DNA of 64,000 nucleotides, from assembly GCA_964019425.1 (NCBI GenBank), contig OZ025804.1, positions 248,001-312,000 on the forward strand. The letters are read 5' to 3'. The stretch is from Flectonema sp. DT1601 (Eukaryota). Made by a program: the position numbers and the translations under genes. The notes beneath the pieces were generated by a model, which was given only the letters and a program-made list of their open reading frames with translations, made no database searches and was not told where the DNA came from. Positions 1-64,000 of this stretch are shown here, in pieces; within the stretch, counting starts at the first letter, position 1; each line of letters starts with the position of its first letter.

Positions 1-576
1 AACTAAATTGTTTTTTTCTTTTTTCTCCCACTATTCTCCCTTTCATTCCCCCTCTGTTTTTTTTTTTTTTTTTTCCCTTAGTCGTTTATGAAGATGAAGT
101 GCAGTATTATAAAAAAAAAAAAAAAAAAAAAAATGCGATCTACAGAAATTTTTCATTTTCTCTTTTCAAACAAATCTAGTGGTCGTCTTCAACACTTCCC
201 GAGATGAACAATGAAAAGTGGGTGCGAACTCATTAATACTAAAAAAAAACAAAAAAAAAAAAATGTAACACCACACAACAATAAAAAGTATGGAGCAGAC
301 ACAAAAGATTGCATTGCTTGTTCGCGTAACGTTCAACTCAGGGATTTTCTTTTGTTGTTATTGTTACTGCTTGCTTTGCTTATTTGTTTGTGTGCACTCT
401 GCTTCTCTGCGGTTCATTATTTTCCTCTTTAGTAAATTAATATATTTGATAAAACAGCCCATACACCATGAAGGGGGGAAAAACATAAATGTGATCCTTT
501 GTAGGGAATAATATTATTTGTGACTTGTTGTTAGCGTTCTGTTAGTTATTTCTCAGGTAAACAACACTTGTTAGAA

Positions 577-1234
577 ATGTCAACCCTCCGCGGTGGTGAT
601 CGTAAGATCGACTGGGCTGAACTCAGTGGTAAGCTGCCATCGTCAAAGACCGCAGCTGACAAACAAAAGCGTCGTCAAATCTTCAACGGGATGGATATGA
701 ATGGGAATGGATATTTAAGTCTTGCTGAAGTAGACAAGGGTGTGAGAGATGTATTGAAATCTGATGACTTGTTTGATTGTAAGCCTGCCATGTTGCGAGC
801 ATTTAATGCTGTGAAGGACACAGCGCCTGCACACACTCCGCACTCGGACGATTACGTGACGAGATCTGAATTCAGATTGCTTATGGTTTGTTTTGTTTTG
901 TTTTAATGTTATTGAGTGTACCAATGTCGGAGGGGGAATATCTGACTATCAAGAATCCCACAATCCCATAATGAAACACAAACAGGTATCCCTCCGTCAA
1001 ATGTTCGAACTGTGGCACATGTTTGAATTAATCGATACAGGTGATGACAGAAGAGTTGATGAATCAGAGTTCACGAAAGCCGTTCCGATGATTCAGAAAT
1101 GGGGAGTGAAGGTCGATGATCCGTCAGCGACATTCAAAGAAATCGATGCCAATGGAGGAGGGCAAGTGTTGTTTGCAGAGTTTGTTGACTGGGCAATGAA
1201 GAAGGGTCTCGACCTTGAAGATGATGACGACTAA
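577..1234 (+). CDS. Flagellar calcium-binding protein (FCaBP/calflagin-like, EF-hand), copy 1; exons 577-885 and 986-1234
   Basis: EF-hand loops DMNGNGYLSLAE, DTGDDRRVDESE and DANGGGQVLFAE. Removing GT-AG intron 886-985 joins EFRLLM to VSLRQMFEL in frame (185 aa). Confidence 0.9.
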
Positions 1235-1512
1235 AATAAGAAAACCGAAAAGTTTTTATTATTTTTCAAAAAAAAAAAAAAAAATTACCCCGAAAAAAAG
1301 TATAAAAAAAAAAGTTAAAAACTCTATACCTCGCAATCCAAGAAAATAAGAAAATGTATTTTTCCGAGTCCTAATCTACACGAAAAAAAAAAGACAAAAC
1401 AAAAGAAGACAACAATAACTTGTAAATAGTCCCTTGGTGACTCCCCCCAGCTCAATACTTCCAAATATAGATTCTCATTATTATTATTTCTTTTACCAGC
1501 AAATACAGTCTC

Positions 1513-2244
1513 ATGGCTGAAAGAGACGTCGTAAAGGACGCGCTTGATATCCTAAAGAGTGGCCTATCCCTACCTCCAGAACACGGGCTCTATAATATAA
1601 GACTCAGTGACGACAGGGGATTTAAACTTCTACAAAGTGGTACCATAGTAAACAAGCCCGGTTGTATAACAAAAACACTTATATTTCCGTTGGGGTATAA
1701 AGGTGAACGCCAGGAGATAAACTGGGTTAATGGAAGTATATTTTGGTACACTGTTGGGACTGCTGAGATCGATGGTGAGATTACCTTCGTAGTTGAGGGT
1801 CCAGATGGACTAAAAATACGAGGCCTCTCACCACTTGCAACGTATCGCAGTTTTGTAAGAAAACTCCACGATGCGGAACAAAAACCTTTGGCGATGTGTT
1901 CTGCTCATCGATTTTTTGGATTCTCAATACCAACAGTGAAGGAAATACTTTTTCATCTACCTGGTGTTGCTTCTCGTAAACTCCCAAGTCGAATACTTCC
2001 ACCTCCACGACCTGAATTACAGAAGCGATCTCTTCACTCATTCGGTTCAATGAAAACACCCAAACTTGTAACAGAACTACACTCACAGGACTTCTTTATT
2101 GATCCTAAGGCAGCAGCTTCAAAAGAAACAGAAATCCGAAATTGTCTGCGTTCTCTTGGGTTTGATGTTAAGTATCCAGATATTCCTCAGTCAGATACGA
2201 AATGTTTTATTAATATGTTGTTTCCTAAGCAAGAGGAGGAGTGA
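1513..2244 (+). CDS. FYRN/FYRC (FY-rich) domain protein
   Basis: 243-aa ORF with IFPLGYKGER (FYRN-like) and HRFFGFSIPTV...LPG (FYRC-like) motifs; pyrimidine tract and AG just upstream. Confidence 0.7.
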   Translation: MAERDVVKDALDILKSGLSLPPEHGLYNIRLSDDRGFKLLQSGTIVNKPGCITKTLIFPLGYKGERQEINWVNGSIFWYTVGTAEIDGEITFVVEGPDGLKIRGLSPLATYRSFVRKLHDAEQKPLAMCSAHRFFGFSIPTVKEILFHLPGVASRKLPSRILPPPRPELQKRSLHSFGSMKTPKLVTELHSQDFFIDPKAAASKETEIRNCLRSLGFDVKYPDIPQSDTKCFINMLFPKQEEE

Positions 2245-2364
2245 TGCTTCGTTTGTTGTTATTTTGTTTTGTTATTCTTCAGGTTAGCTTTTGTTGTTGT
2301 CGATGATGATGTGCTAGTGATTATTTATATTTACTTCTTCAGGTTAACCTTTACCTTTCACAAC

Positions 2365-3048
2365 ATGTCAACCCTCCGCGGTGGTGATCGTAAGATCGAC
2401 TGGGCTGAACTCAGTGGTAAGCTGCCATCGTCAAAGACCGCAGCTGACAAACAAAAGCGTCGTCAAATCTTCAACGGGATGGATATGAATGGGAATGGAT
2501 ATTTAAGTCTTGCTGAAGTAGACAAGGGTGTGAGAGATGTATTGAAATCTGATGATTTGTTTGATTGTAAACCTGCCATGTTGCGAGCATTTAATGCTGT
2601 GAAGGACACAGCTCCTGCACACACTCCGCACTCGGACGATTACGTGACGAGATCTGAATTTAGATTGCTTATGGTTTGTTTTGTTTTATTTTATCTTTCC
2701 TGCTGATATCGTGAGGTTCCAATTATTCTCTCACTGCCACAACAGCTTAGAAAATCTGACTATCAAGAATCCCACAATCCCATAATGAAACACAAACAGG
2801 TATCCCTCCGTCAAATGTTCGAACTGTGGCACATGTTTGAATTAATCGATACAGGTGATGACAGAAGAGTTGACGAATCAGAGTTCACGAAAGCCGTTCC
2901 GATGATTCAGAAATGGGGAGTGAAGGTCGATGATCCATCAGCGACGTTCAAAGAAATCGATGCCAATGGAGGAGGGCAAGTGTTGTTTGCAGAGTTTGTT
3001 GACTGGGCAATGAAGAAGGGTCTCGACCTTGAAGATGATGACGACTAA
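2365..3048 (+). CDS. Flagellar calcium-binding protein, copy 2; exons 2365-2673 and 2800-3048
   Basis: Same protein as copy 1; intron 2674-2799 at the same position. Confidence 0.9.
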
Positions 3049-3440
3049 AAAAAAGTATAAAAGTAAAAGTGTAAAAAATAGTCAAAAAAAAAAGAGTAAA
3101 AAAAAACAATACTTACACCTCCCTCACAATATAGTAGTCTTTTCCTCTCTATATATTTTTTCCCCCCCTTCATTTTCCGATTATTGCCATCTAGGCTCAC
3201 ATAATGGATTTTGAACTCTCTCGAAATCTCTACAACAATAGTATCCTTTTTTTTTTAAAGTACAAAAAAAAAAAAAAATTCAAAAAAAAAAAAAAAAAAA
3301 AAGGGTGCGACCACCTGCAATACGGTGCTCGACTTGTTTGTTACAGTCAGTCGGGAAATTGTTAAATTTTCAAATTCAAATTTTCTTCCCCTACAGTTGT
3401 GTAGTTTTCCAAGAAAAAAAAAAAAAAAAAAGGAAAGAAG

Positions 3441-4205
3441 ATGCAATACAGCGAAGTAAAGAAAAAGGGTGTAAGCGATTTGATGAGCGCCTTATTTACT
3501 GCAGTCTCTGAAGCAGAACGAGAACGCGAACGAGAAGAGTTCGCCGCCCTAGTAATAGGATGTAAGTGGAAAGGATTCGTAGACCATAAATTATATTGGA
3601 GAAAGAAAAAAAGTACATTAACTGCTCAGAGAGTATTCAGAGGTCATCGTGGTAGGGTTAAAGCAGAAGAAAGGAAGATTGAACAATTAAAGAGAGAGAG
3701 GATGTTGTTATTTGATTACTTTGCTACTAATATTCAAAGACTTTACAGAGGATACAGGGATAGGAAGTACTTATGTGATAATCATGCGAGAAAGAAATAT
3801 CTTCGGGAAGTTGAAAAACGAAGTGCGGAAGTCCGTCTTGCATGCACCTCACACTACGAAGCTCAAGTAGAGGAATTGAAACAAAAAGAAAAAGATCAAT
3901 ATTTATCAAAGTTTCATTGTGTTTCTAAACATCTTCTTTACATTGCTTCAACATCATCCATACCAGGGATACTCGCTGCTAAGGAGTTAAAACCTGAGTT
4001 ACATGAAGCTTTCGGTGCCACAGCTGAATCTGCTCTTCGACACCACCATCTTCATCAAAGCAATAAATACCGTCCTAGACTGAAGGAACGCTCATTGAAA
4101 ACAACCGTCAACACGACACTCAATGATGGCAGTCGAAAGCCTTTTGTAGCTGCAGTTAGTAACACGAGGTCTTTACTTTCCAGACCTCTGAAGTACAGTG
4201 AGTAG
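3441..4205 (+). CDS. IQ-motif protein, SPATA17-like
   Basis: IQ motifs AQRVFRGHRGR and IQRLYRGYRDR, followed by a helical region and HLLYIASTSSIPG. Confidence 0.7.
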   Translation: MQYSEVKKKGVSDLMSALFTAVSEAEREREREEFAALVIGCKWKGFVDHKLYWRKKKSTLTAQRVFRGHRGRVKAEERKIEQLKRERMLLFDYFATNIQRLYRGYRDRKYLCDNHARKKYLREVEKRSAEVRLACTSHYEAQVEELKQKEKDQYLSKFHCVSKHLLYIASTSSIPGILAAKELKPELHEAFGATAESALRHHHLHQSNKYRPRLKERSLKTTVNTTLNDGSRKPFVAAVSNTRSLLSRPLKYSE

Positions 4206-4691
4206 TTGTTGTTCGTCCTTCGAGGAGGTTTTCAAAAAGTATTAAAGAGTCTCATTACTGTTTCTACAGACAATGTTGTTGAAAGATTATTTATTACTTT
4301 TATACTTTCGATCAGACCAGTTCTGTGAACAAGTTGGTTTCCTCTGAATTGAAATGGATTTTTGTTCTGTTTTTTTTTTTTTTTTGAAAAAAAAAAAAAA
4401 AAAAAGAAAACTCGCGAATCACCCTCTTATGAGAAATCGTGTAAACGCCGGTTGTATGATACTCACTTTGTGATTTTTTTTTTTTTTTGTGTGTTTCGGT
4501 TGTTGCAAACTCGTTTCTGCAAACTCACAAGAAGTACACAAATTCTCTTTTTCATCAGATCTCACACTTTCACAACATACAAAATCGAGATATTCACATG
4601 TGCTCTTCTGTTTTAGAGATAGTTCTTTTGGAGTACTATTTATTCTTTAAATTTCAATTTTATTTTAAGTAGCCCCGTTGTTTTGCCAAAT

Positions 4692-7481
4692 ATGACGGGA
4701 AATGCTGCGGTCCGCGTTATGGTACGCGTGAGGCCGTTTAATCAGAGGGAGTCATCGAGTGGTCCTGTGATTAGCATGACTGAATGTAATACAACCGTGT
4801 ATGATCCAAATAATGAATTTAAAGTCAAGGATTCATTTGGTTATGATAAATGTTTATGGAGCACTCTATCTGATAAAATGAAATCAAAAAGTCTCATTCC
4901 TAAAACTGAAATCACAAGTGCTGATCAAGAATACGTTTATCAATGTGTTGGTCCTGAGATTCTTGCAAGCATGTGGGATGGATATAATACGTGTCTGTTT
5001 GCGTATGGACAAACTGGTTCGGGAAAGACATACACAATGATGGGAGATATTTATAATAAAACTAACCGGGGAGTTATTCCAAGACTGTGTGAAGAGATGT
5101 TTTCAAGAATTAAAAAAGAACAATCGGAAACACCCACGCTATCATTCAAAGTTGACGCCTCGTATCATGAAATCTATAACGAAAAAGTTATCGATTTATT
5201 AGATAAATCTCAAAATCAACTCAGAGTACGTCAGCATCCTTTAAACGGCCCTTTCGTTGAAGGATTATCAACTCATCAGGTTAATGACGTCGCTGGCATT
5301 TTCAGTTTATTGAGAAGAGGTGGATCAGAAAGGTCTACTGCAACAACTAATCTGAATGACAATAGCAGTCGATCTCATGCGATCTTCACACTAACAATAA
5401 CAAGATTAACAATTAGTGGACAAGTCATCGATACCATACAAACTCGTACTCGAGTGTCAAAAGTTAATTTAGTCGATCTCGCAGGGTCTGAACGTGTTGC
5501 CAGCTCTGGCGTCCACGGAGATCGTTTCGAAGAAGCAAGAAATATAAACCTGTCACTAACAACTCTCGGAAGGGTAATCGATTGTCTAGTTGAGAGGTCA
5601 GAAAAGAAATATGGAGGTAAGCTACCCCCCTACAGAGAATCAGCTCTCACGTGGCTTTTATCTGACTCACTTGGTGGTAACAGCAAAACCTTTATGATAG
5701 CAACCATCAGTCCAAGTAGTACAAACTTTAATGAAACACTCAGCACACTTAGATATTCATCAAAGGCTCGTCATATTATTAATAAGGCGACGGTTAACAA
5801 GGAAGAAGAGTCTGGGAAACTCACGGCTGAATTACGTGAAAAAATTTCAACTTTGCATAACAGACTACGAACAAAAGAAAAACATTGGTCATCCGTCAAC
5901 GAGTCTCTAGAAGAACGCTGCATCGCAGCAGAAACAGAAGTTGAAGCACTCAGAAACTACATAACATCTTTAGAAGCGAAGCTTGGCTCTCATGGGAAAT
6001 TCAGACAAAGCGATGGAGAAATAGAACGAATTTCAAAGAATCTCAAAGAAGAAAGATCAAAATCCAGGAGATTAGAAAAACAAGTTCGTCGCTTGGAGCA
6101 GCAACTCGACGTTTCGAAATTTAATTTCGACCAGGAAATGAAAGAACTAACACACCAACTAAAGAATGAAGGTCTCAGATTGAAGGAATATCACGCAGAG
6201 TTAGAATCAAAAGAAGATGAAGTTAGGAAGCTATTCGACGAACAAGACAGAACAACATCAGAAAGAGATCTGCTACTCGAACAGCTACAACGACTTGAAT
6301 CTGAACACCAACACAATCTCTCAGTCAGAGAAGCAGAAAAAGAAAAATCCCATCGCATCAACGTCCTCCGTAAAATAACTAGAGATCAGGAAGCTGCGAA
6401 GGACAAAGCTGAAACGACATTGAAAGTTGTGGAATCGGAGAATCAGAATTTATCTCAGAAGGTTGTTCATCTACAGCGAGAACTACGAGTCTCAATGGAT
6501 GCTAATAATCAATTACAAGATGCATCGGAAGCCTCTAAAAAGATGGAAACCGAAACCAGAGGAGATCTCACCAAAACTATCTCAGATCTTCAATCGCAAC
6601 TATCAACCGCAAAGAGTGAAGTCGACGCATCAAAGCAAGTTAGAATTTCACTGTCGACCATGCAATCGGAGTTGGTGGCTGCCAAGACTGATTCTCTAGC
6701 GAGAGAACAACACTTTCGCAATGAAATTGATGGAATGAATGTACAAATAGAAACACATCAGAGAGCGAAACAAGTCTCAGAAAACCAATTAAAGATGGAA
6801 AAATCCAATTTAAAGAAACTACGTCAAACAATTATCCACGATAAAGAAATAACAACAAATATGGTACAGCAAGTATCGTCATTGGAAACGGAACGATCTT
6901 CGTTAAGAGAGAGAGTCACCGCTCTACAGCATCGGATAGAACGCGTTCCTGAAAATGAAAGTAAATTAGAAGATAAGATACAACTACTCACAAATAAGTG
7001 TAATGACCTTCAGGGTGAACTTAATCTCAAAGAAGAAGGTTCAGTGGTTGAGACTGCTCTTGTAACTACGAATAAAAGTTTAAGAGAAAAATTACATCGA
7101 CAAAAATTAATAATTGAAAAATTGCAAGCAGAACTATCCTGCAGCTTAGGACTGAATACGATCAATAAATTATTTGAAGAGCAGGCTCACGACATTGAGA
7201 AGCTAACAAAATACCACGACAAAACTGAGCAAAAAGTAAATGTAGTGACTTCGTCTTTGAATGATGCTGTTTTAAAAAATATTGATACTTTTAAAAAAGA
7301 AATGTCTACAGACATCCAACAACGTACTGAAGGATTGAATAAAGTATGCCATCACATATCTTCTTTATTAACCGGTGATGTGAGTAAAAACAACAACAAC
7401 AGCAAAAACAACAACACAAAACAGGTCTGTGACAATACAAAACTTCTTGAAGAAGCATTTCTAAACCAAAGACGACTCTAG
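4692..7481 (+). CDS. Kinesin (kinesin-3/Unc104-like motor) with long coiled-coil tail
   Basis: VRVRPFN, P-loop GQTGSGKT, NSSRSHA, LVDLAGSE, PYRES and LGGNSKT motifs; heptad-rich C-terminus. Confidence 0.95.
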   Translation: MTGNAAVRVMVRVRPFNQRESSSGPVISMTECNTTVYDPNNEFKVKDSFGYDKCLWSTLSDKMKSKSLIPKTEITSADQEYVYQCVGPEILASMWDGYNTCLFAYGQTGSGKTYTMMGDIYNKTNRGVIPRLCEEMFSRIKKEQSETPTLSFKVDASYHEIYNEKVIDLLDKSQNQLRVRQHPLNGPFVEGLSTHQVNDVAGIFSLLRRGGSERSTATTNLNDNSSRSHAIFTLTITRLTISGQVIDTIQTRTRVSKVNLVDLAGSERVASSGVHGDRFEEARNINLSLTTLGRVIDCLVERSEKKYGGKLPPYRESALTWLLSDSLGGNSKTFMIATISPSSTNFNETLSTLRYSSKARHIINKATVNKEEESGKLTAELREKISTLHNRLRTKEKHWSSVNESLEERCIAAETEVEALRNYITSLEAKLGSHGKFRQSDGEIERISKNLKEERSKSRRLEKQVRRLEQQLDVSKFNFDQEMKELTHQLKNEGLRLKEYHAELESKEDEVRKLFDEQDRTTSERDLLLEQLQRLESEHQHNLSVREAEKEKSHRINVLRKITRDQEAAKDKAETTLKVVESENQNLSQKVVHLQRELRVSMDANNQLQDASEASKKMETETRGDLTKTISDLQSQLSTAKSEVDASKQVRISLSTMQSELVAAKTDSLAREQHFRNEIDGMNVQIETHQRAKQVSENQLKMEKSNLKKLRQTIIHDKEITTNMVQQVSSLETERSSLRERVTALQHRIERVPENESKLEDKIQLLTNKCNDLQGELNLKEEGSVVETALVTTNKSLREKLHRQKLIIEKLQAELSCSLGLNTINKLFEEQAHDIEKLTKYHDKTEQKVNVVTSSLNDAVLKNIDTFKKEMSTDIQQRTEGLNKVCHHISSLLTGDVSKNNNNSKNNNTKQVCDNTKLLEEAFLNQRRL

Positions 7482-7699
7482 ATAGGGATACCTGCTGTGG
7501 GAAGAATTCTAATGTATAATAACTGTATAACAGTAATGCGATCAAAGAGTAAAAAAAAAAAAACCAAACCAAAACAATAAAAACCCCTCCGACGTTTAAC
7601 TTTTGATGCGATATATTTTAATCACAGTATCAAGTTACCTCCGACCTCAGAAAAAAAAAAAAAAAAAAATAGTACTAAATTACCCCTCCGCTTTCTTTG

Positions 7700-8515
7700 A
7701 TTAGCAACTACAAAATATTTTTTTCGGTCAAATATTTTTTGACTGTTTTTACAATTGTCAAAGTTTCACCCCTCCGCTATGTACATAAAGATAAAACAAA
7801 TACGCAGATTTTTTTTGTTGTTCTCGGCAAGTCACTTATAAAAAGATTTTTTTTTTTTTTAAAAACTGTAGAATAGGAATAATTTTATTTCATGTAAAAC
7901 CTTTTTCTTTTTTTGATTTGGATTTTTCCTCACAAAAAAAGATTGCCTTAAATTAAATTAAAGCAAAAAAAGCGAAACCAATTTTTTTTTTTTTTTGCCT
8001 TTTTGATGATCATGAATTATTGTTTCAGTAGCAGTGAGTAGTTAAGAAAATTAAAAAAAAGCAATAAAAGTGTCCCACCCTGAATGATGTATAGAAATTA
8101 ATAAATTCAATTCTTTTTTTTAAATATATTTTTTTTTTAAATTTTTCTTTTGTAATAATAACCAGTTAAATTTATACATAAAAAACCAATCATTCCCCTC
8201 TAGATGGGAACGAATTTTTCAGTCAAGTACTTTGATATTAATTTTGTTTTTTAATACCCTAAAGTTTGTTACTGTTTTTACATTGTCAAAGTTTCATCCC
8301 CCGCCCGAGGTTTGCAAATCCATCAGTTGATTTGTGAACCATACCTGCTTTTGCGTCAAACCAACCATAACTGAGTTAAACCACTCTAGATGGGAACGGA
8401 TGGGTAAAATTACAATGCGATTTGCGGAATCCAGTTAAAGTGATTCATGTCTAATTTGTTGCGTGTTAAACGTTGATTTATTTATCCAAGTCCCCCCCCA
8501 GATGATGGGAAAGGA
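7700..8515. repeat. Short dispersed repeat family (pieces at 7700-7772, 8215-8300, 8383-8399, 10981-10996 and in intron 20528-20592)
   Basis: Shared strings TTAGCAACTACAAATA, TTTCAGTCAA...TTTGATATTAATTTTG, TTGTCAAAGTTTCA and CTCTAGATGGGAACG. Confidence 0.6.
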
Positions 8516-8721
8516 TAGGTAAAACAGTTTTTTTTTTTTTGAATTATTTCTTTCGTCTTTTCTCCAACTGACGTCGGAGAATTATTATTATTTTTTTTTT
8601 TTTTTTTTTTGTGTGTGTCAACAATAAAACATTTTTTTTAAAATTTTTAATTTTTTAAATTTTTTTTTCTTTTTTAATTAGATGTTATTTCCACAGCGTT
8701 TCATAGATTTTAATTTAATTT

Positions 8722-8757
<36 letters not shown>

Positions 8758-8966
8758 GCTTCTCGTTCCCTCAATCAAATAGACTGCCTTGTTTTACTTC
8801 ATCTAAGTCACTACAGAAAATTTAATGTATGCGAAAAAACAGTAACTATGACTTATAGAAAAAAAAAAAAAAATTGTTGGCTGCTTTTCTTATTATTATT
8901 ATTATTTTTTTGATCACAAAAAAAAAAAACAGCATCTTTTCACCAAAAAAAAAAAAAAATTATAAT

Positions 8967-10466
8967 ATGGGAATCTGGCGTGATTGGTGGAAAGGTGATG
9001 ATCAATGGAAGTTATTTTGGGCTCTCGCATGGCCGCAAGCAATGAGTGATAGTTCGTTGGTGATAAGTCAGATCGTTGACACTGCTTGTATTGGGCACAT
9101 TGTTGGAGTCGATGCCATGGCTGCAGCATCCATAGCCCAAGCGTTTATGAGCCTTACTCAAATCTTCGCTTTGTCCACAGCGAACTGTCTTAATACGTTG
9201 TGTCCACAAGCACTCGGATCTGGTAATAAAAAACTAGCAGGTGTTTGGCTACAGGCTGGAATCGTTTGCTTTTCCTTCGCGATTGTACCAGTTTTTTTTA
9301 TTTGGTGGTTTTCCACTGAAAAAGCTCTCAGAGCAATGGGTATGGCAGATGACGTGTCTCACATGGCACTTAGATTCGCAAAGTATTCCATCCCGGCTTA
9401 CTATTTTCAAGGCATCCGTTATTGTTGTGAACAATATTTTGCTTCGATTCATATTGCAAAACCTGCTATGATAGCAAATCTGTTTTTTACAGCTGCGAAC
9501 TTGGGATTCAACATCCTGTTTATGTCTGGTATTCCGGGGACGTCGTGGGATGGTTTAGGTTATATTGGATCTCCTATTTCTAATGCAGTTTGTCAATCGT
9601 TACAAGTAACTGCTTACTTAACTTATTGTTGTTACGTGAAACAATATCACAAAGACTATTGGCCTGATACTCCTGTTCATAAAAACTTAACTCTCGCAAG
9701 AATGAAAGAATACGCAAAACTATCAGTTCCGATGGCATTAGGGATGCTTCTTGAGGAAGGACAATGGCAATTATTAATGGTTTTTACTGCACATTTGGGA
9801 TCTGCTGACGTGTCTGCATGGGCTTGTGTTGGTATTCTGTGGCAAATTCTATCATCAGCGTCTTTTGGATTTTGTAAAGCTGTAAACATTCGAGTAGCTC
9901 ATTTACTAGGTTCTGGTGAACTCAAAGACACCTTTCGAACGATAGCATACGGAATGATATCAGTCGGGTTATTTAGTGTTTTATCTGGAGTGTCTGTTTA
10001 TTCTTTTCGAGATTACGTTGGTAAAATCTACACCACCGATGATAAAGTAATCAGCTCTATTAAAGGAATGTGTTGGTTGATGGCAGTCTCACTACTACCT
10101 CTTAACTTAGGAGCTGTTGGTTTATTCGTTCTTGATGCTCAAGGACGTCCTAGTGTCTCAGCAGCTATTATCGCACTTGGTACATGGGGATTAAACGTTC
10201 CGTTAGCAGCTGTGTTTATATACAAATATGACCTTGGTCCAAAGGGACCACTACTGGCAGCAATCTCAGGCTATGGTGCTTCAATGACAGCTTGTTCAGT
10301 ATTGCTTTATTTTTCAAATTGGGAAAAGTACATCAGACAAGCGAGGGAGAGAAGTGAAATTCTCAGAAAAGAGAAAGAAAAAGAAGAACAGGCAGCAAAG
10401 GACATCGAGTCTGGTTCTAGCAGCGATGAGGACCAAATCGACGAGAGCCGTCCGCTCATTCAATAG
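8967..10466 (+). CDS. MATE family efflux transporter
   Basis: About 12 hydrophobic helices with MATE motifs (LAWP...VDTACIGH, TLCPQALGS, IRVAHLLGSG, DAQGRP). First ATG at 8967. Confidence 0.93.
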   Translation: MGIWRDWWKGDDQWKLFWALAWPQAMSDSSLVISQIVDTACIGHIVGVDAMAAASIAQAFMSLTQIFALSTANCLNTLCPQALGSGNKKLAGVWLQAGIVCFSFAIVPVFFIWWFSTEKALRAMGMADDVSHMALRFAKYSIPAYYFQGIRYCCEQYFASIHIAKPAMIANLFFTAANLGFNILFMSGIPGTSWDGLGYIGSPISNAVCQSLQVTAYLTYCCYVKQYHKDYWPDTPVHKNLTLARMKEYAKLSVPMALGMLLEEGQWQLLMVFTAHLGSADVSAWACVGILWQILSSASFGFCKAVNIRVAHLLGSGELKDTFRTIAYGMISVGLFSVLSGVSVYSFRDYVGKIYTTDDKVISSIKGMCWLMAVSLLPLNLGAVGLFVLDAQGRPSVSAAIIALGTWGLNVPLAAVFIYKYDLGPKGPLLAAISGYGASMTACSVLLYFSNWEKYIRQARERSEILRKEKEKEEQAAKDIESGSSSDEDQIDESRPLIQ

Positions 10467-11104
10467 CAGTGATTGCCTTGGTGGATTACAAATATGTTCT
10501 GTTTCTCTTGTCTCTCAAAAAGCGAATATAATAACAAAGAAAACCCTTCACGTTGTTATGTTGTTATCCTCTCGTATAACATGCTCACTAATGTGATAAT
10601 GAATACGATCGCATAAATGAGGTTGTCAGGGGTTTCTTTTTTTCCTTTCACTCAATTGTAAAACCTTCTCTTGTCTATTTCGTGCACGTAGTAAAGCTTT
10701 AATGCTTGCCCTACCTTAGGCGTGGCCTTGTTTATTTTTATTCCATTTTCTTGGGAAGCCTCTACCTCTCCAAATCATCCTACTTTTTTAACTAATGTTC
10801 GATAAGCTTCCCCCCCTTCGCTTAAGAATGCGGTATCATATTACCCTCTTTTTGTTTCTCGTTGTTTTGTCTTTTCTTCTTTTCCCTGTGAGCCATCTGT
10901 ATGGGTGGGTGGGAACCTCTGTTTCTTTTTCTTTTTCATATTTTTTTTTTAAATTCCCGCGTTCTTTTGTATTAATAAAAGTTGTCAAAGTTTCACTCTG
11001 TTTTCTAAGGTCCTGAAGTGGAAGAAATCTTTTTAAGCGGGGGAAAAAAAAAAAAAAAAAAAAAAAAACTGAAATCACTTCTGATTTATTACCACGATCA
11101 GATA

Positions 11105-11274
11105 ACGTGGGGAGGTGATATTTCACAAACAGCTGGTTGCATCTTAGCTGGGGATCTATTCCCGAGTTGGTCTTTATGTATAAAAAAAACAAACCAAAAT
11201 AAAATAAAATTGAACATCGTCCTATTTCCTTTTCCTACTGGTGAACTACATAAATAGGGCTGTTCTTCACAAAC

Positions 11275-11310
<36 letters not shown>

Positions 11311-11765
11311 CAAGAGCTTAATATTTTCCTAGGAATGTTGTCAAAATTGACTTAAGCACAACTACCCCTGGGATTCTAGCTCGTGAACGACGAAAGTCAA
11401 TTTATATATTTAAAAAAAAAAAGAATTAATTAAAATTACTACTAATTTATTTACTACAACGTGTGGGGAGGTGATATTTCACAAACGTCTGGTTGCATCT
11501 TAGCTGGGGATCTATTCCCGAGTTGGTCTTTATGTATAAAAAAAACAAACCAAAATAAAATAAAATTGAACATCGTCCTATTTTTTTTCCTACTGGTGAA
11601 CTACATAAATAGGGCTGTTCTTCACAAACGTTTTTTTTTTTTTTTTTTTTTTCTTTTTTTTTGCCAAGAGCTTATAATTTTCCTAGGAACGGTTTTTTTG
11701 TTGCCAAAATTGAACCAAGCAAACTACCTCCGGAATTCTAACTCGTGAACGACGAGAGTCAATTT
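11105..11765. repeat. Tandem duplication of a ~357-bp non-coding unit with hairpin modules
   Basis: 11105-11403 and 11461-11765 are near-identical apart from homopolymer lengths. Confidence 0.85.
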
Positions 11766-12220
11766 ATAAATTTAAAAAAAAAAAAAAAAAAAAAAACATC
11801 TTCCTAGCTTTGCATTTCTAGCTCGCATCTTCCTTTCACAGACTGCTATATTGCTGAACATTCTTTTTAAAATAAAAGTAAATTACTATTCGTAGAAGAA
11901 GGAGGATATGTCATTTGATTTTCTGACCGCCCTTGAGCAAACTGCCTTCGATATACCTCTGAGAGATTTCAGAAGTACCCAATCACACCCTGCTATCCTA
12001 TAAGGGTGTTAATCTGTTTTTCATTTTTTTTTTTGTTGTTGTTATTGTTTTCCGAGTATATATTAATGGACAGGTCGAGTGCCATTACCCCCCTGCGATA
12101 ATTTCCGCCATCAATATCGCCTGTTGATGATGTTAAAAAGCTCTTTCGTTTTACGAGAGCGAGAGTAACGTCGACGTAGTAAATTATAACATTTTTTAAC
12201 ACGAACAGCCCTCCATTGAA

Positions 12221-13483
12221 ATGGCCGACTGGGAACGGTCTGTTCGACATGTCAAGAGAAAGGAACGCACTGACATGAAACTGTGCGAGTGGGATTGCAG
12301 TGGATTTGCTTCTGAGAGAAAGGCAGAGTTTGAAGAAGCGTGTGAACGTTGTGTTGGTGGAGTTGTCAGAGCTGACATAAACAACTTATCAACTGAAGAT
12401 TTCATGGAATTGGAAAGAGGTAAAAACGTAGTCATCGTACGAGGCATTCCTGAGGCTGAAAATTGGAACACAGAGTTATTCACGTTCAATTCTATTTATA
12501 AAAGGTTTGCTAAACATTCCTTTAAAGTCGGCAAAGATGATGATGGTCATGCTCTTCGACTCTCTCTCGAAGAATATCAAAAATATTCAAAACACCAATC
12601 AGATGATTCACCACTTTATATATTTGACAGTGTTTTTGGTAACAAACATACACGACCTGATTTGTTATCGGGGTACCGACCTCCTTCACTGTTTCCGGAT
12701 GACTATTTCTCTGTATTAGGTGACAATAGACCTCCTCACAGATGGTTTCTCATGGGTCCGAAGAGATCAGGAACATCGTGTCACATTGACCCCTTGGATA
12801 CTTCAGCATGGAACACCCTCTTAGTTGGAAGAAAGAAATGGGCTTTTATCGACCCGACAGTTCCAAGACGAGTAGCAAAAGGTCGTTCAGTACTCAAACC
12901 TGGTGAGGATGATGAGGCAATTCATTTTTTTGTTAATTTGATACCTCGTCTGAGAGCCGAAGGGATATCTGTCACTGAAGTTATTCAGGAAGAGGGAGAA
13001 ACAATATTCGTCCCGGGGGGGTATTGGCATTGCGTATTAAATATAACCGACACTATAGCAGTCACTCAGAATTATTGCGGTCGTAACAACTTCGACACAG
13101 TCTGGCGGAGTAGTCGTTATGAACGACCTTGTCTTAGTACAAAGTGGTTGAAATTAATGAGCCCGGAACTTAAAAAGAGAGCGATGGCATTAAACTCAAT
13201 GGATGCGTTTGATATGGATCGACTGCTATTGCATAATAACGAACGTCGAATTCGAAGACGTGCGCGTAGAAAAAGTCGAACTATGGCAGCAGCAAAACGA
13301 AAGGCTACTCGCCGTGGTACTCAATGGTGTCAATCTAAGTGGGAAGCGTCGTACTCACCAACGCTATCAGAGTCGACGGTATCTACTTCGTCGTCTTCCT
13401 CAGATTCTGATTCGGACAGCTCGGGGTACACTACATCCACATCATCATCATCTACGTCATTTAATGAGGTAATCAGAAAATAG
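12221..13483 (+). CDS. JMJD6: JmjC-domain protein JMJD6 (PSR)
   Basis: FKVGKDDDG, DDSPLYIFD, RPPHRWFLMGPKRSGTSCHIDPLDTSAWN, ETIFVPGGYWHCVLN, AVTQN; poly-Ser tail. Confidence 0.92.
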   Translation: MADWERSVRHVKRKERTDMKLCEWDCSGFASERKAEFEEACERCVGGVVRADINNLSTEDFMELERGKNVVIVRGIPEAENWNTELFTFNSIYKRFAKHSFKVGKDDDGHALRLSLEEYQKYSKHQSDDSPLYIFDSVFGNKHTRPDLLSGYRPPSLFPDDYFSVLGDNRPPHRWFLMGPKRSGTSCHIDPLDTSAWNTLLVGRKKWAFIDPTVPRRVAKGRSVLKPGEDDEAIHFFVNLIPRLRAEGISVTEVIQEEGETIFVPGGYWHCVLNITDTIAVTQNYCGRNNFDTVWRSSRYERPCLSTKWLKLMSPELKKRAMALNSMDAFDMDRLLLHNNERRIRRRARRKSRTMAAAKRKATRRGTQWCQSKWEASYSPTLSESTVSTSSSSSDSDSDSSGYTTSTSSSSTSFNEVIRK

Positions 13484-14072
13484 ATTTTCACTTTTTAGAA
13501 AAAAAATAAACTGACTCAATCAAAAAGTCTTATTATGGACTGCACCCCATGACATCTTCATAAAGTTACTGACTTGTTCGTTTTATTTTTATTTATGTTT
13601 CGCAGCACTTGACTTGACGTCGATTGGTGTGAATTTTTAGTACCTCATTTGTTATAGAATGAGATTTTTTTATATGTTTTTTTTTTTTTTTTTTTTACTT
13701 GATTCTGTGTGGTATGCTGTTAGCACTTCTACAACGGTAAAGTAGTCACAAATATAGTGAATACCTTCTGTAGTTGTGTTGATGTTTTTGAAAACTCTCT
13801 TAAGAGGCATTTTCTGATCCCTGAAATCTTCCTTTTTTTCAAAATTATAATATTTCACAAAAAAACAGTTCATATGGAAAAAGAATTAGTTACGGTGGGG
13901 AGGTTAAAAGAGAGAGTTTAGAGAATTTAGTCACTGTGTCATCATAAGTTTATTATTTAGATTTGATACAGTACAGAAGTTTTATATTTGTCCCCTCCCT
14001 CTTTTTCTTCTTCTTTGTCTCCCCTTGGTGATAGTTTCGATCCCTTTTTTTCCCCTTCTTTTCTTTTCACGA

Positions 14073-15080
14073 ATGGAATTGACTGTCAGAAACATCCTCA
14101 CTGACGATGCTGAGGTGATAACGATACTGCCGAGTGATTCTTTGAATTGTTTAAAAGAAAAAGTTGTGGAAATATTTGGAATCACTGACTTCGATTTGAT
14201 CCATGAAGGAGACGTCCTATCTCACCAACAATCGTTAATGGAAATGTCTGGAAATGAAGAAATTCTTATCGAACCTTCGTCTGAGTTACACGCCAAAACG
14301 ATACTTAACAAGGCGGGTTATGTTCATTCTGGTAAAGAGCTGGAGAGATGTATAGAAAATGGTGATGAAAAAAATATCATTCACTTCATTCGCTTAGAAG
14401 AATCTTTATTTAGAAAAGCAATTGGACATTGTTGTGCAATCGGATTCCATGTCGCAGTTAAGTCGTTGCTATCATCAGGTAGGACTCTGTCGCAGTCGGA
14501 TCAGGATTACTGTTTTAGGAGGGGTTGTGCAAGTAGTAACGAAACTGCACATGAAGCGATTTCTGAACTTTTAAAACACGGATTACGACCTGAGATCTCA
14601 CCGTTAGATTTAGCGTGTACAACAGGAACTGGGAAGACTATTGAAATGTTAATTGAGAATGGTATCTGTTCACCTTTACGTCATCTCAGAGGCGAGTGTT
14701 CACTAAGCAAAGCAATCTCATCACGTAACTCTGAAGCGATTGATACTCTTTGTAGATTGTGTCCTCATTCTTGTCCATGGTCACTTATTTGTGCTTCCAA
14801 AATGGGCGATTCTTGTACTGCTGAGAAGCTTCTCGGCTTTGGAACGAATCCCAACACCTATCGTTGGGGAGATGGCCCTCTTCAATTAGCTTGTCGTAGC
14901 AATAGTCTCGAGACTGTTAAAGTTTTATTATGTCATGGGGCTGACATTAGTGTCAGTAATAGAGAAGGAATATCACCAATTCAGGAAATCACTCGCAGAA
15001 GAGGCGACATTTCAATAGAAAATCTTCTTTATGAAACAAAAAAAATAAGAAGAATTGAACGGCAGATTCAAGAGAGGTGA
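14073..15080 (+). CDS. Ubiquitin-like domain plus ankyrin repeat protein
   Basis: N-terminal Ubl-like pattern (LTVRN...DSLNCLKEKV...LIHEG); ankyrin motif GPLQLACRSNSLETVKVLLCHGADI. Confidence 0.8.
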   Translation: MELTVRNILTDDAEVITILPSDSLNCLKEKVVEIFGITDFDLIHEGDVLSHQQSLMEMSGNEEILIEPSSELHAKTILNKAGYVHSGKELERCIENGDEKNIIHFIRLEESLFRKAIGHCCAIGFHVAVKSLLSSGRTLSQSDQDYCFRRGCASSNETAHEAISELLKHGLRPEISPLDLACTTGTGKTIEMLIENGICSPLRHLRGECSLSKAISSRNSEAIDTLCRLCPHSCPWSLICASKMGDSCTAEKLLGFGTNPNTYRWGDGPLQLACRSNSLETVKVLLCHGADISVSNREGISPIQEITRRRGDISIENLLYETKKIRRIERQIQER

Positions 15081-15491
15081 ATCTCAATCACAATTTTAAC
15101 TATATTTGTCCATCCTTTAAAGGGGGATATTTCAAATTAGGCGGGAAAAATAAATAAGAAGAATTACGAGGCCCTTTTATTCTTCCTCCCTTTAGAGGGT
15201 TTCAGGAATGAATATTCAAAGGTGATTGTGTTCGATGGTAATATTTTTTACACACTTCGTTCATTTCTTTGAACGAAGAACTTTTCATTTTTTCTTTTAA
15301 AATTATTTTGATTTTTATTCTTGTTGCTGAGCACATTTTCTAATCAGAAAATATATGCCTCAAAAAAATAAAAAAAAAATGGAAAAACGTTGATTACTGA
15401 GTCTCCTTGCCTTATTCGTCAGCGTTTATTTGTTTGATTATTATAACGCTATTATGACACTTTTACAATGACAGGAAACTAACACCGAAGC

Positions 15492-18400
15492 ATGATGGAG
15501 GAGGAATTGCAATGTGTTGTGTGTCGAACTATAATGTGTGATCCAAGAGTGTTGTCCTGTCAGCATATGTTATGTTTGAGGTGTTCTCATGGGGTCAGCG
15601 ACAGGGCAAAAACTGATGTCACAGTAAAATGTCCATTTGGATGTGGTGTAACTGAAGTGACCGACGTCAGAACACTCCCAAGAAATACCACCGTCAGCAA
15701 TTTATGCTCCGGCTTAAGAGAGGAAAAACACAAACAAAATATGCTTCCCTGCGACTACTGTTGTGAGGGTGGGGAGGGTGAAGAAACTGACAAACCAGAG
15801 ATATGTCCGACTTGCAAAGCAGCCGTCTGTGAAAGCTGCAAAGCAGAAAACTCAGAACATGACTACCTCTGTAGGTCTGACGAGAGATATTATCCTTTCT
15901 TTATAGGATGGAACGCAGCAAGCGATAATTTAAAAAAACATTTAAACAGAAGAGGTCTATCCAACGCTACAATCAAAACAGTATCAAGACTGTATGCTCC
16001 CAGTCATTCTTTACGTGTCCATACCAAATGGAAAATTCAAACGTCAACGATAACAACAACAAAACCCCTTTTAACACTGTGTGATAACCAATTAGGATCG
16101 CCTTCTATAGTTGCAGAGGTAGAGGCTTCAGGATTAAAACCGTTATATTCAAAACAACTTTCTATTTTATATCGTTTACAAGAAGCACGTGGTAGACAGC
16201 TTGCGTTACTAAAAGCTCTGGATGAGCTTCTCAGTAATTCAGAACTCTCAAAACATTTAAACGACTTTTCATCCTCAATATCGAATCCAACATCTTGGGA
16301 TGGAGGTTTATCAAATGACATAGCCACACTTACTGAGATGCTTCTATTAATTTATAAACAACTATGCGCTCCTCTTCAGCGTAAAATTCACATTATTTCT
16401 GTATTGGAAGGACTCTCGCCACTGCCTGGAGGTAACACCAAGTCATCAAGAGCTGAGTCTAGATTGTTACTTAATATCGTAGCAGATATGGAAGAGGCAT
16501 TACGAAAACAAGGACAAGAAGAGGAAGAAGTATTTAACAAATTACAATCAACAACAACAACACTACTTCAACAACAATACATGGCATACGAGACATGGAA
16601 GGGAACAGTTGATCATAAGCAGGTCATTCCTGCTACGACGGCAGTCCTCATCGGAGGTGCTGAACTAATAAAAATAGGAAACGGATCTCAAGAAAAATAC
16701 GCCGCCAGTAATAGTGACAATTCATCGAAATCAAAAATAATTTTCTCGATTTCGAAAATTGTTTATTCAGGTTTGTATGACATAACTGTGGTATACGCAT
16801 CTCCTCAAGACACATCTATTACACTGTCAGTCGGCGATAATTGTATTACACTTGAGTTGACTGCCACGGGTGGCTTTGATCTTTTCGCATCCAAAACCAT
16901 AAATGACATTCACCTCAGCAATCTTAACAAAACGATAACACTAATTGGAATTGATAGGACCCTGGGGGCAGACTTTCAAGCTGTTGAGGTCGCATATTCT
17001 CAACACAATTTAAACAGCGAAACCTTAACAAATAATGTTTTCAGCAGCAGTAAAAGTTATACGGGTTCGGTCCAACATGAAGAAAGTTTAGCAGTGATGG
17101 CGTTCTGTCATCACATGCAATTAGAAATATTAAATACTTTTGATTTAATTTATGAAGAAGCTTCAGAAGAATATTGGAAAAATTCTCCAAAAAATGAAGC
17201 TTTAGAAAAAGAAGCAAACATCAGACATGAGAGGTTTGACCTGTTAAGTGTTCTGAGAAATGTTCAGCAAGTTCGGATTTTTCAAAGGCAATATTACAAT
17301 TGTGGAGTGTCTGGAATCCTGCAATTGACATTTTCACAACCGAGACCGTTTCCTGTGGTGTGTTTTCTTTTTGTTTTTATCAACCATGAAGTGAAATGTT
17401 CTTTTTACACATAACATCAACACCAACAGATGGTGCCCCTCCCAACTGCACCAAGCACTTCTTCACTACCAAACTTATTGCAGTCCCTACAGCCTAAGAT
17501 TCATGAGCTTCGGGAAGAGCAACAAAATAGTGTGATGCGGGTATGTTTCTAATCGTCTCTTGCTGTCACCAGATTATTAATAATTTAATTTAAAAATAAC
17601 CAACACAGGAGCCTCCTCAACACGTACAAGAACAGATTCAAAGAGTACTTCTTCAGACGTTAGAATTACTACACAGAGAACAAGTATTACAGCTGAGAGA
17701 GAGTGTTCAGATTACAAGGACTCAGTTGATTGTTCACATTGCTCCTGACTGTGTCACAGAGATGCTTCAAAACTTAACACCTGATCAACGAGACGCTATG
17801 CACAGTATTCAAAAGTGGACTACTGTACAAGATTTACAGTCTGTTCAACTACTGTGGAATAGAGCACTTGAGGAATACAAAGACTTACCAGAAACCAGTG
17901 AGACTGCTACTCAAAACACGAATCCAACACACCACGACGTGGCTGTCGGTACGGCTGACCTTCAAGTTGAAGAGGGATATGGAGATCAACACGCAGCAAT
18001 ACCCGGAATCGAACTTGGTGATACCAGACTTCAAAATCCACTCTCACTATATGCAACCACAGATGGGGAAAATCATATGGAGATTGCAGATGAATCGGGA
18101 ATTGAACTGGACTCACAATCTGATTCGCTTTTTGCAGCAACTGAGACATTGGCTTCGGTAGTAAATGCTGCAAGTGTTGACCCAGCCTCTGCTGAAGACG
18201 CTGTTACCGAATTACAACAGAAGATTGGAGATCGTCTTACGAAAGGTGTGGTTGACGGGCTCTTGAAGTACACCAAACTAGTCATCTTACAACGAAAACG
18301 ACTTGAGGAATGTATCGTCGAATTAGGTGCTCAGGAGGGTTCTTTAGGACCATTATTAGTACAGAAACAACGAGCTGTTGGAGCTGAAGCTGACAAGTTA

Positions 18401-19219
18401 GAAGTTCACTTAAAGATTGTTGAGCATCTTAAGAAGTTATTAAAATTAGCGCAGTCATGTAGATCCAGTTCTAAGAAGTTTGAATTGTTATCTCAAGTGG
18501 TGTTGGTTTTGAGGAAGTTACAAGTTGGAGGTTCTGGTAGTGTTCCAGACAAGGTTGATATATTATCACTTCAAGCTTGGATTGATGAAATACAACACAA
18601 TGAAGATCAATCTTTAGGAACGTGGTCTGACACATCTTCAGATGGATCGACTGATTCTTCAGAAGTACAAACTGCTGTTGGTGATCCTGTTGTACAGCAA
18701 TCCCTCCTCGCTTGGTTCGTACGAACTGAATCGATGACAGAAATAGGACTACTCGAGAGGTGTCTCACAACTAATGGTAATTGTTGGGATGTTCCTCAAC
18801 TTGAATTCAAACCAACTCAACAATCAAAAAAGAATTGTCACCAGAGAGCTGTTGCCATGACTGATAAGAATTGGCCAATTGATCTCCTAATATGCTGCTC
18901 AACACTTTTTCTTCAACAGAAGTTTCCTTTCTTTGAAGAATGGCAAATAGAAATGAATTCAGTCCCTTCGGAATGTGACTTTCAAGTTGTGTCTCACATT
19001 CCCTTCTATAAAGGAGAGTATGTAGTCCCAGGTGGGAAAACCAGTCAACACTTCATCATAAATGGACAGACTGGTGCTGTTTTCGCTGCTGATCCTCCGC
19101 TGTCGCTTCATCGACAACTCTTTCAAATCGTAAAAGATGTATTGAGACTTCCCACCACTTGGTTTGTGTTAAATGCTGTTGGTCTGTGGGCACGTTGGTC
19201 GTCTTCAAGGTTAAAATAA
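15492..19219 (+). CDS. RING/B-box-like (TRIM-like) protein with CBM-like module; exons 15492-17357, 17430-17540, 17609-19219 (~1195 aa)
   Basis: C3HC4 RING (CVVC...CQHMLCLRC...CPFGC). Two GT-AG introns (17358-17429, 17541-17608) join the two long ORFs in frame through a 37-codon exon. Confidence 0.8.
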
Positions 19220-19857
19220 ACTTTCCGTTTTTTTTTTTGAGATTTGCTGTGTTGGTAATAAGAAAAGAAGGGGAGTAACTTGATACTAATAGGAAAAAAA
19301 AATAAAAAAAAAATAAGCATTTTAAAAAAAAAATCATACGTTGTGGTAAGGCTTACTTTTAGTTTTTATAATTTATTTTAATTCTGCGTCATGATCTGTT
19401 CTGTTTTTCCTTATTTTTTTTTAAAAAATAAAATTTAAATAAAAAAATAAAAAAATACATCCCTTCTGTTCTATTTACATGTATTTATAACATTATTTGA
19501 TTTTATTCTTAATGTTAACCTAAATTGGTTCAACAAAATAAATGGGGAAAAAAAAAAAAAAAAAAAAAAAAAAATGCCAACCCCGTCTTACTGTGTTGTA
19601 TCTGCAGTGAAGTTACAACCCTTCTCTGACTATTATAATTAGATGCAATATTTGTTATTGTTTTTTATTTTTTTATTTTTTTAAAAAAGAAGTTAAAAAT
19701 CAAATCCCTAATTCCCTTCACAGCTGATGTCAATATCGTAGATTGCAATATTCAACAGTTACCGTGCTTTTGCATTCGATTGAATTTTCCCGCCCTCTCC
19801 CCTTCTTTTGACTGATAACTATTAATACTAACCAACAGGAACTATAGTTGTCACAAC

Positions 19858-20876
19858 ATGAAAACAGATGAAGAAATCGAGGCTGAGGGTGGAGTCAATG
19901 AAGATGAAGACGATATGGAAGATGACTTCGATCTCGATGTGGAAGACGTTAAGAAAGGAGCTTGTTTTGATAACATCGTTAGCAGTACTAACATCAACGT
20001 AAACACTGTCGAAGAAACAACTGCTAAGAAAGCTGTAGAGGAAGAAGTCAAAAGATTGAAGGCTATGAGAGACGCTCAGCAAACCGAAGCTGACGCTGAA
20101 GGCGAACGTCTTCGAATTGAACTGGAGAAGGAATCCGCTAAAAAAGAAATTCACGAAATGCTTTTATCTTCCAGTTATTATAATTTAACACAGCCATCAG
20201 ACTCTGTTAAGCCGAACTACGTCACACCTTTAAAGAGTAATGGTAAGAACACACCTCCTTATTACCCACAGAAGGTATTGCCTGGACTTTCATCTCCTGA
20301 ACTGTTCGAGAAATTAGAGCAAGACACGCTATTTTTTATATTCTACTACCAGCAAGAAACATACCAGCAGTACCTTGCAGCACGACAGCTGAAGGGTGCC
20401 TCGTGGAGGTTTGTAATTATTTTAATTTTATTTTTTCCTTTTTTTTTGTTTTGGTGGGTCGCTCAACCTGACAACATAATTTTTCCCTTTTATATTTTCT
20501 CTTTTTTCTAAACGTAATTTGTCTTTAATTAGCAACTACAAATATATTCTTTTCAGTCAAATATTTTGATATTAATTTTGTTTTTAATACTGTTAGGAAT
20601 AACGACAGGATGGTTATTCACAACACACACAACAGGTATCACAAGAGAGAGAAGTGTTGGTTTATTAGAAGTAACACTCCAAAAGAAACAAAAGACGATT
20701 ACGAAATGGGTACTTACGTCTTCTTTGACTTTCAGGACGAATGGAAAAATAAAAAGAAAGAAAACTACAAATTTGAATACAATCATCTGGAGGAGGAACT
20801 TCCGTCAGCAATCGCGAAACCGAAAGCAAAGCAAGCAGTTGACAGTGAAGTTACTCCAAAGTTAGTTGATTCTTAG
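19858..20876 (+). CDS. CCR4-NOT complex NOT2/3/5-domain (NOT-box) protein; exons 19858-20408, 20636-20876
   Basis: FEKLEQDTLFFIFYYQQETYQQYLAARQLK, then SWR|YHK after removing intron 20409-20635; GTYVFFDF and FEYNHLE. Confidence 0.9.
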
Positions 20877-21074
20877 AAATGTTTGCAAACAGCTACAGGT
20901 TTGAAGACACCCACGCACAACTGGTCTGTTTTAGACCCGACGATCGTCTTATTGATGACATCCATCCCTTAGTGACGATCTCGATTAGTAACTTTAAGTG
21001 ACGGACGGAGTACTCTAAATGTCTAGTACCCGATGTCCTTTTTTTTTTTTTTGTGTTTTGTTTTTGTTTCCTGT

Positions 21075-21133
21075 CCATCCGCTCCTGAAGAGGGGTGGAT
21101 GGCCCACAATATTGGAGCAGCCACCGAAACTAA
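21075..21133 (+). ncRNA. Degenerate candidate of the rearranged hammerhead ribozyme
   Basis: CCAUCC/GGAUGG strut, stem I GCUC/GAGC, CUGAAGA (21085-91) and GAAAC (21126-30) lie in the same order as the other copies. Stem III and the cleavage triplet are non-canonical. Confidence 0.3.
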
Positions 21134-21749
21134 CCAAACGTGCAAGAAAGCAAGAAATACTTGAGGCAAAAACAAGCTATTATCTGCGAAGAGTGACTCC
21201 ACCCGAATCCTTTAATTACAATACGACGCCTCGGAGAGGGTCTCTCTCCATCAGTGAGGTAATAAACTAAATTGTTTAAACCCAGCTGTTAGTAGGTGAA
21301 TTGTTAGACATGTTTTGTTGTCTGTCAAAAAGCAACGTTCGGGTTTTTTTTTTTTTTTTTTTTTTTAAATTGATGGAATGTTTTAAGAGGAGAATACGGA
21401 ATGGAAAAAAAAAAAAAAAAAGGCAAAAGAAAATTAACCACAAGATTAATGATGATGAAAGAAGAGGAAAAAAAAAAAAATACGAAAAAAAAAAATCTAT
21501 AAGCCTTACGTGTGAACCTTAAACAAACATGAAAAAAAAACAAATAGAAGGTTGGGGGAAAAAAAAAAAAATAAAAAAAAAAATAACAATTTGATAACAT
21601 ACAGTATGAAAAGAAGAAGAAAAAAAAAAAATTTGTGAGGCTCGCGCCTTGTTCGTTCTTTAGAAGAAAAAAAAATATTTTTCGATTTTGTTTTCTTTTT
21701 TTTTTTAAAACACTACTCAGCTGCTTCCTTAAACAGAAGTCTTCAAAAA

Positions 21750-24700
21750 ATGACGAGACAGCTGCTGCTGAAGCAGCTGTTCGTTTTGTTATTACCCGGT
21801 TCTGGGATGGCAATGGATTTGATCGAAGTAACGAAATCATACTTAAAATCTCACGAGAGGTCCATAATACCACTTTCAGCACCGAGTTGCATCGACGACC
21901 CTTTTGGAATGATGGCCGTAGTTGGTGGATGTGGAAATGCGGCAATCGCGTTTGGATGTAATTTTCCGTTAAGCAACCTTGACCCGTCATCACCTCCTGG
22001 TGTGACTATTTCATTGTTATGTCCAGATACCTGTAACAGTTGTTATTGTATGGATTCACCATTATTAATATCACTCGGTGGTTGTGAAGAACTGACTAAT
22101 ATGGGATGTCATTTCGACCTAAGCGCTCTAACGGGTCTCCCAACTGGAACGCCTCTCAGCTCACTATGTCCAAGTTCTTGTAACTTATGTAACCCTGCAC
22201 CGCAGTCAGCAACGTCATTGGAGCAGTCAATCAGTTTGAAATCAATTTTTAACGCAGCTGGTGGTCAGGAGTGGTATCGGAATTCAAACTGGATGAATGG
22301 AGATCCGTGTCTCAATTCCTGGGATGGGATTAGTTGTGATCTCTCAGGAAACATCATATCAATTCAACTCGATTATAATAACATGAAAGGATTCCTAGCT
22401 GATGTATTCCTTCCTTTAATACATCTTAGAAAGTTAGACACCAGCGGTAATGAGTTCCTATCAGGAAAGCTACCTGAGTCGTTGTCAGCATGTCCATTTG
22501 AAAGAATTATAATATCGGAGTGTTCTTTTGTGGGGGATTTCCCAATTTTGACAGCTGCGAAATTGACTTTAAAAACGCTAGCGATTGGATCGTTAGCTCT
22601 GCCTATGTTGCTACCACCTCACTCGGGAGTTGCAAGGATGGGTTATGCTCCTTCTTCTGTTAATAGTTTTCCTTATCAAACATTTGAAGAATTTCTTAAT
22701 ACTTATCCAGAACTAGAAGTCATAAATAGTCATGGATCACAAATACGAGGCACCCTACCTGAGAGCATGTGTAGTTCAAAGTTAAGAGATATCGTGTTGA
22801 CGAAGTGTTTTTTAAGCGGTACCATTCCAAACTGTGTTGGGGACATGCCTCAATTACAATCATTTTGTGTTGCGGAAAATGGTCTGACAGGAACAGTACC
22901 AGCTTCGTTAGGGAATGCATCAAATCTCTTGGGAGTGATCTTAGGTGGGAATTCTTTGACTGGACAGCTGCCAATGGAATTAGGAAACGCTCGAAATCTC
23001 AGATATTTAATTATTGCGATCTCAGATCTGACGGGAACTATTCCTGACTCGCTCGGTAACTTAACTTCACTTGAAGCAATCGTATTACAAGATTGTCCAA
23101 GGTTAGGTGGGACTCTACCTGTTGGGATATTTAAACTTACAAAGCTTGGATTCGTAGCCCTAATGGAGTCTAGCATAGAAGGAGAAATCCCAACAGCCGT
23201 CACAACAATGCCGAGTTTGTCACTACTCTCTCTGTACAGCAATCAGTTGTCTGGAACGATACCGGCATTTAACTTTCAACGTAGTCAGATTACTGAAGTT
23301 TACTTGTCAACGAATCTATTGACAGGAACTGTACCAGACTCTTTGTACATGCTTCCAAAGCTACGAAAGTTATCAATAGATAAAAATAGTCTTACTGGAG
23401 AGCTTCCCAAGACTGTTCAACCTGATTTCGTTATTCTAAATGCGCATAATAATTTGTTTGAGGGAACGATTCCCTCAGAATGGTGTTCTTATAAGAAAAT
23501 GGAACATATTTATATTCAAAATAACTCTTTAACTGGACAGATACCGAGTTGTATAGGTAACATGTCAGAGCTCACGCAGTTTAATATCGACGACAATAAA
23601 TTGTCTGGAAAAATTCCGTGGAGTCTCGGAGAAGCAAAAAAATTAGTTTTCATTTGGATGAGAAATAATAAGCTAACGGGTGCGCCTCCGCAGTCACTTT
23701 CAGGGTTGGTTAACTTAAAAGAATATCATTCTTCTGGAAATCCTTTTAACTGCCCTGTGAATGATTTTTTAAGCCCTTTCACAACAGTTCCTGAACTGCT
23801 TTCAATTAGTTGTCATGACTGTGGTCTCTTGGGAGACATGTCAGTTCATTTGTTCTATTCCGTCAGCACTGGAAGTCGATTTACTTTATTGTCCTCACTC
23901 GTTCTAAGTGAAAACAAAATAACCGGACGAATCCCAACAAGCATCGGTTGGGGACTACTACGACTTGCGCTTCTTGACTTGTCTACTAATAATCTTCAAG
24001 GTCCAATCCCTGAAGGGTTAGGTAATTTAAGAATGGCGCTCATGGATAATAATAAAGATTTAAAATCTGTAGATGGAAGATTACCGTTATTCGTGGCAAC
24101 CACAACAGCCAGTGCGTTGTCAGGTGAATCTGACTCCGTGAGATGTCCAATTTTAAATGGAGTCAAACAGAATATAGTAGTTAGAATAGATCCTTCGTAC
24201 TATTCATACAATTTATGTGATTGTGGTAAAGGATTCTTCGGTTCAGCACCCTTCTGCGTCAGTTGTCTTCAGAATGGTATCTGTCCAGGCGGAGGTAGTA
24301 TGATTGTGACTAAAGGCTATTGGCCTTCCCCCCCACCACCTGCAAAACCAATAATGCTATTACCCTGCTATGCTGATGCTGTAGAGAGTACTCCTTGCAA
24401 TGAAGACAATGCTATTAATTTTACTTGTAAAACTGGATATCAGGGAAGGCTGTGTTCTTCTTGTGCTGAAAATTATTACAACAGAGGAAGACAATGCGTT
24501 GAGTGTCCGATAAATGTCGTCATCATTATAATAATGTTTTCGACTGTACTTATTCTGGCTGGAGCATTAGCTGCAATGCGAATGTGGAAAAAACACAGTC
24601 AGCTCTTTGACATGTTCAGAGTGTTAGTTTTATATGGTCAGGTTCAAGCTATTCTTCTCGGTGACAGTCAGTTCTTATGGCCGCGTACTGTTAAAAGGGT

Positions 24701-26012
24701 TCTCGGAGGACCTTTCAGCACATTTATGCTCTCACCTGCGATATTTTCATGTGCCGCTAACCTCTCGTGGTTTAATTTTGAAGGAGGAAATCTGTCAATA
24801 ATTCTGATGAGTTGCTTTTGGGTTGTCGTTGCTGCGATATTTTGTCTGGCTGTTCACTCTGCCTTAAAGCGTCACATCGCAACAGTTGAAGAAGAAGAAG
24901 ATTTCTTAGTTATCGATCCTGCAACTGAAGGATATCCGAAATATGCTGTACTCACATCTAAAACAGCTCTAACAGTTTTATCATTATTATACCTGCCTGT
25001 TACTGTTATAAGTATGAAGGTATTTCAGTGTGAGACTGATCCTGTTGATAGACAAGACTACATGATTTATTCTCCTTCAGTTGAGTGTACTACTGGACAG
25101 GGTCGATATAAAACAATGTTTATAACGTCAATCTGTTTGATACCAACAGTTGTTGTTGGATTACCACTATTATATCTTTATATCGTTTATCGCATTAGAG
25201 AAGTTCGGGTTAGGGAATCGGCAGGAGCCCGAAAACTATGCGGATTTCTATTTCTTCCTTACAATCCAAATTGTTATTGGTATTTTGCAGTTGCGATGAT
25301 GAGGAGGGTCAGTGTCGGTTTTGCAATTTCAATCGTCCCGGCTGATAGCGGAATGAGTGTACCTTTATTATTTCTACTCATCATAACATTCATTGTTGTA
25401 CACAAATCATACATGCCAATGTCAACACCAATCCTGAACACCTTAGAAACAGCATCACTGTCGTCTTTATTAGTTACCTGTTGCTGTGGTACTATGTTCT
25501 CAACAACTTCATTAGCAAATAGTGACCTGCTTACTGGTATTCTTTTAGTTTCTGTTTATCCAATATTAGCTGTGAGTGTGTTTTTAGTTTATGAACTTTT
25601 ATCTGAAGGGTCGTTGAGCTATTCTTTGATTGGTGTCTTTCCTTTCCTATCGATGGATAGATTCTTTCAAGACACTCATAGTTGGGCTGTTCAGGATGAT
25701 CGCCATGTGAAATGTGAAATTCGTCGTCGTAGTAGTTGTCTTTTAGGATTGCCTTATAAAACTGACAATCAACATTCGAAAAGTCGGTGTGACCTTGACA
25801 TCGTTGAAATGCAAAGCTATGGTTCGAGTTCCCCGAAATCACGACAAACGGGGAGTTCGAGATCTCTTTCTCCAAGGAGAGGATCTCACAAAGAAATCAT
25901 CAGAAGACTTTCATCACAACTGCCGTTGGATCCTCCCCCAGATCCTCCTCCGCTATGTCCTGTCAATAATGTTACAGGACAGGACTTATTTGGAACTACA
26001 GCTGATGAATAG
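21750..26012 (+). CDS. Receptor-like protein: signal peptide, two Cys-rich (ShK-like) repeats, plant-type LRRs, Cys-rich region, multi-pass TM domain
   Basis: LRRNT (NW.NGDPC..SWDGISC), many LxxNxLxGxIP repeats, CKTGYQGRLCSSC and at least 7 hydrophobic helices. No kinase domain. Confidence 0.85.
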   Translation: MTRQLLLKQLFVLLLPGSGMAMDLIEVTKSYLKSHERSIIPLSAPSCIDDPFGMMAVVGGCGNAAIAFGCNFPLSNLDPSSPPGVTISLLCPDTCNSCYCMDSPLLISLGGCEELTNMGCHFDLSALTGLPTGTPLSSLCPSSCNLCNPAPQSATSLEQSISLKSIFNAAGGQEWYRNSNWMNGDPCLNSWDGISCDLSGNIISIQLDYNNMKGFLADVFLPLIHLRKLDTSGNEFLSGKLPESLSACPFERIIISECSFVGDFPILTAAKLTLKTLAIGSLALPMLLPPHSGVARMGYAPSSVNSFPYQTFEEFLNTYPELEVINSHGSQIRGTLPESMCSSKLRDIVLTKCFLSGTIPNCVGDMPQLQSFCVAENGLTGTVPASLGNASNLLGVILGGNSLTGQLPMELGNARNLRYLIIAISDLTGTIPDSLGNLTSLEAIVLQDCPRLGGTLPVGIFKLTKLGFVALMESSIEGEIPTAVTTMPSLSLLSLYSNQLSGTIPAFNFQRSQITEVYLSTNLLTGTVPDSLYMLPKLRKLSIDKNSLTGELPKTVQPDFVILNAHNNLFEGTIPSEWCSYKKMEHIYIQNNSLTGQIPSCIGNMSELTQFNIDDNKLSGKIPWSLGEAKKLVFIWMRNNKLTGAPPQSLSGLVNLKEYHSSGNPFNCPVNDFLSPFTTVPELLSISCHDCGLLGDMSVHLFYSVSTGSRFTLLSSLVLSENKITGRIPTSIGWGLLRLALLDLSTNNLQGPIPEGLGNLRMALMDNNKDLKSVDGRLPLFVATTTASALSGESDSVRCPILNGVKQNIVVRIDPSYYSYNLCDCGKGFFGSAPFCVSCLQNGICPGGGSMIVTKGYWPSPPPPAKPIMLLPCYADAVESTPCNEDNAINFTCKTGYQGRLCSSCAENYYNRGRQCVECPINVVIIIIMFSTVLILAGALAAMRMWKKHSQLFDMFRVLVLYGQVQAILLGDSQFLWPRTVKRVLGGPFSTFMLSPAIFSCAANLSWFNFEGGNLSIILMSCFWVVVAAIFCLAVHSALKRHIATVEEEEDFLVIDPATEGYPKYAVLTSKTALTVLSLLYLPVTVISMKVFQCETDPVDRQDYMIYSPSVECTTGQGRYKTMFITSICLIPTVVVGLPLLYLYIVYRIREVRVRESAGARKLCGFLFLPYNPNCYWYFAVAMMRRVSVGFAISIVPADSGMSVPLLFLLIITFIVVHKSYMPMSTPILNTLETASLSSLLVTCCCGTMFSTTSLANSDLLTGILLVSVYPILAVSVFLVYELLSEGSLSYSLIGVFPFLSMDRFFQDTHSWAVQDDRHVKCEIRRRSSCLLGLPYKTDNQHSKSRCDLDIVEMQSYGSSSPKSRQTGSSRSLSPRRGSHKEIIRRLSSQLPLDPPPDPPPLCPVNNVTGQDLFGTTADE

Positions 26013-26019
26013 GATATCC

Positions 26020-26050
<31 letters not shown>

Positions 26051-26959
26051 CTGTTTTCAGTTATGCGGTGCAACAACCCTACTAGTTATATTTTGTTGTT
26101 GTTCCTCTCCTTTGTATTCTTGACAGTAAATGTCAGGTGATGATGAAGGGAAAAAGAATAATGAACCTCGAAAGCTTCCAATTCGCTAATGCGTTTCGCG
26201 AACAAAGACAACTTTTGACCGTTTTTTTTTTATATATATTCCTTTTTATTTACATACAGCGTTTACTGAATAGTAGTGCTCTGCTCTACTTTATGCGATT
26301 TGACCTTTTGTTTTGTTCTTTCCTTCCCTTACATCTGTCGGTGTATTGGTATGTTGATGATGATTTTCTCTCAGTGTTGGAAAGGAACTTCGCTATGCGG
26401 TCTCTACGAAAGTCATATCCTTGTCTTTGTTTCGAAAACCTCTATTTCCCCATGCCCATGTCCATGTTATTTTTACAGATTTACACGGTTGGGTCTTGTC
26501 TTGTTCTTTTTGGCTAGGGAATGAAAAGCTTTCTGTCATCCCCCCCCTTTTTTTTTTTTTTCCCTTTCTTCTTTTTATGATCACATTTACACTTGTGTGA
26601 CAAATTTAGTGAAATATCGAAAAATATTAAGTCTTTTCTACAGCCATCCGTTTTTTCCCCCTTTTTTTCCAATAACCTTTTCAGGTGTTCTTGAAGCGCA
26701 CGGATGGTCCGAAGAGATTTTATTTTTTTGATCTGATCACGGAATAGGGTTAGTAATTTTATTTTAAACTTCGTTCACGAATACGCGCGACAAAAAATAA
26801 AAGAATAAAAAAATAATTTTTGTAATTGATTCTTGTTTTTGTATTGCTCCCTTCCAACCTCCTTTTTCTTGATTGGCCTCTTACTGTCTCTGTTGTCGGG
26901 TTTTTTTTTAATTATTATTATTATTTTTTTTTTTTGCCTCAGTCACACCTTTCTAAAAT

Positions 26960-27820
26960 ATGAAAACTGTTTTGGCATTATTTTTCCTGGCCACAGTCAC
27001 GGCGGTGACTGCGGTACTTCCACACGAAGTTCTCCCTGCGGAGTTACAGGCTAAGGCGCAGTACCAGTTGTACGCAGCTTATGGAGCCTACTGTCATGAA
27101 GATGATCTGAAGTCATGGGACTGTAAATGGTGTGAGAAGATGGGAGTAGCAAAGGTCTACGGAGTGCTTCAGAATGCCACGTGGGACGGTCAGGTTTTTG
27201 TTATTCAAAACAACGCATCTGAAATCATTGTCAGCTTTAGAGGTTCTCACAACATCGAAAATTGGATCGCTGACTTCACTTTCGATAAAGTAAAGCTGAC
27301 CTGGCCAGGTGTTCCTAAAGGACTTGAAGTTCATCGGGGATTTCTTGATTCTTACATGTCTTTAAGAACTGCTGTTAACAAGTGGGTTAAGGAAGCTACA
27401 ACTGCATGTCCTCACTGTGTACTTCATGTTACTGGTCATTCACTTGGTGCTGCTGAAGCTGTTTTATGTACGACTGACCTTCGTCTTCAGGGACACAAAC
27501 CAGAAATGTGGACATTCGGACAACCGCGTGTTGGTACAAAGGAATATGCTGCCTGGTTTGACGGTGTTACTGCATCATACAAACAGACTGTATTCAGAAT
27601 GGTTAACAAGAAGGATATCGTTCCACATATGGCTCCATCAGAGATGGGATTTCATCACACTGATCGTGAGGTCTGGAGAATGAAGAATAGCACGTATATG
27701 ATGTGTGATGGTAGCGGTGAGGATCACAAGTGCTCAAGATCGGTTCCGGTTATTGAATACAGCGCGTCTGATCATCTTGAGTACATGGGTCTTCATGAGG
27801 ACTGTCCAAAAAAGAAATAA
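26960..27820 (+). CDS. Secreted class 3 lipase
   Basis: Signal peptide; VSFRGS, VHRGF, VTGHSLG, TFGQPRVG, DIVPH and DHLEY motifs. Confidence 0.93.
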   Translation: MKTVLALFFLATVTAVTAVLPHEVLPAELQAKAQYQLYAAYGAYCHEDDLKSWDCKWCEKMGVAKVYGVLQNATWDGQVFVIQNNASEIIVSFRGSHNIENWIADFTFDKVKLTWPGVPKGLEVHRGFLDSYMSLRTAVNKWVKEATTACPHCVLHVTGHSLGAAEAVLCTTDLRLQGHKPEMWTFGQPRVGTKEYAAWFDGVTASYKQTVFRMVNKKDIVPHMAPSEMGFHHTDREVWRMKNSTYMMCDGSGEDHKCSRSVPVIEYSASDHLEYMGLHEDCPKKK

Positions 27821-28774
27821 TAGATTTCAATGGGCTTGAATTTAAAAATTCCCTTCTCTCTCTCTCACTCATTCCAAATACTTTCTCACACTTAAGGTTT
27901 TGTAAACGTTGGATATCAATCCATAGTAAAACATCACTTGTGGGAAAGAAAAAAAAAAAAAAAAAAACTAGAGGAAGCATGTTTGGTGGTGTAGCATATT
28001 CGCCGTGAAATACTCTGAACACGTTCCCCATATAGCTAAACTCTAAGATATTTTTTTTTTATTTTTTTTTTTTTTTTGTATCATTTATTTTAAACTCACT
28101 TTCATTTATTATATTCCTTGCTATCATTATGCTGTATAACACAAAGTTGTACACGTAATGAATATATTGGTAAAGAACGAATTAAATGAGTAGTGTATTT
28201 TTTTTTTCCCCCTCTTTTTTTTTCTCGTTATAACTTTAGTTATTTGCGATTTATCTTCCGTATCGGTGGTGAAATGATTCTGCTTTTTTTTTTTGTCATT
28301 CAGAAAAAGCACACATCTAAGTAAGCCCTTTTTTTTCTAAAATAACTTTTTCCCCCGCCTCCCAAACTGAATCCATGTCGGAAAAGGAAAAACAAACAAA
28401 CAAACAAGCAATTTTATGCCAAATTGAACGTGTGTGTAACCTACCATTTTTTGTATTGTTTGTGCCTCTGTGAATTGAGATCGCTGTGATCACTGATTAG
28501 GTATCAGCTGGAGACCTTCTTCTTGTTGCGTTTCAATCATTGAAAAAAGGTGGTTTTTATTTGCAGGGTTTACGATTTTTTTTTTTTTTTTTTGTTCCCC
28601 CCACAAAATTTTACTCCGAGTGGTGAGCTTGTCAACAGTGCTGCTGAATGTGGTTATCGTGTCTCGTGTTTTTTTTTTCTTTTCTTTCTTTTTTTTTTTT
28701 TTAAATTCATCCGGCTATTGTTGCATCACACATCAGTCTATCAATACTTGTAAAACAGGTGTTTCTGTCAACAG

Positions 28775-31700
28775 ATGCCAGTCAGCCCACAATTCGGTAG
28801 TGCTGAAAGAGAAGAGTTTTTTTCATTTATTGAACGAGGACGAAAACCTGATGTGAAACCTGAAAGCCACACGACGAAACTACACAAATACACCCAATAT
28901 AGGCAGGGTATCTTGTATGATGATATGCTTCAGAAAATATCCTTCGAGGGTTTGTATGACAGCCATCCTTGCTGGCCGGGTGTTGATGTATTTCGGTTAC
29001 TCGGTAAAGGTTCAGAGATAAGTTCGTTACCAAAAGTGAGAATAGCACCTACTCTGCTGATGGAGTGTGGTAGATACACATGTTTTTACACCGACCCCGT
29101 GAGTTCTCAAATGGTCAGATTAGATAATTGCGGAATAAAAGCTTTTAAAAGTAAAGCATTCTTATCAAACAATAGTTCCAGACACCACTTTAAAACAAAA
29201 ATAGAAAATCCAACAGAGCCATTTCGTGCCCACAGCAGTAAGGCAGCCAACTCTGGTTGTGGAAGACTGAATAGAGAGTCGTGGATTCCTTTATCAAATT
29301 CGACCTCAGAATACACAAGTATTGCTATTGGTCAGTCGTTTGATACGTTACGATTTGTTCATGGGGTTCTCGTCTCAGATACTTCAAAAACTGGATCAGT
29401 AAGAAACCACCGACATCTATCTTACACAGTAAGCTATTCACGTGATGGTTGTACCTGGATGACTCTCTCTGGTACTGTTTTACCATCTCCTCAGACTCTG
29501 CCACCTCAGACCTCAGACTACATTTTCAAGGAGGGAAAAGTCTTTTTCCCTGTTCCCATTCAAGCCGCTCACATCAGAATTCATCCACTAACCTGGGGAT
29601 CAACGGGAATCGCTATTAACTGTGCTGTTGTTGTTGAATCGATTGAAAAAACATCTTCAGAGGGAATTGAACCTGTCGCTATCATCAAAAGGCCGACGCC
29701 CAACACGAACTCTACGATAAGCCATACGTTAACAGAGACGCAGGTAGGAGCGGCATTGCAGCAGATAATTGGAGGGATGCAAGTTATCCAACAGTTTGTA
29801 AAATCGAAGGGAAACCACGCATGCGTCTACCGAGCAGTATGGAAGGCTAACAACAGTGGAAGGGGAATTACGTATCAGATCACTTCTAAGATTTCAAAGA
29901 AGGACATGTTGATCGATGCTGATGCTCGTTACTTAGCATCCCAAGAGAACGACAACTATTCTGATAGAGGACTCACTATTGTTCCCCTTCGTTGTTCATC
30001 GTGTCAGGAAATTGTTAATCAGACGGGAGATATTGCGAAATTACTCCAAAAAAGATTTTGCAGCGTCGGTCGTATCGAAGTGTTGGCAGCCGACTGGGTA
30101 CGAGACACATCAGGACTGTTCTACTTTACACAAATAAAAGGTTGGAAGATACGACAGTCAACTACACGCATTTTGAGAAAACCCATTTCAACCAACTATG
30201 GGAGATACTGTGCAATGTGTAGAAAAAGATTTGTAAGAGATCAGTACAGCAACAAGCTCACCGCTAATATGATTTCGAAGGCTCTTAATCAAAAACGTCT
30301 TCGTAACCTGAGCAAGTCTCCATTGCCATCACAGCGACCAAACGGAATCTCATCAAAATACGAAACTCAAGCCGTCTGCCAACAGTGTTATATAGACTAC
30401 AATGAAGAAGGTCACACAGCGTATAGAGAAGCAAAACTTGCAACGGCTGTTGGAGTAAAAACAACATATGAGGTGACTACTACTACAAACACTTCTACAT
30501 CAGTATTTGATATACAACCGACCCTCAATGACGTGATAACGACTTCTGCTACTGGACTTCCCAGTGATATATCTGATGCGGTATGTTCTATTATTATTAT
30601 TGTTATTATTATTATTATTATTAAAAAAAACAATACCACTACTAGGTTCACTTGGAGCCTTGGCTTTTGATGCTTTATTTTGATGAAGTTTTGGAGATTC
30701 CACATGCGTTGGATTCGGAAAATATTTATTTAAAAACATCGATATTCGGAAAGATTGATGAAATCCCTGTTGGGAAATTAGTATGCAACTCCCGCACCGG
30801 TGGTGGTGTTGGAGTAATGAGAATGAGACCGTTCTTTGTTAAAACAAACAAAGATCTGACTGCTTCGCTTGTTGACGATGATGATGACATTCAAATACCT
30901 CTTAATCCTGTAGTCTCTGAACTCCTTCGAGTTCAGTCGGAAATTAATGTTAAGTTATGTACTTCAAATAATACTGTATTAGGAATCGCTAAGTTTAGTT
31001 TGTCTCAGCTCTGTTCAGGAATTATTGATGAAGTGATTTTGATCAAAATGTTTTCGGGTTCGATTCTTGAAAAGTGCTGTCTAAAAATGCAAATTGGGAT
31101 TACCAAAAGTAATGTACCGGCACCGAAAGGAGATCAGATGACTATACATGAAGTCGTACCTGATATTCTTTTTCCAAAAAAACCATATTGTAACATCTTA
31201 TCACTCCCTCTTCGATGGAGGAAGATCATCGCAGGATACATAGCGAAGTTATCTAAACCACAATTGGTTATTTGTGATGTCAAGAAGGAATCTAATCCAG
31301 TTGTTGACGGCTTAATAATCCCAAACACATCGACTGACGATACTCTGCCAGCTTCAGAATCAGGAATGTTATGCGTAAAATACAAAAACAGAACTTTACG
31401 AAGACGTGTAATGTCGAGGTTACAAGAAGAGCATCATTCTGCGAAGGAACTTCTCAACTGTATTGAACGTGAACCCAGTTGGGTTAAGTATAAATTATCA
31501 GCTGAGGTTCGAAAGAGAGATCGGTCTAAGAAAAAAAATCCACTACCACCAAAACAACCCGATCAAATAAATAAAAATAAATTTGAAATTGATAACCACA
31601 GTAAGACTACATCATCATCTTCGTCCAACCTACGAAAACGACTTCTCAGAATTCAGTCACCCTGTCCTACGGCTTGGGGAACAATGACGGGTACAACTTC

Positions 31701-32445
31701 ATCAAATGAAGATGATACAAATATAAATATCGACAAATCCATGAAACATAATAAACTACATCGATCACTGGGACAATGTGTTCGAGTGGAATTAACACGC
31801 AACATGAGCTCTGCTCCAATACCGACGATGTATACTGCTTGGAAATTAGACGTCAACATCTCAGGTATCGACGGTGATCTGGGTGAAGAAGAAACAAGCA
31901 CATGGACTGCGAGATATTCGTTGTTTGGAAATGAGATAACACACAAGGGATTTAGGTTGATTCGAGAAGGACAAATTGCTTTTGAAGGAGAAGATTCCAG
32001 ACATCTGTATTGTGAAGACACTCGATCAATTGCTGCTTATCTAAATAATAAATTATCAGGAGTATTACGAGTTATCGTTCACAACACATTTCAGAGTTCT
32101 ATTTTATTTGTTGCTAATGTTGACTTGAGTGAAATAGTGAATTCTCTTAGACAGAAGAAAGTCAAAAGTGTTCCACCGGTTGAGGGATGGTTTCCACTTC
32201 GACGTGTCAACCCACTAAGCTCTGCCCATAGTCCTGAGGGAGTGTTGATGCTTGATTCTCCTACTTTATCAGAATGTGATGTAACCAACGATGATGTCAT
32301 CTCTCATGTTTCTTCAGAAGGTGAAGGAAGTTGCTTAATTGGAATTAACATATCGATCACTGCGATTGACATTTCCGCATCGAATCTCAATATCGAAAGA
32401 GATTTACGACCGGAATATGACTTTGCAATTATTAATATTTCTTGA
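28775..32445 (+). CDS. Large hypothetical protein with F5/8-type C (discoidin)-like domain; exons 28775-30580, 30646-32445
   Basis: YSRDGCTW...PIQAAHIRIHPLTW is discoidin-like. GT-AG intron 30581-30645 joins the two ORFs in frame. Confidence 0.7.
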
Positions 32446-32938
32446 AAATAAATTACACCCTTTTTTTTTTTTTTTTTTTTTTTTGTTATTATCCTGTAAG
32501 TTAAACATTTATTTACCCATGAAATCTGAACGTGCCAGTTCTTTTTTTTTTTCCCCTAAAGTTCATGTTTTAATATTCTTTTTCCCCCTACTCATATTCG
32601 ACAGGATTGAAAAAGAGATGTGTATGCAGCTAAGTTAGAAACATTTATTGTAATGTAAAGTATTTACGTCAATTGCAGAGTGTATACCTACACTAACATT
32701 ACCCTTTAGTCAACATGTATCTATGAATTAATGTTAAATTATCGTTATATTCCTCTGTGATCCAATACAATTGTATTTATAGCCCTCTTCACTTCTCATT
32801 ATTCGACAACACGTATGGAGTTGTAAAGTAACCGAGTGGTTTACTCAAATACTAGTTTTGGTTTTAACCAGTTTCATTCAGTTTAAGTTACTTCTACTTA
32901 GCATCAAAAAAAAAAACAACAACACATAAGACTCAACA

Positions 32939-34254
32939 ATGTCGGTAAATGACAGATTCGATGGGATGCTACTTGGTATGGCCCAGCAGCTTACTGCTCA
33001 AGGAGGTAATGAAGGAATTAAAGATTTGATTGAAATCTGGTTTAGTTTCTTAAGAAGAAAAACTGATTTCTTTACCGGAGCGACTTCAGACAAAGCTGAA
33101 AAGATGATAATGGAGGCTTTTAACAAACATAACGGACTCTCACAGGAATCTGTGAAAAAGCTTAAAGCTGAACAAGAGAAGAGGGTATGCTGATTTTTTT
33201 TTTTTTTTTTTTTTTTTGCATTTAACAAGTATTGTAAGAACGAAAAAGAATGTTGGCAGCACACGTAAACCTCCTTTAGCTTTATCAGTTTAAGTCGGTT
33301 CACGGTTTCGTGACACAAACAAATTATTATTGTTTTGTTACATTAATTAATAATAAAGAGAAACACAAAACAACAGACTGCTGAAAAGAAAAAGTACGAG
33401 GAAAGTAAAATCGAAGTACTTGACGATGATGAAGAAGAGCAGAAAACCGTCAACGCCAAGCGAGCAGCTGAGAAAGCTGATCGAGAAAAGAAAGCCGATC
33501 GCGATATCCGTCTTCGCGAAGAAGAAATCGCAGAGAGAGAGAAGAAGATGAAGGAAAATCCTGAATCACAGGAGCCTGAAGTTTCCAAAGGAGTCATTCC
33601 GAATGTCGGAAACGGCGCAGATCTGGACACGTATTCGTGGACACAAACACTTCAAGAAGTATGTAAGACTGTACTTGATATTTTATATAAACACAACACA
33701 CACACACACATATCAACAAACACAACCACAGTGTGAGGTCCGCGTCGGTCTCGACAAGAAATACAAATCAAAGATGCTAAACGTCATCATATCGAGAAAC
33801 AGACTTGTAATCGGCGTCAAGGGAACCGCTCCTATCATTGAAGGCGATCTTCATGCTACAGTTAAGGAAGAGGACTCCTTCTGGACACTCGAAGACGGAG
33901 ACACTGTCGTCGTACACTTAGCGAAGGTAAAAGATATGGAGTGGTGGAAGAATCTTATTTTAGGTATTTATGTTTTCAATATTTCTTTTCTATTTCTATT
34001 CGATTATCGCGAACCACTACTATCAAACAGGAGACGAAACAGCAGACTTGGACCTGCAGAAGGTTCAACCTGAAAACAGTAAACTCGGTGACTTGGATGA
34101 CGAAACACGTCAAACTGTCGAAAAGATGATGTACGACCAAAGACAAAAGGCGATGGGAAAACCAACAAGTGATGAACAAGGCAAACATGACATTATGAAG
34201 AAATTTATGGCTGCTCACCCGGAAATGGATTTCTCAAACGCGAAGATCTGTTAG
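32939..34254 (+). CDS. NUDC: Nuclear migration protein NudC; exons 32939-33184, 33377-33658, 33732-33963, 34031-34254
   Basis: [63 protein letters not shown] and HPEMDFS; three in-frame GT-AG introns. Confidence 0.95.
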
Positions 34255-35165
34255 TTGACCTCTCAGCTAGCAATAATGTGAGAGGAGGGGGAAGCTCCCC
34301 TCAATGAGTTTCGATGAGTAATAATAAGGTGAACCGAATCTAACTTCACAAGCCTCTTCCAACTTTTTCTTGAGCGAAAAGTAAGGAAATTAAGAATTTA
34401 TTATGAATATGGCCTTAGCGTTGTTTTCCGATGTTTCTCTAAATAATTAATACCCCCGTCGCCAATATTAGATTTTAAGCCCAATTTAAAAAAAAAAAAA
34501 AAAAAAATGCAGCACTTTTTTTTTTTTTTTTTTTCCCCCTCTCTCCTCCTTTTCATAAGTTAGTTTAAGTAGTGCATTGATACTACAATTAATTCTTATC
34601 GTTGGATTCCTTTTTTTTGCTTTGAATACTTTTTTTTTTTTTCATTACAAATTAGGAATCAAAATAAACAAGAGAGAAAACTATTGATCGATTTTGTGAG
34701 ATATCATATAAAAACGGAAGAAAAATGATACCTTACTACGCAGTGTAAAATAACTAAATATGTTTCTAGCCTTCGCTTGGCAATGAGATTTTACGTTTAA
34801 GATTTCTTTTTTGAAAAGCGAAAGTACAACTAGCTGTTAACTGACTACTGTCTACACCACTCAACACATTTACCTGGCTGTGCCCAATTGTGTCCTATGC
34901 ACTACATCTCTCTATACATTGAATCAAAGGGGTGGGTTATTAACCTTTTTTCCTCTACGTCGTATGCAGTGTTTACCTTTGGTGCAGTACAGATTTTTAT
35001 TTCTTCATAAATGTGTTGGAACATTTCAATCTCTTCTTCCCCCTTTTTTTTTGTAGTTTAACCCTTATTGCATATTTTTGTATTATAAAGTTTATTACTG
35101 TTTTCTACATCGTTAACGTATCACCCCGGAATGGAATCCAGAACTTTTCTCATCCGATCCCTGAA

Positions 35166-35490
35166 TTGGGGATTGCGATCCACCGAAACAGTATTTCGGC
35201 ACTTTAGAAGTCTTTAAAAACACTCAAAAGGTTTAGACCGCGTGGTACCTGAGGGGTGAACACAAGAGGTGTGTTAGGAGGGCTCACAAAAGTTATTAGT
35301 AATTCCGTGCATTGAGCAATCCATAATCAGGTTTCCCTCTGAGAGATAAAAAGGGAGCTGAACCTTTGTTTTTAGTGACCTGATTTGAACCTTAATAATA
35401 TGCTCCACTAGACTGACCTGTTAATTCCTCCATGTTCGATGTTTAGGCTACTGGCCTTCTCATATGAGCTCCCACTGTGCTCAGCTTCGG
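35166..35490 (-). mobile_element. Diverged inverted remnant of the 2-kb inverted-repeat element seen at 56-62 kb
   Basis: Reverse complement matches ~57712-58048 (e.g. AATTCCGTGCATTGAGCAATCCATAA, TTTGAACCTTAATAATATGCTCCAC). Confidence 0.85.
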
Positions 35491-35493
35491 AGT

Positions 35494-35538
35494 GCTAGAG
35501 GAAGCAAAAGTCGTAACAAGGTTGCTGTAGGTGAACCT
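35494..35538 (+). pseudogene. Fragment of the SSU (18S) rRNA 3' end
   Basis: AGAGGAAGCAAAAGTCGTAACAAGGTTGCTGTAGGTGAACCT matches the conserved helix 44/45 region with euglenozoan-type variants; flanks are not rRNA. Confidence 0.9.
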
Positions 35539-35947
35539 CAATTTTAATTACTCTGCCAGAAATATCGACTTGTACTTAGGGACGTTGATCCTGTGAGTAC
35601 TATCCTTGAATGCAAACATGTGCGATGTCGTTCCGAGTCGACTCAGAAACTGATACGGAACTTGTCACCGCAATCACTGTGTTGTTTAGCTAAAGTGAGC
35701 TACTGTTTGTTTTTGATTTGTCTGTTGCTTCTTTTAAAGCGAACCTTAATTATCACTTTTTACTTAACAGCGAAGATGACATTATCAGAACCCCCAGTGG
35801 CATTTAATCTCAACAGGTTGGGACCATATTGTGCAACAAAAAAAACAGAAAGTCTGTTTGAAGAAATTTGTTTTTGCACGTTCTTTAATCTCATCATACT
35901 CCAAGCCATTCATCATCACATTTCGTAGGTTACTCAGGCGAGTTAAA

Positions 35948-37423
35948 ATGCAACTCTCGGTTACGTTCCCAGACACAGGGTTTCCTGACGTTGTTTTCAC
36001 AGCTTCTGGAGAGTCGCGCGTGAAGGATGCATTGCAGGTTGCAGCTGATGAGTGGGGTACCGATGCTGACTTTCTTGAGCTTTCATTCGCAGGATCGCTG
36101 CTTCGAGCAGGTAGTCGACTGGTGTCGCACGGAGTGGAGGACGGCTCGCTGTTGGATGCATCTGTGGTGCGCTTGTTTGGATTGGAATGGTTCACAGATG
36201 ATGCAAAGAGAGCGAAGGCATTCCTACGAGGAGAACGGGATCAGGACGGGTTTTTCTGCCTTGATACTCCCACATTCGCTGTGGATGGCTGTCTTCAGTT
36301 TAGTAACAGAAAGTGGTTCTCGGATGATGTTACGAACCTCTCATTCAGCAACTCTGAACCCTCAGTCACGACCGTTTCGGATGATTTCTTATTCTCATCT
36401 CATAAGGTTATAAAGGTCAGTCTGCCTGGTCTTCAATACGTCACATCTGTTGGTAATAATTTCCTCAGAGATTGCAATTCACTGTTATCTGTAGACTTAT
36501 CAAGTCTCAGCAATGTGTCAGTTGTTGGTGACTATTTTCTTAGTGATTGTTCATCCCTCACATTTGTTAATTTATCAGGTCTCAGCAATGTTTCAGTTGT
36601 TGGAGGCTCTTTTCTAAGAAATTGTTCATCCCTCACATCTGTTAACTTATCAAGTCTCAGCAATGTTTTAGTTGTTGGAGACTATTTTCTTAGCGATTGT
36701 TCATCCCTCACATCTGTTGACTTATCAGGTCTCAGCAATGTTTCGGTTGTTGGAGACTATTTTCTCAGTGCTTGTTCATCCCTCACATCTGTTGACTTAT
36801 CAAGTCTCAGCAACGTTTCAGTTGTTGGAGACTCTTTTTTACATAATTGTTCATCCCTCACATCTGTTGACTTATCAAGTCTCAGCAACGTTTCAGTTGT
36901 TGGAAATTATTTTCTATATTGTTGTTCATCCCTCACATCTGTTAACTTATCAAGTCTCAGCAATGTTTCAGTTATTGGAGACTATTTTTTATATTATTGT
37001 TCATCCCTCACATCTGTCGACTTATCAAGTCTCAGCAATGTTTCAGTTGTTGGAAGCTCTTTTCTAAATAATTGTTCATTACTCACATCTGTTAACTTAC
37101 CAAGTCTCAGCAATGTTTCAGCTGTTGGAGACTATTTTCTATGTAATTGTTCATCCCTCACATCTGTTAACTTGTCAAGTCTCAGCAATGTTTCAGCTAT
37201 TAGAGACTGTTTTCTAAGTAATTGTTCGTCTCTAACATCTGTAAACTTATCAAGTCTCAGCAATGTTTCAGTTGTTGGAAACTTTTTTCTAAGTAATTGT
37301 TCATCACTTACTTCCTTGGATTTAACCCTCGTGAATGTGGAATCCGTTGGAAGTAATTTCCTAGAAGGTTGTTCATCCATTAACAGAGACGAACTGCATA
37401 CGAGCATAAGGAATTTGGAATGA
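35948..37423 (+). CDS. Ubiquitin-like domain plus BspA-like/TpLRR leucine-rich repeat protein, copy 1 (11 near-identical 25-aa units)
   Basis: N-terminal Ubl-like region; 75-bp tandem units encoding LSSLSNVSVVGxxFLxxCSSLTSVD. Confidence 0.85.
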   Translation: MQLSVTFPDTGFPDVVFTASGESRVKDALQVAADEWGTDADFLELSFAGSLLRAGSRLVSHGVEDGSLLDASVVRLFGLEWFTDDAKRAKAFLRGERDQDGFFCLDTPTFAVDGCLQFSNRKWFSDDVTNLSFSNSEPSVTTVSDDFLFSSHKVIKVSLPGLQYVTSVGNNFLRDCNSLLSVDLSSLSNVSVVGDYFLSDCSSLTFVNLSGLSNVSVVGGSFLRNCSSLTSVNLSSLSNVLVVGDYFLSDCSSLTSVDLSGLSNVSVVGDYFLSACSSLTSVDLSSLSNVSVVGDSFLHNCSSLTSVDLSSLSNVSVVGNYFLYCCSSLTSVNLSSLSNVSVIGDYFLYYCSSLTSVDLSSLSNVSVVGSSFLNNCSLLTSVNLPSLSNVSAVGDYFLCNCSSLTSVNLSSLSNVSAIRDCFLSNCSSLTSVNLSSLSNVSVVGNFFLSNCSSLTSLDLTLVNVESVGSNFLEGCSSINRDELHTSIRNLE

Positions 37424-39722
37424 CATAAATCACATAAGTGTTGTTTTTAGTGTGTGTGCGTTGTTCCCTTTGTTTTATTTGAAAGTATTTAATTTATCTT
37501 TTATTTGATGGTGTTTTCAGAAAAGAAGATGTGTGTTCGCTCACACACTCTTAACAAGTGTTTGTTAGTTGGAATTGAATGTTTGATTGCATTGCAGTGT
37601 TCTTATTCCCTTGACTGGGTCATATTCTATCAGACTCCCAACCCCATTTGGTATTCCCACCCGCTCTTCCCCTATCATTTCGTATCGTATCAAACTTCTC
37701 CCTCGTGTCAAACTTCTCCCCGCCAGTGTCCGATCGAATCGAAACGGGCCTGGCACAATCCCTGCGTGTGGAAGTAATCTGCACCCATCCACAGTGTAGA
37801 TACTTCTTTGTGTTGATCTCAGCTTGTTTAGTTAATGCCTTATTCTCTTATCATATTTCCTTCTCAGGTGCAAACAGTGATGGAAAGCTTATTACCGAAA
37901 TCTTCTCTTTTGTAAACCTTTAAGTAGACTTTAATATAGTATTCTGAAAAGGAAGAGTTTTAGAATTAACTGTCATCTGGCTTACCGACTAAAACATCCT
38001 AGTCTCAGCAGGATGTAATTAGGATCTTAGTAGAGAACATCTTATATTGGAGTTACACAGCTGTGTTACATAGTTCACGTTATGTTTTCATTAGTCACTA
38101 TACCTCGACATTAAAAGGTATTTTAATGACAATTTCCTCCTCCTCGATTGGCGCAGCCATTCATTTTGATCATTTAGTTAGTTTTTCACAAGCAATGGTG
38201 TGAATAAAGAAACAATGCAATCTTTGTTGTCAGACATATCGTTGATGGTGACTCGGCCTACTAACTGAAATATGCAATAGCCTTAGCAAGATGTAATTAG
38301 GACCCAAATAATTAACATAAATGCGATCGAAATAGAACAGTCACCTCCACTAAAACGATAAACAACGACCGTGTTATTTATATAAAAGAGATAATTGTAA
38401 ACATTCCTCCTTGAAATGTGGTGATCAATTGAAAAAAAAAGAAAAGTACAAACGTTAGGAATGCCTTACTGAATTCACTGTTCACAACATGAAATGACAC
38501 AAGAACTCCATAAAGCAAGTTGACAGTTTTACCGACAAAGTCACTAAATTATGTCGGGCACTGCTAAAAGTGTAAGATAGGATAAAGCTAAAATCTTAAA
38601 TGGATGGTTGAATTTGAATTGAACTTAGGAAGGGAAACAGTAAAATGCATTGTAACTTTTGTAATAATAATATTCCACAAACTACTTTTTAGTGTCACAG
38701 TGGGACAGTCTTCATCATCAGTTGTTTGCAACTAATCAGAAATATGACTACGGAAGAACGGTGTCGAAAGAAAGACAATTCAGCAGTACTACAAGGTCAA
38801 CTGAAGGGGATGACCTATAGAATCTGTTGCTTTGATAAGAGAGTTGGGTATGCGAAATTAAAGAAGAAATGACAACACATTGGTAACGTCATTTGAAATT
38901 GCCAAGCAAATCGATTATTAAAAAGTGTAAATCGATAATCTCTGACGACACTCGAATTACTGATCAATTATATCAGCATCAGGTATCACAATGGCATATT
39001 CAAAACAGAAGAATTCTATAAATAATTTAGGGGAACATTGATAATCAATTTCAGTATCATTTCATACAAAAAGGGTCTAACAACTCGGTTGGTATTCAAC
39101 AAAGATGACAATCACGAGTGTCGCATGTTGATCTGTTGTACAGAAGGCGGATTCCACTTTCCAATAACAGAAAAATAACAAGAAAAAGGAAACCCAAAGT
39201 TTGTTTCTCAAAAGGAATGATTGACGAAAATCCGATACTGCCGACGACACTACGAAAGATGTGAAGTTCAAAAGGAACAGAAGTCAGAAGAGTCTGAAGA
39301 TATCTCTTAACCTAAGTTATGATTCCCAAATAGGATTATTGGTATGAAGAATTCCCAACTACAATGCACACGCAGCTAGCGGAAGGACTTCATAGTTAAT
39401 ACGGTATTCTACATTTTCGAACTCTAATTCAAACTTGTCACCGCAATCACTGTGTTGTTTAGCTGAAGTAAGTCAGCCGCTGTTTGCTTTTGATTTGTCT
39501 GTTTCATCTTTTAAAGCGAACATTAATTATCACTTTTTACTTAACAGCGAAGATGACATTATCAGAACCCCCAGTGGCATTTAATCTCAATAGGTTGAGA
39601 CTAAATTATGCAACAAAAAAAAGAAAGTCTATTTGAAGAAATTTGTTTTTGCACGTTCTTTAATCTCATCATACTCCAAGCCATTCATCATCACATTTCG
39701 TAGGTTACTCAGGCGAGTTAAA

Positions 39723-40892
39723 ATGCAACTCTCGGTTACGTTCCCAGACACAGGGTTTCCTGACGTTGTTTTCACAGCTTCTGGAGAGTCGCTCGTGAAG
39801 GATGCATTGCAGGTTGCAGCTGATGAGTGGGGTACCGATGCTGACTTTCTTGAGCTTTCATTCGCAGGATCGCTGCTTCGAGCAGGTAGTCGACTGGTGT
39901 CGCACGGAGTGGAGGACGGCTCGCTGTTGGATGCATCTGTGGTGCGCTTGTTTGGATTGGAATGGTTCACAGATGATGCAAAGAGAGCGAAGGCATTCCT
40001 ACGAGAACGGGATCAGGACGGGTTTTTCTGCCTTGATACTCCCACATTCGCTGTGGATGGCTGTCTTCAGTTTAGTAACAGAAAGTGGTTCTCGGATGAT
40101 GTTACGAACATCTCATTCAGCAACTCTGAACCCTCAGTCACGACCGTTTCGGATGATTTCTTATACTCATCTTGTAAGGTTATAAAGGTCAGTCTGCCTG
40201 GTCTTCAATACGTCACATCTGTTGGAATTAATTTCCTCAAACATTGCTATTCACTGTCATCCGTAGACTTATCAAGTCTCAGCAATATTTCAGTTGTTGG
40301 AGACTATTTTCTAAGTAATTGTTCATCCCTCACATCTCTGGACTTGTCAAGTCTCAGCAATGTTTTAGCTGTTAGAGACTCATTTCTATATAATTGTTCA
40401 TCCCTCACATCTCTGGACTTAAGTCTCAGCAATGTTTTAGCTGTTGGAAATTATTTTCTAAGTAATTGTTCATCCCTCACATCTGTTGACTTATCAAGTC
40501 TGAACAATGTTTCAGTTGTTGGAGATTGTTTTCTAAGTAATTGTTCATCCCTCACTTCTGTTGACTTATCAGGTCTCAGCAATGTTTCAGTTGTTGGAAA
40601 TTATTTTCTGTATGCTTGTCTGTCCCTCACATCTGTTGACTTATCAAGTCTCAGCAATGTTTCAGTTGTTGGAGATTGTTTTCTAAGTGATTGTTCATCC
40701 CTCACATCTCTGGACTTATCAAGTCTCAGCAATTCTTCAACTGTTGGAGACTGTTTTCTATTTAATTGTTCATCACTTACTTCCTTGGATTTAACCCTCG
40801 TGAATGTGGAATCCGTTGGAAGAAATTTCCTAGAAGGTTGTTCATCCATTAACAGAGACGAACTGCATACGAGCATAAGGAATTTGAAATGA
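39723..40892 (+). CDS. Ubl-LRR protein, copy 2 (7 units)
   Basis: Near-identical N- and C-termini to copy 1 with four fewer repeat units. Confidence 0.85.
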   Translation: MQLSVTFPDTGFPDVVFTASGESLVKDALQVAADEWGTDADFLELSFAGSLLRAGSRLVSHGVEDGSLLDASVVRLFGLEWFTDDAKRAKAFLRERDQDGFFCLDTPTFAVDGCLQFSNRKWFSDDVTNISFSNSEPSVTTVSDDFLYSSCKVIKVSLPGLQYVTSVGINFLKHCYSLSSVDLSSLSNISVVGDYFLSNCSSLTSLDLSSLSNVLAVRDSFLYNCSSLTSLDLSLSNVLAVGNYFLSNCSSLTSVDLSSLNNVSVVGDCFLSNCSSLTSVDLSGLSNVSVVGNYFLYACLSLTSVDLSSLSNVSVVGDCFLSDCSSLTSLDLSSLSNSSTVGDCFLFNCSSLTSLDLTLVNVESVGRNFLEGCSSINRDELHTSIRNLK

Positions 40893-41800
40893 CATAAATC
40901 ACATCAGTGTTGTTTTTAGTGTGTGCGTTGTTCCCTTTGTTTTATTGCAAAGTATTTAATTTATCTTTTATTTGTTGGTGTTTTCAGAAAAGAAGATGTG
41001 TGTTCGCTCACACACTCTTAACAAGTGTTTGTTAGTTGGAATTGAATATTTGATTGCATTGCAGTGTTCTTATTCCCTTGACTAGGTCATATTCTATCAG
41101 ACTCCCAACCCCATTTGGTATTCCCACCCGCTCTTCCCCTATCATTTCGTATCGTATCAAACGTCCCCCCGCCAGTGTCCGATCGAATCGAAACGGGCCT
41201 GACACATTCCCTGCTCGAGTGGAAGTAATCTGCACCCATCCACAGTGTAGATACTTCTTTGTGTTGATCTCAGCTTGTTTAGTTAATGCCTTATTCTCTT
41301 ATCATATTTCCTTCTCAGGTGCAAACAGTGATGGAAAGCGAATTACCGAAATCTTCTCTTTTGAGAACCTTTTGAAACTCTTTTACTGTGCCGCGTCACC
41401 GCAATCACTGTGTTGTTTAGCTAAAGTCAGCCACTGTTTGTTTTTTGATTTGTCTGTTTCATCTTTTAAAGCGAAACTTAATTATCATTTTTTACTTAAT
41501 AGCGAATCTGCTTGTTTAGGTTAGTTCCGGGTCCAGCAAGCGAAGCCTTGTCAATGCCAAGGTGACCCTTTGAAGGGTCTACTGTTCGCACGGGTACATG
41601 TAGTTCTGTGTTTGGAAACTTGTTTGTGATCTATTCCTGCATACCTTTTAATAATCGCATCATTTTCGTCAGGTGTTCCCCAGGTATACTTTTGCATTGT
41701 TAGTGATTAGATATTGTGTGTACAATTAGTTGATCTTCTGTGAAACGTGTCTCTTTGTTTTTTATTTTTCACTCACACCCAGATCACTACTTACAAAAAA

Positions 41801-44800
41801 ATGCCACGAGGGGGTTACTTTGAAGACACGGAGGTCTTCGATGAAGGTTACGACATGGCTCCAAAGGAGTCGAAGGAAGATGATTTTGGCCTTGGGGATC
41901 ACTCTCACAAGGCATCTTTTAAATCAAGGGGTGCTAGAAGAAGATCAAGCAGCCCTGCTGGGAGTCCAAAATCGAGTCCAGCTAGTCCAAAGTCAAGTGC
42001 CGCTGACTCTGGGTATCTAACTCAGCCTTCAGCAAACTCCGGATTTATGGATGAAATGGATGAGGGTTTGATTGCAGTGGAGAACAATGAAGAACCACCA
42101 ACTAAGGAAAAGAAATCCAAGTGCAAAAGCTACACCGCATGTGCCGTTATCATTTTATTGATCTGCACCTTGCTGGTAGTGTTTGTTTTCTTGAGAAGTG
42201 ATGATGATGACTCATCTGCTGATGAAACAACGTCACCGGCTATGAAAACTCCTCTTCCAGCGGGAACACCTACTCCAGCTCCAGGTCCTCATACGAGAGC
42301 ACCTGGTAGTGGTCCTTACTATTCGAAGAAATCGCAGTCCAAGGAGTTCGCGGGTGTAAAGAACGTTGCAACGTCCGGTAACTTAGTCTACGCTGCGAAG
42401 GGAACAGATGGGTTGTATATTTTAAACATTGAAACCTTTGCCAACGTGGGTTATCTTGCGATCAGAGCTGAAGAAATTGCAGTCAGCGAAGACGGAAAGA
42501 CTGTGGTCGTTACCGACAGCAGTGCTGGAAGTGTTCACATCATTGATGTTTCAAACCCAGCAGCACCGGCGCGTGTGAATAGCATCCTTACTGGTGCCAG
42601 AAACGAAGAAAATATGAATGATGCGTTGACCCTGCAGATCTACGACAATACGCTTTACATCTCTGATGAGGCTACGGGATTACAGATTTATGATATCGAA
42701 ACCCCATCGAAACCAAATCGTCATGTTTTGAAGTTTGGAAAGTCTGTCGGCACACCAGTTGACACATTCGTAGGAACCGATGGTATTGCTTACGTCCTGA
42801 GAGATGGACATTTATCGAGTCTTGACATTTCAGTAAAGACTAACCCGTTGGTTGTTTCACCTCCTGCTGAAATCTATGCTAGGGGTGTGGACGTTGCCGT
42901 TAAGGTGACTGGCACAAAGAAGATTGCATACATTATTGATGAGATAGGTCAGCTTCATGTTGTAAATGTGTCTAATCTAACTGCCTTAGTTGTTGATGTA
43001 GCAATTGACTTTACTGGACATGATGGAGATAAGGTTATCTCAGCAGTTGATACCCCTGCACCGGGTTCTGCACCTGTTGGTCCTGTGAAATCGAAGCCAC
43101 ATTGTCATACTTTTCCTGTTTCTCATGGAGCTCTTATGGCATGCAACGGACAATTACAACTTGTCGGTATTGAAGAGAGCGGTAATGTAGATGACGGTGA
43201 ACTCTCCGTAACGATTTTAGAGCCAACAGATGTCCTGTCGTTTCATGTTGTTGGTGACAAGCTGTACGTCGTGAAGACTGATGGGCTTGCACTCTTTGAG
43301 TGGATTAATGACAGCACTACTTCGAGAGGTGTGGCTACTGCAGGAACCGGAACAACCCCTTCGGGACCAAACTCGCCTTCCCAAACTGCGACTGACCCTG
43401 ATGACATTTCTCATCTGAAACCAGTCTTTATGAAGTTATTCAAGCACCTTTCTAATATTGATATTAACTTAGCCGACTACGGTTTAGGACAAACAGATCT
43501 TCCAAGTCCAATTGATGCCAAGAATCTTGTTCCGGGTCTTAAGGGATTGGTGCAGATGACCAGTTCGGTAGAAAGATATTTCGATCTGTTTAGTGGTCAC
43601 TTGCAGGGAGTGCCTACCTTGGATGGGCTTGCGGAAGTTATCCAAAACAATATTCCAATGCCGTCATCTGAGTTTGATCTTCAGCCTTCTGACGTTTCCG
43701 GAGGTACTTTTGATGTCCTTGATGATGAGTTGATTGTAAAATTACAACTGAGCTGCAACACTCACAAGTCCAACCTACTCCTGTTTTTTGCTGAACAAAT
43801 CCAGGGAGTATTAAAGGACATTAGTGGTCTTGACGCTCTATTTGACTTTATTGGTACCGCAAGCATGGCCATTCCAGTTCCAGACTTGTCAGACAAGGTT
43901 CATTTTGAAGCGAATGCGCTTTTGGATGTTGCCATTGGTATCAACATTTCTGATATTGCCGCGACCCGCAAAATGAGTACTGCTGACCTATTGGACAGAG
44001 CGTTCTTGAGAATTAACATGTACGAGGCAGGAATTAAGGTCACGATCGACCCTCTGGAATTTGATTTTGATGAGGTAGCTGTGAAGGATGGTATCTTTTC
44101 ACTGGCTTTAGGTGTGAAGCCAAATACTACTCAGTTTGCTTCGCCAGCAACTTTTTCATTTGCTGATCTCGAAAATATGGCGATGTCTGACCTCTTGTTC
44201 CATCAGGTGTCACCAAAGCCGTACGCAAGCTTGAACATCGAGCTTCCTGTTCAGTTTAAGGACACTGTTGCTCCAAGTGGAGCTGTTTTTACTCCAATCA
44301 TTGAACTTCGTGATTCTGACTTATTGGATGGCAAATTCCACATTTTTGACCTCGATGTGGATCTGACCTATTTTCTGGAAAACGGTTTCATTAGTAAAAT
44401 TACTGACTCTCTTGATTCCATTGTATCGAGCATCACAAGCTCCGGAGACCAGAATCTGATTAACAAAGTCGCGTCAACGATGAGCGATGATCTTCTTCAT
44501 GGAATCGACGGTCGCGTGAACTTCACGTCAACTCTCGATAAGTACGTCTCTCTGCTTTCAAAGTACCGTAAGATGTCTGGTGATTACTCACCTGCCTTGA
44601 AATTGGATACTTCAGCAGGTGTCGGGCTTGCGCAGTCCGACCAATTTCAGAACACGCTCTTGAAGGCCATGGGCTTAAATCCGAAGACTGACAAGTTATC
44701 AGAAAAGTTCAGTGAAATTCAGGTTCACCTGGGCCTTGCAGCGGATCTCGCATCAGCCGACCCAGACTTTGGCTTTGAAAAACTTGGTGAGTATCTCGCA

Positions 44801-47800
44801 TTGAAGCCGGAATACGCCCTGACTAGATCAAACGCACATGCTATTTTGAAGTTGTTACCTGACAGCATAAAGAGCAAGTTCGCCTTCAGCAATCCTGTTG
44901 GATTCCCTATTGATTCTTTGGGAAATTCTTTTGACCCAACGAACAGCGCATACCTACCAGACATCTCATCAGTTCTTGGTGCTAACGGAACCTTTTCCAT
45001 CATGGGATTAGCTGGTAAGCTGGCTGGTATCACGCAAACTTTTGGAAAGAACGATGAATTTCAGATGGCGCTATTCGACTTATTAAAGGGTCGCTTTCCT
45101 TCGGTGTTATCTCGTTTTGAAACCAACGCGACTACTCTGTTCCCAACCAATCTTCTTACTGGAGATAAATTTGACTGGTCGAACTACCTTCAGGAAGTGT
45201 CCACTGTCTTGGGAATGGGAACAACAGGTATTGAATTGGCTGATGATTTGAAAACTATTTTCGGAAAAACACCAACAGTTCAGGGACTTATGTCGTTTAT
45301 TAAAAACATCTTCGCCGACACCATGAGCGACTACTTCGGCAATAATTTGTGTGCCCATCTGCCATTTGAGTTCGAAGGAAGAATCGTCAGCAAGAATGGC
45401 GCGAGGTACCTTATGATTGAACTGGTTCTCGACTTCACTATTCCAAACCTTGTGTCAGGTTCCCTCGTAAACCCTTCACTTGACTTTGCTTTGGAGAAGT
45501 TGGGTCTCAAGGAGTTGGAGTCAACTATTGAGGGAGCTTTTTCTCTACTCCCTGACGGCACCAGAATCGCCGCTGATTTATTCCTGAATGTTGAGGCAGG
45601 AGTAACTTTGGATCCAATTTTGAATGTAGGAACGGGAGGAGCTATTGGCCTGCCAGAGATATTCCTTAATGTCTCAAAGATGGAAGTTCTGTCGGAAGTT
45701 TCAACAAAGGATCTGTCTGCATCATTGGACTTCGGACCAGGACTTAGCTTTAGTGTCGAGAACGCGTCATTTGCGATTTCTTTCGATTTGGTTGCAGACA
45801 TCGATACTGACCACCCGTTTGTTGTTATCAGTGAAAAGGATGGATTGAAATTCTCATTGAGCTCTCTTTGGGATGCCGTTAAGTTAACATCTGACGTGAA
45901 GGTGAATGTTCCAGTTAAACTTCCAATTCTTCCATCTCCTGTTGTTGTCTCTCTCACTGATGACAACCTGTTCGATGATGTCTCACCAAAATTGCGTGTT
46001 ACATCTGAGGACTTCCCTGTTGCCGTGTCTCTTAGTCAATCTTCAGAAGTTGGAGCACTTGCTACTGATGTTGTAATTGACTTCGAGCTTGAAACAACTA
46101 CCGGATTAGTTTCTGTTCCTTTCGTACTTGATAGCAAGACTGCGTTTACCGCTGACGCAATTGAAGATACTTTTATCATGTTCAACGAGTCTCTACCTGA
46201 CTCATGTCCTTTGAATATCATTTCAACTGTTATGAACCTGCTCAAACCTGACCAGAAATTATTAACAATCGGTGGAGTCTCTACCGTTGCCAACAGAACT
46301 ATTAAGATTGACGTACTGAATGTTGATCCATGTGTTATGGCATCAAAGGATTCTACTGAACCATTTTTGGAGTTAGCCGTTCACGCAACTGATGTTCTTG
46401 ATGTTAACTTCTTAGCGATTGAGGGATTACGTTTAGAAGCCGCTGGTTACTTTTCATCAACCACAAAGGATAGAGCTATTGAGCTTTTGGCACTTGGTTC
46501 CACATTCTGGAATGGAAGCATTGAAGCAAACACAACTGTCTTTGGTATCGCTTGCAGTGCAAAGGCAGAGATGGACACAACTTGGGGACTTGCTAACTTG
46601 GTAGCTGATTGTACTCTTCACCAGAAGTTCTTCACCCTGTCAGCAGAGATTGGATACACAGCTGACAAGTGTTCTGCCTCGAACTTTGGTGTCGTAGGTT
46701 TAGAAATCCCATCGGTTGCAATGATTGCTGACGGTGAGATCAAACAGAGGGCCTCGTGCGGTCTCGACAACGAACCTGAGTACGACATCGCAGTCTCAGC
46801 CAGTGACACCACGTTTCATGGAGTCACCATTATCTCTCCTGAGTTCACTCTTTCACAAACAGCTGTAAACACGTCGGGAACTGTTTCTAGAGTTTGGTCA
46901 GGTATGGCCAGTGGAGGTATCTCTATTAGTGCGCAGGCCACAATGACCGCAAAGCTGACATTTGATGAAAACGAAGTTAAAACTTTTGACGCCTCAGGAA
47001 CATTCGATCTGGGACCGATCTCCGCATCTATTAATGCTTCTATTGCTGGCGGTGTTATTACTGGGTCTGGTTTGTTTGATGTAGACTTGCAGAATGGAAT
47101 TATCTCAAAGATGTCTGCTCAGTTCGAACATGTGTCAACGTACGATGCGATGAACGCTCACCTCCCACTGTGGTCTGTGAATGGATCCATTTCACAGTTA
47201 GATATCCACGGCATCGCACTTGACTCCGCAACTGTTGATTTCGTAGGAATGTACACAAACTCTTCAAATGTTTCATGGACTGGAACAGTAACAGCAGAAG
47301 GTCACTTTTTAGATAACTCTCGCGCTGAATTCCGTGCCGAAATTGAGAACGATGAATTCTCATCCTTGTGGGCAAATATTACTGTTATGGGATCAAACAT
47401 TAGATTCTCTGGTGAGGCTGAGATCACAAGTGAACATCAAAACAACAAGTGTGCTGCTGTAGAGGCTGAAGGAGCTTTATATATCACAGGATTGGCTAAG
47501 AATTCGACAATCAACTTTGAGGCAACTTCTCTGTACAATGGTTGCGCTGTTGCTGGAGAAGTTCTGTACTCAATGGAAGCAACTGTTGTATCGACTGTTG
47601 ATATCTTTCCAGGATTCAGTGTTTCCGACTTGGCTGTTGATGTTGAGACTCGTGTCCCAGCAACTCCACAAGCAGGAAATGATTGGAAGGCATCCATTCA
47701 AGGAACTGCTAACTTGTTTGGTGCGTCCTCCCACGCTTCTTTGGAGTGGGAGAACGGCAGAGTAACGATGGCTCATCTCGACACTGCTTTCACAACAGCG

Positions 47801-56169: not shown

Positions 56170-58161
56170 GGGGGGGGGGGGGGGGGTAGGGGGGGGTACA
56201 AGCTGTCGATAAAGTACTTTTTCCGAATTTTGGTAAATATAACCTTCCCGGGGGCAAAAAATACCCAGGACCCCATCAGAACCCCCAAAAATGTGATTTC
56301 GGGGCCGAAAAAACCTCGATTTGGCTGATTTCGGCAAAGGAATGAAAAATCTCAAAAAGTGTGGACCGTGTGGTACTTGGGGGTCCAATTTTGAGGCCTG
56401 TGAAATGCACCTTCAAATAATTTTTTTTTACAATGAGAAGAGGTGACCTTAGTGTGTCCCCGTGCACGCAGTGTGCTAATATACCATTTCCGTATCAGTT
56501 CCTGCTTCAAGAACACGCCACGAAAAAGAGTAGCACTCTCGAGCGGCCATGCTTGAGGCCACGAGGCTCACGGGCAGGATAACGCAGCGGAAAACGACGT
56601 TCTGCAGGGCAGCTCACAAAGTCATTCTGCGGAGGAGAGCATTGATCCCAGAGTGCATGAAAACACCTCCCGAGGCATCCCTGAAGTCACTCAACAGCAC
56701 TTGGACAGTCAGAAACAGGATACGCGTGAGAAAGGGGTTCAAAAAACGTCCAGTATCTGCGTCGTGATCACAGAAGGCTCAGAGAATAGAGAAAGCGCCA
56801 CGTCTGTACCCCAAACAGGGATAAGCCTCAAGACAGCTGTAGTGGTAGTGCCTCAAATAGTAGTGCCATAGATAAGCAGCAGCGACATAGGGCAACATGC
56901 TCCATCCAAAAAGCCGTTCAAGGCATCACTTAAGACCCAACCATGCTCACTAGCAGGGCATACAAGACACTCCAGTACATGCAGCATACGAAGAAGTACG
57001 GAAGACACATCCGCTTGCAACTGTACCCAAACGAGGGGGATATACTCCTGGAGTCTTGGAGTCGTAACAACACTGCAGATATTGCGGCAAGAAGGGATCG
57101 GCGCAGAGACATCCAACTAAGTCCTGAGTGAGTGTCATAGTTGAAGCTGTCGCAGGTGCGCAGACAGAAGGGAAGCGGGTCGAAGTCACCAATTATATCT
57201 CGAAGGACAGTCCGACTTGTTGATGAATTCACAGGTGATCTGTCGGTGACCTGACTTCTTGAAGCAGCAGCTTCCTCCTCACCCTCCGTCACATCGCTGC
57301 AGCATGATACTTCCTCTAGTGCCCGTCGTGCTCGTGGGATGAAGCTAACAACCGTTGTGTTCGTTGTCATCCCGCACCCCTCAAGGGATGGGGAGGTTAT
57401 TCAGTGTTGTTGATAGTTCTTGGTCAACTGACAGAACCGGTGGCGTGAATGCTGCCCTACTGATAATGTACAACATATTCCAGAGGCACATGGGCTTCCA
57501 AAGGCTACCACATCAACGCAGGACCACCAACCCTCTTCAGATTGGCAAGAACAAGCACAACAGGAGGCGCTATAGGGGCTGAACGTACCACCCCGTCCTC
57601 ACGGGGAAGCCCTCTAGACAGCAAGGTCTAATGCAAATCTGCCATCTGCATCCAAGGATTGGTCCTCCGTCTATCTTGTACAGAAAGAAGCACAGCTTGG
57701 GGCCAAATTTCGAAAGCTGAGCACATGGGATGTTCAAGAGAAGGCCAGTAGCCTAAGCATCGAAGATGGGGGAATTAACAAGCCCGGTCTGGTGGAGCAT
57801 ATTATTAAGGTTCAAATCAGGCCGATAAAAATAAAAATTGGGTTCCCATTTCATTCCCTACTCAACTCAGAGGGAAACCCTGGTTATGGATTGCTCAATG
57901 CACGGAATTACTTGTAATTTTTGTGAGCCCTCCTAACACACCCCTTGTTTTCACCCCCCTCAGGTACCACACGGTCCACACTTTTTGAGATTTTTCAAAG
58001 ACTTGCTCTAAAGTGCCGAAGAACTGTTTCTTTGGATCGCAATCCCCATTTTTGGGGTATATGTTGCAGTTTTCATAATTTGGGTGCCCAAAAAACTTGT
58101 TCTCCGGAAAAAAACCGAAAGTGCCCAAAATCTCCGTAAAATCGATGCTTGTACCCCCCCC
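56170..58161. mobile_element. ~2-kb non-autonomous inverted-repeat element, copy A
   Basis: Ends G(n)TAG(8)TACAAGC ... GCTTGTAC(8). Subterminal inverted repeat AATCTCAAAAAGTGTGGACCGTGTGGTAC / GTACCACACGGTCCACACTTTTTGAGATT. No intact ORF. Confidence 0.8.
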
Positions 58162-58196
58162 TTGTAACTGTTACAAAAGATGAGACAGAAACTCAT

Positions 58197-58616
58197 ATGT
58201 TATCTATCAAAAAGAATGGCAAGTTGGCAACACAAACGGTCGCTGATGAACCAGAGAGAAGCAGTAACAAGAGACTGAACTCACAGAGTCCAATGCGAAT
58301 TGTGAGAATCAAAAAATACCTGAGCAACCGGAAAAGGCTTAAAAATGAGTGTACTGAACATAAGTTGGCACAGAAAATGAAACTTAAAGAAGTACAAAAA
58401 CAGAAATTAGCAAAGGGAAAGGAAAAGAAGAAACTGAAATTGGTAAAAAGACTCAACTCGCAGAGTCCAATGAGACCGATGCTCAGAAGAAATACTCGAA
58501 AGAAAAGAAGCAAACAAGATGAACATGATTCTTCAGATGATATGAGTATTTCACAGAGATCTTCAACTCCAGATATCCCTGATGCTAAGGAACAATTATC
58601 AGACTTTGATAATTAA
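58197..58616 (+). other. Lys/Arg-rich ORF fragment upstream of hammerhead copy 3 (possible 3' end of a mobile-element ORF)
   Basis: Open frame with internal duplication KRLNSQSPMR; 5' end abuts element copy A. No family can be assigned by eye. Confidence 0.35.
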
Positions 58617-58776
58617 AAACACTTTCTACATTTATTGTAGAAAAGTGCTCCACTAGTAGTGAGCTACGAACTAGTAACAGCAAAAAATATGTTTTTTTTA
58701 TTTATGAACATGAAACACAAAGTAACTACATTCCAGTCCTGCAAACTGGAATGACTCAGTCTCAACATTTGACTGA

Positions 58777-58843
58777 CTTACTTCTACACCATACTGATGA
58801 GAGAGAATAGAGGTAAGAGGTATATGGATTACTCTCGAAACCT
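58777..58843 (+). ncRNA. Non-circularly permuted hammerhead ribozyme, copy 3 (predicted cleavage after A58822)
   Basis: Extra helix CUUACUUCUA/UAGAGGUAAG, stem I CCAUA/UAUGG, CUGAUGA 58794-800, stem II GAGAG/CUCUC, GAAA 58837-40, stem III AGGU/ACCU, GUA triplet. Confidence 0.85.
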
Positions 58844-59034
58844 ATAGTTACTTTAATATGCTAAGTTGCGCATCACCCTTAGTCACTGTATTTAAAACTA
58901 ATGTTAAATTATCTTTATGTTTTTATGATACAACACAGTTGTAATTTTTACAAAATCGAACATACATCCCCCCTAGGGGGGGGGGGGGGACCTTTGATAC
59001 GATACGATACAAGACCTTTGATACGATACGATAC

Positions 59035-60647
59035 GGTACAAGCTGTCGATAAAGTACTTTTTCCGAATTTTAAATATAACCTTCCCGGGGGCAAAAATTA
59101 CCCAGAACCCCACCAGAACCCCCAAAAATGTGATTTCGGGGCCGAAAAAACCTCGATTTGGCTGATTTCGGCAAAGGAATGAAAAATCTCAAAAAGTGTG
59201 GACCGTGTGGTACCTGGGGTCCAATTTTGAGGCCTGTGAAATGCACCTTCAAATAATTTTTTTTTACAATGAGAAGAGGTGAGTCTTGGTGTGCCCCCGT
59301 ATGCGCAGTTTGCTAATATACCATTTCCGTATCAGTTTCCACCTCAAGAACACGCCACGAAAGAGAGCAGCGCTCTCGCCCGGCCATGCTTGAGGTCACG
59401 AGGCTCACGGGCAGGATAACGCAGCTGAAAACGATGTTCTGCAGGGCAGCTCACAAAGTCATTCTGAAAGCGCCACGTCTGTACCCCAAACAGGGATAAG
59501 CCTGAAGACAGCTGTAGTGGTAGTGCCTCAAATAGTAGTGCCATAGATAAGCAGCAGCGACATAGGGCAACATGCCCCATCCAAAAAGCCGTTCAAGGCA
59601 TCACTTCAGAAGACCCAACCATACTCACCGGCAGGGCATACAAGACACTCTAGTGCATGCAGCATTCGAAGAAGTACGGAAGAGACATCCGCTTGCAACT
59701 GTACCCAAGCGAGGGGGATTTACTCCTAGAGTCTTGGAGTCGTAACTGCACTGCAGATATTGCGGCAAGAAGGGATCGGCGCAGAGAGATCCAACAAAGT
59801 CCTGAGTGAGTGGCACAGTTGACGTCGCCGGTGCACAGACAGAAGGGAAGCGGGTCGAAGTCCCCGACTATATCTCGAAGGGCAGTCCGACATGTTGATG
59901 GATTCACAGGTGATCTGTCAGTGACCTGACTTCTTGAAGCAGCAGCTTCCTCCTCACCCTCCGTCACATCGCTGCAGCATGATACTTCCTCTAGTGCCCG
60001 TCATGCTCGTGGGCTGAAGCTAACAACCGTGGCGTTCGTTGTCATCCTGCACCCCTCAAGGAATGGGGAGGTTATTCAGTGTGTTGTTGTTGATAGTTCT
60101 TAGTCAACTAACGGAACCATTGGAGTGAGGGCTGCCCTACTGATAACGTACAACATATTCCAGAGGTACACGGACTTCCAAAGGCTACCGCATCAACGCA
60201 GGACCACCAACCCTCTTCAGATTGGCAAGAACAAGCACAACAGGAAGCGCTACAGGGGCTGAAAGTACCACTCCGTCCTCACAGGGAAGACCTCTAGACA
60301 GCAAGGCCTAATGCTAATCTGCCATCCGCATCCAAGGATTGGTCCTCTGTCTATCTTGTACAGAAAGAAGCACAGCTTCGAGCCGAATTTCGAAAGCTGA
60401 GCACATGGGATGTTCAAGAGAAGGCCAGTAGCCTAAGCATCGAAGATGGGGGAATTAACGACCCGGGTCTGGTGGAGCATATTATTAAGGTTCAAGATGG
60501 GTCGCAATCCCCATTTTTGGGGTATATGTTGTACTTTTCATAATTTGGGTGCCCAAAAAACTTGTTCTCCGGGAAAAAACCGAAAGTGCCCAAAATCTCC
60601 GTAAAATCGATGCTTGTACCCCCCCCTACCCCCCCCCCCCCCCCCCC
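59035..60647. mobile_element. Inverted-repeat element, copy B (two internal deletions)
   Basis: Collinear with copy A but lacks segments near 59467 and 60496; ends GCTTGTAC(8)TAC(n). Confidence 0.8.
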
Positions 60648-60649
60648 TA

Positions 60650-62639
60650 GGGGGGGGTACAAGCTGTCGATAAAGTACTTTTTCCGAATTTTGGTAAATA
60701 TAACCTTCCCGGGGGCAAAAAATACCCAGGACCCCATCAGAACCCCCAAAAATGTGATTTCGGGGCCGAAAAAACCTCGATTTGGCTGATTTCGGCAAAG
60801 GAATGAAAAATCTCAAAAAGTGTGGACCGTGTGGTACCTGGGGGTCCAATTTTGAGGCCTGTGAAATGCACCTTCAAATAATTTTTTTTTACAATGAGAA
60901 GAGGTGAGTCTTGGTGTGTCCCTGTGCACGCAGTGTGCTAATATACCATTTCCGTATCAGTTTCCGCTTCAAGAACACGCCACGAAAAAGAGCATCGCTC
61001 TCGCCCGGCCATGCTTGAGGTCACGAGGCTCACGGGCAGGATAACGCAGCTGAAAACGATGTTCTGCAGGGCAACTCACAAAGTCATTCTGCGGAGGAGA
61101 GCATTGATCCCAGAGTGCATGAAAACACCTCCCGAGACATCCCTGAAGTCACTCAACAGCACTTGGACAGTCAGAAGCAAGATACGCGTGAGAAAGGGGT
61201 CCAAAAACGTCCAGTATCTGAATCGTGATCACAGAAGGCTCACAGAATAAACAAAGCGCTACGTCTGTACCCCAAACAGGGATAAGCCTCAAGACAGCTG
61301 TAGTGGTAGTGCCTCAAATAGCAGTGCCATAGATAAGCAGCAGCGACATAGGCCAACATGCCCCATCCAAAAAGCCGTTCAAGGCATCACTTAAGACCCA
61401 ACCATACTCACCAGCAAGGCATACAAGACACTCCAGTACATGCGGCATACGAAGAAGTACGAAAGACACACCCGCTTGCAACTGTACCCGAACGAGGGGG
61501 ATATACTCCTGGAGTCTTGGAGTCGTAACTACACTGCAGATATTGCGGCAAGAAGGGATCGGCGCAGAGAGATCCAACTAAGTCCTGAGTGAGGGACATA
61601 GTTGAAGCTATCGTAGGTGCGCAGACAGAAGGGAAGCGGGTCGAAGTCACCAACTATATCTTGAAGGACAGTCCGACTTGTTGATGGATTCACAGGTGAT
61701 CTGTCGGTGACCTGACTTCTTGAAGCAGCAGCTTCCTCCTCACCCTCCGTCACATCGCTGCAGCATGATACTTCCTCTAGTGCCCGTCGTGCTCGTGGGA
61801 TGAAGCTAACAACCGTTGTGTTCGTTGTCATCCTGCACCCCTCAAGGGATGGGGAGGTTATTCAGTGTTGTTGATAGTTCTTAGTCAACTGATGGAACCA
61901 GTGGCGTGAATGCTGCCCTACTGATAACGTACAATATATTCCAGAGGCATACGGGCTTCCAAAGGCTACCACATCAACGCAGGACCACCGACCCTCTTCA
62001 GATTGGCAAGAACAAGCATAACAGGAGGCGCCACAGGGGCTGAACGTACCACTCCGTCCTCACGGGGAAGACCTCTAGACAGCAAGGCCTAATGCTAATC
62101 TGCCATCCGCATCCAAGGATTGGTCCTCTGTCTATCTTGTACAGAAAGAAGCACAGCTTCGGGCCGAATTTCGAAACCTGAGCACATGGGATGTTCAAGA
62201 GAAGGCCAGTAGCCTAAACATCGGACATGGGGGAATTAACACGCCGGGTCTCGTGTAGCATATAATTAAGGTTCAAATCAGGTCGATAAAAATAAAAATT
62301 GAGTTCCCTTTTCATCCCCCACTCAACTCAGAGGGAAACCCTGGTTATGGATTGCTCAATGCACGGAATTACTTATAATTTTTGCGAGCCCTCCTAACAC
62401 ACCCCTTGTTTTCACCCCCCTCAGGTACCACACGGTCCACACTTTTTGAGATTTTTCAAAGACTTGCTCTAAAGTGCCGAAGAACTGTTTCTTTGGATCG
62501 CAATCCCCATTTTTGGGGTATATGTTGCAGTTTTCATAATTTGGGTGCCCAAAAAACTTGTTCTCCGGAAAAAAACCGAAAGTGCCCAAAATCTCCGTAA
62601 AATCGATGCTTGTACCCCCCCCTACCCCCCCCCCCCCCC
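60650..62639. mobile_element. Inverted-repeat element, copy C
   Basis: Full-length collinear copy joined to copy B through a CCCCCCTAGGGGGG palindrome. Confidence 0.8.
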
Positions 62640-64000
62640 TCACAGCTGAAACATCCATATTAGGTGTAGGGGCCCACATGTGGTGGGGAAGATATCTCCT
62701 CCTTCGTTGTGGGGATGCACGTGCTCTAAGTTCCAGCACACTGGCATTGCCAAGTGAGTCTTCCTTCATGTCTTGCCCCCTTGCCCAATCCACCAGGTCG
62801 AAACTTGTCATTGGCGTTGCCTGTTCCAGTGGTATTGCCGCTCCATTCGCCCTCAGTGCTGCAGCTAAGCTCAACAGAGGTCCGTTTTCTATTCCGATTC
62901 TCCCCATCTCTCCTGTTTCTCTGTCTGAATTTGCTTCCATCTCCCTTCCGGGGGATCCTCGGGCTGCAGGTTTTATATTGTTGTCCGGGCCTGAACTTAT
63001 GGATCTTCTTAACCTTGTTCGTAGTCGGCCGTCCTTCAATACCTGTTTTGAGCGCTTCTGCATAAGTCTTGCTGGTTTCCTTAAATACTTCAACCTTGGT
63101 AATGGGAGTGTTTCTAATACTTGCATATTCCTGTACTCTAACCTTCGTCTTGGGAGTGCTGTTGTTACTTGCAGGGTCTGGTCGGCTGGTCACTTCGCGA
63201 ACCCTCTCCTGTTTCCCAATGCTGGGTATGTGGAAACAGACACCTTCCCCCCTTTCCATTTTGGTTGCTGCAGCTTCACATGTTTGTTCCTCTTAGCTAT
63301 GGCGTTTGCCTTCTCCAACGGGTCTTCCGATGCCACTTTCATTATCATCTCCAGCTCGGATCTCTTCGTCCCATCCTTGCAGAAGTAATGCTGAATCCGC
63401 AGCTGCTCCAACAAAACCTAGCTCTACGAAGTGGGGGTTTTCTTCCCACACGCTACTACATATTCGAACCCGAGTATAAAGTTTTTCAATTGCTTGAAAT
63501 AACTGAGAAGTTGGCTTCCCCCAACTTTGTATTCGAGGCTGTTAACATACCTCTCTCTGATCCCGTGTGCCGTCCTTCCCGAACTCATTACTGCTGCCCA
63601 TCTTTTTACATCTCTGGCTGCAGATGGGTCGGTCACCTCCTGTGTTGCTTCTTCTTCTTCCGTCTTTGGTGCTTGAGGTACTGCTACTGGCCCTTGCTGA
63701 GTTGTGGTAGACCTCTTCTTCAGACCCGCTAATTCCTGCATGATACCTTGTATCACGGCTGCCTGTTGTTCCTGATGGGCCTGCTGTTGTTGATTGATAC
63801 TCTGGAACAATGCTGTATTCTGGTCCTGCTGATCTTGTTGTTGCTGTTGTAGAACCTGTTGCTCTTTGAATGCTTCCCACATGCCCCCGATGTTCTCAGC
63901 TTTCTCGGCGTGTGTTTGATCACTGGCACTCACACAGTCTCAACAGGTGTTTGATAACTGCGATTGAATGTAAACCTTTTAGTTTTGAAATGTCTGTCTG

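Follow-up and report, generated by a model that had tools for sequence, protein, structure and literature searches.

Six block orders of the hammerhead ribozyme have been named by Eckert, Friedrich, Weinberg and Weinberg in 2023 (PMC10085705), of which CGS, GSC and SCG correspond to types I–III and SGC, CSG and GCS are non-circular. According to the available parts of that report, type CSG comprises two similar sequences, called CSG-1 and CSG-2, from soil-metagenome DNA only, which cleave at the predicted site in vitro at 0.004 and 0.026 per min. The published structure line of type CSG already includes a fourth (‘strut’) helix, and the authors rated the evidence for biological relevance of type CSG as weaker than that for type SGC. 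The sources of rearranged hammerheads given in the same parts are metatranscriptomes, soil metagenomes and one bacterium, which corrects an earlier note on the DNA studied here, where vertebrate genomes had been given as the source (Weinberg laboratory).

The host element described below calls for comparison with self-cleaving RNAs of mobile elements, here given as far as the available sections of the respective papers go. In Chlamys Penelope-like elements, 5′ truncation is frequent and both partial tandems and (C)n targets have been described, and most Naiad and Chlamys elements were reported without canonical hammerheads (PMC8557442). Cleavage was dispensable for insertion of one Penelope-like element in vitro, and 0 RNA-seq reads started at the cut (PMC11167929). 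In trypanosomes, ribozyme activity has been proposed to release L1Tc from polycistronic RNA (PMC6765202), and long groups of diplonemid genes are likely transcribed together (PMC10161547).

Here we analyse a DNA stretch of 64,000 nucleotides (the window) that contains a type CSG hammerhead fold at 58777–58843. In our reading, to which we assign a probability of about 0.6, this fold is predicted to self-cleave and forms part of the 3′ tail of a multi-copy element from a likely diplonemid; the element is likely a retroelement, either Penelope-like or a non-autonomous derivative. The host assignment follows from two genes: the window encodes a kinetoplastid-type flagellar calcium-binding protein, and the nearest matches of a NudC fragment are unnamed transcriptome proteins and Diplonema papillatum (57%). 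Together, these similarities indicate that the host is a eukaryote and likely a diplonemid, in agreement with the euglenozoan origin presumed earlier.

Since block order and strut were published by Eckert et al. in 2023, neither is new at this locus; the architecture itself is real, very rare and already described. What is new is its occurrence in a eukaryotic host, with a new scaffold and in a mobile setting. The literature searched for later work on type CSG or non-circular hammerheads, which included the available part of PMC13725137, contained no eukaryotic type CSG ribozyme. As the earlier note had suspected, it also contained no diplonemid or euglenozoan hammerhead (available parts of PMC3088659, PMC6155905 and PMC6765202 included); in both cases, most subscription journals lay outside the coverage.

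Architecture of the ribozyme fold

The fold is composed of the following parts.

58777..58843, plus strand: type CSG hammerhead ribozyme fold, strut helix and core (descriptor scan, core-letter check, topology as in CSG-1 and CSG-2)
58777..58786, plus strand: strut helix, 5′ strand, pairing with 58808–58817 (10 bp, one G-U)
58808..58817, plus strand: strut helix, 3′ strand, abutting stem III with zero linker
58789..58800, plus strand: block C, first part, with the stem I 5′ strand (58789–93) and the CUGAUGA box (58794–800)
58801..58805, plus strand: stem II 5′ strand, pairing with 58832–36; a U is inserted directly ahead of it in relatives
58818..58827, plus strand: block S, with the stem III 5′ strand, the GUA triplet including A58822 and the stem I 3′ strand
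58832..58843, plus strand: block G, with the stem II 3′ strand, GAA (58837–39) and the stem III 3′ strand

From 5′ to 3′, the blocks run C, S, G, which is the order that defines type CSG; the cleavage strand thus lies between the CUGAUGA and GAAA strands, as the earlier note had described, and the fold follows none of the circular orders CGS, GSC and SCG of types I–III. Stem I (58789–93/58823–27) and stem II (58801–05/58832–36) each consist of 5 pairs and stem III (58818–21/58840–43) of 4, all Watson–Crick, so that the complete core and three stems claimed for this site were reproduced. The core letters C3 U4 G5 A6 N7 G8 A9 and G12 A13 A14 are all in place, the G10.1-C11.1 and A15.1-U16.1 pairs are present, H17 is A58822 and not G, and stems I–III lie in register with the core. 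We regard 58777–58843 as almost certainly a real CSG fold. By likeness to the tested CSG-1 and CSG-2, cleavage is predicted 3′ of A58822 in the GUA triplet, the same position that had been proposed before, and we expect with good confidence that the RNA would cleave in vitro.

The strut joins the strand 5′ of stem I to the strand between stems II and III. Folding of the tail gave each of its pairs a probability of 0.92–1.0, which supports the earlier suggestion that this 10-bp extra helix may serve as a folding scaffold. Both stem I and stem II are short, and each is weak on its own (−3.2 and −4.9 kcal/mol). The nested folding energy of the 67-nt ribozyme by itself is not unusual (z between −0.7 and −0.9), as expected for a pseudoknotted fold.

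Like CSG-1 and CSG-2, as presented in the available parts of PMC10085705, the locus was found in DNA and combines the C-S-G order with a complete core and with a 5′ helix closing off block C and linking stems I and II. The loop under the strut measures 21 nt against 18 nt in CSG-1/2, and the loop under stem III 18 nt against 20 nt (both by eye). The strut is 10 bp long instead of 8 bp, stems I and III are each one pair shorter, and the linkers from the strut to stems I, II and III measure 2, 2 and 0 nt, compared with 0, 0 and 2 nt. Set against CSG-1 by eye, 9 of the 14 core-stem pairs have other letters in both strands and remain Watson–Crick, a comparison that does not imply homology. CSG-1/2 lie on short soil-metagenome contigs and their cleavage has been assayed in vitro, whereas the present fold is predicted to cleave and is set in a predicted five-way junction and a multi-copy element of an identifiable eukaryote. 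An example of unrelated sequence that shares the four helices and is kept among copies of a eukaryotic element strengthens the CSG class, and its biological role becomes testable in culturable protists.

Standard models had been expected to miss such an RNA. Indeed, Rfam matched nothing anywhere in the window when the gathering score was applied, and at E ≤ 5 the region 54500–64000 showed no ribozyme family. The published CSG descriptor, in the form available from the source, also fails on 58777–58843, where stem III is a pair too short and one linker, at 12 nt, exceeds the maximum of 10. Genomes may therefore contain more rearranged hammerheads than have been counted, which bears on the report, in the part of that paper available, that Naiad and Chlamys lack canonical hammerheads (PMC8557442).

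We used a descriptor covering all six block orders with stems of at least 4 bp. Run across the window, it gave two matches, 58777–58843 and one in type I order on the minus strand. The latter (5177–5283) was rejected as a chance match: it is sprawling, lies inside a kinesin-like reading frame and requires a long insertion. A model null was built from an order-3 Markov chain with planted core (2,800,000 trials). Stems of 5/5/4 pairs arose in 26 trials when G-U was allowed and in 0 when all pairs had to be Watson–Crick; 5/5/4 stems with a strut of at least 8 bp arose once, or ~2 × 10⁻⁵ per window as a rough figure from one event, and a 10-bp strut in none of the 2,800,000.

For an empirical null, we collected 313 loci with the core words in C-S-G order from viral, metagenome and prokaryote collections. 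At least 120 came from a scan of viral contigs, a further 43, 13, 7 and 31 from four scans of viral contigs with the third pair of stem III fixed, 80 from metagenome contigs and 19 from prokaryote genomes. Among the matches listed, all three stems reached at least 4 bp in 0 of the 313 loci, so that the viral, metagenome and prokaryote scans yielded no further CSG member of this kind; stems of 3/3/3 occurred in three, two of them on one contig. The metagenome and prokaryote patterns fixed stem III as in 58777–58843 and therefore leave room for other CSG members.

Predicted five-way junction and conservation among copies

Three further features surround the ribozyme, all from folding of the tail.

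58719..58854, plus strand: predicted five-way junction of P0, P1, P2, strut and stem III
58729..58753, plus strand: hairpin P1, 9 bp
58756..58776, plus strand: hairpin P2, 6 bp

The closing helix P0 (58719–28/58845–54) consists of 10 Watson–Crick bp. The 136-nt junction domain folds with a z of −4.8, and 0 of 500 shuffles were as good, with the borders having been picked after the fold was seen. In the proposed folding path, a nested five-way junction of P0, P1, P2, the strut and stem III would come first. Next, the loop of the strut, which holds block C, would pair with the stem III loop, which holds block S and the stem II 3′ strand, giving stems I and II; this pairing between loops would complete an ordinary hammerhead core. 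This step is a prediction, and nested folding programs cannot score the loop–loop pairing of stems I and II. The earlier note had recognized the hammerhead, its order and its scaffold, and had missed the five-way junction and the mobile-element setting. Two more hairpins are predicted immediately 3′ of the stop codon of the adjoining gene, at 58622–58675.

Related copies of the tail, which had been named as a test of the ribozyme, were found in three public runs, X1–X3. The comparison draws on contigs only, with a depth of 2–9 over the tail (3–6 for the two main contigs), and the runs cover parts of the stretch only, with shares of 0.09–0.12. A 367-nt contig from X2, a marine metatranscriptome, matches 58557–58921 with 18 substitutions and two indels; 13 of the 18 substitutions were placed, and 0 of these 13 fall in the 67-nt ribozyme. 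A 119-nt contig from X1 matches 58727–58844 with 8 substitutions, of which the 4 placed are all in P2; the single change in its ribozyme is a U inserted after A9. These distributions correspond to P ~0.015 (X2) and ~0.004 (X1), on the premises that flanks are neutral and that the unplaced substitutions (5 of 18 and 4 of 8) lie near contig ends, as suggested by the listing pattern and by overlapping identical contigs. Over both contigs, 15 of 17 placed substitutions fall in none of the seven helices, and the other 2 convert G-C to G-U; in one relative, three changes occur in the P2 loop and one G-C pair of P2 has become G-U.

In the parts of the sources available, the site of the U insertion is allowed by the published CSG descriptor (PMC10085705), and natural hammerheads with an unpaired letter on the 5′ side of stem II have been described (PMC4209133). 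The CUGAUGA box with the same U is also present in a third, more diverged contig, which has one extra letter ahead of the core and ends at the box; its P1, aligned by eye in a loose contig end, contains two compensated and two broken pairs. Among the contigs from X1–X3, no compensatory change was seen in stems I–III or the strut, so that relatives support the ribozyme by conservation and not by covariation. The X2 contig, the sole contig from an RNA library, spans the cut site uncut. Assembled contigs do not reveal where RNAs end.

The host element and its tail

The element around the ribozyme is outlined by the following features.

58162..58616, plus strand: 3′ part of an orphan reading frame, multi-copy and 5′-truncated (homology to database proteins)
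58162..58967, plus strand: putative element copy, truncated gene and 351-nt tail, outlined from copies
58154..58161, plus strand: C8 run marking the 5′ junction, where the adjoining 2-kb repeat ends
58968..58973, plus strand: C6 run at the 3′ end, where the X1 and X3 copies end too
58871..58946, plus strand: shared tail motif, matching window positions 32697–32778 (77%) and contigs in X2 and X3

The predicted cut site lies on the sense strand, 206 nt 3′ of the stop codon and 145 nt 5′ of the C6 run. One database protein is identical to the gene over 150 residues and extends 92 residues further upstream; this upstream part is absent from the window, where homology begins directly after the C8 run. 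The gene belongs to a cluster of 6 near-identical members on 7 contigs, with a sister family, 47% identical, of 15 members of up to 753 residues. Full gene copies carry a C-x2-C-x9-H-x3-C motif. Pfam returned no family at a meaningful E-value for the gene or its relatives, and no reverse transcriptase, endonuclease or GIY-YIG domain was found in the window fragment or in relatives of up to 753 aa. An Atlas search of the gene gave matches that were unnamed or below 0.9, a weak test found no longer relative, and structure prediction reached a mean pLDDT of 42, with no usable model. Among viral contigs the gene had no relative, and the tail had no meaningful phage match.

The three copies that reach the 3′ end all stop at the C6 run and are followed by differing DNA. 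In one X1 junction, the element 3′ end leads back to 58858 via 14 letters; no pseudo-LTR or partial tandem arrangement was found within the window. Tails that are 93–100% alike occur in runs in which most of the gene is not covered. We considered a minus-strand LTR whose polypurine tract would be the G run and dropped it, as an X2 contig continues past the supposed LTR end into the gene. A relic at 32640–32780, just upstream of the NudC gene, has the tail motif in common (77% over 82 nt) and lacks the ribozyme; it was rejected as a second ribozyme copy because it shares the downstream motif only.

The element resembles Penelope-like elements, as described in the available parts of the sources, in its hammerhead near the 3′ end and its 5′ truncation (PMC4209133, PMC8557442, PMC11167929, bioRxiv 10.64898/2026.07.22.740005), and Chlamys in (C)n at its insertion sites and a hint of partial tandem tails (PMC8557442). 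The hammerhead near the 3′ end, the 5′ truncation and the microsatellite target are traits of that group, and none is exclusive to it. Since C/G runs also lie directly beside the neighbouring repeats that have inverted ends, the likeness to Chlamys is a resemblance and not membership. By contrast, the hammerheads described from Penelope-like elements in the same four sources are type I or minimal, whereas the present one is type CSG, and the Penelope-like hallmarks of reverse transcriptase, GIY-YIG domain and pseudo-LTR were not found in gene, relatives or window. The literature searched contained no Penelope-like element from diplonemids. A more distant parallel, drawn from the available parts of PMC6765202 and PMC12278014, is trypanosome L1Tc, likewise a euglenozoan mobile element with a self-cleaving-RNA class and a proposed release from polycistrons; its ribozyme is HDV-like and at the 5′ end of a LINE, whereas here a permuted hammerhead fold lies in a 3′ tail.

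Readings of the element and its surroundings

On balance, we favour a retroelement as the owner of the tail; that it is Penelope-like is a tentative assignment, somewhat short of an even chance. With no reverse transcriptase found and cleavage only predicted, we infer this retroelement reading, and its Penelope-like form, from the traits above. Element RNA embedded in long transcripts, whether read-through or tandem, would be freed by the predicted cut. Stems I, II, III and P0, 24 bp in all, would keep hold of the 3′ product, and because these still join the products, religation or circle formation is plausible, which would explain why genomic copies keep 145 nt past the cut. In its most specific and more doubtful form, diplonemids would carry an undescribed Penelope-like family in which a CSG hammerhead, caged in a five-way junction, cuts the RNA and rejoins or circularises it. 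If this is true, non-circularly permuted hammerheads gain a eukaryotic home and a function, and retroelements reported as hammerhead-less would be suggested to hold rearranged ones that standard descriptors miss.

An unlikely alternative places an active CSG ribozyme in the 3′ untranslated region of a gene on another mobile element, such as a non-LTR element, a tyrosine-recombinase element or a DNA transposon, where it would determine the 3′ end of the mRNA or reduce mRNA lifetime instead of processing a transposition template. The sense-strand location past the stop codon agrees with this, as does the lack of a reverse transcriptase in the gene or its relatives, and C/G runs beside the inverted-end repeats mean that the C6 end is not retroelement-specific. 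However, the near-identity of tails in runs where the gene is mostly uncovered suggests that the tail moves and is kept apart from the gene, and the X1 junction links the 3′ end to the tail interior. Improbable, in our view, is a hammerhead-like fold that cleaves poorly or never alone and acts as a structural or protein-binding signal in the element RNA. The slow rates of the published CSG ribozymes (PMC10085705, in its available parts), the insertion without cleavage and without reads beginning at the cut seen for a Penelope-like element (PMC11167929, likewise) and the X2 contig intact across the site would all fit such a signal; against it, all catalytic letters are kept, and the U after A9 is the sole ribozyme change in relatives. 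Chance arrangement of the core words in a young repeat has in its favour that very many windows were scanned and that the copies are few and closely related. It is nevertheless very improbable, given that all-Watson–Crick stems never arose in the Markov trials, that no core-word locus among the matches listed had three stems of at least 4 bp and that substitutions in relatives avoid the ribozyme.

The element adjoins a 2-kb repeat present in three copies, 93–96% alike (56187–58162, 59035–60640 and 60648–62623), of which the middle one is internally deleted. The repeat has 14-bp G-rich inverted ends, subterminal inverted repeats of ~110 nt and no long reading frame, and its copies are bordered by runs of C, TA and G; on the minus strand, 35164–35487 is a diverged partial copy. 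The repeat resembles a non-autonomous DNA transposon. A second repeat terminus, ending in a G run and with short GATAC repeats, occurs at 56135–56175, 58968–59030 and 41145–41173 and has matches in X1 and X2 contigs. The minus strand of 62640–63940 carries a glutamine-rich reading frame that is frameshifted and has a degenerate cysteine motif; by eye it is gag-like, and Pfam gave no family for it at a meaningful E-value.

Short stretches at 55870–56010 and ~35490–35540 resemble what we take to be large- and small-subunit rRNA. The former matches 638 plasmid records at ~75%, without annotation. Scattered 28S pieces have been reported from Diplonema papillatum, in the part of the paper available (PMC10161547). 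Just ahead of the rRNA-like stretch, 55752–55865 is a 56-nt tandem duplication, 98% alike. Two near-identical genes of 75-nt (25-residue) leucine-rich-looking repeats lie at 35780–37423 and 39594–40892.
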